Program-made: the position numbers and the translations under genes | Shown here: in pieces, positions 1-64,000 of the stretch | Numbering within the stretch: the stretch's first letter is position 1 | Layout: every line of letters starts with the position of its first letter | Assembly (NCBI GenBank): GCA_041674285.1 | Contig: JBAYVZ010000001.1 | Location: 10,167 to 74,166 of the forward strand | Direction of reading: 5' to 3' | Length of the DNA: 64,000 nt | From: Minisyncoccota bacterium | Lineage (GTDB): Bacteria > Patescibacteriota > Minisyncoccia > Phycocordibacterales > UBA9973 | The notes under the pieces: generated by a model | Database searches by the model: none | Told to the model about the DNA's origin: nothing | Seen by the model: the letters and a program-made list of their open reading frames with translations, nothing else

Positions 1-1337
1 TATCTAATGGTAATATTGGTATCGGTACAGGATCTTCAAATCCTGGTCAGCCATTGGATATCTGGGGTTCATCTCCAAAAGTCAGATTGAACAACACTGC
101 GACTTCTCAGCCAAACGTATTCATGTTTGCTCGATCTGGTTCTACAAAAGCTACATGGGGTCTAGCTACTGCTTCTAATCAGATCATCACTGGATCTGTA
201 GTAGACGATTCTGTTATCTCTACTGTTGGCAGTATATATCTTGCAGCAGGTAATGTGACATCAGCGTCTCATCTATCTGTGAATACTTCAGGCTATGTAG
301 GTATCGGTACAAATTCTGCAAGTACAAAATTTGAAATAGGTACTTCTGATCTAGGTGATGGTGTCGCTGGTCCAGTTATTACACTAGGTAGGAATAGTAA
401 TGTTACAAATACAGGTGCTGGATCTATCAATTTCTTGAGCAAGGGTGGTACAGCAGGATATGTATGGCAAGACGCCGCAGGTAATCTACGCATTCATACA
501 TCATCACCAAGCAATGCAAATGATACAGCCGGTACAGTAGTCGGAGCACAGACTTCTACTCGTGAGACAAAGCAGGACATCGCAGATTACACAGATTATA
601 ATGCAGCATTGTCTATGATAGTAGATGCACCACTGCATACATTCAAGTACAAGAAGGAGGTTGCTGGTTACGGAGCAGATTCACCACTAGCCAAGACTCG
701 TATCGGATATATCGCAGACGAGGTAGATCCTGCATTCATGGTGGGTAATGTCATCGATCAAGTTTCAGTGAATGGTATTCTCATGGCTTCAGTAAAAGCT
801 ATGAACCTAAAAGTTCAAAACTTAGAAGCTCTAATATCTCAAAACAACAATAATGTTTCTTCTCTGATGTCTGATTTCTTTGGTGGTGTAGTCACAGATG
901 TATCCGGTACATTAGCGACAATCAAAGACCTAGCTGTGAGTACGTTAAAAGTAGGTAGTCCAGAAAAGAGAACAGGTATCACCATCTACGACGAAGCGAC
1001 AGGGGATCCATATTGTATAAAGGTTGTGAATGGTTCTATGCAGACAATCCCTGGTGAATGTGCGGTAGTATCTGCACCGACACCAGAGAGTCAGACTGCC
1101 GGAGCAGGGAACTCTACTCCAGAGCCTGCATCAGAAGTCACTCCGGAATCTACCCCAGAAGTAACACCTGAGGTGACACCAGAAGTAGTCCCAGAAGAGA
1201 TATCTCCTGAACCTACTCCAGAAATAGCTCCCGAGCCTACTCCCGAAGTAGTACCTGAACCTACCCCAAAAATAACCCCCGAGGTTACACCTGAGCCTAC
1301 TCCAGCCCCAGAATCTACTCCAGAAGCCACAATATAA
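1..1337 (+). CDS. Tail-fibre/endosialidase-like surface fibre protein (5'-truncated by window start) with C-terminal intramolecular chaperone (peptidase S74-like) domain and Pro/Glu/Thr-rich repeat tail
   Basis: Frame open from nt 3 with no upstream stop; the listed start at 54 is TTG. The S74-like block TSTRETKQDIADYTDY...HTFKYK...GYIADEVDPAFMV...VNGILMASVKAMNLKVQNLEALI matches tail-spike autoproteolytic chaperone domains. C-terminus is a TPEVTPEPTPE low-complexity repeat. Confidence 0.6.
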   Translation, partial: SNGNIGIGTGSSNPGQPLDIWGSSPKVRLNNTATSQPNVFMFARSGSTKATWGLATASNQIITGSVVDDSVISTVGSIYLAAGNVTSASHLSVNTSGYVGIGTNSASTKFEIGTSDLGDGVAGPVITLGRNSNVTNTGAGSINFLSKGGTAGYVWQDAAGNLRIHTSSPSNANDTAGTVVGAQTSTRETKQDIADYTDYNAALSMIVDAPLHTFKYKKEVAGYGADSPLAKTRIGYIADEVDPAFMVGNVIDQVSVNGILMASVKAMNLKVQNLEALISQNNNNVSSLMSDFFGGVVTDVSGTLATIKDLAVSTLKVGSPEKRTGITIYDEATGDPYCIKVVNGSMQTIPGECAVVSAPTPESQTAGAGNSTPEPASEVTPESTPEVTPEVTPEVVPEEISPEPTPEIAPEPTPEVVPEPTPKITPEVTPEPTPAPESTPEATI

Positions 1338-1340
1338 TAA

Positions 1341-1365
1341 ATCTTCCACAGGTCCGACCTGTGGA
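1341..1365. repeat. REP-like perfect palindrome cttccacaggtc-c-gacctgtggaag
   Basis: 12-bp arms that are exact reverse complements, GC-rich in an AT-rich context, immediately upstream of the RAYT gene. Confidence 0.8.
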
Positions 1366-1382
1366 AGACATGAAATTTATAT

Positions 1383-2087
1383 ATGTCAATAAGAAAAACA
1401 AATTTAGTATGCAATGAGTTTTATCATATATATAATCGTGGCAATGGTAAGAGTGCGATTTTTTTAGACGATGAAGATTACGATCGTTTTATTAAAATAT
1501 TATATATTTGTAATTCTGAGAATAATTTTAAATTCAGAGATTCAATTACTAGTCTTGGATTAGATGCTTTCGATTTTGAAAGGGGGAATACTCTTGTCGA
1601 TATTTTGGGTTGGGTTTTAATGCCGAATCATTTTCATCTAATTTTAATTTCCCACAGGTCCGACCGGTGGGAAAAAGATTATAATCCAATTACAGAATTT
1701 ATGCGAAAAGTCTCTACTTCATATGCTATGTATTTTAATAAAAAATATAAGCGCACAGGGTCTTTATTTGAAGGTAAATTTAAATCAAGTCACATTAATG
1801 AAGAGAATTATTTTAATTATATTTTTTCGTATGTACATTTAAATCCTATTAAATTAATACAAAAGGATTGGAAAGAAAATGGTATAAGAGATAAAAATAT
1901 AGCAATCAATTATTTAAAAACCTACAAATATTCTAGCTTCTTGGATTATTTTTCTGAGTACAGAAAACAAAGTAAGGTAATAAATAAAATTATATTACCG
2001 GAGCATCTAAAAATTAATCATACTAGAGAATTATTTGACTTTTTTAAGAATTATGTTCCCCACAGGTCGGACCTGTGGGGAAAGTAA
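1383..2087 (+). CDS. IS200/IS605-family Y1 (HUH) transposase of the REP-associated tyrosine transposase (RAYT) type
   Basis: YHIYNRGNGK N-terminal motif, HUH motif LMPNHFHLIL, C-terminal catalytic region KVSTSYAMYFNKKYKRTGSLFEGKFKSSHINEENYFNYIFSYVHLNPIK (RAYT-like GxLW...Y...NP layout). Flanked by REP-like palindromes. Confidence 0.7.
   Translation: MSIRKTNLVCNEFYHIYNRGNGKSAIFLDDEDYDRFIKILYICNSENNFKFRDSITSLGLDAFDFERGNTLVDILGWVLMPNHFHLILISHRSDRWEKDYNPITEFMRKVSTSYAMYFNKKYKRTGSLFEGKFKSSHINEENYFNYIFSYVHLNPIKLIQKDWKENGIRDKNIAINYLKTYKYSSFLDYFSEYRKQSKVINKIILPEHLKINHTRELFDFFKNYVPHRSDLWGK
1649..1675. repeat. REP-like palindrome (one-mismatch copy) inside the RAYT coding sequence
   Basis: ttcccacaggtccgaccggtgggaa has the same core as the flanking palindromes and encodes SHRSDRWEK in-frame between the HUH and Tyr regions. 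Confidence 0.7.
2056..2084. repeat. REP-like perfect palindrome ttccccacaggtc-g-gacctgtggggaa at the 3' end of the RAYT gene
   Basis: Exact 13-bp inverted arms; encodes the C-terminal PHRSDLWGK of the ORF. Confidence 0.8.
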
Positions 2088-2174
2088 GATATGTTTGATT
2101 GGTTGTTTTTGTTTTATTGTAATATAATTAAGATTATAAAATTGGAATAAATTAAAATATTGATTTAAAGATAA

Positions 2175-3509
2175 ATGAAATTTGGTAATAAAAATTTTTA
2201 TATTGGTTTTATAAAAAAAACATTTATAGTTTTCGCTATATTGTTTTTCAGTGTGTCTTTTGCTGATTTCTCAAGTTCTAGTTTCAATCTCGAGAATCCT
2301 CTGAGTGTCACAGAAGGTGGCCAGGCTACTTCCAGTAGTTTTAAGTACTTTGGGTCTACTGGGCAATTGATAGTGGGAGAGAGTAGTAGTACAAATTTCA
2401 AGCAAAATTCTGGATTCATGTATTTCCCATTTGCGACTTCGCCTGTACTGACAGCTACTGCAGGGGATACTACCGTATCGTTATCTTGGACTGCAGCTTC
2501 GGGGGTTTTTGCAAATGTCACTAGCTATGAATTGGGTAGTAGTACTTCTGCTGATTCTGGTTTTGTGTACGTGTCTGTCGGTACTAGTACTTCATCTACA
2601 AAGAGCTCACTTACAAACGGTACGACTTATTATTTCAAGGTTAGATCTTATGCTGCTGGGATACTAGTCAGTGAATCATCTGTAGTCTCATCTACTCCAG
2701 CATCTTCGGATAATGGTGGTTCTGGTGGGGGTGGCGGAGGAGGGGGTGGTGGAAGCAGTAGTGGTGGTACCTCGAATAATGTTAAATTCTCCGGCAGAGC
2801 TTATCCTCGCAGTACTGTGGTGCTACTCAAGGATGCCCAAGTTTTAACTTCGACCCTAGCAGGCAATGATGCCAACTTCACTATAAACATCAATAGCATG
2901 AATGCTGGTAATTATATTTTCTCTGTGTATTCCGAGGATGACAAGGGCAATAGATCTTCACTCCTTACTTTCCCAGTGTCTATTACTGCAGGTGCCAGTA
3001 CCGATATAGGAGGTATATTCATAGCACCGACTATCGCTACAGATAAATCAGAGGTAAAGCAGGGTGACAATATAACTTTCTTTGGTCAGTCTACCCCAAA
3101 TAGTGAGATCACGATTTCTATTCATTCAGAGCAGGAATTATTCGAAAAAACTAATTCAGACAAGGATGGTATATATCTCCGGATGGTAGATTCATCTCCT
3201 TTGGAGGTAGGTAGTCACTCTGCAAAATCAAAATCAGCGATAAATGGAGAGATTAGTTCCTATAGTAAGCCTATAGATTTTGCTGTCAGTGATAAAAATA
3301 TTGAAAATGATTTACTGAAGAAATGCCCTGCAAAAGGAGATCTGAATAATGACTGTAAGGTTAACTTGATTGATTTCTCTATAGCAGCTTTTTGGAATAA
3401 AAAAACACTAACTCAGAGTATTTCTGATAAAGAAAAATTAAAGTTGAACGGAGATGGAAAAATAAATCTGATCGACTTTAGTATCATGGCTTATTATTGG
3501 ACTGGATAA
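2175..3509 (+). CDS. Secreted FN3-domain protein with Gly-rich linker and C-terminal type-I dockerin
   Basis: N-terminal hydrophobic signal/anchor and FN3-like block (TVSLSWTAASG...TTYYFKVRSYAAG). GGSGGGGGGGGGGSSSGG linker. Two dockerin Ca-binding repeats GDLNNDCKVNLIDFSIAAFW and LNGDGKINLIDFSIMAYYW (DxNxDGxVNxxD pattern). Confidence 0.65.
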   Translation: MKFGNKNFYIGFIKKTFIVFAILFFSVSFADFSSSSFNLENPLSVTEGGQATSSSFKYFGSTGQLIVGESSSTNFKQNSGFMYFPFATSPVLTATAGDTTVSLSWTAASGVFANVTSYELGSSTSADSGFVYVSVGTSTSSTKSSLTNGTTYYFKVRSYAAGILVSESSVVSSTPASSDNGGSGGGGGGGGGGSSSGGTSNNVKFSGRAYPRSTVVLLKDAQVLTSTLAGNDANFTININSMNAGNYIFSVYSEDDKGNRSSLLTFPVSITAGASTDIGGIFIAPTIATDKSEVKQGDNITFFGQSTPNSEITISIHSEQELFEKTNSDKDGIYLRMVDSSPLEVGSHSAKSKSAINGEISSYSKPIDFAVSDKNIENDLLKKCPAKGDLNNDCKVNLIDFSIAAFWNKKTLTQSISDKEKLKLNGDGKINLIDFSIMAYYWTG

Positions 3510-3557
3510 TGTGTCGCGCTTTAAAGAATGATTGCGTGACGTGATTTCATTAAATCA

Positions 3558-4403
3558 ATGTATAAAAATTTTACAATTAAATTTATAATATTTTCTTTTT
3601 TACTATCTGTATTTACAAACAGTGTTTTTGCTGCAGATATAAGTATCAAATCTGACAGTAGTGATATAAAAATAGGTGATATCTATAAAGTGTCTATATT
3701 ACTCGATACAAAAAGTGAGTCTGTAAATACTATCGAAGGGGATGTGTCTTACGATAAAGATATGATGGATGTCGTATTCATAGATACATCAGCTTCTTTT
3801 GTAAATCTCTGGGTAGAAAAACCGTCCGTATCTGCTCCTGGGCGTATTCATTTTTCTGGCATGACTCCTGGGGGAGTCTCTGTGCCTGCTGGTGTTGTTT
3901 TTGATATGGTTTTCAAAGCAAAGAAGATAGGATCTTCTACTGTGTCTTTATCTAATATATCCTTGTATATAAACGATGGATTAGGGTCAAAAGCTCAGTC
4001 TAATTTTGATAATTTTACTGTTGTAGTGGGGGAGGGCGATTCTACTCGGGGTGTTTTTGATTTGTTCGATTCAGACAAGGTTTCCCCAGAGATTTTTACC
4101 ATAGAGAGAACTCGTGATGAATCTATCTTTGATGGAAAATATTTCATTGCTTTCAATGCGATAGACAAAGACTCTGGTATATCCAAGACCAGGTCCTGCG
4201 AATTCATGTCTTGTCGTGATGTGGTGAGTCCTACTCTCCTTTCAAATCAAACTCCATTTTATTTTATAAAAGTAATTGCTTTTGATATGAATGGCAATAC
4301 TACTTCTTCATTCTTAATCGCTGATATCGTTTATGTTGCCTTCTTTTCATTTATTATTTTTATTTTTGGTTTATTTTTATTCTATAAAAGTAAAAAGTTG
4401 TAG
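3558..4403 (+). CDS. Cohesin-like domain protein with signal peptide and C-terminal TM anchor
   Basis: Signal peptide, then a beta-sandwich-like region (IKIGDIYKVSILLD...IEGDVSYDKDMMDVVFID...FDMVFKAKKIGSSTVSLSN) resembling cohesin modules. C-terminal hydrophobic helix plus KSKKL stop-transfer. Confidence 0.45.
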   Translation: MYKNFTIKFIIFSFLLSVFTNSVFAADISIKSDSSDIKIGDIYKVSILLDTKSESVNTIEGDVSYDKDMMDVVFIDTSASFVNLWVEKPSVSAPGRIHFSGMTPGGVSVPAGVVFDMVFKAKKIGSSTVSLSNISLYINDGLGSKAQSNFDNFTVVVGEGDSTRGVFDLFDSDKVSPEIFTIERTRDESIFDGKYFIAFNAIDKDSGISKTRSCEFMSCRDVVSPTLLSNQTPFYFIKVIAFDMNGNTTSSFLIADIVYVAFFSFIIFIFGLFLFYKSKKL

Positions 4404-4435
4404 ATATTTATTTTTTAATAAGTTATAATAAATTT

Positions 4436-5950
4436 ATGTCTTTTAAAAATTTTTACAAAATAAATTTAAATAAAAAAATATTATTTTTATTTTTTATTTT
4501 TCTGTTTTCTTTTACTCAAAAAGTTTCTGCTGCAGAGTTAAACCTAATCCCATCTTTTTCTTCTTATGAAGTTGGGGATAATATTAAAGTCAGGGTTACA
4601 TTGTCTAGTTCGACTTCTGTGAATGCTGTGTCTGGAAATATAAAATTTTCTACAGACACTCTGACTATGACATCTGTTACCAAGGGGGGCTCAGTCGTTA
4701 GCTTGTGGGCAGTTGAACCTACATATTCAAATGCATCAGGTACTGTAAATTTTGAAGGTGTCATGCTCTCTGGATATACAGGTTCAGGTGGGACTGTATT
4801 GACTCTGAATTTCAAAGCTAAATCAGCGGGTACTGCATCAGCTAGCTTTTCTTCGTCTTCTGTTTTAGCTAGTGATGGAGAAGGTACAAATGTTTTGTCT
4901 AGATCCGGTAGTACGTCATTTAGGATTAATAAGCCGGCTGAAAAGAAAGTAGAAGAAAAACCAGCTGATAAAACTGATAAAAAAATAGAAACAAAGACTC
5001 TCTCTCCAAAAACTGAGACTACAGAGACTTCAAATACAAAAGTTGATTTAGTTTTGCCTACTATTCAAATACAAAAGATATCTGCAGATGATAGTATTGA
5101 TTCATTTGCTGTATTTAATGTGAACAGTGTGGGGAAGAAATTAAAATCACTATACAAGGTAGAAATCGATGGGGCACCTTATGCATGGGATAATCAGGAT
5201 GGTGGAGTATTTACTACACCTAAGTTGACAAAGGGGGATCACAGGTTGTCTATATCTATGGACACAGTTAACGGAGATATACTCTCAAGTAGTGTCGCTT
5301 TCTCTATCCTCAGTATCCCTGCACCTGTCATCACTGAATATTCTGAGAGTATAAATGAAAATAGTTATATAGTCATTAAAGGTAAGGCTGACCCGGATAC
5401 AGATGTTATATTGGTATTTGATTACAAATTATCAGACACTGGTGAATCTAAAAAATACGAAGCAGTAGCTCGATCAGATGAATATGGAAACTTCACTTAT
5501 TTGTCTGAAAAAGTTAAATCCGGATCTTATGATGTGTCAGCATATTACAAAGTAAAGAGTGGGTTTGATAGTGAAAAGAGTGCACCATTAAAATTGAATG
5601 TAAATTCAGAAAATAAAGTACTCCTATCAAAGGTTACAAATACTTTCTCTGTGGTTATATTGATTGTCGCACTCATTATATTGCTATTAATTGTTGCTAC
5701 TTGGGGGTGGTATAAGTTCCTAAATTACAAGGATAAGCACACAAAAAAGTTGTCCGACAGCAAGATAGTTATAGCAAAAAGTTTTGAGATTCTAGATAAT
5801 GATGTCGATAAACAGATCAAGATATTTAGAAAAATTAAATCTCTCGAGCCTTTGACCAAAGAAGAAAAAGCTTTCTTGAAAGAATTCAAGAGAGACATAC
5901 GGGCAGCAGAAAAAGTGATATCAGATGAAGTAAAGATTCCCAAGAAGTAA
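4436..5950 (+). CDS. Cohesin-like domain protein, membrane-anchored with charged cytoplasmic tail
   Basis: Signal peptide; cohesin-like pattern (NIKVRVTLSS...VSGNIKFSTDTLTMTS...GTVLTLNFKAKSAGTASASF). Second beta-rich domain, TM helix (VVILIVALIILLLIVATWGW), Lys/Glu-rich tail. Confidence 0.5.
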   Translation: MSFKNFYKINLNKKILFLFFIFLFSFTQKVSAAELNLIPSFSSYEVGDNIKVRVTLSSSTSVNAVSGNIKFSTDTLTMTSVTKGGSVVSLWAVEPTYSNASGTVNFEGVMLSGYTGSGGTVLTLNFKAKSAGTASASFSSSSVLASDGEGTNVLSRSGSTSFRINKPAEKKVEEKPADKTDKKIETKTLSPKTETTETSNTKVDLVLPTIQIQKISADDSIDSFAVFNVNSVGKKLKSLYKVEIDGAPYAWDNQDGGVFTTPKLTKGDHRLSISMDTVNGDILSSSVAFSILSIPAPVITEYSESINENSYIVIKGKADPDTDVILVFDYKLSDTGESKKYEAVARSDEYGNFTYLSEKVKSGSYDVSAYYKVKSGFDSEKSAPLKLNVNSENKVLLSKVTNTFSVVILIVALIILLLIVATWGWYKFLNYKDKHTKKLSDSKIVIAKSFEILDNDVDKQIKIFRKIKSLEPLTKEEKAFLKEFKRDIRAAEKVISDEVKIPKK

Positions 5951-6046
5951 AATATTTACAAGTTAAAATAAAAATGCCCTATTGGTTAAATAGGGTGTTT
6001 TTATTTGGTTTTTTTGTGTTTTTGCTGATATAATATGTACATATAG

Positions 6047-9000
6047 ATGAAAAATTTTGGACATAAAATAATTTCTTTGATTCTTTTGGTTGTACTACTG
6101 ATAACAAGTGGTTTTTTTGTTGATAATATAAAAAAAGCAAAAGCATCTAATTCAAAAACAGTTACAGTTACTTTTCGTACCACTCCAACTACTGCAACCG
6201 TTGCAAAAGCTCCACTGAAATATAATAAGGATTTTGCTTTTAGTTTTCAGATGGATGATGGTAGTGCGGACAACTACGAGAATGGTTTCAAATATATGTA
6301 TGGAGGTACTAGTTCATTATTAGAAGAAAGTTATGGTGGTAAATATTTTACAGATGGATCTGGACGATCTACTGCACTAGCTAGTAAGCCATTTCGTGGT
6401 GACTTTGTTTGGAATTCTCGAAACTATAGTTCAAGTTTTGTAGAGCTACACGCAGCCCTAAATACTCTTACTTGGACAAAACTCCTTGATGCGAATACTG
6501 CAGGATTTGACGTATTGAACCACAGTTGGTCTCATGCTGCTGTGACTACACTAGGGGATAATTATGTTTATGATTATCCTGCGCCACAAGGTGCTACTAC
6601 TCTGGAATCTGGTGGTTATGAATATGAACTTAGTCAAAACGAAGACGAGGTGGCTAGTCACGGGGTGACTATGGCACCACTTGCTATGGTTCCTCCGGCA
6701 GGAGATCATGGATATATAGATCCTGCTTTTTCTACTGGTTACAAGCTCGTAGCCAGTGAGAGTTCGTCTTTTACTTACTCAGGTGGGACGGTTGCTGTAG
6801 ATACGGGTGGTATGAATGTGACTTCGAGTGTAGATTTGGACCATCTTTTTGCTTATCGATATTTTTATGAAGATAGTAGATTTACCCCAAACACCGCTAC
6901 GGCTATCACTACACCCATAGACACACTTGCATCTCGTAGTCGTGGGTCAGATAAATACTGGGCTATTGGTTTTACTCATAGGACGAGTGTGGTCTCTGGT
7001 GGCCTATCAGAATCAAATTATGAATCATTGATGGACCATATTGCTAGTACTTATGGCCGTGATGGGGATGATTCTATCTGGATGGCTCCAGCCGAAGAGG
7101 TGTATGACTATTTATCCACAAAGCAAAATACAACAGTCTCTACAAACACAGTAGGGAATGTTATGACTATTACACTCGACACATCATCTGTACCAGCGTT
7201 GCGACGCGAGGCTCTATCTCTGGTTGTATCTTCTGATGCCGAGATTGAATCTATCGCATATGCTCCCGGAGAATTTACTGCTACTAGTTCAAATATAAAT
7301 ACTGGTCTGATTAATATGGATTGGGGTACTGTATATACAGCCAATGATTTTACCCGTGTAGAAACATTAGTATCCGCTGCTGAATCTAGTCGTGCGCAGT
7401 CTGACATCGATATCGCTACTACTTATGTCGCTATGTTGCCAGCAAGTGTTGAGAAAAATAATTTTACTAGTAGGTTAAATAATATTGTTGTTTTAGGTCA
7501 GCGATGGTTGATCAATCTGGGTATCAATAGTGCAGGCAAATTACAAGACACAGTAGTGGGTAGTGAGACAGAGAATCTTTGGTGGAATGAGATAAATTTA
7601 GTTTCCAATACTGGTTCAAATCAGACATCACCCATACTAGTAGACACTGCAAATGTAAATACTAGTCTTACTGTAGTTTTACCTCAATCTACTACTACAA
7701 ATTCTTGGGTAAAACCAGGAGCGGGTAGTGAGGGTCAGACTACTGTCACAGACGGTGATGGGGCTTATCCAAATGCTAAAATGCAAAAAGGTCTTTATAT
7801 CAGTAACGCAACAGAAACTTCACCTGTTGTTCAGATTCATAATCTTGACCCTGTAAAGAAATATAAGGTCACAATTTTTGGTTCTACAAAAAATTTAAAT
7901 AGCGGAAAAACTACGTCAAATATTGCAGTTCAGGGTGTATCTCAGGGTCCGTATCAGCATTATAATAATACAAGTAATACTTTAATATTTAGTTCCGTTT
8001 CTCCTACTGTTAGTGGGGTTATAGAGATTGTTATGACTCCTGTGAATCCAGCTTGGAGCGTGACTCCTATAAATGTCATCGATATCAGTGAGGTCACTCC
8101 TGCATTGCCAACTATAACTTTTAATTCTCAATCTCTACGCAGTCAGATTAGTGGGCTTGTTGATTACGGATATACTATTACTGATGACAATAGTGATCCT
8201 ATTTCCCTTATGAGCTATCAATACTCTGCCACCGGTGCATTTAATGGCGAGGAAGCGACTGCTACTCCAAAATCAAGCGACGGTCTTCATGATGGAATTT
8301 CTTCTTTGACTTCTTCTCCTGCGGGTGTTGCTCATGATTTCGTATGGGATGCTATTACTGATTTACTTGGACAAGAGGGAACTTTTTATCTAAGACTCCG
8401 ACCACAGAATCTATCCTCTGATGGGTCATATTCAATTGCTACTCCAGTCGCTCTCGATTTCAAGAACCCCGTACAGACTAGTATCGGCGCTACGACAACT
8501 TCATCTACTGCAAGTATCACTTGGACTACCCAAGAGATCGCGTATGGATTGGTGGAGTATGGTACTACGGATTCATATGGATCAAGTGTAGGATCCTTGT
8601 CATCTGGTACAGCGGTATTGAGTCATGATTTTGATTTGACTGGATTAGATGCTTGTACTACTTATCACTACCGTGTGTCTTCTCGAGATAGTGTGGGTAA
8701 CAATACCGTATCATCTGATCAGACGATGCATACAGCTGGATGCCCTGATCCTGTAGCTAGTCCTGTGGCTGGATTGTATAATGCGACTCAATCAGTGACA
8801 CTATCTGCTACTGGATCTTCTTCTATTCGCTATTCGACAACTAGTACCCCAGCTGATTGTTCTGCTGGTACTCTGTATAGTGGCGCGATATCTGTAGCAT
8901 CAGATACTACTATATATGTACGTGCTTGTGATATTTCAAACAATTCAACTACTGGTAGTTTCCTCTATACTATAGATTCCGAAGCCCCATCTACACCAGC

Positions 9001-10195
9001 TTCATCACCGTCGGATGGTACATACAACAGTACTCAGTCGGTCACACTATCAGCTGCAGGTTCTGATTCTATAAGATATTCTACATCGAGTACCCCAGCT
9101 GATTGTTCTGCTGGTACTCTATACAGTGGTGCTATCTCTGTGTCCTCTAATCAGACTATTTATGCTAGAGCATGTGATACCGCAGGTAATTCTTCTACGG
9201 CATCTTTTGCTTATGTTATAGATACTAGTGCCCCAGACACTGCGGTTGCTTCACCTAGTGCTGGTACATACAACAGCACTCAATCTGTGACCCTATCATC
9301 TTCTGGGTCAGATTCTATCCGCTATTCTACATCAGGCACACCATCTAACTGTTCTGCTGGTACTCTGTATAGTGGCGCGATATCTGTAGCATCAGATGCT
9401 ACTATATATGTACGTGCTTGTGACGGAGCAGGGAATGCCTCCACGACATCTTTTGCTTATGTGATAGACACTGAAGATCCTAGTATTCCCGTAGCGAGCC
9501 CCTCTGCTGGTACTCATGAGGGTACTCAATCAGTGACACTATCTGCTACTGGATCTTCTTCTATCCGCTATTCGACAACTAGTACTCCAGCTGATTGTTC
9601 TGCTGATACTCTATATGGTGGAGCGATAACTGTTGCTTCTGATACTACTTTATATGTGCTAGCTTGTGATGAGGCAGGGAATTCATCTACTGCATCTTTT
9701 GAATACGTAATAACAATAGATGATACTCCTCCAGCCCCTGTGAATGAATCCAGGAGATATGGTAGCTCATCTTCAAGCTCTTATTCATCTGCAAGTTCAA
9801 AAATATATTCACCTGTAATCGCTACCTCAAATGCTAGTGTTTTATCTGGGGTAGTTTCTAGCACGAATAGTCCAGATAATAAATATCCAATAGCTGTATC
9901 TATTAATACAGGTACTCCTAATGTTAAAAATAATATAGTTTTTTCTATTGAAAAATTACCAAATATTATTAAGATAAACAACTCAAATCCAAATATCAGA
10001 TCACTCCAAGAATTTTTAGTCGACTCATCGTCTGGACCCAAAGCTAAAGCTCTAGAGAAGCATGGTCTTACAAAGAATTTTGGATTACTCACAAAAGCCG
10101 CCCTTACTGAATGGCAAAAGGCGAATGGCCTAAAAGCTGATGGTATATTCGGACCAAAGACAAAAGCAAAAATAATTGAAATATTAAATAAATAA
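6047..10195 (+). CDS. Giant cell-surface protein with CE4/NodB-like polysaccharide deacetylase domain, FN3 domain, four tandem CHB_HEX_C-like Ig repeats and C-terminal PG_binding_1 domain
   Basis: Signal anchor; NodB-like motifs FQMDDGSAD and NHSWSHA. Four roughly 80-aa repeats (PVASPVAGLYNATQSVTLSATGSSSIRYSTTSTPADCSAGTLYSGAISVASDTTIYVRACD...). C-terminal LQEFLVDSSSGPKAKALEKHGLTKNFGLLTKAALTEWQKANGLKADGIFGPKTKAKI resembles the PG_binding_1 domain. Confidence 0.65.
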   Translation: MKNFGHKIISLILLVVLLITSGFFVDNIKKAKASNSKTVTVTFRTTPTTATVAKAPLKYNKDFAFSFQMDDGSADNYENGFKYMYGGTSSLLEESYGGKYFTDGSGRSTALASKPFRGDFVWNSRNYSSSFVELHAALNTLTWTKLLDANTAGFDVLNHSWSHAAVTTLGDNYVYDYPAPQGATTLESGGYEYELSQNEDEVASHGVTMAPLAMVPPAGDHGYIDPAFSTGYKLVASESSSFTYSGGTVAVDTGGMNVTSSVDLDHLFAYRYFYEDSRFTPNTATAITTPIDTLASRSRGSDKYWAIGFTHRTSVVSGGLSESNYESLMDHIASTYGRDGDDSIWMAPAEEVYDYLSTKQNTTVSTNTVGNVMTITLDTSSVPALRREALSLVVSSDAEIESIAYAPGEFTATSSNINTGLINMDWGTVYTANDFTRVETLVSAAESSRAQSDIDIATTYVAMLPASVEKNNFTSRLNNIVVLGQRWLINLGINSAGKLQDTVVGSETENLWWNEINLVSNTGSNQTSPILVDTANVNTSLTVVLPQSTTTNSWVKPGAGSEGQTTVTDGDGAYPNAKMQKGLYISNATETSPVVQIHNLDPVKKYKVTIFGSTKNLNSGKTTSNIAVQGVSQGPYQHYNNTSNTLIFSSVSPTVSGVIEIVMTPVNPAWSVTPINVIDISEVTPALPTITFNSQSLRSQISGLVDYGYTITDDNSDPISLMSYQYSATGAFNGEEATATPKSSDGLHDGISSLTSSPAGVAHDFVWDAITDLLGQEGTFYLRLRPQNLSSDGSYSIATPVALDFKNPVQTSIGATTTSSTASITWTTQEIAYGLVEYGTTDSYGSSVGSLSSGTAVLSHDFDLTGLDACTTYHYRVSSRDSVGNNTVSSDQTMHTAGCPDPVASPVAGLYNATQSVTLSATGSSSIRYSTTSTPADCSAGTLYSGAISVASDTTIYVRACDISNNSTTGSFLYTIDSEAPSTPASSPSDGTYNSTQSVTLSAAGSDSIRYSTSSTPADCSAGTLYSGAISVSSNQTIYARACDTAGNSSTASFAYVIDTSAPDTAVASPSAGTYNSTQSVTLSSSGSDSIRYSTSGTPSNCSAGTLYSGAISVASDATIYVRACDGAGNASTTSFAYVIDTEDPSIPVASPSAGTHEGTQSVTLSATGSSSIRYSTTSTPADCSADTLYGGAITVASDTTLYVLACDEAGNSSTASFEYVITIDDTPPAPVNESRRYGSSSSSSYSSASSKIYSPVIATSNASVLSGVVSSTNSPDNKYPIAVSINTGTPNVKNNIVFSIEKLPNIIKINNSNPNIRSLQEFLVDSSSGPKAKALEKHGLTKNFGLLTKAALTEWQKANGLKADGIFGPKTKAKIIEILNK
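8750..9700 (+). repeat. Four tandem roughly 240-bp intragenic repeats, near-identical at nucleotide level
   Basis: Blocks such as ctgtatagtggcgcgatatctgtagcatcagat(a/g)ctactatatatgtacgtgcttgtga recur at about 8870, 9110, 9360 and 9600. Confidence 0.7.
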
Positions 10196-10242
10196 AAAAT
10201 ACTACATCGTAGTATTTTTTATTACTATGATATAATATTTGA

Positions 10243-11862
10243 ATGAAAAAATATTTGGTGTCATTGTTTTCTTTTTTATTTTTAATTTTATTTGCATCAA
10301 ATGTGTATGCTTCAATCACTCCTATTATTACTTTGAGTGATACTAGCTTGGTGGCAGGCGAGACTGCTACTGTGACTTTTACTTTCACAGAAAATCCACT
10401 TTCTTTTACTGCTGATGATGTCACTGCTTCAAAGGGCATAATTTCTGATTTTACTGTCACGGGAGATCCTCTAGTTTATATTGCGACTTTTACCCCCACT
10501 TCTGAGATAATCGATGCATCAAATGTTATAACAATTGCATCAAAAGATACTATAAAAAAGTTTACAGGTCTACCTAGTTATTCTCGCACAGACCTTGCTT
10601 TTGATGGTACGAATATGTGGGTTACTTCTTATGTTGCAGAGAATAGTGTATCAAAGGTGGCTCCGGATGGTACTGTTACTACCTATACTGGTACAGGTAG
10701 TTGGCCAAAGGGGATTGAATTTGACGGTGTTAATATGTGGACTGCAAACTATCTTAGCCACAATGTATCCAAGATAACCCCAAGTGGTACCATCACAAAT
10801 TTTTCTGTAGCCGGTAATCCAGATGGTATAGCATTTGATGGCACAAATATGTGGACTGCAAACTATACTGGACATAGTGCTTCCAAGATTGAACCTAATG
10901 GCTCTGTTACTACTTATTCAGGTCAGGCAGGTAGTTACCCGTGGGATATTGCATTTGATGGTACAAATATGTGGACTGTAAACTATTATGGTGGCACCGT
11001 GACAAAATTCACACCCGAAGGTGTGGCTACTACATATAGTGGTATAGGTGACTGGGCTACTGGAATTGCATTTGACGGTACAAATATGTGGACTGTTAGT
11101 AATTATGAAAATCAAGTAGCAAAGATTGATCCCTCTGGTAATGTCACTACTTATTCTACTGGGGGTGGACTAGGTGCTGGTGGTTACGGATTGGTATTTG
11201 CAAATGATTATATCTGGGTTGCTGATAATGTTTCTAGTAGATTAATAAAGATGAATACTAGTGGTGTGATAGAGAAGACTTATTCTCTCGGTGTTTCTCC
11301 TTATAATGTCATCTCTGTAGATTCGGAGATCTGGATGACTTATAGTAGTGGTGGTATTGCTCGACTAGGTAGTAGTACTTCTGCTAATTCAGAAAATTAT
11401 GAAATAAATACAAGAACATACACATCATCATCTAGTTCTTCTTCTACCCACTACGGATGCAAGGATGAGTCAGCTATAAACTATGAATACTTTGCCGCGA
11501 GTGACCCGTCTCTGTGTAAATATGGAGAAAACCCCATTGTCGTAGCCACCAGCTCTCCTTCGGTATCTATGAATTCAAAAGAATTAATTTTGACTGTTAC
11601 TAGCGTATTTGAAAATAATATTTCTAAAATTAAAAATATTTTAAAATTTGGTTCGAATAATTCAGAAGTTGAGATGCTCCAGCAATTTTTAATTGATAAA
11701 AACATTGGTCCTGCGTCTGCATCTTTAAAAGATCACGGTACTACTTATGAATTTGGCCCTCTGACAAAATCTGCATTAGCTGAATGGCAAAAGGCGAGTG
11801 ATTTAAAGGCTGATGGTATTCTAGGTCCTCTGACAAAAGCTAAAATGCTGGGATCTCTATAA
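10243..11862 (+). CDS. Secreted Big-like plus 7-bladed beta-propeller (Vgb-lyase/NHL-like repeat) protein with C-terminal PG_binding_1 domain
   Basis: Signal peptide; seven repeats of the form FDGTNMWTANY...SKI.P.G.VTTY. C-terminal MLQQFLIDKNIGPASASLKDHGTTYEFGPLTKSALAEWQKASDLKADGILGPLTKAKM matches the PG_binding_1 domain of the preceding gene. Confidence 0.6.
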   Translation: MKKYLVSLFSFLFLILFASNVYASITPIITLSDTSLVAGETATVTFTFTENPLSFTADDVTASKGIISDFTVTGDPLVYIATFTPTSEIIDASNVITIASKDTIKKFTGLPSYSRTDLAFDGTNMWVTSYVAENSVSKVAPDGTVTTYTGTGSWPKGIEFDGVNMWTANYLSHNVSKITPSGTITNFSVAGNPDGIAFDGTNMWTANYTGHSASKIEPNGSVTTYSGQAGSYPWDIAFDGTNMWTVNYYGGTVTKFTPEGVATTYSGIGDWATGIAFDGTNMWTVSNYENQVAKIDPSGNVTTYSTGGGLGAGGYGLVFANDYIWVADNVSSRLIKMNTSGVIEKTYSLGVSPYNVISVDSEIWMTYSSGGIARLGSSTSANSENYEINTRTYTSSSSSSSTHYGCKDESAINYEYFAASDPSLCKYGENPIVVATSSPSVSMNSKELILTVTSVFENNISKIKNILKFGSNNSEVEMLQQFLIDKNIGPASASLKDHGTTYEFGPLTKSALAEWQKASDLKADGILGPLTKAKMLGSL

Positions 11863-11911
11863 AATGAAAATATTGTTGCATTTTTAATTATTTTGTGGTA
11901 TAATATACAGT

Positions 11912-13045
11912 ATGAAAATTGCTACAAATGTTACCCGAGAATATCTGGGTGGAATTACTCGTTCAAATATTAATTTTATGGATTCAATCCATGGAAAATA
12001 TGAAAATATTGTTGCTATTGAGTTAAATTCAAAAAGATATATTCAGGGTCCTAGGGTGTTCCATCACTTTTCTCCTGACTGGTTCCATCATCATATTGTG
12101 AATATACATGATATTCAATTGTTGAAATCTGTAAATTCTTCAAAAAATATAAAAGATTTAGAAAAAAAATATAGACCTGTAATAAATATAATAAAAGACA
12201 TTCTCAAAAAGGATAGACCTGATGTGATGTTTTTAAATGGCACATATTATATTCCTTGGCTGATGTCTATTGCTGCTCATGAATTAAAAATACCTATTGT
12301 TTTGAGATATGCGGGTGTGTACTCTCGTGAGACTGCAAATTTTAAACCCAAAGCTAGAAAAATATTTTCAGAAATTGAAAAATCTTTTCAAAAAAGAGCT
12401 AGTCATTTTATTTTTCCATCTCGAATTTGTCTGGATGTTGTAGAAAAAGAAGTAGCGAAAAAGGAAATTAAAAATACTTTTGTTATTCCGAATTCTTTTA
12501 GTATTCCAGATCAGAATTTTGTTTTCAATAGTGTCGAGAGGAGGATCGCTGCTGTTGGTAGATGGGATAAAATTAAAAACTTTGAGAAGTTTTTTGAAAT
12601 ACATAAATTGCTTAATAAACAAGGATGGAAACACGAATCTTCTTTTGTGACAGGTGATGCAAAGATTAAGTCGATGCCTAAAACAATAAATAGATTTGCC
12701 TCTATGACTCATGGCGAATTGCTTGAATTCTATTCCTCTCAGGGGCTGATTATTTGTCCTTCAATTTTTGAGACATTTGGTAATGTCGCCATGGAGGCTG
12801 TGTGCATGGGGGTTCCTGTATTGGTTAGTGATACTATGGGATGTTCTGAAATATTAAAAATTGCCGGATTGGATAGTATGGTTATCTCTTTTGATGACCC
12901 ACAAAAAGTAGCCGAGAGAGTCAAGAAATTGTGTGGACAGCAAATTCTGCCAAAGCAAATAAATAATCTAAGAAAAATTCTTAGTCCAAAGACTATAAAT
13001 GCTGAAATAATGTCCGTATTAAGAGATGCGGTGGTAAAGTATTAG
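11912..13045 (+). CDS. Glycosyltransferase, GT-B fold (family 4-like)
   Basis: C-terminal GT1 motif LIICPSIFETFGNVAMEAVCMGVPVLVSDTMGCSEIL. Preceded by an extended -10 promoter tggtataat. Confidence 0.7.
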   Translation: MKIATNVTREYLGGITRSNINFMDSIHGKYENIVAIELNSKRYIQGPRVFHHFSPDWFHHHIVNIHDIQLLKSVNSSKNIKDLEKKYRPVINIIKDILKKDRPDVMFLNGTYYIPWLMSIAAHELKIPIVLRYAGVYSRETANFKPKARKIFSEIEKSFQKRASHFIFPSRICLDVVEKEVAKKEIKNTFVIPNSFSIPDQNFVFNSVERRIAAVGRWDKIKNFEKFFEIHKLLNKQGWKHESSFVTGDAKIKSMPKTINRFASMTHGELLEFYSSQGLIICPSIFETFGNVAMEAVCMGVPVLVSDTMGCSEILKIAGLDSMVISFDDPQKVAERVKKLCGQQILPKQINNLRKILSPKTINAEIMSVLRDAVVKY

Positions 13046-13129
13046 TTCGTTTTACTAAATAAACCACACGAGATTGTCTCGTGTGGTTTATTATTTTGAA
13101 AATACCCTTATTTCTGATATATTATTGGG

Positions 13130-14239
13130 ATGTCACTATCCATAGGAATCGTAGGCCTACCAAACGTAGGAAAATCAACATTATTCAACGCTCTGACTAA
13201 AAAGAGTGTACCCGCAGAAAATTATCCATTCTGTACTATCGACCCATCTGTGGGTGTAGTTCCTGTGCCTGATGATCGTCTATATAAACTTGCAGATTTT
13301 TCAAAGACCAATCGTACGATTCCAGCAGTCGTAGAATTCGTAGATATCGCAGGTCTAGTAGAAGGTGCGAGTAAAGGTGAAGGGTTGGGTAATAAATTCC
13401 TAGCCAATATCCGCGAGACCGATGCCATACTACATATGGTGCGCCTGTTCCCATTATCTGGTGGGGACAAAGAGATAGCTCATGTCTATGGCAATGTAGA
13501 TCCAATGCGAGATATAGCAGTGATCAATCTCGAGCTGATCCTCGCTGATTTCGAGACTGTGACCAAGAGACTCAGTAATTTGCAAAAAGATGTAAAGAAA
13601 GGAGACAAAGAGGCTGTAATGGAAGATGATGTTCTTCGCCGTGTTGAAAAAGTATTAGAGGCGGGAAAACTCGCAAATAGCTTAGACTATACAGAAGAAG
13701 AATTTAAGAAAATCAAAAGTCTAAATCTACTGACTAGCAAGCCGATGATCTATGGATTAAATAAAAAAGCCGGAGTCAAAAATTTGGACGAAGAGAAACC
13801 TGAATATTTTAAAGAGATGACGGACGAGATTGTATCCGGTGGATCGCAGTGGATATTGATCGATGCCAAGATTGAAGATGAACTCAAGGATTTTGAAGGT
13901 GAGGAAAAAGAGACTTTTCGTCGTGAGCTCGGAGGTGAACATGATGGTATAAATGATCTGATTGGTGGATGCTACAAGCTATTAGGTTTGGATACATATT
14001 TTACGACAGGGGTAGAGGAGACTCGTGCATGGACTATCAAGACTGGTAGCACTGCACCAGTAGCGGGTATGGCCATACATACAGATTTCAAAGACAAATT
14101 CATCCGTGCTGAGGTAGTATTCTGGCGTGATTTACTAGACGCTGGCTCTATGGGTGAGGCTCGTGCAAAGGGTAAAGTCCGCACAGAAGGCAAGGAATAT
14201 ATAGTAAAAGATGGAGATGTAATGGAGTTTAAGGTATAG
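13130..14239 (+). CDS. ychF: Ribosome-binding ATPase YchF (Obg-family GTPase)
   Basis: IGIVGLPNVGKSTLFNALT P-loop, FCTIDP, VEFVDIAGLV, TGS-like C-terminus; length typical. Confidence 0.9.
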   Translation: MSLSIGIVGLPNVGKSTLFNALTKKSVPAENYPFCTIDPSVGVVPVPDDRLYKLADFSKTNRTIPAVVEFVDIAGLVEGASKGEGLGNKFLANIRETDAILHMVRLFPLSGGDKEIAHVYGNVDPMRDIAVINLELILADFETVTKRLSNLQKDVKKGDKEAVMEDDVLRRVEKVLEAGKLANSLDYTEEEFKKIKSLNLLTSKPMIYGLNKKAGVKNLDEEKPEYFKEMTDEIVSGGSQWILIDAKIEDELKDFEGEEKETFRRELGGEHDGINDLIGGCYKLLGLDTYFTTGVEETRAWTIKTGSTAPVAGMAIHTDFKDKFIRAEVVFWRDLLDAGSMGEARAKGKVRTEGKEYIVKDGDVMEFKV

Positions 14240-14358
14240 CTTATTTAAGAGATAATATATAGTATTACCACTTCTTGCCCCGTAGCAAATTTTATGCATT
14301 TGATAAAATTTTGCATTGGGGTAGTAAAAGATGGAGATGTAATGGAGTTCAAGGTATA
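14201..14358 (+). repeat. Direct duplication of the last 39 bp of ychF, bracketing an 80-bp hairpin-containing insert
   Basis: (a/g)tagtaaaagatggagatgtaatggagtt(t/c)aaggtatag at 14201-14239 and 14320-14358. Insert 14240-14319 contains attaccacttcttgccccgtagc and the stem cccc/gcaaatttt...aaaattttgc/gggg. Confidence 0.75.
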
Positions 14359-14825
14359 GTATTGCATTAATTTTTATTTTTGGTATATTAAAAAGATGAG
14401 ACAAAGTTTCAAAAACACAAACGTCATTTATATTAACCTGCTGAAATACCAGTTAGAGGGTTAATTTTTGTGTTTTTTTAAACTACTATAAAAGAACAAA
14501 AAAATGAGCTCTCTAACGATAGCTCATTTTTTTGTTCTTTTATTTTTGTACCTTTAAAATTTATCACAATGGAAACAAATCCATCCACACAAGAAGGAGA
14601 GACAACTCCTGTAGAAAAAAATGAAGTTGAATCTTCACAAAGAAAAGGCCCTTACGACTTAGGGAATTTGACTGTCGAAGAGAGCAACGATCTTCCTAAG
14701 ATTAAAAAGAATATGGAAGAACAAAAAAGAGGTTTTAACCATGATGGTGGTTGTTACTAATTTTTTGAAATTTAGAGATAAGACCCAGTATATATATGCT
14801 GGGTCTTTTATGTTATATTTAAAAT

Positions 14826-15161
14826 ATGCAAGATTTATTAAACCAAAAATGTGTGCCGTGCGAGGGCGGGGTAGATCCTATTAGCAGGTTTGATGCTGAG
14901 CTTATGCTCTCATACCACGTAAAAGACTGGGTGTTGAGCGAAGACTCAAAGAGTATATCCAAGAAATTTGAATTTAAAGATTTTAAACAAGCATTAGATT
15001 TTGTAAATAAAGTAGGGGACATAGCCGAGGGCGATGGACATCATCCAGATATCCATCTGACAGATTATAAATTCGTCACTATAAATCTCTCTACTCATGC
15101 TATAGGTGGTCTATCTCAGAATGATTTTATTGTCGCTGCAAAGGTTAATAACATAAAATAG
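14826..15161 (+). CDS. Pterin-4a-carbinolamine dehydratase (PCD/DCoH)
   Basis: Size about 110 aa and the signature EGDGHHPDI. Confidence 0.75.
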   Translation: MQDLLNQKCVPCEGGVDPISRFDAELMLSYHVKDWVLSEDSKSISKKFEFKDFKQALDFVNKVGDIAEGDGHHPDIHLTDYKFVTINLSTHAIGGLSQNDFIVAAKVNNIK

Positions 15162-15360
15162 CTTCCATAAAAGCTACAAGTAATATGAATGAATGAGTAA
15201 CAAAATAGTTCTTGAGAAAAGTCTTGCGCAGGAGATTAGAAAATAAATGAGTTTACGAATATTATTTTCTTGATCGACGAGCAGAGCAAATTCTCACTAG
15301 AGAATTATGTGTGCTTTTCGAGAGAAGCTATTTGTGAATCATTTAGTCATTAAGAATAAT

Positions 15361-15957
15361 ATGAACAAAGATTGGAAAAAAGTTGAAAAGGTTTTGATGG
15401 ATGGAGGAGTTGCTGTGATTCCTACTGATACTATTTACGGTATCGTGGCGCGAGCTTTCGATAAGAGGGCAGTAGAGCGTGTATATTCTGTGCGTGGGCG
15501 TGATGAGAAAAAGCCATGCATAATATTGATATCTGATTTCGACGATTTAAATAAACTAGGTATAAAGGTAAATGTTTTATGCGATGGCATAAAAGCTTTA
15601 CCTTTTTTAAGGAATAACTGGCCGGGTCAGGTGAGTGTGATACTACCTTGCAATTTAAAGAAATTTGAATATTTACATCGTGGTACAAATACACTAGCCG
15701 TGAGAATGATTGGAAGCAGGAATCAGCATCTTTTGAATCTAATTAAAAAAGTGGGGCCAATCATTGCCCCGTCTGCAAATCCCCAAGGTTTGCCACCGGC
15801 TCGCAATAGAAAGGAATCTCGAAAATATTTTGGTAATAGAGTAGATGCCTATGTATGCTATGGTACGAGAGAGGGTAGGCCCTCGACTCTCGTGGATCTA
15901 TCAAAATGTAAAATAGAAATTTTAAGACAAGGTAAAACAAAAATAAAACACCCGTAG
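15361..15957 (+). CDS. tsaC: L-threonylcarbamoyladenylate synthase TsaC/YrdC family (alternative upstream start at 15307)
   Basis: GGVAVIPTDTIYGIVARAFDKRAVERVYSVRGRDEKKPCIILI matches the YrdC/Sua5 core. The 15361 ATG gives a typical N-terminal spacing to the VIPTDT motif. Confidence 0.7.
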   Translation: MNKDWKKVEKVLMDGGVAVIPTDTIYGIVARAFDKRAVERVYSVRGRDEKKPCIILISDFDDLNKLGIKVNVLCDGIKALPFLRNNWPGQVSVILPCNLKKFEYLHRGTNTLAVRMIGSRNQHLLNLIKKVGPIIAPSANPQGLPPARNRKESRKYFGNRVDAYVCYGTREGRPSTLVDLSKCKIEILRQGKTKIKHP

Positions 15958-15962
15958 GTGTT

Positions 15963-16697
15963 TTATTTTTTCTTTTTATTCACTAGTTCTGCGTGTTGCT
16001 TTTTTAGGTCAGCAATCTCGGTAATTAAAAGTCCGAGAGTCTTTTCTATTTGGGTCAACATCTTGTCGTCATTTGTTTCTTCTTCTGTTTGTTCTTCCAT
16101 ATCTTCTGACATCTCATCCATATCTTTTTCAATTTCTCCGACATCTTCTTGGATTTCTTCGACGTCTTCTTGAATTTCATCTACATCTTTCTGGATTTCA
16201 TCCACATCTTTTTCAATTTCTCCGACATCCTCCTGAATCTCCTCAACATCCTCTTGAATCTCTTCAACATTTTCTTGAATTTCCTCGATATCTCGAGACA
16301 CTGCATGGAGCTTGCGAGCTTGTCTATTCACGCTCATCTGGATAAAGATAGAAAGATATATGGCCTCGAGGGATACTATGGTTGTGACTACTAGGAGTAT
16401 ATTGCTTAGGTCAAAACCTATAAAATAAAGCATAAAAGACATCATGAATAGTGCAGTGTGAACTAGAATAGAATTTGTAGAACCTATAGAATGAGTTGCT
16501 TTGATAGCAAAACGTTCAATTATATCAGCTTGTCGCTTTTTTAGTTCTCTTAGCATATGGTTTATTACGACGAGTGAGGAGCATGTGAACATGTACTCAT
16601 GTTCACAATGTCCGAGTCGAAGTCTTATTAAAGGGTTAATACATTCTTTATTATAAACCATATTTTTGCTATAATCTAGTGTATTATGGATAATCAA
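15963..16697 (-). CDS. Membrane protein (DUF1003/COG4420-like core) with C-terminal acidic heptad-repeat coiled coil
   Basis: Two TM helices followed by IFIQMSVNRQARK (SxNRQ motif), then about 9 tandem EEIQEDV/GEIEKDV heptads. Confidence 0.45.
   Translation of the reverse strand: MIIHNTLDYSKNMVYNKECINPLIRLRLGHCEHEYMFTCSSLVVINHMLRELKKRQADIIERFAIKATHSIGSTNSILVHTALFMMSFMLYFIGFDLSNILLVVTTIVSLEAIYLSIFIQMSVNRQARKLHAVSRDIEEIQENVEEIQEDVEEIQEDVGEIEKDVDEIQKDVDEIQEDVEEIQEDVGEIEKDMDEMSEDMEEQTEEETNDDKMLTQIEKTLGLLITEIADLKKQHAELVNKKKK
16080..16300. repeat. 21-bp tandem repeat array (about 9-10 units) encoding the EEIQEDV heptads
   Basis: Units such as ttcttggatttcttcgacgtc recur in tandem. Confidence 0.75.
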
Positions 16698-17243
16698 AAT
16701 AATCTACAACAAAGTAAGGATTCAAAGCCACACTCTTTTATCAAATTAGCTGTTATTGTCGCTATAGTCATCGTATCTAATTTGTTTTTTAACTACGCTG
16801 TATCTCTCATCTTCAATGAGCCTGTAAATGAAGCATACAAGACTGCTCCTCAAGTCGTAGAGCCAATTCTCACAAAAGAAAAGTGTCTATCTGTGGGTGG
16901 TCAGTGGACAGAGAGTGTCTATCCAAATGAAAAGGGTAGGACAGAGATTACTGGGTCTTGCTATGCAGAATATTCTAAACAAAAAGTCTACGATGCTGCG
17001 ATGAAGATTTTTAATCGTAATGTATTTATCACTCTCGTTGTCATAGGTGTACTCATGCTGGTGCTGGGTTCATTTATCGGGGTATCACTATTGTCTATTG
17101 CTTTTGCTTGGAGTGGGATACTTTCACTTATTATCGCATCTATGCGTTATTGGTCCGATGCTGACACCTGGGCAAAATTAATCATACTCGGACTTGCCTT
17201 GTGCCTACTGATTTGGATTACAATAAAAAGATTTAATAAATAG
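16686..17243 (+). CDS. Hypothetical membrane protein (N-terminal TM plus C-terminal 3-TM region)
   Basis: ORF with clear hydrophobic segments, divergent from the upstream gene; no recognisable family. Confidence 0.4.
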   Translation: MDNQNNLQQSKDSKPHSFIKLAVIVAIVIVSNLFFNYAVSLIFNEPVNEAYKTAPQVVEPILTKEKCLSVGGQWTESVYPNEKGRTEITGSCYAEYSKQKVYDAAMKIFNRNVFITLVVIGVLMLVLGSFIGVSLLSIAFAWSGILSLIIASMRYWSDADTWAKLIILGLALCLLIWITIKRFNK

Positions 17244-17249
17244 AAAAAA

Positions 17250-19724
17250 ATGAAAGAATACGATCACAATAAAATTGAAAAGAAATGGCAGAAAGAGTGG
17301 AGTGACGGTGATGTGTACAAGACTCTCGATTCAAAAAAAGCTAAAGCAAAAAAGTTAAAGCCTTTTTATGTTCTAGATATGTTCCCTTATCCATCAGGTG
17401 CAGGGCTCCATGTTGGTCATCCACGTGGGTATATCGGTAGCGATGTGTATTCTCGAGTAAAGCGTATGCAGGGGTACAATGTCCTACATCCTATGGGTTA
17501 TGATGCTTTTGGTCTACCTGCAGAGCAGTACGCTATCGAGCACAAGATACACCCAAGAAAAGCTGTAGATATCAATGTCAAAACATTTGAAAAACAACTC
17601 TCAATTATAGGTCTGTCATACGACTGGTCTCGCCGTGTAAATACTACAGACCCAGAATACTATCGATGGACTCAGTGGATATTCCTACAACTTTTTAATT
17701 CTTATTACGACACAAAGAAAAATAAAGCAGAAAATATAGATAGTTTAGTAAAAGTTTTTGAAAAAAGTGGCAATGCAAAAGTAAATGCGCACCATACATG
17801 TAAAATAATCTTCTCTGGCAAAGAGTGGAAAAATTTTGACGCACTAAAGAGGCAGGAGATTCTGATGAATTATAGATTGACGTATGAAGCCGAGAGTGAA
17901 GTGAACTGGTGTGAAGGTCTCGGTACAGTGCTTGCCAATGATGAGATTGTAGATGGCAAGGATGGCAAGCAAGTATCCGAGCGTGGAGGTTTCCCCGTAG
18001 AAAAAATGATTATCAAGCAATGGTCTATGCGTATCACTGCGTATGCAGATCGTTTGATCAAGGGTCTCGACACATTAGAATGGTCCAGTCACATAAAGGA
18101 AATTCAAAAGAACTGGATAGGTGAGAGTGTGGGGAGTGAGATTGAATTTAAAATAAAAGATAACGACGAAAAGATAAAAGTATTCACTACACGTGCCGAT
18201 ACTCTATTTGGTGTGACTTATGTAGTGCTGGCTCCAGAGAGTATTTTGATAGAAAAATTATCTGATCAAATAAAAAATAAAAAAGAAATAGAGAAATATA
18301 TAAGTGACGTAAAGAATAAGCCAGAAGAGGATAGAAAGAGTGCGGAGAAAGAAAAAACTGGCGTAGTCCTCGAAGGTATATATGCTATCAATCCTGCAAA
18401 CAATGAAGAGGTTCCTGTGTGGGTGGCTGACTATGTATTGTCTTCATACGGTACAGGTGCAGTGATGGCAGTGCCTATGTATGACGAGAGAGATAATCAG
18501 TTTGCTGTTAAATACAACCTTCCTATAATCGACAGGCCTCTTGTAGATATAAAAGAAATTACAGAAATGGTTGGAGGAAAAATAGTCACAAAATATAAGA
18601 TGCGTGATGCTATTTTTGCACGTCAGAGATACTGGGGTGAGCCGATTCCATTAAGGCGTGATAGAGATGGAATTATTTCGTCTGTAAAAAAGCTACCATT
18701 AGAACTTCCAAAAGTCACTTCATATGAACCAACAGGAAAAGCAGAGGGACCACTCGCAGGTGTGAAGGCATGGGTTAAAGATGGCTACGAGACAAATACT
18801 ATGCCAGGATGGGCAGGGTCTTCTTGGTACTTCCTACGATACATGGATCCAAAGAATGGTAAGAGTTTAGTGGGTGAAAATGAGATAAATTACTGGAAAA
18901 ATGTAGATGTGTATGTGGGTGGTGCAGAGCATGCTACAGGTCATCTACTATACTCTCGTTTCTGGCATAAATTCCTAAAGGATATAGGAGTTGCCAAGAC
19001 AGAGGAGCCATTCAAAAAAATGAAGAATCAGGGTATGATTCTGGCCTCAGATAATCGCAAGATGAGTAAAAGATGGGGTAATGTGATCAATCCAGATGAG
19101 ATAGTAAAGACTTATGGAGCAGACACTCTACGAGTATACGAGATGTTCATGGGACCATTTGACCAGAGTCTTCCTTGGAGTACAGAGAGTATCATAGGCT
19201 CACGCAGATTCATCGAGCGTGTGTGGCGCTTGTCAGCAAAAGTATCTAATAGTAAAACAAGTTCAGAATTAGAAAAAGTTCTACACAAGACAATCAAGAA
19301 AGTAAATGAAGATATCGAAAATTTTGCTTTCAATACAGCGATTTCGTCTATGATGATTTTTGTAAATGAAGCAGAAAAGAACGAGTGCATCTCTGTATCT
19401 GATTTCAAGATGTTCCTGCAGATTTTAGCACCATTTGCTCCGCATTTTACAGATGAATTGTGGCACGAGATGGGGGAGCAGAAGTCTATTCATATCTCTG
19501 GCTGGCCAAAATATAACCCAAAGAAAATAATTGAAGATAGTATGAAAATAGTTGTCCAAGTTAATGGCAAAGTTCGCTCCGAGCTCTCTATCTCAATAGA
19601 TGCCACAGACGATCAAATCAAGGAAATAGCCTTGAAAGACAAGGTTATAATATCTTGGGTGAACGGAGCTGATATAAAGCGAGTAATTTACGTAAAAGGT
19701 AGACTCGTGAATATAGTTGTCTAG
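17250..19724 (+). CDS. leuS: Leucyl-tRNA synthetase
   Basis: HIGH motif PYPSGAGLHVGHPRGY, KMSKS motif KMSKRWGNV, editing-domain insert, 824 aa. Confidence 0.92.
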   Translation: MKEYDHNKIEKKWQKEWSDGDVYKTLDSKKAKAKKLKPFYVLDMFPYPSGAGLHVGHPRGYIGSDVYSRVKRMQGYNVLHPMGYDAFGLPAEQYAIEHKIHPRKAVDINVKTFEKQLSIIGLSYDWSRRVNTTDPEYYRWTQWIFLQLFNSYYDTKKNKAENIDSLVKVFEKSGNAKVNAHHTCKIIFSGKEWKNFDALKRQEILMNYRLTYEAESEVNWCEGLGTVLANDEIVDGKDGKQVSERGGFPVEKMIIKQWSMRITAYADRLIKGLDTLEWSSHIKEIQKNWIGESVGSEIEFKIKDNDEKIKVFTTRADTLFGVTYVVLAPESILIEKLSDQIKNKKEIEKYISDVKNKPEEDRKSAEKEKTGVVLEGIYAINPANNEEVPVWVADYVLSSYGTGAVMAVPMYDERDNQFAVKYNLPIIDRPLVDIKEITEMVGGKIVTKYKMRDAIFARQRYWGEPIPLRRDRDGIISSVKKLPLELPKVTSYEPTGKAEGPLAGVKAWVKDGYETNTMPGWAGSSWYFLRYMDPKNGKSLVGENEINYWKNVDVYVGGAEHATGHLLYSRFWHKFLKDIGVAKTEEPFKKMKNQGMILASDNRKMSKRWGNVINPDEIVKTYGADTLRVYEMFMGPFDQSLPWSTESIIGSRRFIERVWRLSAKVSNSKTSSELEKVLHKTIKKVNEDIENFAFNTAISSMMIFVNEAEKNECISVSDFKMFLQILAPFAPHFTDELWHEMGEQKSIHISGWPKYNPKKIIEDSMKIVVQVNGKVRSELSISIDATDDQIKEIALKDKVIISWVNGADIKRVIYVKGRLVNIVV

Positions 19725-19797
19725 TATTGTATAGAAAATTAAGTTATAATATATAAATTGCCGACGCAATTATTATAATTATTATTTTATTTATACA

Positions 19798-22146
19798 ATG
19801 GAATCAAAAAACGTTAGTCTTATAAACAAGTTATCTTTCTTTTCTTTAGTAGGGTCTTTGTTATTGTCTGTATTCTTTTTTGTGCCGTATTCTTCTGTTA
19901 CAGCTGATGCTAGTAAGGGGTTTCTTATTTCTATAGGAGTTATTGCTTCTGTTTTTTTCTGGTTGATTGCTAGGCTGATGGATGGTAAATTTTTAATACC
20001 AAAAGATAAAATAATGTTATCTGTCTTGTCCTTGCCTGTAATGTTTTTTGTTGCGTCACTTTTTTCATCGTCATTACACACCTCTCTATTCTCTTCTGGA
20101 TTTGAGGTCGGTACTTTTGGTTTTATTTTGACGATGTCTCTCATTTTCTTTTTGTCTTCTATATATTTTCAAGGAGAAAAGGGTCTGTCTGTTTTCTTTA
20201 AATTTCTTTTCCTCGGTGGGGCCATCGCTGCGGGATTGCAATTGATCTATGTATTTTTAGGGAACATAAGTTTTGTAGCAAAATTCTTCTCTGCGATTTC
20301 TTCTGGTAATTTTGTAGGGTCTTGGAATGATTTTGTTCTATTCATGGGCCTGATGGTTATCTTGTCTATCTTCACTTTGGAATTCTTGAAATTGAGTAAA
20401 AAATATAAGATTTTCCTATATATATTAATGGCTGTAGGTTTGGTGTTTATGATGATTATAAATATCCCATTCGTGTGGTTGCTAGTAGGACTATTTTCTC
20501 TTGTTGTTTTTGTATATAGTATTTCTATTCAAAACGTAAAAAAGGGTGATGGTGAAAAAGAAAAGAAGTTACCAGTACCTTCATTGATCGTGATGATCGT
20601 CTCTGTTCTATTTTTGATAGGTGGTAGTTTGTTCGGTAGTTTGATATCTAGATATGTCAATTTATATAATCCAGATGTCCGACCATCTCTCTCTGCTACA
20701 TCTCAAATAGCATGGAAGGCTGTAAAACATAATCCATTCTTTGGTACAGGTCCAAATACTTTTGCTATCGACTGGGCGCTCTGGAAGCCTGAAGTTATAA
20801 AGGATACTGCTTATTGGAATTTGGATTTTGTTCAGGGTGTTGGTCTAGTTCCTACCTTCTTGGTTACTACTGGAGTCCTCGGTTTCCTCGCTATTCTTGT
20901 ATTTATGGGATTGTTTTTATGGAAAGGGGTCAAGTCTTTGAAATTTGCTTTTGGTGATGATCCATCTAACTATTTTATGATGTCATCATTTATCTTGGCC
21001 GTATACGGATGGGTGGCTATGCTAATATACACTCCAGGGATATTGATATGTGCACTTACTTTTGCTGCCAGTGGTGTATTTATAGGTGTTCTGGTGAATA
21101 AGAAGATCGTACCAGTTTATAATATTTCATTCTTGAATGATCCACGTAATAGTTTCTTTTCAATACTTACTATCGTGGTCTTGATGATTGTAGCTATCTC
21201 TGGTGTATATATGTATACACAAAAATTTGTTTCGATCGTGTACTTTTCTAAGGGGGTGAGTGCGACAGATAATTCTGTGGAATCTATGTCCAAGTCAGAG
21301 AGAATGCTTTTGAACGCAATAGCATTAGATCAAAATGATTTGTATTACAGAACTTTGTCACAGGTCTATGTAGCTCAGTTGAATTATATTTTGACAGACA
21401 AGACTTTATCTGAGGATATTGTAAAGTCTCGTGCTCAAAGTGTCGTAGCAAGTATACAGCAATCAGCAAGCGGTGCTGTGTCTGTCAGTCCAAAGAATTA
21501 CCAGAACTGGGTTAATCTGGGGAATGTCTATTCTTCATTGGTCACTATGGGAGTAGACAAAGCTTACGAGAACGCAGTGGACTCTTATAGTAAGGCATTG
21601 ACTTTCGCACCTTCAAATCCATCTATACTTCTCGCTCGTGCTCAACTTGAATTTTTGAAAAAAGATAATGAATCCGCTAAGAAATACATAGAAGAAGCTC
21701 TAAAGATGAAGAAAGATTATCTTGATGCTATATTCATGATGGCTCAGATACAAACTAGTGAGGGTAATCTGCCTGGTGCGATAAAACAAGCTGAGTACGC
21801 AGCTAGTCTATATCCAAATGATCCATCAGTATTCTTCCAGTTAGGTTTACTAAGATACAATAACAACGAGTTCACAAATGCGGTTAGTGCATTTGAGACA
21901 GCTGTTATATTGAATCCATCATATTTCAACGCTAGATATTTCTTAGGTATGTCTTATGCAAAGATAGGAAGGACTGCGGATGCAAAGATTCAATTTGAAA
22001 TATTAAATAAATACATACCAGACAACGCTGACGTAAAGAAAGAACTAGATAAATTAAACAATCCTAGCTCTGCTGATTCAAAAACAGTAAATAATAAAAA
22101 TACTGCAAATAAAAATATAAAATTACCTATCCCAGAAAAGAAATAA
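19798..22146 (+). CDS. Polytopic membrane protein with O-antigen-ligase-like (Wzy_C) core and C-terminal TPR repeats
   Basis: More than 10 TM helices in the N-terminal 500 aa; C-terminal approximately 250 aa has TPR-like repeats (YENAVDSYSKALTFAPSNP..., ARYFLGMSYAKIGRTADAKIQFE). This architecture is common in CPR genomes. Confidence 0.55.
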   Translation: MESKNVSLINKLSFFSLVGSLLLSVFFFVPYSSVTADASKGFLISIGVIASVFFWLIARLMDGKFLIPKDKIMLSVLSLPVMFFVASLFSSSLHTSLFSSGFEVGTFGFILTMSLIFFLSSIYFQGEKGLSVFFKFLFLGGAIAAGLQLIYVFLGNISFVAKFFSAISSGNFVGSWNDFVLFMGLMVILSIFTLEFLKLSKKYKIFLYILMAVGLVFMMIINIPFVWLLVGLFSLVVFVYSISIQNVKKGDGEKEKKLPVPSLIVMIVSVLFLIGGSLFGSLISRYVNLYNPDVRPSLSATSQIAWKAVKHNPFFGTGPNTFAIDWALWKPEVIKDTAYWNLDFVQGVGLVPTFLVTTGVLGFLAILVFMGLFLWKGVKSLKFAFGDDPSNYFMMSSFILAVYGWVAMLIYTPGILICALTFAASGVFIGVLVNKKIVPVYNISFLNDPRNSFFSILTIVVLMIVAISGVYMYTQKFVSIVYFSKGVSATDNSVESMSKSERMLLNAIALDQNDLYYRTLSQVYVAQLNYILTDKTLSEDIVKSRAQSVVASIQQSASGAVSVSPKNYQNWVNLGNVYSSLVTMGVDKAYENAVDSYSKALTFAPSNPSILLARAQLEFLKKDNESAKKYIEEALKMKKDYLDAIFMMAQIQTSEGNLPGAIKQAEYAASLYPNDPSVFFQLGLLRYNNNEFTNAVSAFETAVILNPSYFNARYFLGMSYAKIGRTADAKIQFEILNKYIPDNADVKKELDKLNNPSSADSKTVNNKNTANKNIKLPIPEKK

Positions 22147-22161
22147 TAATATTTTATTGAT

Positions 22162-23850
22162 ATGGTCAGTAAATTATTAAAATTATTGAATAAAGAATTT
22201 CATGGTGTAAACGAAGCCGCGCTACTGCTCGGCTTGTTTACGTTTGTGTCTCAGCTACTCGGTTTATATCGAGATAGGATGTTAGCTCATATGATAGGTC
22301 CAGGGCCGACTCTCGATGTGTATTATGCGGCATTTAGAATACCTGATTTTCTATATGTTTCTGTGGCGTCTCTCGCATCGATAACAGTACTCATGCCTTT
22401 TATGATGTCTCGCTTGAATTTCAAGAATGGGGAGGGGAAACTGATCGCACAGAGGTTTATAAATAATGTATTTAGTGCATATATGATTTTTATGGTTTTT
22501 ATTTGCGCTATTATATTCATATTGATGCCTTATATTGCACCACATATAGCACCAGGTTTTAATGGTGATCAAGTGAATATGCTGGTCACTACTAGTCGTC
22601 TCATGTTACTGTCTCCAGTACTAATCGGACTTTCAAATCTACTAGGTACTATTACTCAGATATTCAAGAATTTCTTTGTCTTTTCTCTGTCTCCTATATT
22701 TTATAATTTGGGAATTTTGGCTGGGATATTCTTCTTTTATCCTATTTTTGGGGTCTATGGTTTAGCATTGGGTGTGGCATTGGGTGCAATGTTGCATTTG
22801 CTAATACAGATTCCGGTTGTCATAAAACATGAATTTTTCCCATCCTTTACAAAGATAGATTGGGTAGAGATTTATAGTGTAGTAAAAGTATCATTACCCC
22901 GAACTTTGACTTTGTCTTTCGGTAGTATTGCATTTCTTTCTCTGGTTGCCATCGCTTCCACTATGAAATCTGGTTCTATCTCATTGTTTAATTTTGCTTT
23001 TAATCTACAGTCTGTACCAGTGGGAATCATCGGTATATCATATTCTGTTGCAGCTTTTCCTGTGCTAGTAAAATCATTCTCAAATAAAGATATGAATACT
23101 TTTATCAGTCATGTCGTCGGAGCTTCAAAACAGATTATTTTTTGGACGATGCCCGTCATCGCATTATTCATCGTATTGCGTGCCCAAATCGTCCGCGTAG
23201 CACTGGGAACCAATACTTTTTCTTGGTCAGATACACGTCTAACTGCAGCAGCGGGGGCTCTATTTATCGTATCGCTGGTGACACAGAGCTTAGTATTATT
23301 ATTTGTGAGGGGATACTACGCAACAGGTAACACTCGTAAGCCACTATTTGTAAATTTATTCTCTTCTGTATCTATTATTGTTTTTGCTTTATTTTTTATT
23401 TATATATTCAAGGTTTATCCGAATACTCTCGATGTATTTGAAAATCTTATGCGCGTCCACGATGTGCCAGGCACGATCATGTTCGCATTGCCTATTGCAT
23501 ACACCCTCGGTTCAATTTTGAATTTCTTTTTGATTTTTTATTTATTCAAAAAAGATTTTTTGAATAATATTGATTGCGGAATATTAAAGGTCTTTTTCCA
23601 GTCCTTACTCGCTTCTGTTTCTGTCGGATTTGTGTCTTATTTTATGTTGAATATTCTAGATGACTTATTGCCTCTCGATACTGGAATGGGTATATTCCTC
23701 CAAGGTTTCGTGTCTGGTGTGGCTGGTATTTGCGTTGGGGTTCTCGTTCTTTATCTATTTAAAAATCAAGAGTTATTTGATATATACAAGGCACTTCAAA
23801 AGAAATTCTGGCGTAGTGCTATGGTTGCCCCAGAGCAGGGAAAGCTATAG
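22162..23850 (+). CDS. murJ: Lipid II flippase MurJ (MviN family)
   Basis: 14-TM MOP-superfamily layout; N-terminal LLGLYRDRMLAHMIGPGPTLDVYYAAFRIPDFLY matches the MurJ signature. Confidence 0.75.
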   Translation: MVSKLLKLLNKEFHGVNEAALLLGLFTFVSQLLGLYRDRMLAHMIGPGPTLDVYYAAFRIPDFLYVSVASLASITVLMPFMMSRLNFKNGEGKLIAQRFINNVFSAYMIFMVFICAIIFILMPYIAPHIAPGFNGDQVNMLVTTSRLMLLSPVLIGLSNLLGTITQIFKNFFVFSLSPIFYNLGILAGIFFFYPIFGVYGLALGVALGAMLHLLIQIPVVIKHEFFPSFTKIDWVEIYSVVKVSLPRTLTLSFGSIAFLSLVAIASTMKSGSISLFNFAFNLQSVPVGIIGISYSVAAFPVLVKSFSNKDMNTFISHVVGASKQIIFWTMPVIALFIVLRAQIVRVALGTNTFSWSDTRLTAAAGALFIVSLVTQSLVLLFVRGYYATGNTRKPLFVNLFSSVSIIVFALFFIYIFKVYPNTLDVFENLMRVHDVPGTIMFALPIAYTLGSILNFFLIFYLFKKDFLNNIDCGILKVFFQSLLASVSVGFVSYFMLNILDDLLPLDTGMGIFLQGFVSGVAGICVGVLVLYLFKNQELFDIYKALQKKFWRSAMVAPEQGKL

Positions 23851-23910
23851 TAAAAATGTTTCTTTAAAAAATGCTTTTAAAACAAGCATTTTTTTGTTAT
23901 CATGTAGAAT

Positions 23911-25671
23911 ATGTCATTATTCTCAAGTATTTTAAAATATATTTGGCCACAGATGCGAAAATATAAATTCGCATTCTTTTTGATTTTGTTTATTTTTGCG
24001 CTTAGGACTGTTTTGGATGCAGTGGTTCGACCTTTTTTATTTAAAAAAATTATAGATTCAATATCTCTTTCTGGGGTGGATCGGATTTCCTTGACTGAGC
24101 CAATAACAAATCTAGTTATCATGATTATATCGGTCGGTTTCTCTCTGTTGATTATCGGGCGTCTTAGCAAGTATATGCATCTTTCTTTTGAAATAAATAT
24201 GATTAGTGATTTAAGAAATTTTGCATTCAAAAAAATTCAAGGCCACTCCCAGACTTTTTTCTCGAATACTTTTTCGGGGTCCCTGGTTACAAAATCTCGT
24301 AGATTCGTGGGTTCTTTTGAATCGATGTATGATATTTTTATATATGAATTCTGGAGTGTTTTTATCGCTCTGATTAGTATCTTTGTGGTTATGTATCATC
24401 AGTCGGTATTTCTGACATATATATTCCTAGTCTTCATAGTAGTTTTTGTCAGCTTAGTCTCTTTCTTTGTTGGGAAAAAAGTTAAATATGATTTAGAGGA
24501 GGCTCAAGCTGATTCAAAAATTGGGGGAAGATTGGCTGATATTTTTGGTAATATTTTAGCTGTAAAAATATTTTCTTCTGGTAAATCTGAAATTAAAGCA
24601 TTCGGGGAGATAGTAGAGAATGCCGCTCTCAAGAGTCGTAAGGCTTGGTTTTTTGGTAATAGAATAGACGCGCTACAGGGAACTCTAGTTTTCATCACTC
24701 AGAGTAGTATATTGTATTTTATGATTAAATTCTGGCTCGCAGGAGAGATCAGTACAGGAACAGTAGTCTTGATTCAGACTTACATGGTTATCATATTTGA
24801 TCGACTTTGGAATTTGGGTAATGCACTTACTAAATTCATGAAATATTCTGCTGACATGAAGGAGATGGTTGATATTTTTGAGGTAATTCAAGATGTAACA
24901 GATCCAGTAATTCCAGAAAAATTAAAAATGAAAAAAGGTCATCTTGTTTTTAATGATGTGAGTTTTAAATATAAAAATAATGAGGAGATTTTTAATAATT
25001 TTAATTTGGATATAAAACCCGGTGAGAGAATCGGTCTCGTAGGTCACTCTGGTGCCGGTAAATCTACTTTTGTAAATTTGATTCTAAGATTTTCTGATGT
25101 AAATAGTGGCAGTATCACTATAGACGGGCAGGACGTGCGCAATGTGACTCAGGATGATCTACGTAGTGCTATATCTTATGTGCCCCAGGAATCTGTATTA
25201 TTTCATCGAACAATACGTGAGAATATATCTTATGGAAAACAAGACGCCACAGACAAAGAAATTATTTCTGCAGCCAAGAAAGCCAGAGCTCATGGATTTG
25301 TAGAAAAGCTACCAAATAAATACGAGACATATGTAGGTGAGCGTGGAGTAAAGCTTTCTGGTGGTGAGCGTCAGCGTGTAGCTATCGCTCGGGCGATATT
25401 GAAAAATAGTCCGATATTTATCCTCGACGAAGCAACGAGCGCTCTGGATAGTATCTCAGAACAGTATATTCAGGATGCTTTTAATGAAATAATGAAAAAC
25501 AAGACTACTATCGTCATCGCTCACCGCCTGTCGACCATCCAAAAGATGGACCGAATAATAGTCCTGGAAGACGGTAAAATCGTCGAAGAGGGTACTCATG
25601 CTGAACTTCTAGAAAAAGGTGGCCAGTACTCCGATCTCTGGAATCACCAAGTCGGTGGTTTTATCGAATAA
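23911..25671 (+). CDS. ABC transporter permease/ATPase fusion (MsbA/exporter type)
   Basis: 6-TM N-terminal domain; Walker A GHSGAGKST, signature LSGGERQRVAIARA, Walker B ILDEATSALD. Confidence 0.85.
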   Translation: MSLFSSILKYIWPQMRKYKFAFFLILFIFALRTVLDAVVRPFLFKKIIDSISLSGVDRISLTEPITNLVIMIISVGFSLLIIGRLSKYMHLSFEINMISDLRNFAFKKIQGHSQTFFSNTFSGSLVTKSRRFVGSFESMYDIFIYEFWSVFIALISIFVVMYHQSVFLTYIFLVFIVVFVSLVSFFVGKKVKYDLEEAQADSKIGGRLADIFGNILAVKIFSSGKSEIKAFGEIVENAALKSRKAWFFGNRIDALQGTLVFITQSSILYFMIKFWLAGEISTGTVVLIQTYMVIIFDRLWNLGNALTKFMKYSADMKEMVDIFEVIQDVTDPVIPEKLKMKKGHLVFNDVSFKYKNNEEIFNNFNLDIKPGERIGLVGHSGAGKSTFVNLILRFSDVNSGSITIDGQDVRNVTQDDLRSAISYVPQESVLFHRTIRENISYGKQDATDKEIISAAKKARAHGFVEKLPNKYETYVGERGVKLSGGERQRVAIARAILKNSPIFILDEATSALDSISEQYIQDAFNEIMKNKTTIVIAHRLSTIQKMDRIIVLEDGKIVEEGTHAELLEKGGQYSDLWNHQVGGFIE

Positions 25672-25715
25672 TACTCCTTTTAATTTAAGTGTTTTTCTGG
25701 TAGGATAGGGGAATA

Positions 25716-27536
25716 ATGGACATAAAGCATATAAGAAATTTTAGTATCATCGCTCATATTGATCACGGTAAGAGTACCCTTGCAGACCGCATGTTAGAAG
25801 TGACGGGCACTATTGAGGCGCGTAAAATGAAGGATCAAGTTCTAGATTCTATGGAATTGGAGCGCGAGCGAGGTATTACGATCAAGATGCAGCCTGTACG
25901 TATGGAGCATAAAGTTGATGGTGAAAAATACATTTTAAACCTCATCGATACACCCGGGCACATCGACTTCTCATATGAGGTATCCCGTGCCCTGAAGGCC
26001 GTAGAAGGCTCTATATTGCTCGTAGACTCGACTCAGGGCGTACAGGCTCAGACACTCACTACTCTACAGATGGCTCGCGATTCTGGCCTTGTAATCATCC
26101 CTGTATTGTCCAAGATTGATTCACCACTATCTCGTGTAGATGAGGTAAAAATGGAAGTAGCAATACTTCTTGATATTGACCCAGATACTATCATGCTGGT
26201 CTCTGGCAAGACTGGTGACGGAGTTGCAGATCTTTTGAATGAGATTGTGAATCGTGTACCGCCTCCGACTTTTGAAGTAGCCACTGATAAGAATACAAAT
26301 AGTGCTCTTGTGTTTGACTTTAAATACGACAATCATCGTGGGGTCATCGTCTATGTCCGTGTATTTGGTGGATCATTTAAAAAAGGTGACTATCTAAAAT
26401 TCGCAGTATCAGATGAGCAGTTTATTGCTCTTGAGGTAGGGACATTTTCCCCCGAAGAGAATCCAAAAGATAGTCTAGTAAGTGGAGAGATTGGTTATAT
26501 CGTCACAGGTATTAAAAAGCCAGGTATAGCATCTGTCGGAGACACTGTCACAAATTCCAAGAACGGTGCGACAGCTCTGCATGGATATATGAATCCTCGT
26601 CCTGTAGTATGGGCGTCTGTATATCCTGAATCTGCAGATGATTTTACAAATCTAAAAGCTGCACTCGGCAAGCTGCGTCTTTCTGACTCTGCATTTTCAT
26701 ATGAAGAAGAGACATCTGGTACTCTCGGTCGTGGTTTTCGTTGCGGGTTCCTCGGCATGCTTCACCTTGAGATTATCACAGAGAGATTGTCTCGCGAATT
26801 TGACTTGCAGTTGATTGTGACGATGCCATCTATTACATACAAAGTATTATTGAGAAATGGAAAAGAAGAGACTATATATTCACCACACCTTTTCCCAGAC
26901 GATAGTAGTGTAGTAAAAGTTTTCGAGCCATGGATACACGTAAAGATTATCGCACCACTATCTTATGTAGGAGTGTTGATGCCATTTTTATTTGAACACG
27001 AGGCAGATATCAAGATGACTGAGAATTTTGGAGACAACAGAACCCAGGTCACAGTAGATATGCCTCTACGTGAATTGATGAGAAATTTCTTTGATGATCT
27101 TAAATCTCTGACTTCAGGATACGGATCTATCTCTTATGAGATGGATGAATACCGTGAGGCAGATGTAGTGCGTCTAGATATCATCGTAGCAGATGAGCCA
27201 GTGGTGGCATTCTGTCGTGTTGTGTCTCGTCGTCGTGCCGAAGATGAAGCAAGAGATCAGGTGGAGAGATTAAAGAAGGTAATCCCTCGTCATCAGTTTG
27301 CATTTAAAATCCAAGGCAAGGCCCTAGGCCGAATCATCGCATCTGAGTCTGTATCAGCCTACCGTAAAGATGTATTGATGCATGGTAGTAAGGTAGTAGG
27401 AGGTGGAGATATTAGTCGCAAAAAGAAACTATTGGAAAAACAAAAGAAGGGTAAGGCTCGCCAAGCTGAAAATGGAAAAGTGAACATAACCCAGGACGTA
27501 TTCCTAAAAATGATGCGCAGTGGTGGAGGTAAGTAA
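25716..27536 (+). CDS. lepA: Elongation factor 4 (LepA)
   Basis: IRNFSIIAHIDHGKSTLADR, DTPGHIDF, LepA C-terminal domain; 606 aa. Confidence 0.92.
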   Translation: MDIKHIRNFSIIAHIDHGKSTLADRMLEVTGTIEARKMKDQVLDSMELERERGITIKMQPVRMEHKVDGEKYILNLIDTPGHIDFSYEVSRALKAVEGSILLVDSTQGVQAQTLTTLQMARDSGLVIIPVLSKIDSPLSRVDEVKMEVAILLDIDPDTIMLVSGKTGDGVADLLNEIVNRVPPPTFEVATDKNTNSALVFDFKYDNHRGVIVYVRVFGGSFKKGDYLKFAVSDEQFIALEVGTFSPEENPKDSLVSGEIGYIVTGIKKPGIASVGDTVTNSKNGATALHGYMNPRPVVWASVYPESADDFTNLKAALGKLRLSDSAFSYEEETSGTLGRGFRCGFLGMLHLEIITERLSREFDLQLIVTMPSITYKVLLRNGKEETIYSPHLFPDDSSVVKVFEPWIHVKIIAPLSYVGVLMPFLFEHEADIKMTENFGDNRTQVTVDMPLRELMRNFFDDLKSLTSGYGSISYEMDEYREADVVRLDIIVADEPVVAFCRVVSRRRAEDEARDQVERLKKVIPRHQFAFKIQGKALGRIIASESVSAYRKDVLMHGSKVVGGGDISRKKKLLEKQKKGKARQAENGKVNITQDVFLKMMRSGGGK

Positions 27537-27566
27537 AAAGAGCCCAAATGGGCTCTTTTTACTTAT
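27537..27566 (+). terminator. Intrinsic terminator after lepA
   Basis: aaaagagcccaaatgggctctttttact: GC stem plus T-run. Confidence 0.7.
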
Positions 27567-27711
27567 ACAATAAAACGTTATTATAAATTGAATATTGGCA
27601 TGTAAAGCATTATCATACTTACTATAACTAGTATAGATATTATGGTAAATACCAATCTCATCCTCTTTTGGCTTTTTGCGCTGAAAATCATGTTATAATC
27701 ATATCAGAAAT

Positions 27712-28089
27712 ATGGAAGAATTCAAGAAGAAAAAAATGAATACCTTTTGGCACTCTCCATTATCGCTAATAGTGCTGTTTTTGATTTTTGTAATTTTTGC
27801 TTATAATATGGTGGGTTTATTTATAAAAGAAAGAGAAACTGCCAAGACCAAGGCTCTTGTTTTAGATAAAATGAATTCCCTCCAAGAGAGGGAGAAGTCT
27901 TTATCAGAATCAATCGAGCAATTAAAAACAGAAAAGGGGTCTGAAGTTTTAATAAGAGATAAATATCAAGTCGTAAGACCTGGCGAAAAAATGCTCGTGA
28001 TTGTAGACAAAGCAGAATTAGAGACTGAAGAAACTGAAAACACAAAAGAGCACGGTTTTTTAAATTGGTTTAAGAATTTGTTTAAATAA
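27712..28089 (+). CDS. FtsB/DivIC-like septum formation initiator (single TM plus coiled coil)
   Basis: N-terminal TM then coiled coil, ending ...LIRDKYQVVRPGEKMLVI, typical of FtsB/DivIC C-termini. The true start is possibly the internal Met at 27736. Confidence 0.4.
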   Translation: MEEFKKKKMNTFWHSPLSLIVLFLIFVIFAYNMVGLFIKERETAKTKALVLDKMNSLQEREKSLSESIEQLKTEKGSEVLIRDKYQVVRPGEKMLVIVDKAELETEETENTKEHGFLNWFKNLFK

Positions 28090-28112
28090 GAATTATTTAA
28101 AATAATAATCTG

Positions 28113-28183
28113 CGGGATTAGTTTAGTGGTAGGACGCGACCTTCCCAAGGTTGAGTCACGGGTTCGATTCCCGTATACCGCAC
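28113..28183 (+). tRNA. tRNA-Gly (anticodon CCC)
   Basis: Cloverleaf gcgggat-ta-gttt agtggt aggac-g-cgacc ttCCCaa ggttg-agtc-acggg ttcgatt cccgt-ataccgc-a. No encoded CCA. Confidence 0.8.
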
Positions 28184-28208
28184 TAGCTTTATAATTAATT
28201 TATTTTAT

Positions 28209-28592
28209 ATGAATTTACAAGAAGTAAAAAATGAAGATGGAAAGAGTGGTAGTCCGGTATTACCAGCAGGTACGAAGAATTATCTGATTGATATTGACGG
28301 AACTGTGTGTGAGGATATACCAAATGAAGAGCCAGAGAGATTCGCTACTGCATATGAGCTACCCGGTGCACGAGATTTTGTGAATAATCTATATGATGCG
28401 GGGCATATAGTGACATTCTTTACTTCACGCAAGGAGGATCATCGAGCGCCTACTGAAGAGTGGCTGGATGGTCATGGATTTAAATATCACGGTATAGTAT
28501 TTGGAAAACCACGAGGAGGGAACTATGTATGGATAGACAATGCAGACTTGGAGGCTATACAGTATAAGGGTGAATTTAAGGACTTGATTTAA
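28209..28592 (+). CDS. HAD-superfamily phosphatase-like small protein (deoxyribonucleotidase/PNK-phosphatase-like)
   Basis: Motif I LIDIDGTV and motif II VTFFTSR; 127 aa. Confidence 0.4.
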   Translation: MNLQEVKNEDGKSGSPVLPAGTKNYLIDIDGTVCEDIPNEEPERFATAYELPGARDFVNNLYDAGHIVTFFTSRKEDHRAPTEEWLDGHGFKYHGIVFGKPRGGNYVWIDNADLEAIQYKGEFKDLI

Positions 28593-28628
28593 GGGTCATT
28601 GTGTCAAGTGTTGCGCGAAAATTTTTTA

Positions 28629-28637
28629 TGATATAAT
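28629..28637 (+). promoter_or_regulatory. Extended -10 promoter element TGATATAAT upstream of the glutaredoxin-like gene
   Basis: tgatataat lies 60 nt upstream of the start. The same TGnTATAAT element recurs before many genes in this window (6024, 10226, 11895, 27686, 33540, 35146). Confidence 0.5.
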
Positions 28638-28698
28638 AAATTTCCAAACTTATTAATTAATTATGCCTAAACCCTAACGGGTCGGCCGAGAAAAATAT

Positions 28699-28938
28699 AT
28701 GAGTACAGTTACAGTATATAGCACACCGACATGTCATTTTTGCCACATGGCAAAAGATTACTTCAAGGAGAACAATGTAGCATTTGAAGATTTTAATGTT
28801 TCAGAGGATTTAGGCAAAAGACAAGAGATGATCCAAAAGAGTGGTCAGATGGGTGTACCAGTAATCATCATTGATGATAAATTAATCGTAGGATTCAATA
28901 AGCCTCAAATAGCAGAGTTGCTAGGAATCAAAGAATAG
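28699..28938 (+). CDS. Glutaredoxin/NrdH-like redoxin
   Basis: CxxC active site TPTCHFCH, thioredoxin-fold pattern GVPVIIID, 79 aa. Confidence 0.7.
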   Translation: MSTVTVYSTPTCHFCHMAKDYFKENNVAFEDFNVSEDLGKRQEMIQKSGQMGVPVIIIDDKLIVGFNKPQIAELLGIKE

Positions 28939-28990
28939 TAAAATTTTTTATTCTGTAGTATTATAAAAGCGCCTATATAGGCGCTTTTAT

Positions 28991-29062
28991 GCCCTCATAG
29001 TTCAATGGATATAACAGTTCCGTCCTAAGGAATAGATGTAGGTTCGATTCCCGCTGAGGGCA
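28991..29062 (+). tRNA. tRNA-Arg (anticodon CCU)
   Basis: Acceptor gccctca/tgagggc, anticodon arm gttcc-gtCCTaa-ggaat, T-loop ttcgatt. D-stem is 3 bp with one T-stem mismatch. Confidence 0.75.
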
Positions 29063-29070
29063 CAAATTAA

Positions 29071-29100
29071 AAAATCTCCATTTGGGAGATTTTTTAATTT
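29071..29100 (+). terminator. Perfect hairpin terminator downstream of tRNA-Arg
   Basis: aaaaaatctcc-atttg-ggagatttttt (11-bp stem with flanking A and T runs; potentially bidirectional). Confidence 0.7.
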
Positions 29101-29332
29101 GTGCCCGAAAGCAATCAAACTGCTTTGATTGCGTGCGGGAATCGAAGACCTTTTCCATATGAGCGTACTCGCGAATGGAAACGGTGTACTGATCCTGTAA
29201 GGATCGACATGCCCTAAAGGATTAGTATTTGTATATAATCGCTCTACTCTTATACAAATACTGAACGTACTCGCGGTCAGGGTGAGGGCACACTATCGTT
29301 TTTAATTTTATATTTGTTATAATTAAAAAATA

Positions 29333-29629
29333 ATGGAAGATCCACAAATTAAAAAATTATTAGAAGAAAATCTCGAGCTTGCAAAAGAGAATAATGAATT
29401 ATTGAAAAAAGTTCGCAATACTCAAAAGCTAGCTCAGATATATCGTATCGTTTACTGGGTAGTTATTATAGGTGCTTCATATGGGGCGTACTATTTTGTA
29501 CAGCCATATATAGGCGGTATCTTAGATGTATATAGTGGCGGAGGATTAGACTCCTTGAATTCAGGGGGGATGAATGGTGTCCCTGACCTAAATAGTCTAC
29601 AAGGGTTGCTCGAAAGTCTACAAAAATAA
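29333..29629 (+). CDS. Hypothetical small membrane protein
   Basis: Coiled-coil N-terminus, one TM (IVYWVVIIGASYGAYYFV), Gly-rich C-terminus; followed by the terminator aaacacccgtatgggtgtttta. Confidence 0.4.
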   Translation: MEDPQIKKLLEENLELAKENNELLKKVRNTQKLAQIYRIVYWVVIIGASYGAYYFVQPYIGGILDVYSGGGLDSLNSGGMNGVPDLNSLQGLLESLQK

Positions 29630-29717
29630 AACACCCGTATGGGTGTTTTATCTTATAAAATAGGGAATTGATAAATATTAAAAAATCTGGTAATATCAGA
29701 TTACGTCTTTTGAGGCA

Positions 29718-29913
29718 TGCCTGGATAGCTCAGTTGTAGCGTCCCCGCAAAGAGCATTGAAGTTGTTACGTTTAATATAAAGAAATACGCCTGGATAGCT
29801 GTTTTGGTGGATAACGCAAAATTGTTGTAAAGGTTTAAATAATGCCTGGATAGCTCAGTTGTAGCGTCCCCGCAAAGAGCATTGAAGTTGTTACGTTTAA
29901 TATAAAGAAATAC
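29718..29913 (+). repeat. Array of tRNA-Phe 5'-fragment repeats: two 70/71-nt units plus a degenerate 55-nt unit, each starting with the first 12-18 nt of tRNA-Phe
   Basis: Units at 29718-29787 and 29843-29913 are identical except for 1 nt; the degenerate unit at 29788-29842 begins gcctggatagctg. All start gcctggatagct(cagttg), which is the acceptor/D-arm 5' end of the downstream tRNA-Phe. Confidence 0.7.
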
Positions 29914-29986
29914 GCCTGGATAGCTCAGTTGGTAGAGCGCTCCCCTGAAGAGGGATAGGTCCCCAGTTCAAATCTGGGTCCAGGCA
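29914..29986 (+). tRNA. tRNA-Phe (anticodon GAA)
   Basis: gcctgga-ta-gctcagttggtagagc-g-ctccc ctGAAga gggat-aggtc-cccag ttcaaat ctggg-tccaggc-a; canonical Phe anticodon loop CTGAAGA. Confidence 0.85.
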
Positions 29987-30277
29987 CAACAACCCGACTT
30001 TTGTCGGAAGCAACAAAATTTTCACGGGCGGCGCATAGCGCCGACCAAGGATTTTCGCCTGATTTATATGAAATCCTTCAAAGGTTTTCTTAATTGTAAT
30101 TTTAGAACAAATTAATTATTGCCCTTGCGATTGTTTTTTGGATAATCTGTAGTATGGACATATTATTTTAATATAGTATAGTCTAACTAATATTTGTTTA
30201 TTTGAAAAAGTTTAAAGTGTAGTCACAGTAGAGGATTTACCCCCTTTTGTGACCACACTTTAAATAAAATAACTGTT

Positions 30278-30604
30278 ATGAAAACGACCAAAAGAATTGC
30301 CAATCCTGGTAGTAAAACACCTCAAGAAATTTTGGATAATATTCAAAAAGGCTTGAGCAGCCAAAAGATGATTATAAAATTTATAAATTTTGATTTTTTA
30401 TTGAAGAATCAATTCTTTATTAATTTTAGTTTTGAAACATCCACTGGTACAAAAGTAAAGGGCGCACTCGTTGTTTATCTTCAGAAAAGTCTGCTGGAAA
30501 TTTCAGTTGATTCAGAAGAAACTACAAGGGCTGAATTGATTTTTGGCATTGTAAAAAGTATTATCAGTAGGGCAATAAATGGAAACCCTATTGGAGTGAA
30601 TTAA
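30278..30604 (+). CDS. Hypothetical protein
   Basis: 108-aa ORF with no recognisable motifs; preceded by a 17-bp inverted repeat. Confidence 0.3.
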   Translation: MKTTKRIANPGSKTPQEILDNIQKGLSSQKMIIKFINFDFLLKNQFFINFSFETSTGTKVKGALVVYLQKSLLEISVDSEETTRAELIFGIVKSIISRAINGNPIGVN

Positions 30605-31252
30605 ATTAAAATCTGATTGCTCAGCGACACAAAAATTGTTCGTTGGGCAATTTTTGTATATTTTTTTGTTTCTATTGATCTAAAAAATAGAAACCTCAAC
30701 AGTTTTTAGTTGTCTGTTGAAAAAATAGACTACTTGTCATATTTTTACTTACTTAGTGCATGGTTATTAGTAAAAAATATGGTCATGTGTTCACATATAC
30801 ATTAATAACGGATGTTTAATAAGTACGATAAACCGCTAAAGTAGGAGCTTCCTATTTTGGCGGTTTCTATTTGCCAAGCTGGGCGCGGCTTGCATTAAAA
30901 TTTATATATGTTATATATAAAACATGTTCAGAAGTATCAACAAATCAGTCGTGGTGGTCAACCTTTCATTTGAAGGCTGATTTTTGCGTTGACATTCACT
31001 TAAACTAACTCAAAACAAACACCAGCCTTCAAATGAAGCTGGTGTTTGTTTTCGTATCAGTATTCCCAGGGTGTCATGAACCCCTGGGAATGGTGGTCCG
31101 AAAGGCCGCTAGAGCAAAAATGCTCTATTCATCTAGGCTATATGCCGAAGATGAACGGGAGTATGAATATACTCACCAAAACAATTCGTAATAAGGTGAC
31201 AAAGACACCTCTATGCTCTTTGACAAAAGAATAAAAATTTAAAAAATAGAAT

Positions 31253-32704
31253 ATGATTACGCAAACTACTGATATATTGCAAATGTTATTACTGAGTTAC
31301 TTTAATTCGAAATTTTCTCCAAACACTAAGAAATCCTATTTTTTAGGCGAGCTTGAGTTGGACAAGAAAATAGCAATGGCAAAAGGTACAAGGTATAGAT
31401 CTTGGGCAACGATAGCACCTAACTGGTATGCCAATACTGCCATATCAAGGCCTCACATGGAATTTGTAAACAAACCCAAGAAAACTTATCAAAAATTGGT
31501 GAAATTAATTTCTGCTACGACCCAGAAAAACTTGAGAGAAATAGATAAAATATATCGGGAAAAAATAACTAGTTGTGTTGAAATAATTAGAGATATATTC
31601 AATGAACCAGACGCTAACGTTATTTTTGAAAGTAATGGAACAATGGCTCTGGCCTTCATAAGGGCACTCTCTGGAGCTGAAGGACAAAAAGTTATTTCAA
31701 CGAGCGATATGGGCAGAATAGCAGGATTAGCATTACAAGGGCAAGATACCTCTATAGCTAAGGAAGATTTCAAACAACAGATCGGCTTGTTCTCACCGAG
31801 CGGAAAATTAGATAAAATAATACATTCTCAATACTTTGAGGTTGATTTATACAATGAAGACCGACCAAAAACAATTGATCAAATTTGTATTGAGTTATTT
31901 GAAACAGTAAAGCAGGAAAAACCCAAGCTGGTTATCGTTCCCCAAGTAAGCCGTACAGGAATAAAATTGCCGGTGGAAAAGATCGGAAGATTTATAAAAC
32001 AAATTAACAGGCAGCAAGGTTTAAGCATTTTTTTTGCAGTTGACGGAGCTCAAGCAATTGGCAGGTCAAATTCTGAAGATCTCAAAAAGCCTCTTAAATA
32101 TTGTGATGCATATTTTTTTGTAGGGCAAAAAGCACTCGGGTCAATGACACTAGCGGCGATCATGGTGAAGTCAGATTTTGTCAAAAATAATGCGAAAAGT
32201 TTAATAAATTCAAGTATTACTCCTCGGTTGTGCTGTTATAAATTTTTTGAACTGCCAACTGAAATAAAAAGTTTTATGCAAAAAAGAGGAGGAAATTTTG
32301 CGATATCTCTTCCCGAAATCGAATCGTTGGATCTATCTCTGAGGGCATTTTATCAAAGAGGTGAAGGGGGAACTTTCAAGGAAAGGAGAAAATACCAAAT
32401 CTCAAGAACTATAAAAATAAATTCCTTTATTGTCTCAGAATTAAGTAAAATAAGAGGAATTAAAGTTTTCACTACTACGGAAGACACTCCTTTAAGTCCA
32501 AGTATTATTATCTTTACTGTAATCGAAGGAAATGGAGTAGGTGCAGAAACATTAAGGCAGAAACTTCAAGAACTTCACTCTCCGATTACCTTTGCCCCGA
32601 TCTACCAGAGACCGATTTTAAGAATTGGCCTTAGTGAACTTCGTGAGCAGGATATAAATTATCTTATTACTTCAATCAAAAAAATTGTACATTGTAAAAA
32701 ATAA
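31253..32704 (+). CDS. PLP-dependent enzyme, aminotransferase class V fold (cysteine desulfurase/epimerase-like)
   Basis: FFAVDGAQAIGR (vDaaQs.G-like) and the candidate PLP-lysine region FFVGQKALGSMTLAAIMV; 483 aa. Confidence 0.45.
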   Translation: MITQTTDILQMLLLSYFNSKFSPNTKKSYFLGELELDKKIAMAKGTRYRSWATIAPNWYANTAISRPHMEFVNKPKKTYQKLVKLISATTQKNLREIDKIYREKITSCVEIIRDIFNEPDANVIFESNGTMALAFIRALSGAEGQKVISTSDMGRIAGLALQGQDTSIAKEDFKQQIGLFSPSGKLDKIIHSQYFEVDLYNEDRPKTIDQICIELFETVKQEKPKLVIVPQVSRTGIKLPVEKIGRFIKQINRQQGLSIFFAVDGAQAIGRSNSEDLKKPLKYCDAYFFVGQKALGSMTLAAIMVKSDFVKNNAKSLINSSITPRLCCYKFFELPTEIKSFMQKRGGNFAISLPEIESLDLSLRAFYQRGEGGTFKERRKYQISRTIKINSFIVSELSKIRGIKVFTTTEDTPLSPSIIIFTVIEGNGVGAETLRQKLQELHSPITFAPIYQRPILRIGLSELREQDINYLITSIKKIVHCKK

Positions 32705-32705
32705 A

Positions 32706-32745
32706 ACCAAAAGCCGAGGAATCTAAATACCTCGGCTTTTCTTGT
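32706..32745 (+). terminator. Intrinsic terminator
   Basis: aaaagccgagg-aatctaaata-cctcggctttt followed by a T-run. Confidence 0.7.
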
Positions 32746-33064
32746 TTTAGAGTAATCCAGTATTCGCTGTTTACAGTTTGAAGCGAAAATAAAATCTTGA
32801 ATTTATTGTTCAGAAAAAAATCAAAATCCTCCATATTTTGTTTGGGTTAATTTTTATTTACACAATGAGCACTTTTATCTTAAAGATACCTTTTTCTGTG
32901 GATTCAAAAGTGTAATCATTGAATTATCTAATAGAGCCTATCAATTTAATCCACATAAAAAAATTCATTTTGAATATCATCACCTGGTAACATCGAGGTT
33001 GACCTAAATTATTAAAAAGCTCTGGGGATCCAATTGTGTATTAAATCCCTCTCTTAAAAAATCA

Positions 33065-33418
33065 TTACAATATCCGTGTTCCATTTTCAACCGACTTGGC
33101 TAAATTGAGCAATACAGTTCCAGCTGTACTAGATACTGCCGCCAATACCAAGCATTCTGATTTAACACCAGCTATCTTTTTAGGTGGAAAATTTAAAACC
33201 GCAATAATTTGCTTACCGAGTAGGTTTTCAGGAGAATAGTTTTCGGTAATTTGAGCAGAACTCTTTTTTATACCATAAGCACCAAAATCAATTTCTAAAA
33301 CATAAGCAGGTTTAATTGCTTTCTCATTTAAGCTTACACTTAATATTGTTCCAACATACATACCTATTTTTAAAAAATCAGTAAATTCAATTTGCGAAAG
33401 ATTTTCCACTTTTATCAT
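33065..33418 (-). CDS. CsaA/YgjH-like tRNA-binding domain protein (EMAP/Trbp111 fold)
   Basis: FLKIGMYVGTILSV...PAYVLEIDFGAYG...GKQIIAVLNFPPKKIAGVKSECLVLAA matches the PF01588 tRNA_bind pattern. Confidence 0.7.
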   Translation of the reverse strand: MIKVENLSQIEFTDFLKIGMYVGTILSVSLNEKAIKPAYVLEIDFGAYGIKKSSAQITENYSPENLLGKQIIAVLNFPPKKIAGVKSECLVLAAVSSTAGTVLLNLAKSVENGTRIL

Positions 33419-33556
33419 AACATTATTATATCCCTAATTTAATGAAATTGAAATATCTCGATACCAAATTAAATTTAGCTCGTAATAGTTATCAAAGGCA
33501 TCTATAAATAATAAAAAAACCGATGTGAAAACCACATTTATGGTATAATTATATTT

Positions 33557-33985
33557 ATGAATGAAAATAAATTTCCTATACCTCATTTAAACCTTGACGA
33601 AAATAAAAAATTACTTGAAAAAGAAGGTGAAGAGAGGTGTGCAGATTGGTTGGCTCGTTTTCCAGAAAAAGTAGTGTCTACAGAAGAAAGACGAGATGCG
33701 GAGAAAGAGATTATGGAATTTGAAGGATTTATTATAAATTTTGAGAAAACACATTCTTTATCAGAATTAAATAAGATTATTGACCTTAATCCAGAAGATT
33801 CACCAAATCACCCCCTCAGAGAGCCTGCTCGATTAGCACTAATACCTATCGTTACACTGATCAGTACTTTAAAAAATGAAACAGATATATCTGAAGAAAA
33901 ACTCAAAGAGCTAAAATCTAAATACATGATATTATCTAGGGCTGTTGGAATGATTAATAAAAATAAAGTAGATCATAATAGGTAA
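33557..33985 (+). CDS. Hypothetical protein
   Basis: 142-aa acidic ORF; tggtataat promoter 9 nt upstream. Confidence 0.35.
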   Translation: MNENKFPIPHLNLDENKKLLEKEGEERCADWLARFPEKVVSTEERRDAEKEIMEFEGFIINFEKTHSLSELNKIIDLNPEDSPNHPLREPARLALIPIVTLISTLKNETDISEEKLKELKSKYMILSRAVGMINKNKVDHNR

Positions 33986-34089
33986 TTTGGAATGAATTAA
34001 ATTAAAACTGATTGTTCAGGACAAAAATTGTTCTGAGTAATTTTTGTTTATATTTTATAGTATTCTATTTTTATTTGTTATATAATTTG

Positions 34090-34617
34090 ATGGTGACAGA
34101 GATACAAATTACAAATCAAAATAGAAAAAGAGCCCTTATGGTTGTCGATGTTCAAGCAGGGTTTTTAAATGATCAAAATCGTTGGATTATTCCCAATATT
34201 CAGAAAGTAGTTCAGAACGGGAAATACAATTTAATTATTGAATCAATTTTTCATGCGGAAGCTGGGTCTTTGTGGGATAGGCAGACAAATTGGACATTTC
34301 CACTACAACCAACAGTTCCAGAAATCAAGAATCTTTTTAACCAAGATTCTGTTTTAATTACTAAAGAAACGAAATCAGTATTCAAGGGAGATAAAGATTT
34401 ATTTCAAATACTAAAAGATAAAAACATAGAAGAAGTACATATTGTTGGTCTTGATACTAATGACTGCGTATTTGCCACAGCACAAGAATCCTTTGACCTT
34501 GGCTTTTTTACTTATGTCATTGAAGAATGCACCGAATCAAGTCAGAGTTCTGAACTTCGTGACTGTGCATTGAAAATCTTAAGGGAATTAAATATGACTA
34601 CTAATTTAATTAAATAA
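34090..34617 (+). CDS. Isochorismatase-family (cysteine hydrolase) protein
   Basis: RALMVVDVQAGFLN and HIVGLDTNDCVFATAQESFDLGF match conserved isochorismatase hydrolase motifs. The annotated upstream start at 34012 is an alternative codon giving a poor N-terminus. Confidence 0.7.
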   Translation: MVTEIQITNQNRKRALMVVDVQAGFLNDQNRWIIPNIQKVVQNGKYNLIIESIFHAEAGSLWDRQTNWTFPLQPTVPEIKNLFNQDSVLITKETKSVFKGDKDLFQILKDKNIEEVHIVGLDTNDCVFATAQESFDLGFFTYVIEECTESSQSSELRDCALKILRELNMTTNLIK

Positions 34618-34633
34618 GGTGTAATTATTTTTT

Positions 34634-35155
34634 ATGAATTTTACAAATCAAAAAACTGAAGATACTTTAAAGAAAAAAACAATAAAAGCTTTAAATTGGA
34701 TTGTGAATATTTTGAACGAACACAAAATCGACTACGTTGTCAGTGGAGGATTTTCAGCAAAACTGTATAGTTCAAAGCGTGAATTACATGATATTGATAT
34801 AGATATTTTTGAAAACAAATTTGATGAATTATTATCAGAAATATCTAAATATATAACCTATGGCCCAGATAGATATAAGGATGGCAAATGGGATATGAAT
34901 CTGATTACTCTTAATTATGGAGGTCAGGAAATAGATATAGGTGATTTATCGGATGCGTATATAAGCAATAAAGAAAGAACGGCATGGATTAAATTAGAAA
35001 ATAAACTTGAGCCCGTTAAAATGACTGTGGGAGGAATAGAAGTAAATGTAATTAATCCTCAGGATTTAATAAATTACAAAAAAAATTTGGATGGTGATCA
35101 TCAATTGGAGGATATTAAGTCGGTGGAAGCATATATTAAAAATATAATGTTATAA
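34634..35155 (+). CDS. Lnu(A)/LinA-like nucleotidyltransferase (lincosamide/aminoglycoside nucleotidyltransferase family)
   Basis: IDYVVSGGFSAKLYSSKRELHDIDIDIF aligns with the Lnu(A) core (WLDGGWGVDVLTGKQQREHRDIDIDF from memory); 173 aa. Confidence 0.5.
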   Translation: MNFTNQKTEDTLKKKTIKALNWIVNILNEHKIDYVVSGGFSAKLYSSKRELHDIDIDIFENKFDELLSEISKYITYGPDRYKDGKWDMNLITLNYGGQEIDIGDLSDAYISNKERTAWIKLENKLEPVKMTVGGIEVNVINPQDLINYKKNLDGDHQLEDIKSVEAYIKNIML

Positions 35156-35162
35156 TTATATT

Positions 35163-35468
35163 ATGTTATATCCATATATTACATGGCTTACAATATTTGT
35201 TTTCATCCCCTCAATAATCCTCTGGGTTTTTAATTTTAAATATCTTAAAAAATACAGTAAGGTTATTTTATTTGTAGCCATTGGTGCATTTGTATGGGGA
35301 TTCTGTTTTGATATTGTTGGAAGTGTCTTTTGGCATACTTGGACATATCACAATACATTCGGACCATGGCTCCTAGGATTACCACTAGAGGAGTATTTGA
35401 TCTTACTCACTCTTCCTCAAGAACTGACAATCATAGTATTATTAATGAGAAAGAAAATATATGGATAA
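35163..35468 (+). CDS. Lycopene-cyclase-domain small membrane protein (CrtYc-like half)
   Basis: 3-TM 101-aa protein with the PLEEY motif (GLPLEEYLILLTLPQE). Confidence 0.4.
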   Translation: MLYPYITWLTIFVFIPSIILWVFNFKYLKKYSKVILFVAIGAFVWGFCFDIVGSVFWHTWTYHNTFGPWLLGLPLEEYLILLTLPQELTIIVLLMRKKIYG

Positions 35469-35781
35469 ATATACTTATTTTATTTTAAATACTTTATTTT
35501 TCTGTCCAATGATTCTCTTTTTATTACTTAGATATAAAGATATAATTTTTGCTCGAATAAAGTTTATTCTTCTCTCGGGTCTTCTTGGCGGCGTATTGTT
35601 TTTTATAATTGACTTACCAGCTACTCGCTGGGGTGCATGGTCTATGAATTATGAAAAAACTATCGGACCCATGTTCGGTGGTAGTGTGGTTGAGGAATTG
35701 ATCTGGGTTATCCTAGTTATGATAATTATTGCCTCTATGGTTGAGGTATTTTTAGCGAAAATTGACAAAAAATCTCTATAA
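35461..35781 (+). CDS. Lycopene-cyclase-domain small membrane protein (CrtYd-like half)
   Basis: 3-TM 106-aa protein overlapping the previous gene by 8 nt; motif GGSVVEELIWVIL. Confidence 0.4.
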   Translation: MDKYTYFILNTLFFCPMILFLLLRYKDIIFARIKFILLSGLLGGVLFFIIDLPATRWGAWSMNYEKTIGPMFGGSVVEELIWVILVMIIIASMVEVFLAKIDKKSL

Positions 35782-35816
35782 AGTATTATGAAGAAAAATC
35801 TTTAAATATACAGATT

Positions 35817-36272
35817 ATGAGAATAATAATTAAAAAATCAAAAGTTTCTGATTCAAATGAAATTAGGCTCCTTGAGACGAAAATTTGGGGTGAAGAAGTC
35901 ACTAATAAATATGATATGCCTATGATTATTCGTTTTGGTTATGTTTTTGTTGCTTGTGATGGTAAAAAAATCATAGGTAGTATTTCAAGCTATAGAACAA
36001 ATAAGAATGAAGTATATGTATGTGATATCGTTGTAGATGAGGAATACAGAGGCAATCGTATAGGTGAAAGACTGTACAACAGGCTTTTAAATGAAGTGTA
36101 CGGCACGAATGTTGTGTCTTTCTTGGATCCAGACAGGACAGCAACGCTAGAATTGCATAAAAAACTCGGAGCAAAAGTAATCAAAAAAATGAATAATGTT
36201 TATTCTTTAGATGGTGAAGATTCTAATTTAGAACAAGGCAAGAGGCTTTTTGTTAGGATTGAGAATAAGTAA
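35817..36272 (+). CDS. GNAT family N-acetyltransferase
   Basis: Motif A VDEEYRGNRIGERLYNRLLNE; 151 aa. Confidence 0.7.
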   Translation: MRIIIKKSKVSDSNEIRLLETKIWGEEVTNKYDMPMIIRFGYVFVACDGKKIIGSISSYRTNKNEVYVCDIVVDEEYRGNRIGERLYNRLLNEVYGTNVVSFLDPDRTATLELHKKLGAKVIKKMNNVYSLDGEDSNLEQGKRLFVRIENK

Positions 36273-36684
36273 AAATAATAAAACCCAGAATTTTAGTTTC
36301 TGAGCTTTGTTTTTTAGGTTTAATTTATATATTAAAACGGTTACCGACCCAGATGCCATATTAAGATATTGCTGTATGTATCATGAGATGATATAATATT
36401 CTAGAATAGCTGATGCTCAATAGGTTGTTCAAACTTGTCAAAGGCACCCTTTCTTGCTGGTTAGGGTGTCTTTTTTATTTGTACACGTTTTATTTTATGT
36501 AAAGAAGGCTATTTTGTAATAAAAAAAATCACCCTTTCGAGTGATTCTTTATTAATTTGGATTCTTCCTTCCTAGCAAAATTTTCAGTTCTGATAATAGA
36601 TTGAGTAATAAATTAACCTTGGGTTGACATGAGTATGTTTTAGGTGTAATCTAAAAAAGAATTCACCAAATAATACGTAACATT

Positions 36685-36936
36685 ATGGAAATCATTTTAG
36701 ATGAAAAAAGCATCAAAGCTTCTGGTCGTCCAGGCCAACCAGGAAACACTCCTGCAGCATTAGTTAAGCGCTTCAAGGCTAAACTTTTAAAAATGGGTAA
36801 TTTTATGGGTGCTGATAAAATTGAGCACCAAGAACGCCACAAAAAAGAGGTGTACATTATTACCAAAGGAGAAAATCGCCTAGTTATAACTGCACATGGT
36901 GGCGGTTCTGACGGAGGTTGGCTTGGGGTAGAGTAA
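36685..36936 (+). CDS. Hypothetical small basic protein
   Basis: 83-aa ORF followed by the hairpin terminator aaggtt...aacctt plus T-run. Confidence 0.3.
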   Translation: MEIILDEKSIKASGRPGQPGNTPAALVKRFKAKLLKMGNFMGADKIEHQERHKKEVYIITKGENRLVITAHGGGSDGGWLGVE

Positions 36937-37719
36937 AAAGAGAAGGTTGGATCATTTGGTCTAACCTTTTATTTTTTTTCAACGAGTTCATGTTCATTGT
37001 TTGACATGTAAGTTTTTTATGATAGGATGTAACTAATCTTATCTTTCAGTAATCAATAGGGTAAGCTTAAAACCAGAGCCTCGGTCATTTCGGTGATCGA
37101 GGTTTTTTTGTTTCTGATATGTAGGAGGTAAGAGAGCAACAATAATTGCTATTATTTCTATTGGAGTTATAGTTGGAATTGCTCAAATTTATGCTCAACT
37201 ATGTTTTTAAGCCACTCTATATATTATACTACAAAACAAGGTAAAATGCAAGTTGAATTGCCTTGCATTATAAGGGTGTTTTGAGATAATACCTGTATGA
37301 CAGATGGAATAACACCCAACAAAGAAACCCATATTATTGAGTCCTCAAATGAGCCTGTCGTATACTTTAACATAACATAATAATGAACATGAAAAAGAAA
37401 AATTATTTATACATTACATCAATTATATTTTTAATTGTGGGTCTCGTGCATTTTTTAAAAATATTAACTGTTTTTGAAATACAGATAGCAGGTCAAGAAT
37501 ATCCACTTTGGCTTAGTTGGATTGAAATGATTATTGCATTGTATTTATCTTTTCTTGGTTTTCATTTGAGTAAAAAATAATAGATTTAAAGGGAGTGTTC
37601 TCGCTATTTTAAGAATTTTTAATAAAATAGGTTCGAGCGAAGTCATATAACCACCCACGATAGTTTTTATAAAGTTGGAATCTTTCGACATCCTTAGTCT
37701 AGGCATCACGATATAAATA

Positions 37720-37750
37720 AAACCCCGCAATTGCGGGGTTTTATTTATAT
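37720..37750. terminator. Bidirectional intrinsic terminator
   Basis: aaaaccccgcaattgcggggtttt lies between convergent genes. Confidence 0.75.
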
Positions 37751-38239
37751 AGACTTCACTTTTAGATTTGTTTGTTTGTGCTTGTTTATCTTTGGGAGCT
37801 TGATCACGAGTAGGCCGTGCTTTTCTATTGCTTCAGCTTCTTCAGGGTCTACTTCTTCTGGTAGGCTAATTGTTCTTGAAAAGCTTCCCCAGTATAGCTC
37901 TCTGACATAGTAATCTCCCTCTTTTATTGATCTATTTTCTTCTCTTTTACCTTTGATAGTCAGAGTGTCTCTTGTGATCATAATAGATAGATTCTCTGGT
38001 AGTACACCGGCTATCATACTCTGCACTACGATCTCGCCATTTGTCTGATATAGGTCGATAGTGAGCTCTCCGTCTTGTTCTTCTTCGACTTCTTCTTTGA
38101 ATTCAACTTCGTGATTTTTCTTCATTAACTTCGGCTCTTCGTCTACGAGAAATTCACTCTCGTCATCGAATTTAATACCACCGGTTAATTTTTCAAAAAA
38201 AGATTTCTTTTTTAGCATAGTTTTATATTGTTTGCGCAA
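37745..38239 (-). CDS. Small heat-shock protein, Hsp20/alpha-crystallin family
   Basis: Alpha-crystallin domain (GELTIDLYQTNGEIVVQSMIAGVLPENLSIMITRDTLTIKG...FSRTISLPEEVDPEEAEAIEKHGLLVIKLPK). Confidence 0.85.
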   Translation of the reverse strand: MRKQYKTMLKKKSFFEKLTGGIKFDDESEFLVDEEPKLMKKNHEVEFKEEVEEEQDGELTIDLYQTNGEIVVQSMIAGVLPENLSIMITRDTLTIKGKREENRSIKEGDYYVRELYWGSFSRTISLPEEVDPEEAEAIEKHGLLVIKLPKINKHKQTNLKVKSI

Positions 38240-38936
38240 AGCGCGGACTCATTCTTCTTAGTTTTTCAAAAATAAGAATATTTATAATCGCGACTACCCA
38301 CAGGAAACCAAAGACAGACAGAAAGTTTTCACCGCTTCCTTTCATTATAAAGAAATTGAACAGGCTATGCAAGGTAATTGCGAGTAGTAATCCGATAATC
38401 GCATATCTTTTTTTAAATCTTTTTATGTAAAATGCCAATCCAAATGCGCTACCTATCATACTACTTGCGATAGCATGCAGTAGTGTCGATCCTAGGAATC
38501 GCAAGTTGCCAGTGAGTAGTCCGACAACTGTCCCGTCTACTTGGAGTGGGTTGATCAGAAAGAATACATTTTCAAGTGCAGCGAACCCCAGTGCGGCTGC
38601 GATAAAGTACATAGGGTAGTCTATCGGCTGGTCTATATGTCCACTACCAAATACTACTACTATAACTGCTAGCATCTTTAGAATCTCTTCTATCGCTGCA
38701 AATGCAATTATCTGCCATGTCTTGTCTAGTATCAATGTGGCAGAATATCTCTGTAGCCATATAGCTAGTAGTACCATCACCCCACCGAGCACAAAAGACA
38801 TGATTATCAATCCTGTTGGTTCTTTGTCGTCTCCGTCTTCTTGTCTTAGCCAAAACCATAGCCATAGTATGGCTGGTAGTGCTCCTCCTAGTACTGCATA
38901 TATTAGAGTTTTTGGGTCTGATATAAGATTATCCAT
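38223..38936 (-). CDS. PrsW-family intramembrane protease
   Basis: Motifs AAIEEILKML (EExxK), AALGFAALENVFF and HAIASSMIGSAFG; polytopic. Confidence 0.65.
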   Translation of the reverse strand: MDNLISDPKTLIYAVLGGALPAILWLWFWLRQEDGDDKEPTGLIIMSFVLGGVMVLLAIWLQRYSATLILDKTWQIIAFAAIEEILKMLAVIVVVFGSGHIDQPIDYPMYFIAAALGFAALENVFFLINPLQVDGTVVGLLTGNLRFLGSTLLHAIASSMIGSAFGLAFYIKRFKKRYAIIGLLLAITLHSLFNFFIMKGSGENFLSVFGFLWVVAIINILIFEKLRRMSPRFAQTI

Positions 38937-41139
38937 TATTTATTGTTGGCCACTTTTCTACCATCAATAGGCCTGTGTCTTTATGAATAATAGACCACAA
39001 TTCTTCTGTGACGAATGGCATGAATGGGTGGAGTACTGTTGTTATCTTCTCTAGAGTATTCAATAGGAATTGTGCACGAGCCATTTTCGCACTCTCATCA
39101 TCTCCGTTTAGTATTATTTTGCTTTCCTCAATTATCACATCTGCAAATCGTGTCCATGCATATGCATAGAGCTTTTCTCCGACTAGATAGAATTTGTATT
39201 CATCCATTTCTTTTGTGATCTCAGATATCAGATTGTCTCGCTCTTCGATCAAAGTTTTTTCACTATCTGTATATGCGTCAAACTTTGGATCACATGTGAT
39301 GCCTTCAGTGCTCGATAGGGTAAAGCGCGCGATGTTCCAGAGTTTATTTGCAAAGTGCTTGTATGCTTTTACTTTTTGCATATCAAATTTTGTATCATTA
39401 CCTGGGCCTACACCTACGACGAGTGCCATGCGTAATGCGTCTGTTCCGTATTCGTTTATCACATCTATTGGGTCTATTCCATTGTTTGCAGACTTGCTGA
39501 ATTTCTTACCTTTACTATCACGAACTATCCCATGGAAATAAACAGTATCGAATGGAACTTCATTTAATAGATATTGAGACATGAGGACCATACGAGCAAC
39601 CCAAAATGGCAGGATTTCATATCCCGGCATAACTATTGTAGTAGGATGGTAATTCTTTAAATCTGCAGAATTCATATCTGGCCATCCGAGAGTAGAGAAT
39701 GTCCATAGTCCTGAAGAGAACCAAGTGTCTAGACTATCAGAGTCTTGTTCCCAGCCTTCACCTTCGGGTGCTTCCATATCGCAATAAACTTCATCACCTC
39801 GGTACCATACAGGCACACGGTGTCCGTACCAGATCTGGCGAGATATACACCAGTCGCGAAGATTCGCAATCCAGTGTGAATATATTTTTTCAAATCTATC
39901 TGGTAATACTTTTATTTTGCCATCAACAACAGGTTCAAGCATCAGATCCTTTAAGGTCTTGCCAGTATGTCTTTCTATTGGTTTGTTTACATTTATGAAC
40001 CACTGTAGTTTTGGAATTGGTTCGATGATTGCACCTGTGCGTTCTGCTGTCGATACATTTTGATCAACTTCGACTTCAGATTCCATCAAATTATTATCGC
40101 GTAGCCACTGTGCTACTATCTCACGAGCTTCACCTGTCTTCTTTCCCAGAAGATTTTCACCACCTACTGTCATCTTGGCATATTCATTGATAACTGGTTT
40201 TACCTCCAAGTTATTCTTTTGAGCCATTTCCCAGTCTATCTGACTATCTGCCGGGGTCACTCCGAGGGCTCCAGTACCAAAATCTTTTTCTACATTGTGG
40301 TCTGCGATTATTTTGATTGATAGTGGTACTCCGCAAAAATCAGCCACTTCAAAAGTCTGACCGACATATTGAGTATATCTTTCATCTGCAGGGTTTACAG
40401 CTACTGCCATGTCTCCGACTTTTGTCTCTGGTCGAGTCGTAGATATAGAGATAGGGAAGTCTTTTGAATATTTAAATGTGTATAGTTTTGCTTTTCTTTC
40501 TTCGTAAACTACTTCGTCATCTGATATTACCGTCTGGCCTTTTGGGTCCCAGTTCACAATACGATACCCACGGTAGATCAGACCTTCGTCGTACATTTTC
40601 TTGAATGCAGTGCGTACAGCAAAGTTCCTCTTTTCGTCTAGGGTAAATGCTTCACGAGACCAGTCTATGGATGCACCCATCTTTTTAATCTGAGATACTA
40701 TAGTGTCGTGACTCTCTTGGGCGAATTTGTCTACGCGTTTTAGGAATTCTTCACGGCCTAGATCTGTCTTTCTTTTTCCTTCTTCTTTTTCTAGAATTTT
40801 TTCAACTTTTGATTGTGTGGCGATAGCTGCATGGTCTGTACCAGGGATCCAAAGAGTTTTCTTTCCCTTCATACGATTATACCGAACTAAGACATCTTGC
40901 ATTGTGTCTTCAAAAGCGTGACCTAGGTGTAGTGTACCTGTCACATTTGGAGGAGGTAGGACGATAGAGAAATGTGGAGCGTCGGGTTTTGTGACTCCTT
41001 TTTCTATACAAACATCCGGATTAAAAAATCCACTATCTTGCCATTGCTGGTAAATACGATCCTCAGTATCGGCTGGGTTGTATGGTTGTAATAGCTTTTT
41101 ATCAATATTTGGTTCTTTGTATTCAGGTTTGTCTTGCAT
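38929..41139 (-). CDS. valS: Valyl-tRNA synthetase (short form lacking the C-terminal coiled coil)
   Basis: PPPNVTGTLHLGHA HIGH region, KMSKS variant GKKFSKSANN, editing domain; 736 aa. Confidence 0.9.
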   Translation of the reverse strand: MQDKPEYKEPNIDKKLLQPYNPADTEDRIYQQWQDSGFFNPDVCIEKGVTKPDAPHFSIVLPPPNVTGTLHLGHAFEDTMQDVLVRYNRMKGKKTLWIPGTDHAAIATQSKVEKILEKEEGKRKTDLGREEFLKRVDKFAQESHDTIVSQIKKMGASIDWSREAFTLDEKRNFAVRTAFKKMYDEGLIYRGYRIVNWDPKGQTVISDDEVVYEERKAKLYTFKYSKDFPISISTTRPETKVGDMAVAVNPADERYTQYVGQTFEVADFCGVPLSIKIIADHNVEKDFGTGALGVTPADSQIDWEMAQKNNLEVKPVINEYAKMTVGGENLLGKKTGEAREIVAQWLRDNNLMESEVEVDQNVSTAERTGAIIEPIPKLQWFINVNKPIERHTGKTLKDLMLEPVVDGKIKVLPDRFEKIYSHWIANLRDWCISRQIWYGHRVPVWYRGDEVYCDMEAPEGEGWEQDSDSLDTWFSSGLWTFSTLGWPDMNSADLKNYHPTTIVMPGYEILPFWVARMVLMSQYLLNEVPFDTVYFHGIVRDSKGKKFSKSANNGIDPIDVINEYGTDALRMALVVGVGPGNDTKFDMQKVKAYKHFANKLWNIARFTLSSTEGITCDPKFDAYTDSEKTLIEERDNLISEITKEMDEYKFYLVGEKLYAYAWTRFADVIIEESKIILNGDDESAKMARAQFLLNTLEKITTVLHPFMPFVTEELWSIIHKDTGLLMVEKWPTINNG

Positions 41140-41188
41140 GTATAAAATATAGCATTTTTAAAGCCATCTTTCCAATTATTAAAAACTA

Positions 41189-41216
41189 TTTTGACTTAAT
41201 TTTAAAAAGTGGTAAT
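41189..41216 (+). promoter_or_regulatory. Promoter-like element ttgacttaattttaaaaagtggtaat (copy 1)
   Basis: TTGACT -35, 16-17 nt spacer, TGgTAAT extended -10; identical copy at 41910-41937. Confidence 0.55.
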
Positions 41217-41249
41217 CTGTGAAAAAAAGAAACTTTAAAACAAATAATT

Positions 41250-41840
41250 ATGGAAAATCAAAAACCTAAAATCAACGTCTCAAAGACATCTAATGATTCT
41301 GATTATTCTCTTGGTAGAGCTCTAAATTTTTGTTATGAATATGACAATTATACTAATTCTCTCCAAGCTAGAGTTGATCGCCTCAAGGCTAAAAAACAAG
41401 AAGAAGTTTTTACTGCTTTGATTAATGAAATTAAAAATAAGATGCCTGAAAAATTTAAGAAATTTTTTGAGTTGAATTTTTCTTTTGACTTGCAGTATAA
41501 CCCTAATGATCCAAAACATAATCTTTTCAAGATGATACGTGATCATATGTATGGATTTATCGGAATTACTTTGTACCGTATCGAGACTATCAGTATTAAA
41601 AATTCTGGATTTGTAAATTTAGAAGATTTTTTGAATTCATTGTCACTTTTAAATGATTCACTCGATGGTGTTTTTAAGGTTGGATGTCATCAATCAGATA
41701 TGTCGAAAGAAGAAATTAAAAGAATGCAAATGATTTCTTTGTCTTTTTGGCTCGATAAGCCAGATTATATTAGAGAAATGAATAGAAAATCTATGGATGA
41801 TTTATTTAATGCACAAGAAAAACTTAGTAAAAAAAGTTAG
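41250..41840 (+). CDS. Hypothetical protein (cassette cargo 1)
   Basis: 196-aa ORF between the shared promoter and terminator repeats; no recognisable domain. Confidence 0.4.
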   Translation: MENQKPKINVSKTSNDSDYSLGRALNFCYEYDNYTNSLQARVDRLKAKKQEEVFTALINEIKNKMPEKFKKFFELNFSFDLQYNPNDPKHNLFKMIRDHMYGFIGITLYRIETISIKNSGFVNLEDFLNSLSLLNDSLDGVFKVGCHQSDMSKEEIKRMQMISLSFWLDKPDYIREMNRKSMDDLFNAQEKLSKKS

Positions 41841-41845
41841 GTAAT

Positions 41846-41896
41846 TAAAACCCCAAATTCCCGTTTGCTTTCAGAGATGAAAGTGAACGGGTTTTT
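41846..41896 (+). terminator. Intrinsic terminator (cassette terminator copy 1)
   Basis: aaattcccgtttgctttcagagatgaaagtgaacgggtttttt: nested stem cccgtt/aacggg plus ctttc/gaaag and a T-run. Confidence 0.7.
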
Positions 41897-41909
41897 TATT
41901 TATATTATG

Positions 41910-41937
41910 CTTTGACTTAATTTTAAAAAGTGGTAAT
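41910..41937 (+). promoter_or_regulatory. Promoter-like element (copy 2 of ttgacttaattttaaaaagtggtaat)
   Basis: 27/27 identity with 41190-41216. Confidence 0.55.
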
Positions 41938-41963
41938 GTAAAAAGAAAAACTTAACAAAAGCC

Positions 41964-42788
41964 ATGGAAATAAAACAAAAGATTTTGAAAGAGCCTGTGC
42001 TTATCTCTGGTAAGGATTACTGGGGAAGGTCAGCATGGATTAAATTTTCTCCGTCCGTTCGTTCTGGGTGGTGGTGGAAAACCAAAGATGGGGTGATTCC
42101 TATTAATCACAAAATTGCAGAAAAAAGACGCGGGCAAATATCTCTTTGTTCGGGCTCAGAATCTATCGCAGTATGGGAGCATATAGGTGTTTTGAGATTT
42201 TTAGGATTTGATTGTGTTGAAGTAGAATCATCGCCTTGGGCTCCGTATGATGGATCCGCGCTTATTTACTACGAACACTTGGAGGGTAAATTTGCTGTTA
42301 GTGGCAGCAATATCCCCTGGGTCAGGATAACCGAAGATGTAAAGAGTGCGTATGATCCAAATAAGAGAGATGGTTATGTGAAGATCAGTCCTGTATTGTC
42401 TGATGGAAATGAAGTTGCTGATTTATGCTTGAGTGTTGAGGCAGGATGGTCTCCTCTCCCGAGCATAAATAGAACTGTGTTTGCTTCTGATCAGGATTAT
42501 CTATTAAGTATCTTGGGTGTAAAAGCCCAGGGCTATCCTCATTATCTTTATAATGTTGCAAAAGTTGCATCAAAACTTGGCTACCCTCATTTCAAGGAGC
42601 TAACATGGTTGGAAGATCATGGGCCAGAAAAAACCGCTGAACTATTTTTTAGCCATCGTGTTCTGGATTTGTTGGGATGCATGAGTTTGTGTCACCATGA
42701 ATACTTGCCTGTTGGTCATGTCGAGTCTCGTTTTGCTGGTCACGAAGTAGACCTCAGCGCAGTAAAAAAGTGTTTTGTATATTTATAA
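41964..42788 (+). CDS. LpxC-family (UDP-3-O-acyl-GlcNAc deacetylase-like) zinc deacetylase homologue
   Basis: VWEHIGVLRFLGFDCVEVESSPWAPYDGSALIY parallels the LpxC motif TVEHL.AL.G.GIDN..IE....E.PImDGSA. C-terminal HRVLDLLGCMSL parallels the LpxC HxxxD zinc motif (HKxLDxxGDL). Confidence 0.55.
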   Translation: MEIKQKILKEPVLISGKDYWGRSAWIKFSPSVRSGWWWKTKDGVIPINHKIAEKRRGQISLCSGSESIAVWEHIGVLRFLGFDCVEVESSPWAPYDGSALIYYEHLEGKFAVSGSNIPWVRITEDVKSAYDPNKRDGYVKISPVLSDGNEVADLCLSVEAGWSPLPSINRTVFASDQDYLLSILGVKAQGYPHYLYNVAKVASKLGYPHFKELTWLEDHGPEKTAELFFSHRVLDLLGCMSLCHHEYLPVGHVESRFAGHEVDLSAVKKCFVYL

Positions 42789-42794
42789 AGTCGT

Positions 42795-42852
42795 TTTAGA
42801 GCCCTAAATTCCCGTTTGCTTTCAGAGATGAAAGTGAGCGGGATTTTTTTAT
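42795..42852. terminator. Intrinsic terminator (cassette terminator copy 2; also terminates convergent tsaD)
   Basis: ctaaattcccgtttgctttcagagatgaaagtgagcgggattttttt: 2 mismatches versus copy 1. Confidence 0.7.
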
Positions 42853-44022
42853 TGGTTTTTTAAGATAATTAAAGTATCCTGCGATGGCTATCATCAGGCC
42901 GTTGTCAGTAGAAAGTTTTTTTGTAGGGAAGTATACTTTAATTTTTAATTTTTCATTTTTAATTTTTAAACCTACTTTCTCTCTCAATACTTTTTGTAAA
43001 TGCGTATTTGCAGATACTCCACCACCCACTATCAGCGTCTGGATTTTATATTTTTCTATGGCCTTGATTGTCTTGTATGTCAGGACTTCTACTATTGAAT
43101 CTTCTACTTCACAAGCTATTTCTTTTTTTTGTTCATCATTTATATCTCCAAGGTCGCGTATCAAATACAGCACTGCAGTCTTGAGTCCAGAGAATGAAAA
43201 ATCAAAATCTCCAGAGTGTATCATTGGGCGAGGTAATTTAATTTTATTCTCCTCTTGAGGAGTACCCGCCAATGCGGGGGAGGTGGATGTATTTGAATTC
43301 TTTCGATGCTCTGCTGCCAATTTAGAAATCTCTGGTCCGCCGGGGTACGGCAGGGATAGCATGCGGGCTACCTTATCAAAAGCTTCACCTGCTGCATCGT
43401 CACGAGTTTGACCGATGACTTTGTATTTGCCGAAATCTTTCATGAGGACTAGCTCTGTATGTCCACCAGATACGAGCAGAGAAAGAGCAGGGAACTGTAT
43501 CTCTGGAATTTTCCCCTCATCTGTCATCAATATAGATAATATATGCCCCTCCATGTGGTTCACAGGTAGTAGTGGGAGATCCCATGCGATAGACAGTGCT
43601 TTTGCAAAGCTGATACCTACCCATAGTGCTGGCTCGAGGCCTGGACCTACTGTCACAGCTATGGCATCTATCTTGGGCTTGGCTATCTTAGATATGGAAT
43701 TTATGAATGTTTCTGGTAAGTCATTTTCTCTTGAGAGTATCTCTTTTATTTTTACCTCATCAATTTTTAATTTTTCATTTTTAATTTTTAATTTAAATAG
43801 TCCTGCATCTTTGAGTGCTTTTTCAAAAACGGGTACGATATTCTTGCCGTGCTCGCGCTTTGCCATCATAGGGAATACGCCACCATAGTTCGTATGGATG
43901 GGTTGGGATTGTATTGCATTTGCCATCATGTGCAGACAGTGACTACTCTTTCCACGCTTCCGCGCGTCGAGTATCGCTATTCCTGTATCGTCGCAAGATG
44001 TTTCTATTGCTAGTATCTTCAT
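42796..44022 (-). CDS. tsaD: tRNA N6-adenosine threonylcarbamoyltransferase TsaD (Kae1/Gcp family) with Lys-rich insertions
   Basis: N-terminal MKILAIETSCDDTGIAILD, ...GGVFPMMAKREH..., ...LLVSGGHTELVLM..., C-terminal ...GGGVSANTHLQ...; 408 aa versus about 340 typical. Confidence 0.9.
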   Translation of the reverse strand: MKILAIETSCDDTGIAILDARKRGKSSHCLHMMANAIQSQPIHTNYGGVFPMMAKREHGKNIVPVFEKALKDAGLFKLKIKNEKLKIDEVKIKEILSRENDLPETFINSISKIAKPKIDAIAVTVGPGLEPALWVGISFAKALSIAWDLPLLPVNHMEGHILSILMTDEGKIPEIQFPALSLLVSGGHTELVLMKDFGKYKVIGQTRDDAAGEAFDKVARMLSLPYPGGPEISKLAAEHRKNSNTSTSPALAGTPQEENKIKLPRPMIHSGDFDFSFSGLKTAVLYLIRDLGDINDEQKKEIACEVEDSIVEVLTYKTIKAIEKYKIQTLIVGGGVSANTHLQKVLREKVGLKIKNEKLKIKVYFPTKKLSTDNGLMIAIAGYFNYLKKPIKKSRSLSSLKANGNLGL

Positions 44023-44128
44023 AATATTAATTATACTTTGAATTAAAATTTAAATTACCACTTCCCGCCCCGTAGGAAGTACTCTTTCCTTTGGGGTCGC
44101 AAGAGGTCTCTATCGCTAGAATCTTCAT
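43990..44128. repeat. 33-bp duplication of the tsaD start region, bracketing a 73-bp hairpin-containing insert
   Basis: gtcgcaagatgtttctattgctagtatcttcat (43990-44022) versus gtcgcaagaggtctctatcgctagaatcttcat (44096-44128). The 4 mismatches are all synonymous for MKILAIETSCD. The insert contains attaccacttcccgccccgtagg and the stem cccc/ggaa...ttcc/gggg. Confidence 0.75.
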
Positions 44129-44208
44129 TTTTAGAATATAGCAAATATAAGCCTTTTTGACTATACTTTATAAATATGTTATTTTAAATAAAAGAAAATT
44201 AATTTATC

Positions 44209-44790
44209 ATGAAAAAACATTTAATCACAATTGCGGGGAATAATGGAAGTGGTAAATCAACTACTTCAAAAAAAATAGCAAACACTCTAGGTTATACTCA
44301 TAAATCAACCGGAGATTTTATGCGATCTATAGCACTAGAAAAAGGTGTGACATTACAAGAATTGGGTAGTATTGCAGAAAAAGATCCAACTATAGACAAA
44401 ATGTTGGATGATTCAAATCTTGAAATTGGAAAGATGGACAATGTTGTTCTCGATTCACGTTTAGGGTTTTATTTTATACCGGATTCATTTAAAGTTTTTT
44501 TGAAGTGTGATTCAAAAATTGCGGCTACTCGATTTCTTAAATCAGCAGTAGAAAATCCAGACAGATTGAATGAAAATTTATCTAAGTCAGAAGATGTATC
44601 AGACATAGCTCGCTCATTTGATATCCGTTTGGAGAGTGAGAAAAAAAGATATGATGATTTGTATGGGATAAAAGATCATACAGATACATCAAATTTTGAT
44701 CTAGTTATTGATACGAGCCTTCCCGAGAACTCAAAAGAAAGAGTTCCACAAATTATTATTGAGGTCTACAATCAGTGGCTTAATAAGTAA
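44209..44790 (+). CDS. P-loop nucleoside monophosphate kinase-like protein (cytidylate-kinase-like)
   Basis: ITIAGNNGSGKSTTSKKIA Walker A at the N-terminus; 193 aa; family-level call only. Confidence 0.45.
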   Translation: MKKHLITIAGNNGSGKSTTSKKIANTLGYTHKSTGDFMRSIALEKGVTLQELGSIAEKDPTIDKMLDDSNLEIGKMDNVVLDSRLGFYFIPDSFKVFLKCDSKIAATRFLKSAVENPDRLNENLSKSEDVSDIARSFDIRLESEKKRYDDLYGIKDHTDTSNFDLVIDTSLPENSKERVPQIIIEVYNQWLNK

Positions 44791-44856
44791 TTTAAAGAAA
44801 AAAAGCTTCCTTTTAGGGGGCTTTTTTTTATTCCACAAAGGGTTTATAGTATATAT

Positions 44857-46272
44857 ATGAAGCTACTATCAAATATCATCAAGAACATAGAAGTCCTAGA
44901 AACACATGGCAATGTAGATGTATCTATTTCTGCTGTCTCGCTTTCAAATAAAGATATAGTAGAGAATTCACTCTTTGTGGCCATAAAAGGTCATATTACA
45001 GATGGGCACAATTTTATAGATGATGTGATATCAAAGGGTGCAAAGGTGATAGTGCACCAGGCGGATTTAGATCAATATAATCATGGAGTGGTTTATGTAA
45101 AAGTTCGCGACACAAAGGGGGCAGTCGGTATCATCGCGCACAATTTCTACAATCATCCATCTTTTAAATTAAAATTGGTTGGAGTCACTGGTACAAATGG
45201 CAAGACTACCGTAGCTACTCTTTCGCATAATCTATTTTCAAACTTGGGCTATAAGACTGGGCTCATCTCTACTGTCGCTGACAAGATTGGTGATCAAATC
45301 ATCGATTCCAAGAGAATCATACCTACTACTCCAGATGCGATCACTTTGAATAATATACTATCTACTATGGTGGATGCTGGTTGTGAATATTGTTTTATGG
45401 AAGTCTCATCCCATGCAGTAGCTGAAAAGAGAATCGCAGGTCTATCTTTTACTGGGGGTATATTTACAAACCTGACTCACGATCATCTCGATTATCATAA
45501 AGATTTTGAGAATTATCTGAATGCAAAAAAAGCTTTTTTCGACGGTCTGCATGATACTGCTTTTGCTCTTGCCAATATCGATGATGGAAGTGGAGAGGCA
45601 ATGCTCCTAGATACAAAAGCAAAAAAATATTTCTATGGTTTTAAAAAACCGGCATCTTTCGATTCAAAATTGGAATCCAGATTGATTGGCGATTTCAATA
45701 TGTATAATGTCCTCGCTGTGTATGGTGCGGCATCACTCCTAGGGATAGAGGACGACAGATTAATATCTGAGATAAAAAAGCTAGATCCAGTAGAAGGACG
45801 ATTTAATTATTTTAAATCAGACAGTGGTGTCACTGGCATCGTAGACTACGCACATACTCCGGATGCACTAGAGAATGCCTTGCAGACGACTCTGCGCCTT
45901 GCAGGAGATGAATCTACTGATAGTAGGGTCATCACTGTAGTCGGATGTGGTGGTGAGAGGGACAAGACAAAGCGCCCGATGATGGCTCAGATTGCATATG
46001 CGGATAGTGATGTTGTCATTCTGACTTCTGACAATCCACGCAGTGAAAAGATTGAGGATATACTCGCAGATATGCGCGCTGGACTACCCGAGGATGTAGA
46101 GGGTGTGTATGTCATATCCGATAGGCACGAGGCTATACAGAAAGCTTGCGAGATGTCTGTACCAGAGGACTATATATTGGTAGCTGGCAAGGGGCATGAA
46201 AAATATCAAGAGATAAATGGCGTGAAAAATCATTTTGACGATATGGAAGAATTAAAAAAATATTTAAAGTAA
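44857..46272 (+). CDS. murE: UDP-N-acetylmuramoyl-L-alanyl-D-glutamate--2,6-diaminopimelate ligase MurE
   Basis: VGVTGTNGKTT and the DNPR motif (LTSDNPRSE) diagnostic of meso-DAP-adding MurE; Mur ligase C-terminal domain. Confidence 0.88.
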   Translation: MKLLSNIIKNIEVLETHGNVDVSISAVSLSNKDIVENSLFVAIKGHITDGHNFIDDVISKGAKVIVHQADLDQYNHGVVYVKVRDTKGAVGIIAHNFYNHPSFKLKLVGVTGTNGKTTVATLSHNLFSNLGYKTGLISTVADKIGDQIIDSKRIIPTTPDAITLNNILSTMVDAGCEYCFMEVSSHAVAEKRIAGLSFTGGIFTNLTHDHLDYHKDFENYLNAKKAFFDGLHDTAFALANIDDGSGEAMLLDTKAKKYFYGFKKPASFDSKLESRLIGDFNMYNVLAVYGAASLLGIEDDRLISEIKKLDPVEGRFNYFKSDSGVTGIVDYAHTPDALENALQTTLRLAGDESTDSRVITVVGCGGERDKTKRPMMAQIAYADSDVVILTSDNPRSEKIEDILADMRAGLPEDVEGVYVISDRHEAIQKACEMSVPEDYILVAGKGHEKYQEINGVKNHFDDMEELKKYLK

Positions 46273-46275
46273 TAA

Positions 46276-46306
46276 AATAGCCGCAGGCGAAAGCCTGCGG
46301 TTTTTT
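46276..46306 (+). terminator. Intrinsic terminator after murE
   Basis: agccgcaggcgaaagcctgcggttttttttat. Confidence 0.75.
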
Positions 46307-46624
46307 TTATTGACATTTTGTTTTTTAAATGTGATGATTGTAAAAAATCCCAAACCTATGCCAAATAAAGAAACAGTTACTCCAGCTGAAAATGGAGATG
46401 CCAAGGTTCCTCATACAAAGATGGATGAGGGATATAATGAGAGAACTGAAAACATAGAAACTTGCACTCATCACAATGAAGAAGATGGGGTTCGCGGCGG
46501 AAAGTGTTCCGGTCAAGGTCGCCATGGTGGCCAATACCCAAGACAAGGAGATTAACCTCCTCTCAATTTTTTAAAAAAGAACAGCTCCCAGGGCTGTTTT
46601 CTTTTTGTTTAAAATACAGGGTTT

Positions 46625-47974
46625 TTGTGTTATAATGAGCTCTCAATGAAAAACTACAAGAATCTATTTAAGGACAAAAAAATAACGATTATGGGCTTAG
46701 GACTACTGGGGCGTGGACTCGGATATACCAAATTCCTAGCAGAGTGCGGTGCGGATTTGATAGTGACTGATCTAAAGAATTCTGATCAATTAGCAACTTC
46801 AGTAAAAGTCCTCTCGAAATTCCCAAATATAAAATTCGTATTAGGCGAGCATAGGCTCGAGGATTTTCGTGATAGGGATATGATAATAAAAAATCCAGGT
46901 ATTCCTATGGATTCTGTATATATTGCAGAGGCGAGGAAGAACAATATCCCGATAGAGATGGATGTATCACTCTTTGCAAAATGCGCACCCGGCGTAGAGA
47001 TCGTGGGAGTGACTGGTACTCGTGGTAAATCCATGACGACAAACTTGATATATGAGATATTGAAATCTCAAGAGAAATCTTTAAACAAGAGTGTATTCAT
47101 CGGTGGCAATGTACGCGGTGTAGCGACACTCCCACTCCTTTCAAAAGTAAAAGATGGCGATATTCTTGTAGCAGAGCTTGATTCATGGCAGCTCCAAGGT
47201 TTTGGTGATTCAAAATTATCTCCGCATATTTCTGTATTCACTAATTTTATGACTGACCATATGAATTACTATCGGGATAATATGGACCTATACTTTGCCG
47301 ACAAGGCCAATATTTTTAAATATCAAAAGGCGGGGGATACACTAGTGATCCGTCCGGGTATGAAGAAATTAATACCAAAGGATATAAAGAGTAAGCTCAT
47401 AGTGGTGAAGCCGAATACTGTAAAAGATTGGAAGTTTGCAGTACCCGGTGTACACCAGATGGAGAATATGGCCTGTGCTGTAGAAGTTGCGAAACTTTTT
47501 GGTATACCAGAGTCAAAAATCAAAAAAGCGGTAAAAGATTTTGGGGGTCTCGAAGGGCGACTTGAACTCGTAAAGAATGCTCGTGGTATCAAGATCTATA
47601 ATGACAACAATGCTACTACACCAGAGGCGACTATTTCTGGGCTGCAAGCTATCGGTGAAAAGAAAAATGTGATTTTGATTTGTGGTGGTAATGATAAGAA
47701 TATTCCAGTTATAGATTTTGTAAAAGCTATCAATAAATATTGTAAATTGGTAGTGACTATTCCGGGTACTGGCACTGATAAGTTATCAAGTGAAAAGTTG
47801 AAAGTTGAAAGTATAAAGACTGAAAATCTAAAGCAGGCATTTGATACTGCTACAAAATCCGCAAAAAGGGGAGACATCATTCTATTCTCTCCAGCCTTTT
47901 CTTCTTTTTCTCAATACAACAATGAATACGAGCGTAATGATGAATTTGTAAAATTAGTAAAGAAATTTAAATAA
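46625..47974 (+). CDS. murD: UDP-N-acetylmuramoylalanine--D-glutamate ligase MurD
   Basis: N-terminal Rossmann ITIMGLGLLGRGLGYTKFLAECGADLIVTD, GVTGTRGKS, Mur ligase layout. Confidence 0.85.
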   Translation: MCYNELSMKNYKNLFKDKKITIMGLGLLGRGLGYTKFLAECGADLIVTDLKNSDQLATSVKVLSKFPNIKFVLGEHRLEDFRDRDMIIKNPGIPMDSVYIAEARKNNIPIEMDVSLFAKCAPGVEIVGVTGTRGKSMTTNLIYEILKSQEKSLNKSVFIGGNVRGVATLPLLSKVKDGDILVAELDSWQLQGFGDSKLSPHISVFTNFMTDHMNYYRDNMDLYFADKANIFKYQKAGDTLVIRPGMKKLIPKDIKSKLIVVKPNTVKDWKFAVPGVHQMENMACAVEVAKLFGIPESKIKKAVKDFGGLEGRLELVKNARGIKIYNDNNATTPEATISGLQAIGEKKNVILICGGNDKNIPVIDFVKAINKYCKLVVTIPGTGTDKLSSEKLKVESIKTENLKQAFDTATKSAKRGDIILFSPAFSSFSQYNNEYERNDEFVKLVKKFK

Positions 47975-47975
47975 A

Positions 47976-48596
47976 ATGGATGAAGTCAATAAATACGCAA
48001 AGATAATATGGGATTATATGCTCATGCATCAAGATTTAAAACCGGTGGATGCTATTTTTGTCTTGGGTTCTACGGATTTACGTGTTGCTGAGAGGGCTGC
48101 ATATTTATATTTACAAGGTCATGCCCCGTTTATTATTTGTTCTGGTGGTTTTGGTAAAATTTCAAAATTTAATAGACCAGAAGCAGTTGAATTTTCGGAT
48201 GTTATTATAGAAATGGGGGTACCTGCTGATAAAATATTGATTGAAGATAAGGCTAGTAATACTGGAGAGAATATTTTATTTACTAAAAAAATATTAGAAG
48301 AAAAAAACATAAAATTAAACAGTATCATTGCAGTGCAAAAACCTTATATGGAAAGGAGAACTTTTGCTACGATTAAAAAACAGTGGCCAGAAATTGACTT
48401 GCTAGTAACATCACCGCTTGTATCATATGAAGAATGGGGTAATCAGGATTTTATTGAAGTGATGGTTGGTGACTTGGAGAGAATTAAAGAGTATCCTAAA
48501 TTGGGTTTCCAGATTGAACAGGATATTCCAGATGATGTGTGGCAAGCCCATGATGAACTTGTTAAATTAGGCTTTGATAAATATAAATTAAAATAA
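47976..48596 (+). CDS. YdcF/ElyC/SanA-like DUF218 protein
   Basis: DAIFVLGSTDLRVAERAAYLYLQGHAPFIICSGGFG matches the DUF218 core. Confidence 0.6.
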   Translation: MDEVNKYAKIIWDYMLMHQDLKPVDAIFVLGSTDLRVAERAAYLYLQGHAPFIICSGGFGKISKFNRPEAVEFSDVIIEMGVPADKILIEDKASNTGENILFTKKILEEKNIKLNSIIAVQKPYMERRTFATIKKQWPEIDLLVTSPLVSYEEWGNQDFIEVMVGDLERIKEYPKLGFQIEQDIPDDVWQAHDELVKLGFDKYKLK

Positions 48597-48597
48597 A

Positions 48598-49167
48598 ATG
48601 AAAACAGCAATAATAATACATGGGATGCCAAGTAAAGAAGAGTACTATGACGTAGATCGTCCGGCGTCTTCGAATTGTCATTGGCTACCTTGGATCCAAA
48701 AGCAATTTTTGCTAAAGGATATTGTCGCTCAGACACCAGAGATGCCTGTGCCGTATAATCCAGAATATTCTGCATGGAGTGGAATGCTAGAGCGGTTTCC
48801 ATTGGATCAGGATACTATTTTGATTGGTCACTCTTGCGGAGGTGGATTGATCTTGCGTTATCTTAGTGAAAATAATATAAAAGTAGGCAAGGTTGTCCTC
48901 GTCGCTCCATGGATCGATCCTGATAAATTTTTAGATACAGGAATTTTTGATTTTAATCTAGATGAAAATCTTGTAGACAAGACTGACGGTATAACTATTT
49001 TTTCTTCTACAAATGATATGAAAGAAGTACAGGACAGTATTGAAATAATAAAATCAAAAGTTAAAAATATAAAGATAGTCGAATTTAAAGACATGGGACA
49101 TTTCTGTTTTTCAGATATGGGCACAGATAAATTCCCTGAACTTTTAGCAGAATTAGATTTAAAATAA
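48598..49167 (+). CDS. Alpha/beta hydrolase (YdeN/RBBP9-like serine hydrolase)
   Basis: IIHGMPS...WLPWIQKQ...IGHSCGG (GxSxG) and overall PF06821-like layout. Confidence 0.55.
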   Translation: MKTAIIIHGMPSKEEYYDVDRPASSNCHWLPWIQKQFLLKDIVAQTPEMPVPYNPEYSAWSGMLERFPLDQDTILIGHSCGGGLILRYLSENNIKVGKVVLVAPWIDPDKFLDTGIFDFNLDENLVDKTDGITIFSSTNDMKEVQDSIEIIKSKVKNIKIVEFKDMGHFCFSDMGTDKFPELLAELDLK

Positions 49168-49853
49168 TGCAAAACGAAAAGCACATTGTAATATTTTCTC
49201 ATGGGTTCGGAGTCGCAAAAGATGACCGAGGGTTGCTCTCGGGCCCTATGGGTGTAGCTGAGATGCTACAGGAAAATGGCATTGAAACATTTTTATTTGA
49301 TTATAATAATGTTGACGTAGTGAACAATACTATTACTGCTACACCTCTGAGTATTCAGGCGCAAATGCTCTCAAAAAATATATCAGAAATTAGGGAGCAG
49401 AATCCTGACGCAATTATAGACATTATTGCTCATTCACAAGGTTGTCTAATACCAGCTATGGTTAAGCCTGCCAATATTCGTAAAATTATTTTTCTTGCAC
49501 CGTCTCTAGATGTTAACAATCAGAGAATGATAGATTTGTTTAAAAATCACCCAGATACAAAGATAAATACTGAAGGGGTTTCAGTTCTTGGTCGTCGAGA
49601 TGGCACGATAACCTTTGTTCCCAGCCTGTATTGGGGTGAAAGAGAAAAAACAGTACCGATCCCTCTTTACAATGCGCTTGCAGAAAATACAGAAATTACA
49701 ATTATTAAAGCTAGTGACGATAATGTATTGGGTGATTTGAAAATAGATGGCCTGTCAGATAAGATAAAATTTACAAGCTTGCCTGGAGATCATCAATTCA
49801 ATGGGGAAAGTCGTGCCGGCCTATTGGAAAAAATTAAAGAAATAATCTTATGA
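49167..49853 (+). CDS. Alpha/beta hydrolase (lipase/esterase-like)
   Basis: Nucleophile elbow IIAHSQGC; 228 aa. Confidence 0.5.
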   Translation: MQNEKHIVIFSHGFGVAKDDRGLLSGPMGVAEMLQENGIETFLFDYNNVDVVNNTITATPLSIQAQMLSKNISEIREQNPDAIIDIIAHSQGCLIPAMVKPANIRKIIFLAPSLDVNNQRMIDLFKNHPDTKINTEGVSVLGRRDGTITFVPSLYWGEREKTVPIPLYNALAENTEITIIKASDDNVLGDLKIDGLSDKIKFTSLPGDHQFNGESRAGLLEKIKEIIL

Positions 49854-50476
49854 AATTAATTTTAGCTTCAGATTTTAGTTTTCTTTTGAAATACGGTTAT
49901 GATGCCGTAGGTATTTCAAAGGATCAAATGAAAATCGGCTGGGTCACTACTGCGTCAAAGGGTGAAAAGGATAGTAGTTTTATTGCTTCAACAAGAAATA
50001 CTTTAGTAAATGAGAAATATAATTTTGAGGAATTTGATATAGAGGGCAAGACAAGTGAGGAGATTAGAAATTTTTTTAAAGATAAAAATGTAGTTCATAT
50101 AGAAAGTGGTAATACTTTTTATTTATTGAGAGTAATTCGAGAAACTGGTTTTGCGGACATTTTAAAGGAATTAATAAATGAGGGACGTGTGTATATTGGC
50201 AGTAGCGCAGGTGCATATATAATGTGTCCAAGTGTTGTAGTGTCTGACTGGAATGATTCGAGTGTGGATCGTTTTGGCGTTACTGATTTTACTGCTCTTG
50301 GTTATGTTCCTTTTGTTTTAAGAGTTCATTATAGGGAAAATAGAGAAGATTTTATTCGTGAAAGAATGAAGACTTTAGAGTATCCTTTTAGAATTTTGAG
50401 AGATGGACAAGGTATAATAGTCGAAGATGGTAAATATACTTTTATGGGTGATGGTGAAGAAGTAATTTTAAAATAA
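49850..50476 (+). CDS. Peptidase S51 family (dipeptidase E/cyanophycinase-like)
   Basis: VHIESGNTFYLLRVIRETGFADILKEL...YIGSSAGAYIMCP with catalytic Ser in GSSAG. Confidence 0.6.
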   Translation: MKLILASDFSFLLKYGYDAVGISKDQMKIGWVTTASKGEKDSSFIASTRNTLVNEKYNFEEFDIEGKTSEEIRNFFKDKNVVHIESGNTFYLLRVIRETGFADILKELINEGRVYIGSSAGAYIMCPSVVVSDWNDSSVDRFGVTDFTALGYVPFVLRVHYRENREDFIRERMKTLEYPFRILRDGQGIIVEDGKYTFMGDGEEVILK

Positions 50477-50547
50477 TACCTGTCCCGTAGTAAATTTTTG
50501 ATTACGGGATATAATGATAAAATTAACAGTTAAAATTTAGTATCGGG

Positions 50548-51855
50548 ATGAACATCGACTTATCAAAAATTAAACATGTGCACTTTATAGGAATAGGCGG
50601 GATTGGTATCTCGGCTATTGCTCGTATGATGGTATCTATGGGAAAGAAGGTTTCAGGTCAAGACGTGCACGAGTCAAATATAACAGCTGACTTATCTTCT
50701 CTCGGTGCGGATATTGTTCTAGGGCAATCTATGGAAAATATTCCCGCAGATGCAGATCTCGTAGTCTATACCATTGCTATCGAATACTACGATGAAAAGT
50801 TTTTCTCTGAATTAAAATTCCAAGATATTCCTATACGTTCATATCCGCAAATGCTAGGCGAGATATCAAGAGATCAGTACACGATAGCCGTCACTGGTAC
50901 TCATGGCAAGACCACGACTACGGGTATGACCGCCCAGATATTCAGAGACCTGGAGAGGGATCCGACAGTCGTCGTGGGTAGTCTACTGTCTGACGGGACA
51001 AATTTTGTATACGGCCACAGTGGGATATTTATCGCAGAGTCTTGCGAGTACCGTCGCTCGTTTTTGAATATGAGTCCAAAGATTTTGGTGATTACAAATG
51101 TAGATGAAGATCACCTAGACTACTACCGAGATATCGAAGATATAAAAAGTGCTTTCCATGAGTTGGCTATGAAGGTCCCCGAAGATGGATTTATAGTATG
51201 TGATCCAAACGACAACAATATCCCAGATATCATCGCTGATACAAAAGCTACTATTGTAAACTATCAAGATTTTTACGAAGCTGATTTAAAATTGAAAATC
51301 CCTGGTATACACAACAAGAAAAATGCAGCATGTGCGGTGGCCGTGGCTACATGCCTGGGTATAACAGAGGATGATGCTAGGGGTGCAGTGGTGAATTTCT
51401 CTGGTACATGGAGACGATTCCAATACAAAGGCAAGCTTGATAGTGGTGCTATCGTATACGATGACTACGCCCACCATCCTACAGAGATAAAGGCCAGTCT
51501 CCAAGGTTTTCGCGAATTGTATCCTGCAGAGGATGGATACCGTTTGACTATTGTATTCCAGCCACATCTATATAGCCGTACAAAATCATTGCTAGCAGAT
51601 TTTGCTACGAGTTTTGTATCTGCAGACAATGTGCTCTTCCTGCCTATATATGCAGCTCGTGAGGTAGATGATGGAACTGTATCTTCAAAAATTTTATCAG
51701 AAGAGGTAAATAAGCATAAAAATAATTCTGCATCATTCCCTGACTTTGATAGTGCATTCGAGACTCTCAGCATGATGGGGCTACACGACAAGGATATCAT
51801 CATCACACTAGGTGCAGGGGATGCATTACTGATTGGAGACCGTCTACTCGCGTGA
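50548..51855 (+). CDS. murC: UDP-N-acetylmuramate--L-alanine ligase MurC
   Basis: VHFIGIGGIGISAIARMM, AVTGTHGKTTTT, Mur ligase middle and C-terminal domains. Confidence 0.88.
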   Translation: MNIDLSKIKHVHFIGIGGIGISAIARMMVSMGKKVSGQDVHESNITADLSSLGADIVLGQSMENIPADADLVVYTIAIEYYDEKFFSELKFQDIPIRSYPQMLGEISRDQYTIAVTGTHGKTTTTGMTAQIFRDLERDPTVVVGSLLSDGTNFVYGHSGIFIAESCEYRRSFLNMSPKILVITNVDEDHLDYYRDIEDIKSAFHELAMKVPEDGFIVCDPNDNNIPDIIADTKATIVNYQDFYEADLKLKIPGIHNKKNAACAVAVATCLGITEDDARGAVVNFSGTWRRFQYKGKLDSGAIVYDDYAHHPTEIKASLQGFRELYPAEDGYRLTIVFQPHLYSRTKSLLADFATSFVSADNVLFLPIYAAREVDDGTVSSKILSEEVNKHKNNSASFPDFDSAFETLSMMGLHDKDIIITLGAGDALLIGDRLLA

Positions 51856-51868
51856 TACAATATAAACA

Positions 51869-52705
51869 ATGAAATATAAAATATTTATTTTAATTATTTT
51901 TACTTTTTTCTGTGGGCATGTATATGCCGCCGATGTGGCAAATACTGGATTCATTCCTGGGCAGATTTGGTATTCCGAGAATCCTCTCGTAGAGGGTCAG
52001 ACTGTAAAGATTTATACTGCAGTGTGGAATGGAGACAATTATCCTCTAGAGGCCAATGTAGAATTCTACGACAAGAATGTGATACTCGGCACTAGGACTA
52101 TATCTGTACCCAAAGATACCATCCAAAATGTATCTATTTCATGGAAGGTGACAGCTGGGGACCACGTCATCTCTGCAAAGATACTATCTTCCAAGATTAT
52201 CGAATCTGGTAAATCTTCCCCCGTAGTTCTAGAGAGGAATACTACAGAAGAGGATCGTAAATTTGTTTCTAAATTGATAGAGCAGATAGATGGTACTCCT
52301 GTATCGAGTACTGATGCATTGAAAAATAAACTCGACGAGACAAAAGCAAACCTGTCTGATATCCTACCAGAATCTTTTGCTACTCCAATATCAAATTCTC
52401 TGTCTTCTGTGGATACTTTTCGTGACGAGACTTATACAAAGATAACTGTATCAAAAGACGAGACCCAAAAAGAGATTGATTCTCTTGATAATAAAAACAC
52501 AGTAAAGGGGACGACTGTTTCTGATAATAAAAAAGCTGAAAAGAAGAGTCTGGGTGGCGCAGACAAGCCCATCGCCTATGTAAAATTATTTTTCTTGGCT
52601 ATTGCCTCATTTATCTTCGGCACACCTTTTGTATTTTATCTAGTTATCGCTTTTATTGTATTTTTGATAATTAGATCTATATACAGGAAGCTCAGTTTTA
52701 GCTAA
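51869..52705 (+). CDS. Hypothetical secreted protein with C-terminal TM anchor
   Basis: Signal peptide, beta-rich N-domain, C-terminal hydrophobic segment. Confidence 0.4.
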   Translation: MKYKIFILIIFTFFCGHVYAADVANTGFIPGQIWYSENPLVEGQTVKIYTAVWNGDNYPLEANVEFYDKNVILGTRTISVPKDTIQNVSISWKVTAGDHVISAKILSSKIIESGKSSPVVLERNTTEEDRKFVSKLIEQIDGTPVSSTDALKNKLDETKANLSDILPESFATPISNSLSSVDTFRDETYTKITVSKDETQKEIDSLDNKNTVKGTTVSDNKKAEKKSLGGADKPIAYVKLFFLAIASFIFGTPFVFYLVIAFIVFLIIRSIYRKLSFS

Positions 52706-52724
52706 TTTTGGTTAAAACCCCCTT

Positions 52725-53000
52725 GTGTCGTATAATATCAAAATGCAAAGAGTTGTATTTTCTCTGGTTTTGATTGTGTTATTTTTCCTACTACCTTGGT
52801 ACTTGGTGGCACTATTCACACTAGCGGGACTATTTTTATTTGATGATTATTATGAATTTTTTTTAATCAGTATACTGATATATAGTATCTACACACCTGT
52901 GTATTATTTTATAACACCATTCATATTTTCTATTTCGATTTTGATTATTTTCTTTGGTCTTAATTATTTAAAAAAATATATAATTTTATATCAAAAATGA
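52725..53000 (+). CDS. Hypothetical small membrane protein
   Basis: 3 predicted TM helices; 91 aa; overlaps the next gene by 4 nt. Confidence 0.3.
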   Translation: MSYNIKMQRVVFSLVLIVLFFLLPWYLVALFTLAGLFLFDDYYEFFLISILIYSIYTPVYYFITPFIFSISILIIFFGLNYLKKYIILYQK

Positions 53001-54694
53001 AATTTAGATTTTATCGCCATAAATACAGAGATATAGAGATCGCCCCAGACGAGATTTTTCTTGATTCAAAAAATTTACCGAATTTCAATACTCAGCAGTT
53101 CGAGGGGCGTATTGAAAAGCCAATAAGTAAAAACGTTGTGGTGTTGCTGGGGATATTTTTCCTGTTTTTTGGTGGCACTTTCGTATGGAAGCTAGGAGCA
53201 CTGCAGATTCATCAGGGTGAAGCCTATTTAAAAAGAAGTGAAAACAATACTCTGTCGAAACAACCAATATTCGCAGACAGAGGTCTGATCTATGACAGAA
53301 ATGGCAAGTTGCTGGCTTGGAATACCTGGGATATACAGGGCGGTAAATTTGAAGCTCCGACTCGGACTTATATATCTCTATCTGGATTCGCTCATGCGTT
53401 AGGTTATGTTAGTGCCCCAGCTAAAGATTCAAAAGGTACCTACTGGCAAGATCGTTTCATTGGTAAGGATGGAGTAGAGAAATTCTATGACATGCGACTC
53501 CAAGGTAAAAATGGTGTACGCATAACCGAGACAAATGTAAAAGGTGTAGTTCAATCTGAGAACATAGTCTCTCCTCCTTCGCCTGGGGATGCCCTCTATT
53601 TATCTGTGGATGCTGATATACAAAATAAATTATATTCTTATATAGCAGATATGGCCCATAGTGTAGGGTTCTCTGGTGGTGCTGGGGTTTTGATGGATAT
53701 TAATAGTGGAGAAGTAATAGCTCTGACTAGTTATCCAGAATATAATCCAGCGGTCCTGTCTCTAGGTAAAGACAAGCAAGTGATCAATGGATACCTTACA
53801 GATAATCGCAAGGTTTTTCTTAATCGAGCGGTAAATGGATTGTATACTCCGGGTTCAATAGTAAAACCTTTTGTCGGGTACGGTGCTCTCGTTGAAAATG
53901 TGATAAGTCCATTCAAAGTCATATTATCCAATGGTTCCATCGAGATACCTAATCCATATTTTCCAGAGAAAAAATCAGTATTTAAAGACCACGGAGTTTT
54001 CGGGTATGTGGACATGAAAAAGGCGATAGCCGTATCTTCTGACGTATATTTCTATGCTATCGGTGGCGGATTCAAAGATCAAAAGGGTCTCGGTATAGTA
54101 AAGATAGATGATTATACTCAAATGTTTGGAATAGCAAAAAAGACTGGCATAGATTTGTCTAATGAAAAAGAGGGGAGCATACCTACTCCAGAATGGAAGA
54201 TAAAAACATTCAAGGGTGATCCGTGGAGAGTGGGAGACACATACAATACCTCTATCGGTCAGTATGGATTCCAAGTCACACCTATTCAGATGGTGCGTGC
54301 TACTGCTTCGCTCGTGAATGGTGGTAATCTTGTCACTCCACATCTACTGCATAATGACAAAGATATGGAAAATAAAAAAAGCACCATAAAAATAGATGAA
54401 GAGAAGATGAAATATATTCGCGAGGGTATGCGTATGGCTGTGACAGAGGGAACTGCTATGTCATTGAATCTTGCAAATGTAAAAGTCGCTGCAAAATCTG
54501 GTACAGCCCAGGTCGGTCTAGGCAACACAAATACAAACTCGTGGATCATAGGATTTTTCCCTTATGAGAATCCAAAATACGCTTTTGTTGTGATGATGGA
54601 GCGTGGACCAAAAGCTGCCAGTGGCAATGCTACGCGTGTAGCTAGTCAGATGATCGACTATATGTCTGTTTACAAGCCCGAATATTTCAAATAA
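52997..54694 (+). CDS. Penicillin-binding protein 2 (class B transpeptidase, MrdA/FtsI type)
   Basis: N-terminal TM anchor, dimerisation domain, transpeptidase motifs SIVK (SxxK), SSD (SxN) and KSGTA (KTG). Confidence 0.85.
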   Translation: MKFRFYRHKYRDIEIAPDEIFLDSKNLPNFNTQQFEGRIEKPISKNVVVLLGIFFLFFGGTFVWKLGALQIHQGEAYLKRSENNTLSKQPIFADRGLIYDRNGKLLAWNTWDIQGGKFEAPTRTYISLSGFAHALGYVSAPAKDSKGTYWQDRFIGKDGVEKFYDMRLQGKNGVRITETNVKGVVQSENIVSPPSPGDALYLSVDADIQNKLYSYIADMAHSVGFSGGAGVLMDINSGEVIALTSYPEYNPAVLSLGKDKQVINGYLTDNRKVFLNRAVNGLYTPGSIVKPFVGYGALVENVISPFKVILSNGSIEIPNPYFPEKKSVFKDHGVFGYVDMKKAIAVSSDVYFYAIGGGFKDQKGLGIVKIDDYTQMFGIAKKTGIDLSNEKEGSIPTPEWKIKTFKGDPWRVGDTYNTSIGQYGFQVTPIQMVRATASLVNGGNLVTPHLLHNDKDMENKKSTIKIDEEKMKYIREGMRMAVTEGTAMSLNLANVKVAAKSGTAQVGLGNTNTNSWIIGFFPYENPKYAFVVMMERGPKAASGNATRVASQMIDYMSVYKPEYFK

Positions 54695-54720
54695 ATTATC
54701 TTTACTTATAACCTCTAAAA

Positions 54721-55203
54721 ATGTATAATGACCCAATCATGAATGAAACAAATTATATAACTGAAGACAAAAAAGACTTATTAATAGATGAACTTCACTA
54801 CCTGAAGACTGTTCGTCGCAAGGAGATATTAGAGGCCCTAGAAGCAGCAAAGGCACTAGGTGACCTATCTGAGAATGCAGAGTATCACCAGGCTCGTGAG
54901 GACCAAGGCAAGACTGAAGATCGTATTAATCAGATCGATCATATGCTGAATTCTGCTGTAGTCGTAAAAAAGCATCACAGCAATCAGGTAGAGATCGGCA
55001 CAACAGTACACGTCAAAAAAGATGGTTCAAAGGATGGAGTGAAATACAGTATCGTAGGAGCAGAAGAAGCTGATATGATGCACAATAAAATCTCAAACAA
55101 ATCACCACTTGGTGCTGCACTATTTGGCAAGAAAAAGGGTGATGTAGTCACTATCAATACACCAAAAGGAGCTTCCAAATATACTATACTTGATATAGAA
55201 TAG
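54721..55203 (+). CDS. greA: Transcription elongation factor GreA
   Basis: N-terminal coiled coil (LKTVRRKEILEALEAAKALGDLSENAEYHQARE) and C-terminal FKBP-like domain; 160 aa. Confidence 0.85.
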   Translation: MYNDPIMNETNYITEDKKDLLIDELHYLKTVRRKEILEALEAAKALGDLSENAEYHQAREDQGKTEDRINQIDHMLNSAVVVKKHHSNQVEIGTTVHVKKDGSKDGVKYSIVGAEEADMMHNKISNKSPLGAALFGKKKGDVVTINTPKGASKYTILDIE

Positions 55204-55207
55204 AATT

Positions 55208-56665
55208 ATGGCTTCAACAGAAGAATTGCGCGCTGCGCGCTTAGCAAAAATTGAATTATTAAAAAAAGCGAATATGGATCCGTTCACAGCGGAGTCTTTT
55301 CGTGATTATACAATCGGAGAGGTGATAGATGGTTTCCCTATGTTGTCTGAGAATGGCAAGACCGTCACTATAGGTGGGCGTGTGATGTCTCTACGTGGAC
55401 AGGGGGCTATTTTATTTTTTAATCTAAATGATGGATCTGGGGTATTTCAAGGTCTATTGAAAAAGGGAGCACTCGCAGACGAGATGTTCTCGCTATTTGT
55501 CGATACCGTCGACATGGCGGATTTCATCGAAGTATCTGGAACCCTGTTCACTACAAAGACTGGTCAGGCTACAGTAGAGGTGAATAGCTGGAGGATGCTG
55601 ACAAAAGCTCTAGCCCCACTACCAGACAAATGGGCAGGTCTTCAGGACGTAGAAGAGAGATTCAGAAAGAGATATCTAGATATCCTAACTACAGACGGAC
55701 TAGCAGATATGTTCTACAAGAAATCAAAATTCTGGGAAGTAACTCGCAACTTTATGAAAGATCATGGATTCCTAGAGGTAGAGACTCCGACTCTCGAGGT
55801 CACTACTGGTGGTGCTGAGGCAAACCCATTCAAGACTCATCACAAAGATTTTGATATTGATGTATTTATGCGTATCTCTGTAGGAGAGCTCTGGCAAAAG
55901 CGCCTGATGGCAGCTGGATTCCCAAAGACTTTCGAAATAGGTCGCGTGTATCGCAACGAGGGCACTAGTCCAGAGCATCTACAAGAATTCACAAATATGG
56001 AATTCTACTGGGGTTATGCAAACTACAAAGATGGTATGAAGCTCTCTCAGGAGCTATACCAAAAAATAGCTACTGAGGTTTTTGGAACTACAACATTTAG
56101 TACTCGTGGGCACTCTTTTGATCTTTCCGGTGATTGGCCAGTGATCGAATACAAGGATGAAGTATTGAAGCAAACAGGTATCGATATCATGTCTGCTAGC
56201 GAGTCTGATATGACGAAAAAGCTCGACGAGCTAGGTGTAAAATATGATGGAGAAAACAGGGAGAGATTGATGGATACGCTATGGAAATACTGTCGCAAGA
56301 ATATCGCAGGTCCCGTATTTCTGATTCACCACCCAAAACTCGTGTCGCCACTGGCAAAAGCTTGCCGTGACAATCCTGATCTGACCGAGCGTTTCCAGAT
56401 TATCATCGCTGGTTCTGAGGTAGGGAATGGATTCTCTGAACTCAATGATCCTATCGACCAGCGTGCAAGATTTGAACTACAGCAAAAATTGATAGAGAGA
56501 GGGGATGATGAGGCGATGATGCCAGAGTGGGAATTCGTAGACATGTTAGAACATGGTATGCCACCTACTTGTGGATTCGGTTTCGGAGAGAGATTGTTCT
56601 CATTTATGGTGGACAAGCCAATCCGCGAGACTCAACTATTCCCATTGATGAAGCCAAAAGAGTAA
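55208..56665 (+). CDS. lysS: Lysyl-tRNA synthetase, class II
   Basis: OB-fold N-domain and class II motifs (FLEVETPTL, FEIGRVYRNEG, GFGFGERL). Confidence 0.9.
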   Translation: MASTEELRAARLAKIELLKKANMDPFTAESFRDYTIGEVIDGFPMLSENGKTVTIGGRVMSLRGQGAILFFNLNDGSGVFQGLLKKGALADEMFSLFVDTVDMADFIEVSGTLFTTKTGQATVEVNSWRMLTKALAPLPDKWAGLQDVEERFRKRYLDILTTDGLADMFYKKSKFWEVTRNFMKDHGFLEVETPTLEVTTGGAEANPFKTHHKDFDIDVFMRISVGELWQKRLMAAGFPKTFEIGRVYRNEGTSPEHLQEFTNMEFYWGYANYKDGMKLSQELYQKIATEVFGTTTFSTRGHSFDLSGDWPVIEYKDEVLKQTGIDIMSASESDMTKKLDELGVKYDGENRERLMDTLWKYCRKNIAGPVFLIHHPKLVSPLAKACRDNPDLTERFQIIIAGSEVGNGFSELNDPIDQRARFELQQKLIERGDDEAMMPEWEFVDMLEHGMPPTCGFGFGERLFSFMVDKPIRETQLFPLMKPKE

Positions 56666-56719
56666 TATGCAAAAAAGGAGCCTGACAACGTCGGCTCCTT
56701 TTTAATTTTACCAGTCAAA

Positions 56720-56977
56720 TTACCAGTTAAACTCGTAACTCTGTTCTCTGTCCTTTGAGTACTGGAATACGCAAGATTTTACCCATGTTTTAATTGATCC
56801 AAATTCCTTAATAATTAGCTTTCTTAGGTCTCTGTTATTCTGAGTCTTCTTTGTTGCTTCGTTATAAAGAAATGAATAGAAATCTTTTAAATCATTTGGG
56901 ATTCTTCCTCTGCTTTCTGTGATTCGTGTTGCACCAGGTGTTAGCCAGTCAACTAATCGCGATACTTTTTTATGCAT
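56720..56977 (-). CDS. Hypothetical small basic protein with strong SD
   Basis: 85-aa ORF preceded by aaaaaggaggaataat-ATG, one of only two canonical SDs noticed in the window. Confidence 0.45.
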   Translation of the reverse strand: MHKKVSRLVDWLTPGATRITESRGRIPNDLKDFYSFLYNEATKKTQNNRDLRKLIIKEFGSIKTWVKSCVFQYSKDREQSYEFNW

Positions 56978-56995
56978 ATTATTCCTCCTTTTTAT

Positions 56996-57127
56996 TTATT
57001 CCCAAAAATTTTTTCGAGTTTTGGACATGTTGAACATCATCCAAAACCCATCCTTTTCGAGGGGTATAATAGTACGCCAAAACCACACTCTAATTAAACG
57101 AACAAATCTCGGTAGCTTGTTTTTCAT
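56996..57127 (-). CDS. Hypothetical 43-aa peptide with strong SD (not in the 60-aa ORF track)
   Basis: Minus-strand ATG at 57127 preceded by aaaaaggaggatat. The 5' leader duplicates that of the downstream 85-aa ORF (tcctcctttttattt repeat on the plus strand). Confidence 0.35.
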   Translation of the reverse strand: MKNKLPRFVRLIRVWFWRTIIPLEKDGFWMMFNMSKTRKNFWE

Positions 57128-57217
57128 ATATCCTCCTTTTTATTTTAATTAAATCAAATATGTGAATATTGTCAATAGTATTTGCAAAAAAGAGCTTTTA
57201 ATGTTAATATTTGACCC

Positions 57218-57847
57218 ATGAAAACATTAAACGCAACAAAGCGAAGTAAGGCTGAAAAGCTAGCAATCGTACGAAGTAACGGTATGGTTCCAGCTGTAGT
57301 CTATGGCGCGAAAGTGGATAATACATCTATTTCCGTACCAAGTATCGATTTTATAAAAGTTTGGAAAGCTGCAGGAGAGTCTAGTACTATCGTACTATCT
57401 CTCGAGGGCAAGAACATCGACGTTCTTATCCATGAAGTACAGGTAGATCCAATCAAAGGATTTCCAAAGCACGTAGATTTCCTTGCTGTGGATATGAACA
57501 AGCCAGTAGAAGTATCTGTACCTCTTGAATTCGTAGGTGTAGCACCTGCAGAAAAAACAGGTCTAGGTAGTCTAGTAAAAGTTATCCACGAAGTAGAGAT
57601 AAGTGCTCTTCCAAAGGACATCCCAGCACACATCACTGTAGATATATCTACTCTTGAGACTCTGGAGAATCAAATTCACGTATCAGATCTAGTTCTACCA
57701 GCAGGTGTGACTATGATCTCAGACGCAGAAGAGGTGGTAGCATTGGTTGCAGCAGCAAAAGAAGAAGTTGAATCTGCTCCAGTTGACCTATCTTCTATTG
57801 AAGTAGAGAAAAAAGGCAAGAAAGAAGAGGAAGCAGCAGCTGAATAA
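57218..57847 (+). CDS. rplY: Ribosomal protein L25 / general stress protein Ctc
   Basis: N-terminal L25 fold (LNATKRSKAEKLAIVRSNGMVPAVVYG) plus the Ctc C-terminal extension. Confidence 0.85.
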   Translation: MKTLNATKRSKAEKLAIVRSNGMVPAVVYGAKVDNTSISVPSIDFIKVWKAAGESSTIVLSLEGKNIDVLIHEVQVDPIKGFPKHVDFLAVDMNKPVEVSVPLEFVGVAPAEKTGLGSLVKVIHEVEISALPKDIPAHITVDISTLETLENQIHVSDLVLPAGVTMISDAEEVVALVAAAKEEVESAPVDLSSIEVEKKGKKEEEAAAE

Positions 57848-57907
57848 TAATCTTAATACTTAAATATATTAAGTTCAGACAAGAAAATATGCTATAATAA
57901 AAACTGT

Positions 57908-59254
57908 ATGAAGATACGGTTTTTATTATGCATAGTGCTCGTTTCTTTTTTTGTTTTTGGTCCTACTTTGGTAGTGGCTAGTGATCTTTCCAATGCACAG
58001 GCGGATCGTGCCAAATTAGAAGCAGAGCTCGCGAACCTTGAAAAGGATATAGCAGCAAAACAAAAGCAGCTCGACAAACAAAAGGGTAAATCCGCTACTT
58101 TGTCTGGTGATATCAAGCTCCTCACTTCTCAGATTGCAAAATCTAAAAAAGAAATTCAGGCAAAAAATTTAACAATTCAAAAATTAGGGGGTGAGATAGT
58201 TCAAAAGAATAAAAAAATTCAGACATTGACAGAGAAGATTGAATCTGAAAAGCAGACACTGGCTCAGCTTGTTCGCAAGAGCCGTGAGATAGATGATAAA
58301 TCTGTTGTTTCTTTTGTATTATCCGGAGAATCTATCTCTGATGTATATGGAGAATTTGATAAATTCATGGCTCTATCTGACTCTATTGGTGATTCAGTAG
58401 GTTTGATAAGGCATGCTAGGAATGAGACTGAGTCAGAAAAGAAAAATCTAGAAATTCAAAAAGATAAACAGCTCGATGTAAAAGTAGAGCTCGAGAATAC
58501 AAAAAAGAAAGTTGAACAGAATGAAAAAGACAAAAAACAACTTCTTTCTATTAGTAAAAACAAAGAAGCTGAATACCAAAAAGTCCTAGCAGAAAAAGCC
58601 AAGAGAAAGAATGAGATACTAACTGCACTCTTCGGTCTGCGTGATACTGGTGCTATCCCATTCTCAAAAGCTCTAGAATATGCCAATTTGGCATCAGAGA
58701 AGACCGGTGTGCGTGCTGCCTTTGTCCTAGGTATATTGACTCAGGAGAGTAATCTGGGTACTGATCAGGGGTCTTGCTACGTCACAGATATAAATACTGG
58801 TACCGGTGTGAGCTCTCGCAGTGGCAAGATTTTCAAGAATGTTATGAAGCCTACCCGTGATGTAAAACCATTCTTTGAGATCACTGCTAGTGTGGGCCGT
58901 GATCCTTACAAGACCCTTATATCTTGTCCTATCGGTGGATTTGGTTATGGTGGGGCTATGGGTCCTGCACAATTCATACCTTCTACTTGGATGATGTTAA
59001 AGTCTAGAATCGGTAAAGCTCTAGGAATACCAAATCCTGACCCATGGTTTGCTCGAGATGCATTTATGGCTTCTGCTATGTATTTGGCTGATCTAGGGGC
59101 AAACAAGGGTGGTTATACAGCAGAGAGGAATGCTGCCTGCAAATACTACTCTGGTAGATCCTGTGGCCTTGTGACTGGGAATACTAGTTATGGGAACAGT
59201 GTTATGACCAAAACTGCTAAAATCCAGTCAAATATCGATTTGTTGCAAAATTAA
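57908..59254 (+). CDS. Secreted coiled-coil protein with C-terminal lytic-transglycosylase-like (SLT/GH23-like) domain
   Basis: Signal peptide; 250-aa coiled coil (EnvC-like); C-terminal ...ILTQESNLG...GGAMGPAQFIPSTW... resembles the SLT catalytic E-S ... GLMQ.xP.T motif. Confidence 0.5.
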   Translation: MKIRFLLCIVLVSFFVFGPTLVVASDLSNAQADRAKLEAELANLEKDIAAKQKQLDKQKGKSATLSGDIKLLTSQIAKSKKEIQAKNLTIQKLGGEIVQKNKKIQTLTEKIESEKQTLAQLVRKSREIDDKSVVSFVLSGESISDVYGEFDKFMALSDSIGDSVGLIRHARNETESEKKNLEIQKDKQLDVKVELENTKKKVEQNEKDKKQLLSISKNKEAEYQKVLAEKAKRKNEILTALFGLRDTGAIPFSKALEYANLASEKTGVRAAFVLGILTQESNLGTDQGSCYVTDINTGTGVSSRSGKIFKNVMKPTRDVKPFFEITASVGRDPYKTLISCPIGGFGYGGAMGPAQFIPSTWMMLKSRIGKALGIPNPDPWFARDAFMASAMYLADLGANKGGYTAERNAACKYYSGRSCGLVTGNTSYGNSVMTKTAKIQSNIDLLQN

Positions 59255-59280
59255 TAAAGTCGTGCTAATATAACAAAACT

Positions 59281-59490
59281 ATGAAGAAAGATATTCACCC
59301 GAAATACGATAACAATACAAAGGTTACTTGTGCATGTGGAGCTACTTTTGCAGTAGGTTCAACAGCAAAAGAAATCAACGTTGAAATCTGCAGTCAGTGT
59401 CACCCATTCTATACTGGAAACGAAAAGGTTCTAGACACAGCAGGACGTGTGGACCGTTTCAAAAAGCGTGCAGCAGCAGTAAAAAAATAG
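59281..59490 (+). CDS. rpmE: Ribosomal protein L31
   Basis: MKKDIHPKY...CxC...[10 protein letters not shown] motifs; 69 aa. Confidence 0.85.
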
Positions 59491-59494
59491 CTTA

Positions 59495-59525
59495 TATAAA
59501 AGATCGCTCTTTTTGGGCGGTTTTT
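59495..59525 (+). terminator. Intrinsic terminator after rpmE
   Basis: aaaagatcgctctttttgggcggttttttg. Confidence 0.55.
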
Positions 59526-59658
59526 TGTTTGCCTTCTGTTATAATATAAGTATAAAATTTTGTAATTTAAAATTTTTAATTTTATAAAAAAATGTTTTAA
59601 AAAATTAATTCATTTAGATATTATTTAAAAATTACAAAATTAAAAATTCAAAAATTGT

Positions 59659-60627
59659 ATGTTAGACCTAACTGAATTAAAGAATAATCACAAGACTAGC
59701 TATCTCGCACATGAATACGAGCGTCTTTTATCTCTAGAAAAAAATGTAAATGATATGGTTGCCGAGGATGAGAGTATGAAAGACCTGGCCGAAGAAGAAC
59801 TTCAAAATATTAAATTCCAAAAGGACGGCATCGAGAGACAGGTAGAGGAAATAATGAAATCCGAAAAAGAGGAAGAAGAATTCCCGAATGAGATAATTCT
59901 CGAAGTCCGTGCTGGTGCCGGTGGGGACGAGGCGTCACTATTCGCATGGCAGCTAGCCCACATGTACGAGATGTATGCCGAGGATCTAGGCTGGGGCTGG
60001 AAGACAAACTACGAATCAGCAAATGATGTCGGTGGGTACAAAGAGGCTTCTTTTGAGGTAAGGGGCAAGGATTGCTACAAGATGCTCCGCTACGAGACAG
60101 GAGTCCATCGTGTACAGCGCATACCTGCGACTGAAAAGAATGGCCGAATACACACATCTACAGCATCGGTAGCTGTGCTACCTATTCGTAAAAAGGCAAA
60201 GTTTGAAATCAATCCAGCAGACCTAGATATGGAGTACTCTCGATCTGGTGGTGCAGGAGGACAGAATGTGAACAAGGTGGAGACTGCAGTTCGATTGATT
60301 CACAAGCCTACAGGTATCGATGTGCGCTGTACCTCAGAGCGTACACAGCTAGGGAACAGGGAGAAGGCCATGTCTATCCTAACTGCAAAACTCGAAGCTA
60401 TGAAGGAAGAAGAAGAAGCAAAGAAATATTCTGCAGATAGAAAGAATCAGATCGGGACAGGGGACAGAAGTGAGAAAATCCGTACATACAACTTCCCTCA
60501 GGATCGTGTGACTGATCACCGCATCCGCCAATCATGGAGTAATATCCCAGGTATAATGGAAGGTAAAATAGAAAAGATTATCGACGCACTAGCATCTGGT
60601 GAGACAGGCGACGCTACAGATGAATAG
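59659..60627 (+). CDS. prfA: Peptide chain release factor 1
   Basis: GGQ motif [18 protein letters not shown] and RF1-type PxT tripeptide (RIPATE); 322 aa. Confidence 0.8.
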
Positions 60628-60850
60628 TAAAATACCCGAGAAATCGGGTATTTTACTATTTGCTATGTTTTTATATCTCTGTTATACTTGCCTCCAGTAG
60701 TTTGCGTTATGTTTTGGTGAGTTGCATTCTTCGTTGTGGTAAACATTGAGGTATGTAAATGAAATCAGGCTTTTGCGATTACATTTATAAATTAGTTTTA
60801 TTCAAAGATTAATATTGCAAAGTATTATTCCGAGAATCACATTGTCATAT

Positions 60851-61111
60851 ATGGCAAAGAAATTATATGTTGGTGGTCTTCCTTACAAGACTACTAACGA
60901 CGAGCTAAAAGCTCACTTTGAAGGTGCTGGTGCAGTATCTTCAGCAACAATTATCATGGATAAGATGACAGGCCGATCAAAAGGTTTTGGATTCGTAGAA
61001 ATGGAAAACGATGCTGATGCTGACAAAGCAATCTCAATGTTTAATGGTCAAGATTTCGATGGTCGAAATCTAACTGTTAATGAGGCTCGCCCAATGGCAC
61101 CACGCGCATAA
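60851..61111 (+). CDS. RRM-domain RNA-binding protein
   Basis: RNP2 KLYVGGL and RNP1 KGFGFVEM; start taken at ATG 60851 rather than the upstream TTG. Confidence 0.75.
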   Translation: MAKKLYVGGLPYKTTNDELKAHFEGAGAVSSATIIMDKMTGRSKGFGFVEMENDADADKAISMFNGQDFDGRNLTVNEARPMAPRA

Positions 61112-61127
61112 TATCTATATTATGATG

Positions 61128-61165
61128 CAAACAAAAATCCCCGCTCCGGCGGGGATTTTTGTTTG
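61128..61165 (+). terminator. Intrinsic terminator
   Basis: caaacaaaaatccccgctccggcggggatttttgtttg. Confidence 0.75.
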
Positions 61166-61195
61166 ACATTTTATAATTTCTGGTGTATTATTTTG
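61166..61195 (+). promoter_or_regulatory. Sigma-70-like promoter ttgacattttataatttctggtgtattat
   Basis: TTGACA, 17-nt spacer, tattat; a near-identical element at 61916-61947 precedes the next gene. Confidence 0.6.
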
Positions 61196-61215
61196 AAAAC
61201 CCAATTTTTGTAATC

Positions 61216-61863
61216 ATGAATAAACCACAAAATGGATTTGAAAGAAAAATCCAAATGGCTTCAGACAAGCCTACAATGTCTAAAAACTTTTTAACTCAAT
61301 TCCAGTATTTGGATATCATGAGTCATTCAAGTTTGGAAACAGATCGCCGTTTTAATCGTGAGGATTACTACTACGATACCTCAAGTTTTTCACTACTGAA
61401 AGATCAGCTTTCTTTTAGAGTTAGAAAGACTGAAATGGGTGTATCGTTGAAATTTATGGATCACCGTGATTATGTAGAGCATCCGTTTAGTGATGAGGAG
61501 GTAATCGAATGGGAAAAAAGTAAAAAGACAAAGATCCCGACCTCTGTATTCATCAGTGCACCACTATTGGGTAGAACCAAAAAAATGGATTTGACCTTAG
61601 TTGGTATGATTTACTCAATCAGAGCATTGGCATTAGACGGATCTATGGTTTTAGACCACAATTGCTTTAATGGTAGTGAATATGTTAGCTATGAAGTTCG
61701 CCTAAAAGAATGCGAGCAAAGTGTTGTAGGTGAATTTGATAAAATCATGAAGACATACGTAGGTACTACTATGACAAACATCATCGAATCAAAATACCAA
61801 CGCTTGGCTAATGTAATCAGACTTCAAAACCAAAAGAAAGTTGCCCCGGCTGCAGCGAATTAA
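61216..61863 (+). CDS. CYTH-domain protein (triphosphate tunnel metalloenzyme family)
   Basis: FERKIQM (ExExK-like), REDYYYDT, LSFRVRK motifs; start set at ATG 61216 because the listed GTG overlaps the -10 element. Confidence 0.5.
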   Translation: MNKPQNGFERKIQMASDKPTMSKNFLTQFQYLDIMSHSSLETDRRFNREDYYYDTSSFSLLKDQLSFRVRKTEMGVSLKFMDHRDYVEHPFSDEEVIEWEKSKKTKIPTSVFISAPLLGRTKKMDLTLVGMIYSIRALALDGSMVLDHNCFNGSEYVSYEVRLKECEQSVVGEFDKIMKTYVGTTMTNIIESKYQRLANVIRLQNQKKVAPAAAN

Positions 61864-61977
61864 AAAGAGCCTAAAAAACGATCAGACCTGCGTACTTTGT
61901 ACCAGGTCTTTTCTTTTGACATTTATAAAATTATGGTGTAATATTTTGAAAAAACATTTTTTAAATTTTGTAATTAT

Positions 61978-62403
61978 ATGAGCAACCAACAAACGCGCGG
62001 CAACACCGTGGAACCTCGTTACCCATCAGATGCGGTAAGTGCAATGAATTCTGGTAAAAAATCAGGTACTTCAGCAATCCAACATCCTTCAACTTTTAAA
62101 ACTGAAGGACTAAAACCAGATTTTACGAGAAAAATCAACCCAGAACAGCATATGAAGCTGATTCAGCATTTTTCCGAATCGACACGGAATGCCATTCCTC
62201 AAGTTTCTGAAGCAAATGGTGTAAAAGTTAAACACATCAGGGTAAATGTTGAGTACGGTGTAATTCATATTAGTACCTATAAAAATGGGGATAATATAGA
62301 TTATGAAATTTCAATGTTTGTTGTTGGGGACTTACTTTCGTCCGAAAAATGGTTCTTTAAGATCCTGGACATCAACGGAGTAATGATCCGTTTCGCTAGT
62401 TAA
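61978..62403 (+). CDS. Hypothetical protein
   Basis: 141-aa ORF behind the duplicated promoter element; no motif recognised. Confidence 0.35.
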   Translation: MSNQQTRGNTVEPRYPSDAVSAMNSGKKSGTSAIQHPSTFKTEGLKPDFTRKINPEQHMKLIQHFSESTRNAIPQVSEANGVKVKHIRVNVEYGVIHISTYKNGDNIDYEISMFVVGDLLSSEKWFFKILDINGVMIRFAS

Positions 62404-62531
62404 CACTAAATGGCCTGTCGTATTTTACGGCAGGCCGTTTGTTTGCTTTAAAGTCAATTTTTTGCTATATTTGGTTTGCCTACTATTTGTAGGTTTTGTT
62501 TAGTTTTGAATGTTTTTTTATTTTTATATAT

Positions 62532-62606
62532 GAGTGTGTAGTTCAGTGGTAGAACGCTGTCCTGATAAGACAGAGGTCGATGGTCCGATTCCATCCACAC
62601 TCACCA
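62532..62606 (+). tRNA. tRNA-Ile (anticodon GAU) with genomically encoded CCA
   Basis: gagtgtg-ta-gttcagtggtagaac-g-ctgtc ctGATaa gacag-aggtc-gatgg tccgatt ccatc-cacactc-a-cca. Confidence 0.85.
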
Positions 62607-62654
62607 TCCTTCTTTAAATAGAGGGGTATCTGGGGCAATAAGCCTTTTCTTTTT

Positions 62655-62915
62655 ATGGAAAATAATACACAAAAAAAATGGTGGGTAGATGGATTGGGTA
62701 TAGCTATGAAGATTTCTTCTTGGATTGCTGTTCCTATCATCGTATCACTAGTATTGGGTAAGTTTTTAGATAAAAAATACAATACAGAACCAATAATCTT
62801 TATTTCACTTACAATACTCGCTTTTATGATTACGATTTACGGCATTGTGAGATTTTCCATGAGTTATATTAAAGACATAGAAAAAGAAGATACTAAAAAT
62901 GACAAAAGAAACTAA
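62655..62915 (+). CDS. AtpI/AtpZ-like small membrane protein preceding atpB
   Basis: 86-aa 2-TM protein immediately upstream of F0 subunit a, overlapping it by 17 nt. Confidence 0.4.
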   Translation: MENNTQKKWWVDGLGIAMKISSWIAVPIIVSLVLGKFLDKKYNTEPIIFISLTILAFMITIYGIVRFSMSYIKDIEKEDTKNDKRN

Positions 62916-63831
62916 TCACAATGAAATAGATTTAAATACAAACACTTCAGAGGTTGTTGCCGTAGAAGAATCACATGGTGTAACTCACGAGGCTACTTTA
63001 TATGCCGAGCATATAGGTGATATTGGCCCAATGCCTGTCACGAATGCATTATTCACTAGCTGGATCGTGGTGGGTGTTATAGTAATTTTTGCATTAGTTC
63101 TAAAATTTAAAATCAAGCAGGTTCCTCGAGGTATTCAAAATTTCTTTGAGTTCGTTATCGATGGGGCTATGTCTCTGGCTGATCAGGTGACTGGAGACAG
63201 GAAGATATCTGAAAAGGCTTTTCCTATGGTTTTCCCTGTATTCATATTTATACTACTTAGTAACTGGATGGGTATATTGCCACTGGGTGGTTTTGGCCTA
63301 CTGGAACAGACTGATCACGGACAAGCTTTTATCCCCCTTATCCGTAGTGGTACAGCAGATATCAATGGAAACTTGGCTCTAGCTCTCATCTCTATACTGG
63401 GTGCGAATATTTTTGGAATCATCTCAATAGGTCTGTGGAAAACAATCAATAAATATGTTAATCTTAATGCTCTTGGTAGTATATTTACCAAGATAAAGAA
63501 GGATCCTATAATCATTCTCACTGCACCTATCATGTTTGCAATTGGATTCTTGGAATTGATCGGTGAGTTTGCAAAAATCGCATCACTGTCATTCCGTCTT
63601 TTTGGTAACGTATTCGCAGGGGAGGTGTTGCTAGCATCTATGGCAGCAGTTCTCGCATACGCTGTACCTATCCCATTCTTGATTCTTGAAGTTTTTGTTG
63701 GAGTTATTCAGGCATTTATCTTTGCCATCCTGACTTTGGTGTACTACACCATCGCATCACAGGATCACGAAGATCACGATGAACATGAAGATCACAGCAA
63801 GACAGTTCAGGATGGCGCAGTAGCGCATTAA
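62899..63831 (+). CDS. atpB: ATP synthase F0 subunit a
   Basis: Conserved SLSFRLFGNVFAGEVLL (essential Arg) and 5-6 TM helices. Confidence 0.88.
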   Translation: MTKETNHNEIDLNTNTSEVVAVEESHGVTHEATLYAEHIGDIGPMPVTNALFTSWIVVGVIVIFALVLKFKIKQVPRGIQNFFEFVIDGAMSLADQVTGDRKISEKAFPMVFPVFIFILLSNWMGILPLGGFGLLEQTDHGQAFIPLIRSGTADINGNLALALISILGANIFGIISIGLWKTINKYVNLNALGSIFTKIKKDPIIILTAPIMFAIGFLELIGEFAKIASLSFRLFGNVFAGEVLLASMAAVLAYAVPIPFLILEVFVGVIQAFIFAILTLVYYTIASQDHEDHDEHEDHSKTVQDGAVAH

Positions 63832-63854
63832 AATTTGAGGTCAAATATTATTAG

Positions 63855-64000
<146 letters not shown>

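Follow-up and report, generated by a model that had tools for sequence, protein, structure and literature searches.

A RAYT-type transposase gene of Patescibacteria with REP-like palindromes at both flanks and inside its own reading frame

Within a 64-kb stretch of Patescibacteria DNA (the window), a gene for a RAYT-type transposase is accompanied by a short GC-rich palindrome that stands before its start codon, at its stop codon and, a third time, in frame within its coding sequence. This arrangement is probably a REP/RAYT unit, a variant of the "REPtron", in which a RAYT-dependent process would keep all hairpins alike, also that within the gene.

Palindromes at the RAYT locus

The palindrome CCACAGGTCnGACCTGTGG was found in three copies around and inside the open reading frame 1383–2087. 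The original prediction had placed three such palindromes here, and all are present, 1–3 nt from where it had put them. The locus is composed as follows.

1342–1368, no strand assigned: upstream REP-like palindrome, TCTTCCACAGGTCCGACCTGTGGAAGA, perfect, with 13-bp arms and a 1-nt centre, C
1383–2087, + strand: RAYT-like Y1 HUH transposase gene, 234 aa, identified by motifs, profiles and fold
1629–1637, + strand: HUH motif His83-Phe84-His85, within MPNHFH, on strand 83–89 of the model
1648–1674, no strand assigned: internal REP-like palindrome, TTTCCCACAGGTCCGACCGGTGGGAAA, in frame, encoding S90–K98 (SHRSDRWEK)
1830–1832, + strand: Tyr150, presumed catalytic, in the motif S-Y-V-H-L-N-P, on helix 141–158 of the model
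2056–2082, no strand assigned: downstream REP-like palindrome, TTCCCCACAGGTCGGACCTGTGGGGAA, perfect, with 13-bp arms and centre G

The upstream palindrome begins 4 nt past the stop codon of the gene before it; its end is 14 nt from the ATG of RAYT, and no sigma-70-like promoter was found between it and the RAYT start, so that the upstream hairpin probably lies in the 5' leader. The in-frame middle copy and the coding 3' copy read as predicted: the frame runs NHFHLIL-ISHRSDRWEK across the former and ends in ...VPHRSDLWGK* across the latter, which supplies the final 9 codons (PHRSDLWGK) ahead of the stop codon at 2085–2087. The internal palindrome carries a single arm mismatch, a T-to-G change at 1666 that turns Leu into Arg.

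With up to 2 mismatches allowed, the core CACAGGTCnGACCTGTG occurs at exactly 3 sites in the 64 kb, all at the RAYT locus. A chance hairpin is ruled out by these three copies, given an expectation of 0.01 in 100 shuffles, none of which reached 3 or more. Folding as ssDNA gave −12.8 kcal/mol (z-score −7.0) for the upstream copy, −10.2 kcal/mol (−4.5) for the internal copy and −13.7 kcal/mol (−5.9) for the downstream one. The other 62 kb of the window contained no further copies, and dispersal is consequently shown in relatives only; this confinement of the palindrome to the RAYT gene in the window is an observation that speaks against a REPtron.

The encoded protein

The window protein is a RAYT-type Y1 HUH transposase, the identity that had been proposed from the reading frame. 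It matches the NCBIfam model NF047646 (REP_Tyr_transpos) with E 1.2e-12 and 47.9 bits, below the cut-off of 80 and hence as a homologue rather than an equivalog, while Pfam PF01797 (Y1_Tnp) gave 18.3 bits and E 0.0026, short of its curated cut-off of 23; a precomputed PF01797 match is present in several close homologues. The expected profile similarity was thus recovered for REP_Tyr_transpos, with scores under the curated cut-offs of both Pfam and NCBIfam, a shortfall that weighs against the REPtron reading. H83, H85 and Y150 are invariant among 120 homologues, and H152, N154 and P155 are, like Y150, invariant or nearly so. Based on the RAYT motif Y-x-H-x-N-P, we take Tyr150 to be the nucleophile.

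PDB searches by sequence, with the protein or with the A1 profile, returned nothing useful, and hhalign of the A1 profile against E. coli RayT aligned 35 columns around HUH only (E 1.9e-4), too short for the insertion to be mapped onto 4ER8 by sequence. An AlphaFold model from the 120-sequence alignment reached a pLDDT of 79.6 and was used in place of one from 26 close sequences only, which was unusable at pLDDT 43. The top 16 Foldseek matches in the PDB, each at probability 1.00, were RAYT or IS200/IS605 transposases without exception, led by 4er8_A, the E. coli RAYT-REP complex (E 1e-6, TM 0.57 target-normalised), and followed by TnpA structures of ISDra2, IS608 and IS200. In the model, the loop encoded by the internal copy (residues 93–97) lies between strand 83–89 and helix 102–121 with pLDDT below 50, as do the C-terminal residues 227–234.

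Palindromes across the family

The RAYT belongs to a large Patescibacteria family whose members appear to be single-copy and sit among housekeeping genes. Almost all of 78 relatives have matching, lineage-specific palindromes on both flanks of the gene, even where the internal copy is lacking. The upstream copy is located about 10–135 nt before the start codon in nearly all of them, and the centre of the downstream copy ranges from −41 to +44 nt around the stop, which makes the C-terminal tail that it encodes a by-product.

A neighbour-joining tree of the 78 loci, midpoint-rooted and without support values, contains one split that parts 40 hairpin-bearing from 38 hairpin-less tips. The bearing clade, 36 of whose 40 tips have kept the internal hairpin intact, spans divergence to about 50% identity. 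Compared with the hairpin-less sister clade, the loop after the HUH strand is longer by 7 aa, or 21 nt. Judged from this alignment and tree, the internal palindrome appears to be a one-time in-frame gain of 21 nt common to one clade, which agrees with the earlier suggestion of an insertion relative to orthologues and dates it as ancient, not recent. HRSDLWE is nearly invariant among close orthologues, and a recent insertion of the internal copy is ruled out, all close orthologues carrying the palindrome. Eroded internal relics were seen at loci L009, L012 and L028, where the internal copy no longer matches its flanks; at L028 the flanks have changed palindrome type, while the relic resembles that of the sister locus L011. 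The ORF is still intact in the 4 clade members without an internal hairpin.

Covariation and concerted evolution

In 35 internal hairpins, 88% of cells are paired, a percentage inflated by the picking of A2 hairpin centres for maximal pairing, and both sides have changed in 11 of 12 pairs. Cells changed on both sides number 99, compared with 28 in shuffles, and the covariation score of 0.63 compares with 0.18 in shuffled alignments and with at most 0.14 for slid partners. The internal palindromes are read in frames 0, 1 and 2 across lineages, and GCGGAAGCAAGGCTTCCGC is translated as AEARLPQ in some loci and as PRKQGFR in others. Conservation at the level of the peptide is ruled out by the three frames and the differing peptides; the DNA palindrome, not the peptide, is what is conserved.

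With 0–1 mismatch, the internal 17-mer agrees with the upstream flank of its locus in 30 of 37 cases and with the downstream one in 31 of 37, whereas it differs from the cores of other lineages by a mean of 6.5 mismatches. The upstream, internal and downstream copies of each locus evolve in concert, with types as different as CCCTAGGTC at L007 and GCGGAAGC at L026. Concerted evolution of this kind could stem from selection for a shared binding partner, not from copying. Protein and hairpin distances show a significant, weak correlation (rho 0.21; 4 of 2000 permutations); the hairpin type changes more quickly than the protein does and is no simple phylogenetic marker.

These data bear on the proposal that the hairpins act as RNA only, as a terminator, a protection of mRNA ends or a translational attenuator, unrelated to the transposase. 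REPs of E. coli stabilise mRNA, and many stand-alone copies in the relatives follow genes and are accompanied by A- and T-runs like those of bidirectional terminators. An RNA, however, needs structure, not three identical sequences with lineage-specific turnover, and G-U pairs are rare in the internal hairpins instead of being favoured. On the + strand, a terminator-like site (GC-rich hairpin plus T-run) is missing from all three window hairpins, weak terminator-like matches on the − strand being limited to hairpins 1 and 3, and no Rfam family matches them. Since the palindrome is also associated with RAYT throughout the family, a role as RNA only is considered highly improbable.

Gene context

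The window contains one RAYT copy. Identical proteins are always found in one genomic context (21 and 7 contigs), diverged loci have housekeeping neighbours in common, and the homologues form a continuum of 60–79% identity, not a set of near-identical copies. With its single copy and constant context, the RAYT looks domesticated and vertically inherited; the original prediction had offered a domesticated RAYT or a REP inserted into its own gene as alternatives, and both hold. A phage origin is ruled out, the palindrome being absent from 2.9 M viral contigs, where relatives of the protein reach 28% identity only.

The same observations bear on whether the hairpin-gene-hairpin arrangement is an active insertion sequence of the IS200/IS605 type, with the flanks as its end hairpins and the internal one incidental. 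Like IS200, IS608 and ISDra2, the locus combines the catalytic fold and motifs of TnpA with hairpins by both gene ends, and its unit of about 740 bp has them in sub-terminal position. Unlike these elements, it shows no sign of multicopy gene mobility: the single window copy, the one context of identical proteins, the neighbours conserved across diverged loci and the identity continuum all disagree with an active element. Furthermore, the hairpin at its left end is a perfect palindrome identical to that at its right end, the hairpins spread on their own, most of them lying alone and far from transposase genes, and the best structure match is a RAYT, not an IS transposase. There is little prospect, in our estimate, that the locus is such an element.

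Dispersed and in-gene copies

A palindrome scan of genomes returned at least 80 stretches, mostly low-GC Patescibacteria MAG contigs, and a RAYT homologue was present in 8 of 80 among the matches listed. In relatives, copies of the palindrome lie scattered where no RAYT gene is near, singly or as inverted doublets, and single MAGs hold copies on several contigs (MFUM01 at L094, L106, L126 and L149; DAOQRR01 at five loci). Together with the matching flanks throughout the family, this dispersal supports the palindromes as REP-like partners of the transposase, as had been supposed. Agreement between RAYT type and dispersed-copy type within one genome is shown for the CACAGGTC type only.

In classical REPs the hairpin is imperfect and has a guide tetranucleotide, GTAG or GTGG, at its 5' foot. 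In 102 oriented copies examined here, the conserved part is a symmetric 19-mer alone, and neither a GTAG/GTGG tag nor an asymmetric flank was found; the lack of such a mark to set the Y1 cleavage site is a further observation against a REPtron. Beyond the 8-bp arms, at least 2, 3, 4 and 5 complementary positions occur in 73%, 55%, 44% and 31% of the 102 copies. This complementarity past the 19-nt core is variable in sequence and far above chance, and it thus fits a stem, not a half-site read by a protein. It accordingly argues against the palindromes being double-stranded operators of a homodimeric protein, RAYT or another, whose half-sites co-vary without any hairpin being formed, even though the perfect palindromes with a 1-nt centre suit such a site and strict Watson-Crick pairing with few G-T pairs is also expected of a symmetric duplex. 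Operators would, in addition, hardly be looked for within essential genes or at gene ends in terminator-like settings, where copies occur, and the closest solved relative of the adjoining gene is hairpin-bound. The operator reading is very unlikely on these grounds.

Stand-alone copies also occur as in-frame parts of the genes for Pif1, PheT, UvrA and a Mur ligase. At one orthologous site in Pif1 the sequence is CCACAGGTCAGACCTGTGG, CCCACATGTCGGACATGTGGG, GCGGAAGCAAGGCTTTCGC or GCGGAAGTCGGACTTCCGC, depending on the genome, as verified on DNA at four loci (L090 and L161–L163). Palindrome-derived peptides, scored as peptides only, were found at this site in roughly a third of 120 orthologues of 68–96% identity. 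The palindromes in PheT and Pif1 have replaced native sequence with no change in length, an observation that likewise counts against the REPtron reading; we know of no Y1 mechanism that accounts for such a replacement.

The contrast between the Pif1 site and the RAYT gene is relevant to another proposal, namely that the internal hairpin is a selected cis-regulatory element through which the RAYT, or the hairpin itself as DNA or mRNA, limits expression or integrity of the transposase gene, the identity of the copies resulting from selection for the same binding protein. An intact internal copy has survived in 36 of 40 tips, against roughly a third of orthologues with such peptides at the Pif1 site, and the upstream hairpin, 14 nt from the start with no sigma-70-like promoter between, is probably part of the leader. 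IS200 carries a hairpin in its 5' leader, and its leader hairpins damp expression. The better upkeep in RAYT would, however, follow equally well if the enzyme acted preferentially in cis, and coordinated changes of both arms in three separate copies would hardly arise if point mutation and selection were the only forces. Type turns over equally among the dispersed and in-gene copies elsewhere, with no link to RAYT expression, and 4 clade members have lost the internal hairpin with the ORF intact. Selection for cis-regulation is possible, but we consider it rather unlikely as the cause.

Comparison with known systems

The locus resembles the REPtrons of Proteobacteria (E. coli RayT/YafM, PDB 4ER8; Pseudomonas REPIN-RAYT) in its Y1 HUH fold, for which 4ER8 is the best match, in a single-copy gene in a fixed context, and in a cognate GC-rich palindrome on both sides of the gene. 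As in these systems, the palindrome is dispersed as singlets and inverted doublets, here in the relatives, and several palindrome and RAYT types may share one genome (here L127 and L138). The differences are the host, which is a member of the Patescibacteria, for which a literature search on REP/RAYT found no paper; very short palindromes that are both perfect and symmetric and that lack a GTAG/GTGG tag; and a copy density that appears low, the remaining 62 kb of the window being free of copies. E. coli RayT has 165 aa, compared with about 225 aa here including an extra C-terminal helical part, and its sequence similarity is confined to the 35 columns around HUH. Flanking REP copies that overlap ORF ends are already known (PMC3733652). 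The third copy in the middle of the ORF, conserved in a clade and co-evolving with the flanks, sets the present system apart, and no description of a mid-ORF REP copy in a RAYT was found in the REP/RAYT literature examined.

A second likeness is to intragenic REPs and the Rickettsia palindromic elements (RPEs), which are in-frame palindromic repeats in functional genes, notably those of DNA repair and replication and of tRNA synthetases. RPE-1 of Rickettsia has a length of roughly 100–150 bp, whereas the elements here measure 19–27 nt. Intragenic REPs have been described in uvrA, uvrD, recBCD, polA, dnaE and tRNA synthetases (PMC3733652); the counterpart hosts here are UvrA, Pif1 helicase, PheT and Mur ligase. 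In contrast to the known cases, one host gene here is the presumed transposase of the element itself, and orthologous sites differ in sequence and replace native residues with no change in length.

A model for the maintenance of the palindromes

Y1 HUH enzymes of the RAYT kind bind and cut short hairpins in ssDNA. From this and from the pattern of copies we infer that the RAYT binds or cuts its hairpins and drives their homogenisation, and that they may have a regulatory role. The cognate hairpin of the RAYT would be the GC-rich, nearly perfect palindrome of 19–27 nt, which throughout the family stands just before the start codon and again at the stop codon. The third copy would have entered one large clade through a single in-frame insertion into a surface loop after the HUH strand and been retained since. 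Every copy in the genome, including those of the RAYT gene itself, would be a substrate of the resident RAYT, and RAYT-dependent copying or strand exchange at the hairpins would keep the copies alike. In this model the internal copy is most likely a REP that the protein tolerates, renewed in a loop that can accommodate it, and it could also be a binding or cleavage site in the gene of the RAYT itself, enabling self-limitation.

A stronger version is that RAYTs overwrite all genomic hairpins with the current master sequence by a length-preserving, hairpin-targeted strand exchange. We offer it as speculation and think it unlikely to be correct. If true, overwriting would include the copies in essential genes and the RAYT's own copy, and the enzyme, being its own substrate, would be subject to self-limitation and to obligatory co-evolution with its site. 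It would also constitute a natural, sequence-programmable local replacement of DNA by a Y1 HUH enzyme, beyond the cut-and-paste of REPs.

Significance

The spread of REPs and their uniformity within a genome are still poorly understood, according to the abstract of PMC8266576. The intact REP in the ORF and the different REPs at one helicase site argue for renewal of hairpins in place, in contrast to the usual view in which a REP inserts and then decays. Dozens of natural cognate pairs are available within the family. Each combines a RAYT with three copies of its palindrome inside a 740-bp unit, and since one or a few compensated base pairs separate one pair from another, the recognition code is testable with short oligonucleotides. 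In conclusion, REP/RAYT systems are extended to Patescibacteria, whose streamlined genomes are considered poor in selfish DNA, and "extragenic" palindromes can reside within essential proteins.

The RAYT locus

The RAYT gene, encoding a Y1 HUH transposase, and its three REP-like palindromes are arranged as follows:

1342-1368, upstream palindrome, TCTTCCACAGGTCCGACCTGTGGAAGA
1383-2087, + strand, RAYT ORF, 234 aa
1648-1674, internal palindrome, TTTCCCACAGGTCCGACCGGTGGGAAA, one arm mismatch
2056-2082, downstream palindrome, TTCCCCACAGGTCGGACCTGTGGGGAA

The three palindromes of the original prediction were recovered within 1-3 nt of where it had placed them, and translation of the ORF returned both peptides that it had read, SHRSDRWEK from the internal copy and PHRSDLWGK, the final nine codons, from the third. 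Allowing two mismatches at most, the 64 kb contain three instances of the 17-nt core, all at the RAYT locus (shuffles average 0.01), and as DNA each copy folds into a stable hairpin (-10 to -14 kcal/mol, z-scores -4.5 to -7). The remaining GC-rich hairpins in the window are unrelated to this palindrome, one-off and terminator-like. A T-to-G change at position 1666 breaks one base pair of the internal copy and converts the family Leu to Arg (HRSDRW versus HRSDLW); in P0001, a homologous protein of 96% identity, the internal copy is intact, without this change.

The window's RAYT neighbours are surface-type proteins: a protein with a Peptidase_S74 (endosialidase chaperone) domain and a repeat tail rich in Pro, Glu and Thr (54-1337), a dockerin, fn3 and Big_6 protein (2175-3509) and a cohesin-domain protein (4436-5950). 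The last two make up a cohesin-dockerin pair, here in a CPR-like genome, and the related RAYT loci compared share none of the three.

The transposase and its context

The predicted assignment to the RAYT family was supported. In single-sequence profile searches NCBIfam REP_Tyr_transpos matched with E 1.2e-12, but its score (47.9 bits, cut-off 80) and that of Pfam Y1_Tnp (18.3 bits, cut-off 23) lay below the curated cut-offs. Homologues gave more than 7,600 matches among 90%-identity clusters, the best 120 of which are 60-96% identical and are annotated by their sources as a transposase or RayT from Nomurabacteria, Paceibacterota or Patescibacteria; at 50% identity, 13,413 clusters match at E <= 1e-3. 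Judged by sequence, the protein is a member of a very large family despite its sub-cut-off profile scores. His83, His85 and Tyr150 (S-Y-V-H-L-N-P) are invariant among aligned homologues, and an AlphaFold model from 120 homologues (pLDDT 79.6, pTM 0.82) has as its top solved-structure match 4ER8, a complex of the E. coli RAYT with a REP hairpin (E 1e-6), followed by the ISDra2, IS608 and IS200 transposases. Besides the N-terminus, only residues 93-97 and 227-234 are of low confidence, and these coincide exactly with the parts that the internal and the 3' palindrome encode; the model places the internal-palindrome residues in the loop that leads from the HUH strand (83-89) to the following helix (102-121).

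Identical RAYT proteins always occupied one genomic context, namely the homologues P0118 on 21 contigs (pheT-gyrB-x-RAYT-DUF4406-thrS) and P0065 on 7 contigs (macB/ftsX-RAYT-x-secE-nusG-rplK), and housekeeping neighbours are common to diverged RAYT loci; one shared-neighbour group (loci L003, L007, L025 and L055) mixes hairpin-bearing and hairpin-less members. This single context per identical protein and the conserved housekeeping neighbours are not the pattern of an active IS200; they are the RAYT pattern, in which one copy is inherited vertically (Bertels et al. 2017, PMC5581495).

Origin and conservation of the internal copy

S-H-R-S-D-L-W-E is nearly invariant across close orthologues, which rules out a recent insertion of the internal copy. 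Among 80 metagenomic relatives, those of about 41-56% identity lack a palindrome and their loop is short (HLLV-KEKTENG-ISKFMQK), and a second group has a GC-rich palindrome at the same spot in a loop longer by 7 residues (21 nt), in agreement with the original suggestion of an insertion relative to orthologues. Since a single split in a neighbor-joining tree of 78 full-length genes divides 40 hairpin-bearing from 38 hairpin-less tips, and the loop of E. coli RayT is likewise short, one gain of the internal palindrome is the simplest history.

The internal palindromes are lineage-specific (for example CCCACAGGTCnGACCTGTGGG, CGCATAGGTCAGACCTATGCG, CCCCTAGGTCCGACCTAGGGG, CCCACCAGTCCGACTGGTGGG, GCGGAAGCAAGGCTTCCGC, ACGAACGCCTGGCGTTCGT and CCCCTTCTCCGGGAGAAGGGG) and are translated in all three frames, so that one DNA palindrome yields either AEARLPQ or PRKQGFR, depending on lineage. 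In 35 centre-anchored internal hairpins, 88% of cells were paired, a figure favored by the choice of centres by best pairing; 11 of 12 pairs had changed on both sides, as had 99 cells versus 28 +/- 4 in shuffles, and the covariation score was 0.63 versus 0.18 in shuffles and at most 0.14 with partners slid. The signal is real, as shown by pairing scores that are bimodal (10-17 versus 9 or less) and by internal copies that independently match their flanks. G-U pairs are not commoner than other mismatches; a palindrome that has to pair on both strands of DNA accounts for this better than a structure in RNA alone. By the evidence of these alignments, the DNA palindrome, not the peptide, is conserved at the internal site. 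At L073:3000-3070, the reading frame of a RAYT homologue is broken where 10 nt are duplicated (TTTCACATAG TTTCACATAGG...) at its internal palindrome's left foot, perhaps a scar left by activity at the hairpin.

Concerted change of the local copies

Throughout the RAYT family, hairpin-less relatives included, a matched lineage-specific palindrome pair flanks the gene, one just upstream of the start and one at or just past the stop, and in the clade with an internal palindrome that copy has the same sequence as its own flanks. The internal 17-mer differs by 0-1 mismatch from its upstream flank in 30 of 37 loci and from its downstream flank in 31 of 37, versus a mean of 6.5 mismatches from the cores of other lineages. 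Four clade members (L009, L012, L028 and L032) retain the extra loop residues with an eroded palindrome; the flanks of L028 are of the CACAGGTC type and its internal relic looks like the type found in the sister locus L011, CACCAGTC. Protein and hairpin distances are weakly correlated (rho 0.21, reached by 4 of 2000 permutations), so hairpin type changes more quickly than the protein does. Point mutation with selection alone might keep the copies alike, but each type switch would then need coordinated double changes in three places, so that a copying process is more likely.

Dispersal beyond the RAYT gene

A scan for CCACAGGTCnGACCTGTGG, with one genome per species, matched at least 80 stretches. 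Of the 80 matches listed, about 60 fall on low-GC contigs from Patescibacteria MAGs, and the remainder, in high-GC genomes or Exiguobacterium terminators, are compatible with chance. A RAYT homologue is present on only 8 of the 80 listed, six carrying the palindrome as a triplet; on the other two, L110 and L155, more than 2 kb separate the palindrome from a distant homologue. Several palindrome contigs were found per MAG, with five loci each in MFUM01 and DAOQRR01 and three each in JAVHOH01, DAOSXI01, CAYHBT01, CAZRTW01 and JAGOUR01 among the matches listed. Dispersed copies are singlets or doublets of 24- or 41-nt spacing, the doublets mostly inverted as judged from the centre base and thus REPIN-like. 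The conserved unit is a symmetric 19-mer, around which 102 oriented copies show no GTAG-type tag or asymmetric flank; complementarity of variable sequence extends outward far above chance. The palindrome was not found in 2.9 million viral contigs, whose RAYT relatives are only 28% identical.

Doublets of 24-nt spacing (L094:4556-4596, L094:7491-7531, L106:931-971, L110:5192-5232, L113:1058-1098 and L139:2387-2427) are mostly inverted with one arm a CATAGG variant, and in L109, L110 and L139 the doublets recur after a gene that ends in ..GLERMM*, seemingly at one shared intergenic position. Some loci carry a second RAYT paralogue, more distant, or a further palindrome type (GGCGGAGGCGTTGCCTCCGTC), namely L127:7494-7961, L063:186-629 / 1518-2189 and L138 (reverse strand, downstream of RAYT); several REP/RAYT families can therefore coexist per genome. 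Four palindrome-bearing low-GC contigs labelled Rhizobiaceae, Bacteroidetes, Planctomycetota and Christensenella (L084, L128, L140 and L143) are probably mis-binned CPR contigs, since the flanking context is shared with Paceibacterota contigs (e.g. among L084, L092 and L140). In several Exiguobacterium genomes (L120, L144, L150, L156) the identical 19-mer provides the stem for a conserved hairpin resembling a terminator, aaaaaaccatcCACAGGTCGGACCTGTGgatggttttt, and is assumed to be of chance or unrelated origin.

Copies inside housekeeping genes

Many stand-alone copies lie in frame within long ORFs of Patescibacteria MAGs.

Table. In-frame palindrome copies in housekeeping genes
Pif1-like helicase: L090:5803-5819; L083, L085, L100, L116, L159; six MAGs, read as PQVRPVG
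PheT: L117:4047-4063, L107:2397-2413
UvrA: L134:6992-7049; doublet
Mur ligase: L093:6047-6063

Across 120 Pif1 orthologues the corresponding loop has palindrome-like readings (PQV[RG]PVG, PHV[RG]HVG, AEARLS[RQ], AEVGLP..) or, in many, a native-looking [DEN]xK[NS][LS]G of the same length. At this one site four genomes have four different perfect or near-perfect palindromes, namely CCACAGGTCAGACCTGTGG in L090 (about 5800), TTTCCCACATGTCGGACATGTGGGAAA in L161 (10466-10502), TTGCGGAAGCAAGGCTTTCGCGAA in L162 (9260-9278) and TTGCGGAAGTCGGACTTCCGC in L163 (10476-10498), and these types also occur at RAYT loci of other lineages. In both PheT and Pif1, palindrome-coded residues substitute native ones with length unchanged; PheT of L117:3854-4243 has SHR[LS]DLWE where L002:497-880 and L115:6127-6510 have VENSGKFT or TEKNGEYE, which has the look of a replacement that preserves length, not of an insertion.

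Relation to known systems and proposed mechanism

Among known systems, REPtrons and REPIN-RAYT systems come closest; the present one differs from them in its host phylum, Patescibacteria, in a palindrome that is untagged, perfectly symmetric and very short, in a conserved mid-ORF copy, and in type turnover at orthologous in-gene sites. A literature search found no paper on REP/RAYT in Patescibacteria. The novelty is tempered because REPs that overlap the ends of RAYT ORFs, as well as intragenic REPs in repair and tRNA synthetase genes, are already known (PMC3733652); turnover of palindrome type in place at the orthologous Pif1 site is new here.

The locus and its palindromes very probably constitute a REP/RAYT system. 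Like E. coli RayT in 4ER8, this RAYT would recognise its hairpins in single-stranded form, and its activity there would keep all copies in one genome alike, probably through cleavage and strand exchange between copies; the chances that RAYT drives the homogenisation are about even. Transposases tend to act in cis, and for that reason the gene-adjacent copies would be the best maintained. The internal copy may also limit the enzyme's own gene, and a selected regulatory role for it is rather doubtful. It would then be a REP that inserted a single time, into a loop that tolerates it, and has been renewed ever since.

Follow-up and report, generated by a model that had tools for sequence, protein, structure and literature searches.

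The stretch of DNA analysed here (64 kb, hereafter the window) carries three plus-strand ORFs of 444, 281 and 504 aa at positions 2175–3509, 3558–4403 and 4436–5950, referred to below as genes 1, 2 and 3. Identical proteins already bear the NCBI labels “dockerin type I repeat-containing” and “cohesin domain-containing”, and come from a Candidatus Paceibacterota MAG (CPR/Patescibacteria, an ultra-small bacterium), so that the CPR-like context proposed in the original prediction is borne out. The features discussed below are the following (supporting evidence in parentheses):

3–1337, plus strand: giant secreted protein of 2,962 aa (its C-terminal 444 aa), running off the window start
1383–2087, plus strand: IS200/Y1-transposase-like (RAYT-like) gene between palindromes
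2175–3509, plus strand: gene 1, secreted stalk protein of 444 aa (ORF, Pfam, AlphaFold2, family alignments, Foldseek), with signal peptide (aa 1–30), conserved N-module (31–87), FN3 domain (88–176), Gly-rich linker (177–199), two Ig-like domains (200–283 and 284–375) and dockerin (384–444)
3324–3506, plus strand: dockerin module of gene 1, aa 384–444 (Pfam, family profile, AlphaFold2, loop statistics)
3339–3374, plus strand: Ca loop 1 of this dockerin, aa 389–400, DLNNDCKVNLID
3441–3476, plus strand: Ca loop 2 of this dockerin, aa 423–434, KLNGDGKINLID
3558–4403, plus strand: gene 2, membrane-anchored single-cohesin protein of 281 aa (ORF, paralogy, AlphaFold2, Foldseek, hydropathy), with signal peptide (aa 1–25), cohesin (about 25–160, nt 3630–4037), Ig-like domain (about 175–254, nt 4080–4319) and C-terminal TM helix (~248/256–280, nt 4323–4397) followed by a 1-residue C-terminus
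4436–5950, plus strand: gene 3, 504-aa protein with one cohesin, a membrane anchor and a cytoplasmic tail (ORF, Pfam, homologues, hydropathy), with signal peptide (aa 1–33), cohesin (about 33–165, nt 4532–4930), K/E/T-rich linker, Ig-like region (about 206–393, nt 5051–5614), TM segment (about 394–430, nt 5615–5725) and 74-residue cytoplasmic tail (431–504, nt 5726–5947)
5966–6016, plus strand: terminator-like hairpin and T-run, 16 nt past the gene 3 stop (consensus scan)

Around these genes, the giant upstream protein combines (T/E)PEV repeats with a Peptidase_S74 domain (an intramolecular chaperone), and 47 of 57 related loci have a large ORF in this upstream position, on the same strand as gene 1. 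The RAYT-like gene occupies the place held in most related loci by a ~140-aa TM protein, a family found upstream in 50/76 loci. The hairpin beyond gene 3 is the probable end of a gene 1-2-3 transcription unit, an assignment that is only suggestive, with terminator-like sites in the region no more numerous than in shuffled sequences. Further downstream, gene 4 carries weak polysaccharide-deacetylase and chitobiase C-terminal domains and no dockerin, and adjoins the trio in a few close relatives only. The remainder of the window consists of housekeeping and cell-wall genes.

Hydropathy reveals an N-terminal hydrophobic signal in all three proteins. For gene 1, Pfam places Big_6 over its cut-off and fn3 slightly under it, domain boundaries are visible in the AlphaFold2 model (pLDDT 83.9), and the Foldseek matches of this model are strings of FN3/Ig domains; neither Pfam nor Foldseek detects a catalytic domain among the FN3, Ig and dockerin domains. 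The N-module is strongly conserved, yet modelled at pLDDT <50. The C-terminal dockerin passes the Pfam threshold (Dockerin_1, PF00404, aa 387–439, 29.2 bits for a cut-off of 22.9, E 1.1e-6; up to 36 bits among orthologues), and the gene 1 family profile reaches the solved dockerins 2y3n_B (7e-5), 5nrm_B and 1daq, in agreement with its original identification. Its two repeats, DLNNDCKVNLIDFSIAAFW and KLNGDGKINLIDFSIMAYYW, form a duplicated segment of ~22 residues in which a 12-residue Ca loop precedes a helix, and the model includes helices at aa 398–407, 414–423 and 432–443, all with pLDDT >90.

These repeats had been described as canonical type I: the motifs are real, but not fully canonical, loop 1 having a Cys at position 6 and loop 2 a Lys at Ca-ligand position 1. 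Among 71 orthologues, the loop-1 ligands D1, N3, D5, N9 and D12 are kept in 70, 71, 71, 69 and 71 sequences, respectively. Positions 3, 5, 9 and 12 of loop 2 are likewise conserved; its position 1 (Lys in the window protein) is Asp in 15/71 orthologues and lacks Asp in the other 56, and the second Ca site may thus be degenerate. Covariation of paired Cys residues points to a putative disulfide staple between Cys384 and Cys394. Overall, gene 1 is unusually conserved (45–65% identity among the orthologues compared), with a maximum at the dockerin (64% mean pairwise identity), while its N-terminal head differs from lineage to lineage. This combination argues that the constant Ig-Ig-dockerin core binds components of its own cell rather than variable host surfaces.

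Gene 3 matches the Pfam Cohesin profile directly (PF00963, aa 39–153, 35 bits for a cut-off of 24.1, E 1.9e-8), and its homologues bear Cohesin and Big_13. The gene 2 protein of the window has no Pfam or NCBIfam match, and 15 of 77 members of its family match Pfam Cohesin unaided (best E 2.4e-7), so that the cohesin-like regions of the original prediction reach cohesin profiles directly for gene 3 and in part for the gene 2 family. By sequence, gene 2 is a paralogue of gene 3: aa 20–122 are 32% identical to aa 27–129 of gene 3 (E 3e-12), and the two families align in hhalign with a probability of 100% (E 4e-45).

The AlphaFold2 model of gene 2 (mean pLDDT 90.4, beta-strands over aa 25–158) adopts the cohesin fold, a nine-stranded flattened beta-sandwich superposing on solved cohesins, and none of the outcomes named as refuting the original prediction occurred. 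The top 50 Foldseek matches in the PDB are all cohesin modules (best E 1.7e-11; 6kgc_A, TM 0.77, rmsd 2.4 A), with type I cohesins fitting best (TM 0.74–0.78, rmsd 2.3–3.0 A) and type II worse (TM about 0.5–0.56). Hydropathy and this model also bear out the signal peptides and C-terminal membrane anchors assigned to genes 2 and 3. As for their description as scaffolds, the anchored cohesin holds, but each protein has a single cohesin and not several.

Within gene 3, conservation is highest in the cohesin (46% vs. 22–28% elsewhere). Residues that this cohesin shares with that of gene 2 map to the start of beta-3, to beta-5 and beta-6, and to the loop following beta-8, and these strands form the dockerin-binding face of known type I cohesins. 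In both gene 1 and gene 3, conservation concentrates on the presumed interface. In gene 2, the cohesin is less conserved than the second domain (32 and 45%), which raises the possibility that gene 2 does not act as a dockerin receptor.

A search with the gene 1 family alignment retrieved at least 543 stretches encoding a gene 1 relative among genomes of species representatives, and synteny was evaluated at 73 loci offering 2.5 kb or more of sequence beyond gene 1. A gene 2-like gene follows gene 1 in 72 of these loci and both cohesin genes are present in 71, directly behind gene 1 (median gaps of 5 bp and −36 bp), which makes the case for one operon stronger than originally put. The trio is retained in a lineage whose gene 1 bears a different, Cys-rich head, other loci include an extra cohesin paralogue, and in one close relative the homologue of gene 3 has neither gene 1 nor gene 2 next to it. 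What is new here beyond the NCBI labels is the scale on which the gene 1-2-3 set recurs across relatives; no published account of this operon was found in the literature as searched.

We consider it fairly probable that genes 1–3 encode a cohesin-dockerin docking system of a dedicated, non-cellulosomal kind, located at the outer side of the cytoplasmic membrane of this Paceibacterota bacterium. All three proteins would be exported by Sec, those of genes 2 and 3 being kept in the membrane by their single C-terminal helix, with the N-terminal type-I-like cohesins at the far end of their ectodomains, and that of gene 3 additionally extending into the cytoplasm by its 74-residue tail. The gene 1 protein would be freed by signal-peptide cleavage, and in the most likely mechanism one or both membrane cohesins would capture it, in a Ca-dependent manner, via its C-terminal Ca-binding, disulfide-stapled dockerin. 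In a gene 1 protein captured in this way, the Ig-Ig-(Gly linker)-FN3 stalk would therefore project from the cell together with the conserved N-terminal module. Such a complex would be a constitutive envelope or surface-display structure of the lineage, probably working with the giant FN3-repeat protein encoded immediately upstream. We infer a role in adhesion or envelope architecture, and host attachment may be its purpose.

An unlikely alternative is that these modules, although homologous to cohesins and dockerins, are not binding partners, even if the three proteins work jointly in the envelope. In that case, the EF-hand-like dockerin would be a Ca-dependent stabiliser or a wall or glycan binder, and the cohesin-like beta-sandwiches would have another ligand, e.g., peptidoglycan, the ~140-aa TM protein or the giant protein encoded upstream. 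A mirror-tree comparison of dockerin and cohesin divergence is consistent with this, with weak, non-specific correlations (partial r 0.04–0.23), as are the non-canonical loop 2 and the poorly conserved gene 2 cohesin, and the ~140-aa and giant proteins co-occurring upstream could be the true partners. The conservation maxima nevertheless fall exactly at the dockerin and the gene 3 cohesin, and dockerin and cohesin genes co-occur in 71/73 loci, vs. 50/76 and 47/57 for the two upstream families. To our knowledge, dockerins are also the sole established ligands of cohesin modules.

Slightly more doubtful is the view that dockerin and cohesin do bind, with gene 1 acting chiefly as an adaptor whose N-module and FN3 domain would hold the giant FN3-repeat fibre, and the trio serving as the membrane socket of a host-attachment fibre. 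The giant protein would in this case be a trimeric, S74-chaperone-matured, tail-fibre-like adhesin. In favour of this view are the large ORF so often found immediately upstream (2,962 aa here), the Peptidase_S74 chaperone of trimeric fibres on some of these proteins, and giant proteins elsewhere with 20–50 repeats resembling the gene 1 FN3. The N-module, conserved but predicted to be disordered alone, also behaves as a segment folding on a partner might. Yet other lineages replace or lose the N-module and FN3 head while keeping the Ig-Ig-dockerin core and both cohesins, and the giant proteins are only patchily similar among themselves.

More speculatively, and with clearly low probability, the trio could form a conserved membrane-spanning socket for a surface organelle, maybe widespread in Paceibacteria and related CPR classes, in which the dockerin bridges the cohesins of genes 2 and 3. 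If so, the internally symmetric, disulfide-stapled dockerin would hold two different cohesin paralogues at once. The cytoplasmic tail of gene 3 would in this way be coupled to the extracellular FN3/Ig stalk, and via this stalk to the giant FN3 fibre, and the resulting attachment or contact-sensing device would underlie an episymbiotic lifestyle.

A (mini-)cellulosome or other polysaccharide-degrading complex, with cohesins gathering glycoside hydrolases that carry dockerins and are encoded at other genomic loci, is very improbable: cohesin and dockerin are its defining modules, expressed cohesin and dockerin genes of another CPR lineage have been read as cellulosomal (Bell et al., 2022, PMC9123182), and gene 4 has its weak carbohydrate-related domains, but the latter gene has no dockerin and few linked occurrences, no protein other than that of the non-catalytic gene 1 carries a dockerin across the window and 85 neighbourhoods, gene 2, gene 3 and the extra paralogue are limited to one cohesin apiece and lack a CBM, no glycoside hydrolase was found within the 64 kb window, and strict 1:1:1 synteny suits a dedicated complex, not an enzyme-recruiting scaffold. 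A strict dockerin-loop pattern has no site besides those of gene 1 in the six frames of the window, and a dockerin-only HMM run on all ORFs of at least 70 aa from the window and 85 loci matches gene 1 orthologues only. The search for further dockerin-bearing proteins, including catalytic subunits (GH, CE, PL), was thus negative in the window and these 85 neighbourhoods, leaving one dockerin in each sampled region (64 kb of the MAG, about 17 kb around each relative). No SLH domain appears on genes 1–3 in Pfam matches at E up to 1, the cell anchor being a C-terminal TM helix rather than SLH or sortase attachment. With no dockerin-bearing enzyme, no multi-cohesin protein and no glycoside hydrolase in the window, this is therefore very probably not a cellulosome, in line with the original prediction, but a pair of the non-cellulosomal kind, its cohesins and dockerin borne by separate non-catalytic proteins. 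The taking of CPR cohesin and dockerin matches as cellulose degradation (PMC9123182), which the gene 1–3 architecture contradicts, calls for caution in annotation.

The gene 1–3 cassette is present in relatives from many named candidate phyla, which makes this easily recognised set a candidate core envelope component. CPR/Patescibacteria represent a large share of bacterial diversity and presumably live attached to other cells, and we are aware of almost nothing on their surface machinery beyond a few cultivated Saccharibacteria. Since parts of the cassette are expressible as small soluble domains, the binding hypothesis is addressable in vitro without culturing the organism. Relative to the cellulosome literature searched, TM-helix anchoring, the paired-Cys dockerin staple and two or three cohesin paralogues per dockerin are new, and these features may perhaps be useful for engineered surface display.

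Among known systems, OlpA and OlpC of C. thermocellum and ScaE of R. flavefaciens (cellulolytic Firmicutes) likewise have one cohesin per cell-fixed anchoring protein and capture a secreted dockerin-bearing protein at the surface, as by analogy genes 2 and 3 might; the OlpC cohesin (4dh2) superposes on the gene 2 model with a TM of 0.71–0.74. ScaE holds the dockerin-bearing adhesin CttA, i.e., displays a non-enzymatic protein. These anchoring proteins are, however, attached to a thick wall by SLH domains or sortase instead of a C-terminal TM helix, have no counterpart to the cytoplasmic tail of gene 3, and are part of enzyme-recruiting cellulosomes, in which dockerins number in the dozens, whereas here one dockerin gene and two or three cohesin paralogues form a fixed operon in a non-cellulolytic CPR bacterium. 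The cohesin-dockerin principle is also reused outside cellulose degradation in the Ruminococcus bromii amylosome (PMC4611034), which, unlike the gene 1–3 set, is an enzyme assembly of dockerin-bearing amylases.

The Clostridium perfringens GH84/GH33 toxin-complex modules (2w1n, 2jh2, 2vo8) are non-cellulosomal as well, and the cohesin-FN3 double module 2w1n is the best Foldseek match of gene 2 (the E of 1.7e-11 above), sharing with genes 2 and 3 the order of a cohesin then an Ig/FN3 domain. In C. perfringens, these modules sit on large secreted glycoside hydrolases and link enzymes together, while genes 1–3 have no catalytic domain and their cohesins are membrane proteins. Non-cellulosomal cohesin-dockerin pairs were reportedly surveyed by Peer et al. 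in 2009 (FEMS Microbiol Lett). That of Archaeoglobus fulgidus, likewise from an organism without a cellulosome, is known to bind and has been employed for surface display (PMC9705933, PMC12484212), and its cohesin (2xdh) fits the gene 2 model with a TM of 0.78 and an rmsd of 2.7 A. Pairs of this kind are scattered, lineage-sporadic genes, in contrast to the gene 1–3 set, with its syntenic operon (71/73 loci), paralogous membrane cohesins and conserved Ig-Ig-dockerin stalk.

The cohesin-dockerin finding is real: three closely spaced genes on one strand of the window encode a secreted stalk protein that ends in a dockerin and two predicted membrane-anchored cohesin proteins, with spacers of 48 nt between genes 1 and 2 and 32 nt between genes 2 and 3.

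2175-3509, + strand: gene 1, ORF of 444 aa, dockerin stalk protein
3558-4403, + strand: gene 2, ORF of 281 aa, predicted cohesin protein
4436-5950, + strand: gene 3, ORF of 504 aa, cohesin protein
16 nt past gene 3: terminator-like hairpin and T-run

The products of genes 1 and 2 have identical counterparts in the databases, encoded on a 230-kb contig from a Candidatus Paceibacterota MAG; in NCBI these are already called “dockerin type I repeat-containing protein” and “cohesin domain-containing protein,” respectively. As originally predicted, gene 1 ends in a dockerin with two loop repeats: Pfam Dockerin_1 is matched at aa 387-439 (29.2 bits vs. a cut-off of 22.9, E 1.1e-6), the loop motifs lie at aa 389-400 and 423-434, and gene 1 is the sole match to a strict dockerin-loop pattern across all six frames of the window. 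Pfam also placed Big_6 above and fn3 slightly under threshold. The AlphaFold2 model of gene 1 (mean pLDDT 83.9) resembles a string of beads, in the order signal helix, N-module, FN3, Gly-rich linker, two Ig-like domains and dockerin, the last modeled as three helices with pLDDT >90, while the N-module (aa 27-80) is conserved yet modeled with low confidence. Its structural matches in the PDB are tandem FN3/Ig proteins, with enzymes absent among them, and HMMs of the dockerin and of the N-module each recovered gene 1 orthologues and no other carriers, in the window as in all loci. Genes 1 and 2 share a frame, and read-through translation meets three stops. NCBI's gene 1 entry (P0037, 418 aa) places the start 26 codons after the ATG that this analysis shares with ENA; window positions 2175-2252 are thereby skipped, and with them the signal peptide, which is aligned across the family.

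The cohesin-like nature claimed for the next two genes was recovered by different routes. Gene 3 matches Pfam Cohesin at aa 39-153 (35 bits vs. a cut-off of 24.1, E 1.9e-8); this assignment rests on Pfam and on paralogy to gene 2, as no cohesin came up among PDB sequences with either the gene 3 sequence or its family profile as query. The gene 2 protein of the window has no match in Pfam or NCBIfam, and 15 of the 77 members of its family individually match Pfam Cohesin. Its N-terminal domain is 32% identical to the gene 3 cohesin (E 3e-12), and a profile-profile alignment of the two families (probability 100%, E 4e-45, 244 columns) spans the cohesin and a second Ig-like domain. When the AlphaFold2 model of gene 2 (mean pLDDT 90.4, from an input alignment of 37 rows of database proteins) was compared to the PDB with Foldseek, the best 50 matches were all cohesin modules; type I cohesins gave the best fit (6kgc_A, TM 0.77 at 2.4 Å; A. 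fulgidus 2xdh, TM 0.78), and the lowest E-value (1.7e-11) belonged to the C. perfringens cohesin and FN3 double module 2w1n. By paralogy and predicted fold, gene 2 is a cohesin protein despite the missing profile match. Residues common to both cohesins occur at the start of beta-3 (N), in beta-5 (W, P) and beta-6 (G), and as N/S-D-G-x-G-T in the loop after beta-8 (placed by strand or loop, irrespective of side-chain orientation); in the solved complexes of type I, these strands make up the face to which the dockerin binds. Hydropathy and modeling indicate an N-terminal signal sequence in all three proteins, a C-terminal transmembrane helix in gene 2 (aa about 256-280) and a transmembrane helix in gene 3 (about aa 394-430) followed by a 74-residue tail, so that the predicted membrane anchoring holds on hydropathy for both cohesin proteins, and for gene 2 on its model as well.

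The family is large, with 1,956 relatives of gene 1 at E ≤1e-3 among 8,000 candidates scored, the best 120 of which are 48-73% identical to gene 1 and mostly similar in length. Exhaustive searching returned 606 cluster representatives at E ≤1e-30, and at least 543 matching stretches lie in GTDB species-representative genomes. Record titles include Nomura-, Kaiser-, Zambryski-, Vogel-, Magasanik- and Uhrbacteria, Minisyncoccia and Paceibacterota, and several TPA titles, “uncultured Gammaproteobacteria” among them, seem to be placeholders. HMMs of the three families were run on the ORFs of 80 loci from related genomes, 73 of which extend ≥2.5 kb past gene 1. A gene 2-like gene follows gene 1 on the same strand in 72 of these 73 loci, and 71 carry both gene 2-like and gene 3-like genes on that strand (median gaps of 5 bp, then -36 bp); the two exceptional loci lacking the full pair still encode variant cohesin genes. 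In about 25 loci a third cohesin paralogue (about 430 aa) is present as well, with a score above the Pfam threshold. Upstream of the trio, an N-terminally anchored ~140-aa protein is found in 50/76 loci, and a same-strand ORF of ≥600 aa in 47/57 loci, these large ORFs evolving fast. An occasional gap of ~400 bp is due to an inserted GIY-YIG nuclease ORF of ~90 aa between the dockerin gene and the first cohesin gene (13 loci: L009:9472-9741 and 12 others), which looks like a small mobile or homing element aimed at this operon. One MAG carries two separate full cassettes on different contigs (L019 and L020; CAYZGX010000008.1 and CAYZGX010000018.1), which points to a genuine duplication or else to mixed strains in the bin.

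In other lineages, gene 1 as retrieved by the exhaustive search keeps only the Gly-linker, the two Ig domains and the dockerin, with a different head or none: database protein P0190 has a Cys-rich head, P0207 almost none, and P0182 the N-module without FN3. Gene 2-like and gene 3-like genes again lie directly downstream at the P0190 locus. As the head varies and the rest stays, the constant core consists of Ig-Ig-dockerin and two membrane cohesins. At L088, the locus of a relative with a Cys-rich gene 1 head, the flanking genes (L088:1-157 and 12947-13059) encode pseudopilin-like surface proteins, in which a prepilin N-methylation motif is joined to a lectin domain of the Laminin_G_3 or pentaxin type.

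Conservation, calculated as mean pairwise identity over the 71 syntenic triplets, is focused on the dockerin of gene 1 (64%, vs. 54-56% for the stalk domains and 45% for the N-module) and on the cohesin of gene 3 (46%, vs. 22-28% elsewhere in the protein), with gene 2 at 32% for its cohesin and 45% for its second domain. Across the 71 orthologues, the Ca ligands of dockerin loop 1 are (near-)invariant, and loop 2 keeps positions 3, 5, 9, and 12, position 1 being Asp in 15/71 and Lys in the window protein. In both repeats the helix opens with NL(I/V)DFSI(A/M)A, which makes the module internally symmetric, as dual-binding type I dockerins are. Around loop 1 (aa 384-400 of gene 1, at window 3324-3374; orthologues from L006-L085), cysteines are always paired, one shortly before the loop and one within it: 59 of 71 orthologues have a pair, at six alternative position pairs (384+394 in 37, 385+392 in 8, 388+396 in 7, and others besides), 12 have none, and not one has a single Cys. 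This strict pairing points to a covarying, putative disulfide staple on the dockerin, which to our knowledge is not known from cellulosomal dockerins.

These patterns bear on whether the modules bind each other or are simply homologous to modules that do. A mirror-tree comparison that set the dockerin against the cohesins of genes 2 and 3, controlled for the gene 1 stalk, gave partial r of 0.04-0.23 and no specificity; conservation is focused on dockerin and cohesin, and synteny is near-invariant. We regard homology without mutual binding as rather unlikely, and consider it probable that genes 1-3 are a dedicated docking system, in which two or three paralogous single-cohesin membrane proteins would tether the secreted stalk protein (Ig-Ig-dockerin) to the cell surface via one cohesin or both, in a Ca-dependent contact.

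The trio has the following neighbors in the window.

3-1337: C-terminus of a giant secreted protein, ORF cut at the window start (full length 2,962 aa in L086:1-7780, a longer copy of the same contig)
within 1341-2087: IS200/Y1-transposase-like gene, 234 aa (Pfam Y1_Tnp 18.3 bits, below cut-off)
6047-10195: secreted protein, 1,382 aa, ending in PG_binding_1, with weak polysaccharide-deacetylase matches, four CHB_HEX_C_1 stretches and FN3
10243-11862: secreted protein, 539 aa, ending in PG_binding_1, with Big_12 and a Vgb_lyase-type propeller

The giant protein carries a series of C-terminal (T/E)PEV repeats and an intramolecular-chaperone domain, Peptidase_S74, of the kind present in endosialidases and trimeric phage tail fibers; P0294, a database protein also of 2,962 aa, was ruled out as the giant protein of the source genome, being a different protein. 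That gene 1 is mainly an adaptor for this giant fiber is compatible with the docking-system reading but reaches past the evidence, and we consider it unlikely. For the docking system itself we favor a constitutive envelope or display structure meeting the cell's own components, possibly the neighboring giant FN3-repeat protein, over a direct host-specific adhesin, since gene 1 is more conserved than is usual for a surface protein and its head can be exchanged. The two secreted proteins lie directly downstream of gene 3; locus L001, where the gene 3 homologue has no genes 1 and 2 beside it, has the 1,382-aa protein after that homologue all the same. The Y1-like gene occupies the spot of the ~140-aa TM protein of most related loci; near-identical GC-rich palindromes bracket it (1341-1369, 2056-2082), a third copy lies inside (1652-1670), and with no copies elsewhere in the window the layout is REP/RAYT-like.

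The 20 other large window ORFs scanned are ordinary chromosomal genes, mostly for translation and cell envelope (LeuRS and other aminoacyl-tRNA synthetases, LepA, a release factor, MurJ, three Mur ligases, a PBP, ATP synthase subunit a), and include no glycoside hydrolase and no further cohesin or dockerin. A true cellulosome is thus very improbable, contradicted by this genomic context and by an architecture with one non-catalytic dockerin protein: the trio shows the module-level hallmarks of cohesins and dockerins and none of the cellulosome-specific ones tested, and the original prediction of a non-cellulosomal surface docking module was correct at the level of architecture. A 274-aa ORF at 41964-42788 has a marginal, partial LpxC match (27.8 bits vs. 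a cut-off of 27, last 50 profile positions only), odd in a lineage thought to lack an outer membrane and probably due to chance or remote similarity.

The domain annotation is already public, and the full-text literature searched (most subscription journals lying outside its coverage) has passing mentions only and no description of this operon. Bell et al. (2022, PMC9123182) interpreted expressed genes for cohesin and dockerin in a CPR bacterium of the Microgenomates as a cellulosome. Wang et al. (2023, PMC10633639) list an envelope protein with a dockerin domain as essential in the Saccharibacterium Southlakia epibionticum; this protein, SEML1_0315, was rejected as a gene 1 orthologue, being the product of a lone 2,784-nt (927-aa) gene between a hydrolase gene and a tRNA, with no cohesin neighbors (PMC10633639 supplement). 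In a 2025 cellulosome review (PMC12484212), the word “disulfide” is confined to engineered constructs (cohesin-dockerin or display), and “transmembrane” to a cited title about RsgI signaling. The strict synteny of the operon in many Patescibacteria, together with its particular anchoring and dockerin features, appears to be undescribed so far.

The nearest systems in logic are the single-cohesin surface anchors OlpC and OlpA of C. thermocellum and ScaE of R. flavefaciens, the last of which holds the adhesin CttA; nearest in phylogenetic setting are the non-cellulosomal pairs of A. fulgidus and C. perfringens. Compared to these known systems, the trio has transmembrane helices for anchoring its cohesin proteins, rather than SLH domains or sortase, one of its cohesin proteins bears a cytoplasmic tail, its single dockerin protein is non-catalytic and has a putative paired-Cys staple, and its cohesin genes are paralogues in a fixed operon.

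Follow-up and report, generated by a model that had tools for sequence, protein, structure and literature searches.

Integrons recombine attC with attI through a folded single strand, and the product is resolved by replication. Islands that target tRNA or tmRNA genes, like the element that replaces the C-terminus of Allomyces atp6, bring in a foreign functional gene end while the displaced one stays behind as a direct repeat, and synthetic home-and-rescue or cleave-and-rescue drives are placed in or next to an essential gene together with a recoded rescue copy. REP sequences are imperfect palindromes of 21-65 nt whose hairpin has GT[AG]G at its foot (PMC6006769). In a 64,000-nucleotide stretch of a Minisyncoccota genome (the window), we found two copies of a small module made of an arm, H, and a hairpin element, S. 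These H-S modules form a previously undescribed family, for which we found no matching transposase, integrase, Rfam family or paper; the literature searches included the motif strings themselves. We consider it probable that they are small, non-autonomous mobile modules of Patescibacteria (CPR bacteria) that carry their own homology arm.

The first copy lies at the 3' end of ychF (13130-14239, plus strand, 369 aa; ORF call, NCBI name YchF on P0121), the domains MMR_HSR1 and YchF-GTPase_C being present in a protein identical to the product of this gene. The terminal 38 nt of ychF are now supplied by the arm of the module (14202-14264, plus strand), whose 63 nt comprise the functional gene end including the TAG stop (X_A, 14202-14239) and an imported, AT-rich flank 'a' of 25 nt (14240-14264). 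The arm is followed by an S of the long-hairpin type (14265-14321, plus strand, 57 nt), which contains TTACCACTTCTTG, CCCCGTAG, a stem with the apical loop GCATTTG, and GGGG. At this site the motif ATTACCACTTCTTGCCCCGTAG spans 14264-14285 and runs into the hairpin closed by CCCC/GGGG (14278-14321). Directly abutting S, the displaced resident 3' end of ychF (X_B, 14322-14359, plus strand) is joined to the native downstream flank. The two gene ends agree at 37 of 38 positions with a start-to-start spacing of 120, and their sole difference is a synonymous TTT>TTC change (Phe). This duplication, its single synonymous change and the motif with a hairpin between the copies had all been described in the original prediction and were recovered here, the repeat measuring 38 nt with its coordinates shifted by one and the motif and hairpin occupying 14264-14321. 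The ychF copy of S scored 61.2 bits (E 6e-15) with our covariance model (CM) R1, and its predicted DNA fold has -9.3 kcal/mol (z -2.4).

The second copy, which had likewise been predicted and which we located at 44054-44096, sits at the start of tsaD (42796-44022, minus strand, 408 aa; ORF, Pfam TsaD and homologs), the opening 32 nt of which fall inside the arm. Here, H (43991-44054, plus strand, 64 nt) consists of the functional tsaD start (X_A, 43991-44022, plus strand, the reverse complement of ATGAAGATACTAGCAATAGAAACATCTTGCGA) and an imported flank 'a' (44023-44054, plus strand), and is followed by an S of the short-hairpin type (44055-44096, plus strand, 42 nt), found by motif search, in which the motif covers 44054-44075 and the short hairpin extends up to 44096. 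This S scored 37.5 bits with CM R1 (E 2e-8), and its hairpin is nearly identical to that of locus L053. The displaced resident start (X_B, 44097-44128, plus strand) is joined to the native upstream region with its promoter-like sites (44135-44188, minus strand; alignment A1). The two starts are identical at 28 of 32 positions, with all four differences at third codon positions and MKILAIETSC encoded by both, and a 33-codon uORF begins at the displaced ATG, crosses S and ends 4 nt before the true ATG. Across this site the intergenic region measures 186 bp in the window versus 79 bp in relatives (96-84 % aa identity). The differences between the copies read ATA/GCA/GAA|ACA versus ATT/GCG/GAG|ACC, a pattern slightly better matched by a reciprocal crossover within X than by a clean insertion of the whole arm. 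In the window, the 22-nt motif occurs twice, compared to 0.00 occurrences expected from window shuffles.

Two further features of the window are set apart from these copies. Right after the stop of a peptidase S51 gene, a weak and diverged relative of S (50476-50549, plus strand) reads TACC TGTCCCGTAG...TACGGGAT and scored 15.4 bits with CM R1 (E 0.02); its membership in the family is uncertain, and hairpins of this small type are also nested inside S of loci L004 and L070. The logic of the tRNA-Phe repeats at 29717-29936 resembles that of the H-S modules, and we treated them as a separate element because the covariance model is silent on them, their arm length is different and their motif is absent from 81 loci.

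The modules at ychF and tsaD are recent insertions relative to close relatives. Empty sites occur in four tsaD contigs and nine ychF contigs of relatives, with which the resident copy and its native flank are collinear, and a search for S in these empty loci found none. At ychF, where the original prediction had proposed comparing the 3' ends of related genomes, the 120-bp insertion (14202-14321, equivalently 14240-14359) is without counterpart in all nine contigs, and alignments A2 and A5 place X_B and the sequence that follows it in line with the relatives' own ychF end and flank. The flank within H is foreign: at ychF it cannot be aligned with the native flank and has no match in the downstream flank of the relatives, while the coding part of the arm differs at 1 of 38 positions. 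Hence the earlier suggestion that the element carries its own copy of the gene end is borne out by the empty sites in close relatives and by the foreign flank that accompanies the functional copy. Resident and imported copies were told apart by this flank test, as a test on SNPs alone is weak when the relatives are ~8 % diverged; a test for a co-conversion tract into the gene body was likewise uninformative, because divergence between the window and its relatives is ~5-10 % throughout and is not raised beside the arm.

A wider motif search, also suggested originally, recovered the exact S motif, with the same anatomy, in 64 further loci, of which the identifiable ones are almost all from Patescibacteria. 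Among 21 genome matches, 16 carry a Patescibacteria-lineage name, 3 are further MAGs with the same architecture, and 2 are Bacteroidota, without G before CCCC, one of them (L002) having no arm/copy pair and the other (L014) being interrupted by a contig end. The arm comprises the last or first 13-56 nt of a conserved gene plus adjacent flank and, whatever this split, measures 61-65 nt in 34 of 35 measured copies (mode 64, n = 15), a range that includes the 63-nt arm at ychF. Arm length shows no positive relation to the length of S (r = -0.26); diverged S copies that lack ACTTCNC have arms of 52, 89 and 92 nt. The arm opens with T in 33 of 34 copies, preceded by G in 18 of 34, and the 3' end of S reads GGGG|T in all 34. 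This T, a microhomology of 1-2 nt, is the only feature common to the sites, next to a weak preference for TTATA before S (68-76 % per position). The functional gene lies 5' of S in all cases, at gene starts and gene ends alike, and the orientation of S relative to the local coding strand simply tracks the target type. Recurrent targets are the ends of tsaD, uvrB, xth, clpP, ychF, fusA and tRNA genes, at least seven different gene ends, with starts targeted as often as ends and with several distinct module boundaries within tsaD and within clpP. The description as a 'site-specific miniature element' was accordingly apt in regard to size, but a single attachment sequence is contradicted by this spread of targets. 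Not contained in the original prediction were the constant arm length, the strict polarity, the identity of the 25-32 nt 'spacer' as foreign flank of the imported gene end, and the occurrence across Patescibacteria. Some modules form tandem arrays with a period of 114 (L001) or 124 (L043) and 2-3 units at most. No founder copy, meaning an S without a displaced copy, could be clearly identified among the loci, and no free or circular module was observed.

Across loci, the two gene-end copies differ by 72 synonymous changes versus 26 mostly conservative replacements (one mis-framed locus being left out of this count), and the flanking repeat copies of 61-65 nt are 47-84 % identical. As judged from these substitutions, the two copies diverge like orthologs. 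Arms that share a target resemble each other across hosts more closely than do the flanks native to those hosts, and sometimes more than the gene body, in support of horizontal spread: for xth, identity is 0.78 between arms, 0.68 between resident copies and 0.71 in the gene body, while arms and resident copies show 0.92 versus 0.44 for L047/L065 and 0.81 versus 0.59 for L016/L066.

Element S is 39-63 nt long and consists of TTACCACTTC-NNG-CCCCGTAG, a variable covarying stem and CTAC(T)GGGG. Its 21-nt motif has 19 positions fixed across classes of Patescibacteria, S has a conserved, unpaired 13-nt 5' motif, and GTAG is invariant immediately 5' of the variable stem, inside the CCCC/GGGG clamp. 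The hairpin covaries and is under structural selection, with double changes at 8 of 8 pairs of the upper stem and 87-90 % of stem cells paired versus 70-73 % in shuffles. Regarding the fold and covariation analysis that had been proposed for all copies, covariation of the stem was thus found, whereas a match to an Rfam family was not: the window yielded no relevant match at the gathering threshold or at E <= 10, the best being spurious miRNA and lncRNA models. In L004 and L070, the apical loop of S has itself received a smaller hairpin, which suggests single-stranded targets. Within one genome, the S hairpins at different genes tend to be identical (as in L006 and L015), and one arm lineage carries different S hairpins; inheritance of S and H is therefore not strictly coupled, and such mixing would require gene conversion among S copies or some other process that we have not seen.

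We propose that a module consists, from 5' to 3' on its own strand, of a ~64-nt arm that would derive from a foreign ortholog of a gene terminus and its flank, followed by S, and that it would insert precisely at the 5' boundary (N|T) of the stretch of resident DNA homologous to the arm. The arm would then complete the gene, while the resident end would be kept intact and pushed outward, right after the GGGG of S; repeated insertion at one edge would build tandem arrays with a period of 64 plus S. The module would move as a unit of its own. A putative protein that binds the TTACCACTTC/hairpin part would release it by cuts at G|T behind S and at (G)|T some 64 nt upstream of S, and the module may be transferred between lineages as DNA, natural competence being documented in Saccharibacteria (PMC10187176). 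Pairing of H with the target would select the site, the target strand would be opened at the pairing edge, and the displaced resident strand would be rejoined to the 3' end of S, presumably by a hairpin-dependent single-strand cut-and-join of the HUH, integron or Xer kind. Both the enzyme and this chemistry are inferred. In its most specific and more tentative form, this proposal amounts to a protein-less version of home-and-rescue, in which the ~64-nt arm might serve both as an address, by base-pairing, and as the replacement gene end, and a trans-acting enzyme of Patescibacteria might recognise the TTACCACTTC/hairpin handle, measure 64 nt and cut and join at G|T; it would represent a new class of homology-programmed DNA insertion, its arm open in principle to reprogramming. 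Pfam searches of 40 ORFs in the window returned housekeeping families only and no transposase, integrase, recombinase or reverse transcriptase (RT). Similarly, an exploratory tblastn search of 590 kb of the loci with IS608 TnpA and E. coli RAYT found no Y1 transposase, the lone long, weak match being rpoC. Against the proposal stand this negative search for an enzyme, the lack of free or circular modules and of clear founder copies, the SNP pattern at tsaD, the loose coupling of S and H, and the deviating arms of the diverged S copies.

An unlikely alternative is that S is a transposable hairpin which makes a fixed 64-bp target-site duplication, and that the copies later diverge by homologous recombination with other lineages or by Campbell-style excision and re-integration at orthologous sites. 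A fixed duplication length is the classical mark of staggered target cuts, both 64-nt copies can be aligned over their full length in L004, L061 and L009 (identity 0.80-0.84), and the SNPs at tsaD fit one reciprocal crossover between codons 7 and 8. However, among about 40 pairs none is near-identical over 64 nt, and at ychF the coding parts are 97 % identical while the flank parts are unalignable, which is beyond what point mutation produces. A symmetric duplication moreover predicts functional genes on either side of S, whereas we observed them on the 5' side only, and a 64-bp target duplication would, to our knowledge, itself be unprecedented.

The modules could also have arisen with no dedicated machinery at all, S being a resident hairpin of a REP-like, terminator or uptake type and the structures being by-products of natural transformation, with an incoming strand trimmed to the hairpin and spliced beside its homolog by homology-facilitated illegitimate recombination; this, too, we judge unlikely. 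It draws on natural competence, documented for Saccharibacteria (PMC10187176), on arms that are foreign orthologs, and on a junction that coincides with the base of a GC-clamped hairpin, in a genome rich in AT. It leaves unexplained, however, the arm of 61-65 nt and the conserved unpaired 13-nt motif, the T at both junctions with its 1-2 nt of microhomology, and the 19 of 21 motif positions fixed across Patescibacteria classes.

Lower still do we rate the notion that the main role of S, alone or together with H, is that of a functional RNA (a regulator, a guide, or a 3' or 5' UTR structure) and that the duplications are incidental. The covarying stem would suit such a role, as would the excess of G.U-compatible pairs on one strand (22 G.T versus 10 A.C pairs on the strand of S). 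In copies of the 5' type, furthermore, the reverse complement of the S end plus flank reads GAAGTGGTAA-TATAA, similar to an extended -10 box facing the gene; GTGGTAA-TATAA of this kind occurs in many copies and is not convincing in the window. But even a threshold of E = 10 gave no Rfam match, and the orientation of S relative to the gene switches from sense at 3' ends to antisense at 5' ends. A simple promoter scan called nothing inside S in the window, and we give low weight to S as an outward promoter. The uORFs traverse S in all three frames, which likewise led us to reject S as a coding insert. An RNA role alone would not yield insertions with foreign arms, though it could coexist with mobility.

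That the repeats are attL and attR of a larger integrase-type element, whose attP held the gene end and whose interior was later lost, is very improbable. It is well known that an integrative element can rebuild the 3' end of its target gene and leave the former end as a displaced copy, and the original prediction had raised such a footprint as an option; it does not fit ~50 distinct copies of uniform size (100-130 nt) and geometry with a ~64-nt arm, gene starts that are hit as often as ends, the tandem arrays, or the lack of an integrase within or beside any copy. The motif had 0 matches in the 2.9 million viral contigs of IMG/VR, which also speaks against a phage-borne element. Finally, an assembly artefact that concatenates two strain haplotypes of a gene end is negligible, even if duplicated segments with only synonymous changes look like strain variants, since the same ychF structure recurs in two assemblies from different samples (L022, 1 mismatch in 7110 nt; L023, 0 in 5129), the geometry is repeated in 64 further loci from many projects, groups and assemblers, and joining strain bubbles would not place a conserved, covarying and non-homologous hairpin between the copies every time.

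If our reading of mobile, arm-carrying modules is correct, ultrasmall bacteria harbor a mobile element targeted by a 64-nt homology that it carries itself. This would explain how it settles in the ends of essential conserved genes (tsaD, uvrB, clpP, xth, ychF, fusA, tRNA) without killing them, how it hops between distantly related hosts, and why stacks of fossil gene ends record successive invasions, and it would give Patescibacteria a new mechanism by which DNA is transferred horizontally and genes become mosaic at a micro scale. The enzyme behind it would have to measure length and to cut and join at G|T; genome engineers would find such an activity, addressed by a short homology arm, of interest. 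Annotation would be affected as well: displaced starts produce uORFs as well as spurious gene starts, and S is a point at which contigs break. Even under the conservative readings, the modules offer a clear marker, not reported to date, for inter-lineage recombination in an uncultivated phylum.

Among described elements, S bears a likeness to REP/RAYT sequences in being an imperfect hairpin of 39-63 nt with GTAG at the foot of a variable stem. As with REPs, there are many extragenic copies per genome, isolated or clustered, in short-stem and long-stem variants (PMC6006769). It differs in its additional CCCC/GGGG clamp and conserved unpaired 13-nt 5' motif, and in that nearly every S comes with an arm and a displaced homologous copy instead of being a simple extragenic insertion; REP and IS200/IS605 elements show neither a flank duplication nor a homology arm, and we saw no Y1 transposase (RAYT) in the window or the loci. 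IS200/IS605 elements and PATEs have hairpins at both ends, compared to the single hairpin of the module, and IS200/IS605 elements use a fixed tetra- or pentanucleotide target, whereas the far module junction shares only T. An IS608-like replication-strand polarity, with a bias toward the lagging-strand template, would fit the window, where both copies lie on the G-rich strand (n = 2), but the strand of S is G-rich in 10 loci and C-rich in 23, and we rejected it. Diversity-generating retroelements (TR/VR), whose repeat differences are confined to adenines of the template, were rejected because the differences seen here are of all kinds and mostly synonymous and the window has no RT. CRISPR- and TIGR-type arrays, which are long and combine identical repeats with unrelated spacers, were rejected because the modules never exceed 2-3 units, what stands in place of 'spacers' is homologous to the neighbouring gene end, and the window has no cas or tas genes. 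Group I/II introns were rejected on their defining features.

There is also a likeness to integron cassettes, as both units end in a hairpin with conserved outer parts, variable inner parts and an extrahelical base, are joined at G|T and stack as arrays, with CTX-phage/Xer as an analogous case; recombination of one folded strand followed by replicative resolution would fit the modules. Yet the modules have no GTTRRRY core (RYYYAAC...GTTRRRY) and no attI, their conserved ends being CCCCGTAG...CTAC(T)GGGG|T, there is no intI nearby and no recombinase in the window, the copies are scattered over many gene ends, and what would correspond to the 'cassette' is no gene but an arm fixed at 64 nt, with homology to the site of insertion. 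With home-and-rescue drives (PMC6442612), a comparison of our own, the modules share a position at an essential gene next to a synonymously different copy of its end; for the modules, however, no nuclease or guide was identified, and at ychF recoding cannot be what gives immunity because the copies differ at only 1 of 38 positions. The earlier judgement that this is not a classical IS or MITE target duplication holds, since the repeat is a diverged one of 61-65 nt, compared to short, identical duplications of 2-15 bp, and since there are no terminal inverted repeats: the unit runs from T...(variable arm) to ...CTACTGGGG, and its sole inverted repeat is the S hairpin. Integrase-type elements carry kilobases of cargo, while the repeats in the window are separated by only 25-32 nt of flank and 42-57 nt of S, and the same holds elsewhere. 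Like the tRNA/tmRNA islands and the Allomyces atp6 element, the module supplies a gene end while the resident end persists in a displaced position; but where such islands and mobile ORFs span kilobases, encode an integrase or endonuclease and have one target each, the module is a protein-less unit of ~105-125 nt with a constant arm, which occupies both 5' and 3' gene ends at many targets.

We found the 3′ end of ychF (13130–14239, + strand) to be present twice, with its last 38 nt (14202–14239) recurring at 14322–14359 and showing a single synonymous difference (TTT>TTC). The copies are separated by 25 AT-rich nt followed by a 57-nt hairpin element, S (14265–14321), which consists of TTACCACTTCTTG followed by a CCCC...GGGG-closed hairpin with GTAG at the foot of its inner stem. 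A second, short S hairpin (44055–44096) lies upstream of tsaD (42796–44022, − strand), with the initial 32 nt of that gene present on either side of it (43991–44022 and 44097–44128); these copies differ at four positions, all third-codon positions, and both encode MKILAIETSC. The original prediction of a gene-end repeat with a hairpin insert at ychF and a second copy at tsaD held up, its coordinates alone being off by one, and the 22-nt motif occurs twice in the window versus 0.00 times expected by chance.

Judged by the label of an identical YchF protein, the window comes from a Candidatus Paceibacterota MAG. Exactly 120 bp were missing from nine contigs of relatives (YchF at 89–98% amino acid identity), whose ychF end and downstream flank were collinear with the window from 14322 on (alignments A2 and A5), and the 25 nt past the functional ychF stop codon (14240–14264) had no counterpart in any relative. 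At tsaD, contigs of four relatives (TsaD at 96, 93, 85, and 84% amino acid identity) showed unchanged neighbours, and their intergenic region measured 79 bp where the window has 186 bp. Upstream sequence and start codon in these relatives were collinear with the outer gene-start copy (44097–44128) and the sequence beyond it (alignment A1). The covariance model of S detected no copy at the relatives' ychF and tsaD loci. As the relatives lack the insert and the flank lacks a counterpart, the imported DNA is one gene-end equivalent plus a foreign flank plus S; SNPs alone, with relatives ~8% diverged throughout the genes, do not decide which coding copy is resident, and the SNP pattern at tsaD would be consistent with crossing over between codons 7 and 8. 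An assembly artefact was rejected on its defining features, and two more assemblies, from other samples, carry ychF in the identical arrangement. A 33-codon uORF (44023–44128, − strand; MKILAIETSCDPKGKSTSYGAGSGNLNFNSKYN) begins at the displaced start codon of tsaD, passes through S, and stops 4 nt ahead of the gene's real ATG. Most copies at gene 5′ ends have comparable uORFs, which cross S in all three frames; start codons are easily miscalled at these loci, and translation may be coupled there.

Scanning species-representative genomes yielded the motif at 21 loci, 16 of them in genomes with a name from the Patescibacteria lineage (Nomurabacteria, Paceibacterota, Saccharibacteria, Zambryskiibacteria, Parcubacteria). 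A single Nomurabacteria MAG accounted for five motif loci, and three further MAGs with uninformative names showed the same architecture. Two Bacteroidota matches look like chance matches, because the G before CCCC is missing and one (L002) has no arm/copy pair, the other (L014) being cut by a contig edge. A metagenome scan added 45 loci, while a scan of viral contigs found none, and the covariance model, built from 17 copies of S, gave 74 matches, 50 of them distinct, in 444 kb of collected loci.

In essentially every copy, the order on the S strand was gene body, functional gene-end copy (X_A), imported flank, S, displaced resident copy (X_B), and native flank, X_A and the imported flank together lying in an arm, H, 5′ of S. 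The functional gene is always faced by the 5′ end of S, for gene 3′ ends (ychF, fusA, and others) and 5′ ends (tsaD, uvrB, xth, clpP, dnaJ, and a tRNA) alike, and X_B always starts immediately 3′ of GGGG. The same target genes recur in different lineages; one further ychF copy (L039) has the same boundary as that in the window, and tsaD shows at least three and clpP two different boundaries, indicating that insertion events were independent. One locus (L001) carries two tandem units after fusA with a period of 114, the protein sequence diverging most in the outermost gene-end copy. At a site in a Nomurabacteria genome (L019:1566, the same site as L041), an H-S unit lies in non-coding DNA beside a perfect DnaA-box-like TGTGGATAA. 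Arm and displaced homolog both fall in intergenic sequence there, so a target does not have to be a gene. In one gene found in two metagenomes (L060 and L067), a short new start (MANR...) comes from the arm, and the sequence displaced behind S appears to code for a much longer lysine-rich N-terminus; there the module may change the protein end, beyond merely copying it.

S is a structure under selection. Compensatory double changes occurred in 8 of 8 upper-stem pairs, paired cells amounted to 87–90% versus 70–73% in shuffles and ~50% in slid controls, the apical loop GCAYTCG is conserved in long-type S, and G.T versus A.C pairs on the S strand numbered 22 versus 10. No Rfam family matched S, and S is not coding. 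Within the apical loop of two copies (L004 and L070), between GCAC and TCG, sits a 36-nt hairpin of a related type (C.TGTCCCGYAG...CTRCTGGGAT), without duplication. The window holds a small hairpin of this same type at 50476–50549 (+; TACC-TGTCCCGTAG...TACGGGAT, covariance-model E = 0.02), between a peptidase S51 gene, whose stop codon it directly follows, and a Mur ligase gene, and the type may represent a second, simpler mobile hairpin family.

Taking the inner edge of X_A and the first T of TTACC as its limits, the arm spanned 61–65 nt in 34 of the 35 copies that could be measured (mode 64, n = 15), including 63 nt at ychF and 64 nt at tsaD. This length was constant for coding parts of 13 as of 56 nt, with a weak, negative dependence on S length (r = −0.26). 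The first arm base was T in 33 of 34 copies and the base before it G in 18 of 34; the 3′ end of S was GGGG|T in 34 of 34, and S is preceded by a weak TTATA. At loci with sufficient intergenic conservation (L004, L061, L009), the whole arm can be aligned to the 64 nt after S; hence, the unit is a 64-nt arm homologous to the target's next 64 nt, plus S. Three diverged S copies without ACTTCNC had arms of ~92 (L005:6665–6716), 52 (L075:250–292), and 89 nt (L013:3823–3866) and still a displaced gene-end copy, which ties the ruler to an intact 5′ motif. A 64-bp target duplication followed by recombination would likewise yield this ruler, but it leaves the polarity and the unalignable ychF flank unexplained, and no identical repeat pair exists among the copies, making it an unlikely origin. 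Similarly unlikely is passive illegitimate recombination at a stable hairpin, which accounts for the 3′ junction but not for the ruler and the conserved unpaired motif. The integrase footprint suggested in the original prediction fails on the defining features of that class, as a DGR and a CRISPR-like array do on theirs.

X_A and X_B were separated by 72 synonymous changes versus 26 mostly conservative replacements (excluding one locus with a failed frame call), as well as stop-to-stop changes, and in this they look like two functional orthologs, not like a duplicate decaying in place. Across hosts, arms at the same target resembled each other more than the resident copies did, and in some cases exceeded even the similarity of the adjacent gene body, with mean identities at xth of 0.78 for arms, 0.68 for resident copies, and 0.71 for the gene body, and with 0.92 between arms versus 0.44 (L047/L065) and 0.81 versus 0.59 (L016/L066) for two pairs of loci, indicating transfer of H-S units between lineages. 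At different genes of one genome the hairpins tend to be identical (L006 = L015), and a single arm lineage carries differing hairpins; the cause is either conversion among S copies or some other process.

We regard it as established that the DNA is inserted with a foreign arm, that geometry is constant and polarity fixed, and that arms are horizontally related. We hypothesize that a protein binds the handle (TTACCACTTC plus hairpin) and that cuts at G|T after S and at (G)|T ~64 nt upstream would free a discrete piece, where the ±2 nt arm spread would fit the choice of a nearby T. The piece would enter other cells as DNA; Saccharibacteria are described as naturally competent (PMC10187176). Its arm would then pair with the homolog in the target, the target strand would be opened at the pairing edge, and the displaced resident strand would be joined to the 3′ end of S. 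The gene would always lie 5′ of S because such a module carries the upstream flank only, and the intact resident end and the outward growth of arrays from the gene would be accounted for as well. Founder copies predicted by this module (S without a displaced homolog) were not clearly found, no enzyme for it was detected in the window or the collected loci, and the 40 window ORFs scanned included no transposase, integrase, reverse transcriptase, or defence gene. GC skew stays positive throughout the 64 kb and the + strand carries nearly all genes, placing the window within one replichore with + as the leading strand; S orientation relative to GC skew split 10 versus 23, so a strict IS608-like lagging-strand-template mechanism is unsupported.

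The window contains other repeats. The first 18 nt of tRNA-Phe (29914–29987; GCCTGGATAGCTCAGTTG) are repeated three to four times upstream (29717–29936, +), separated by a 52-nt unit present twice, 125 nt apart, one middle repeat being a longer, diverged tRNA 5′ fragment. This follows the same logic of displaced gene-end copies stacked outward; the element is a different one, however: its arm has a length other than 64 nt, it goes undetected by the S model, and none of 81 loci contains its motif. Coding tandem repeats comprise four 246-nt units (8786–9769) in a 1382-aa surface-type ORF (6047–10195), 114–120-nt units in the following ORF (10595–11156), and, in a coiled-coil ORF (15963–16697), a 97-nt stretch in eight overlapping register copies (21-nt period, EIQEDV motif, 16071–16314).

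The literature searched held no description of such an element. S shares a GTAG-footed hairpin and its size with REP/RAYT and IS200/IS605 ends (PMC6006769), integron attC cassettes resemble H-S in ending in a hairpin, in the G|T joint, and in forming arrays, and, like H-S, integrative elements and mitochondrial ORFs bring along their own gene end. None of these systems unites a protein-less unit of ~105–125 nt with an orthologous arm fixed at 64 nt, the replacement of gene ends at both 5′ and 3′ sides, and a multitude of targets.
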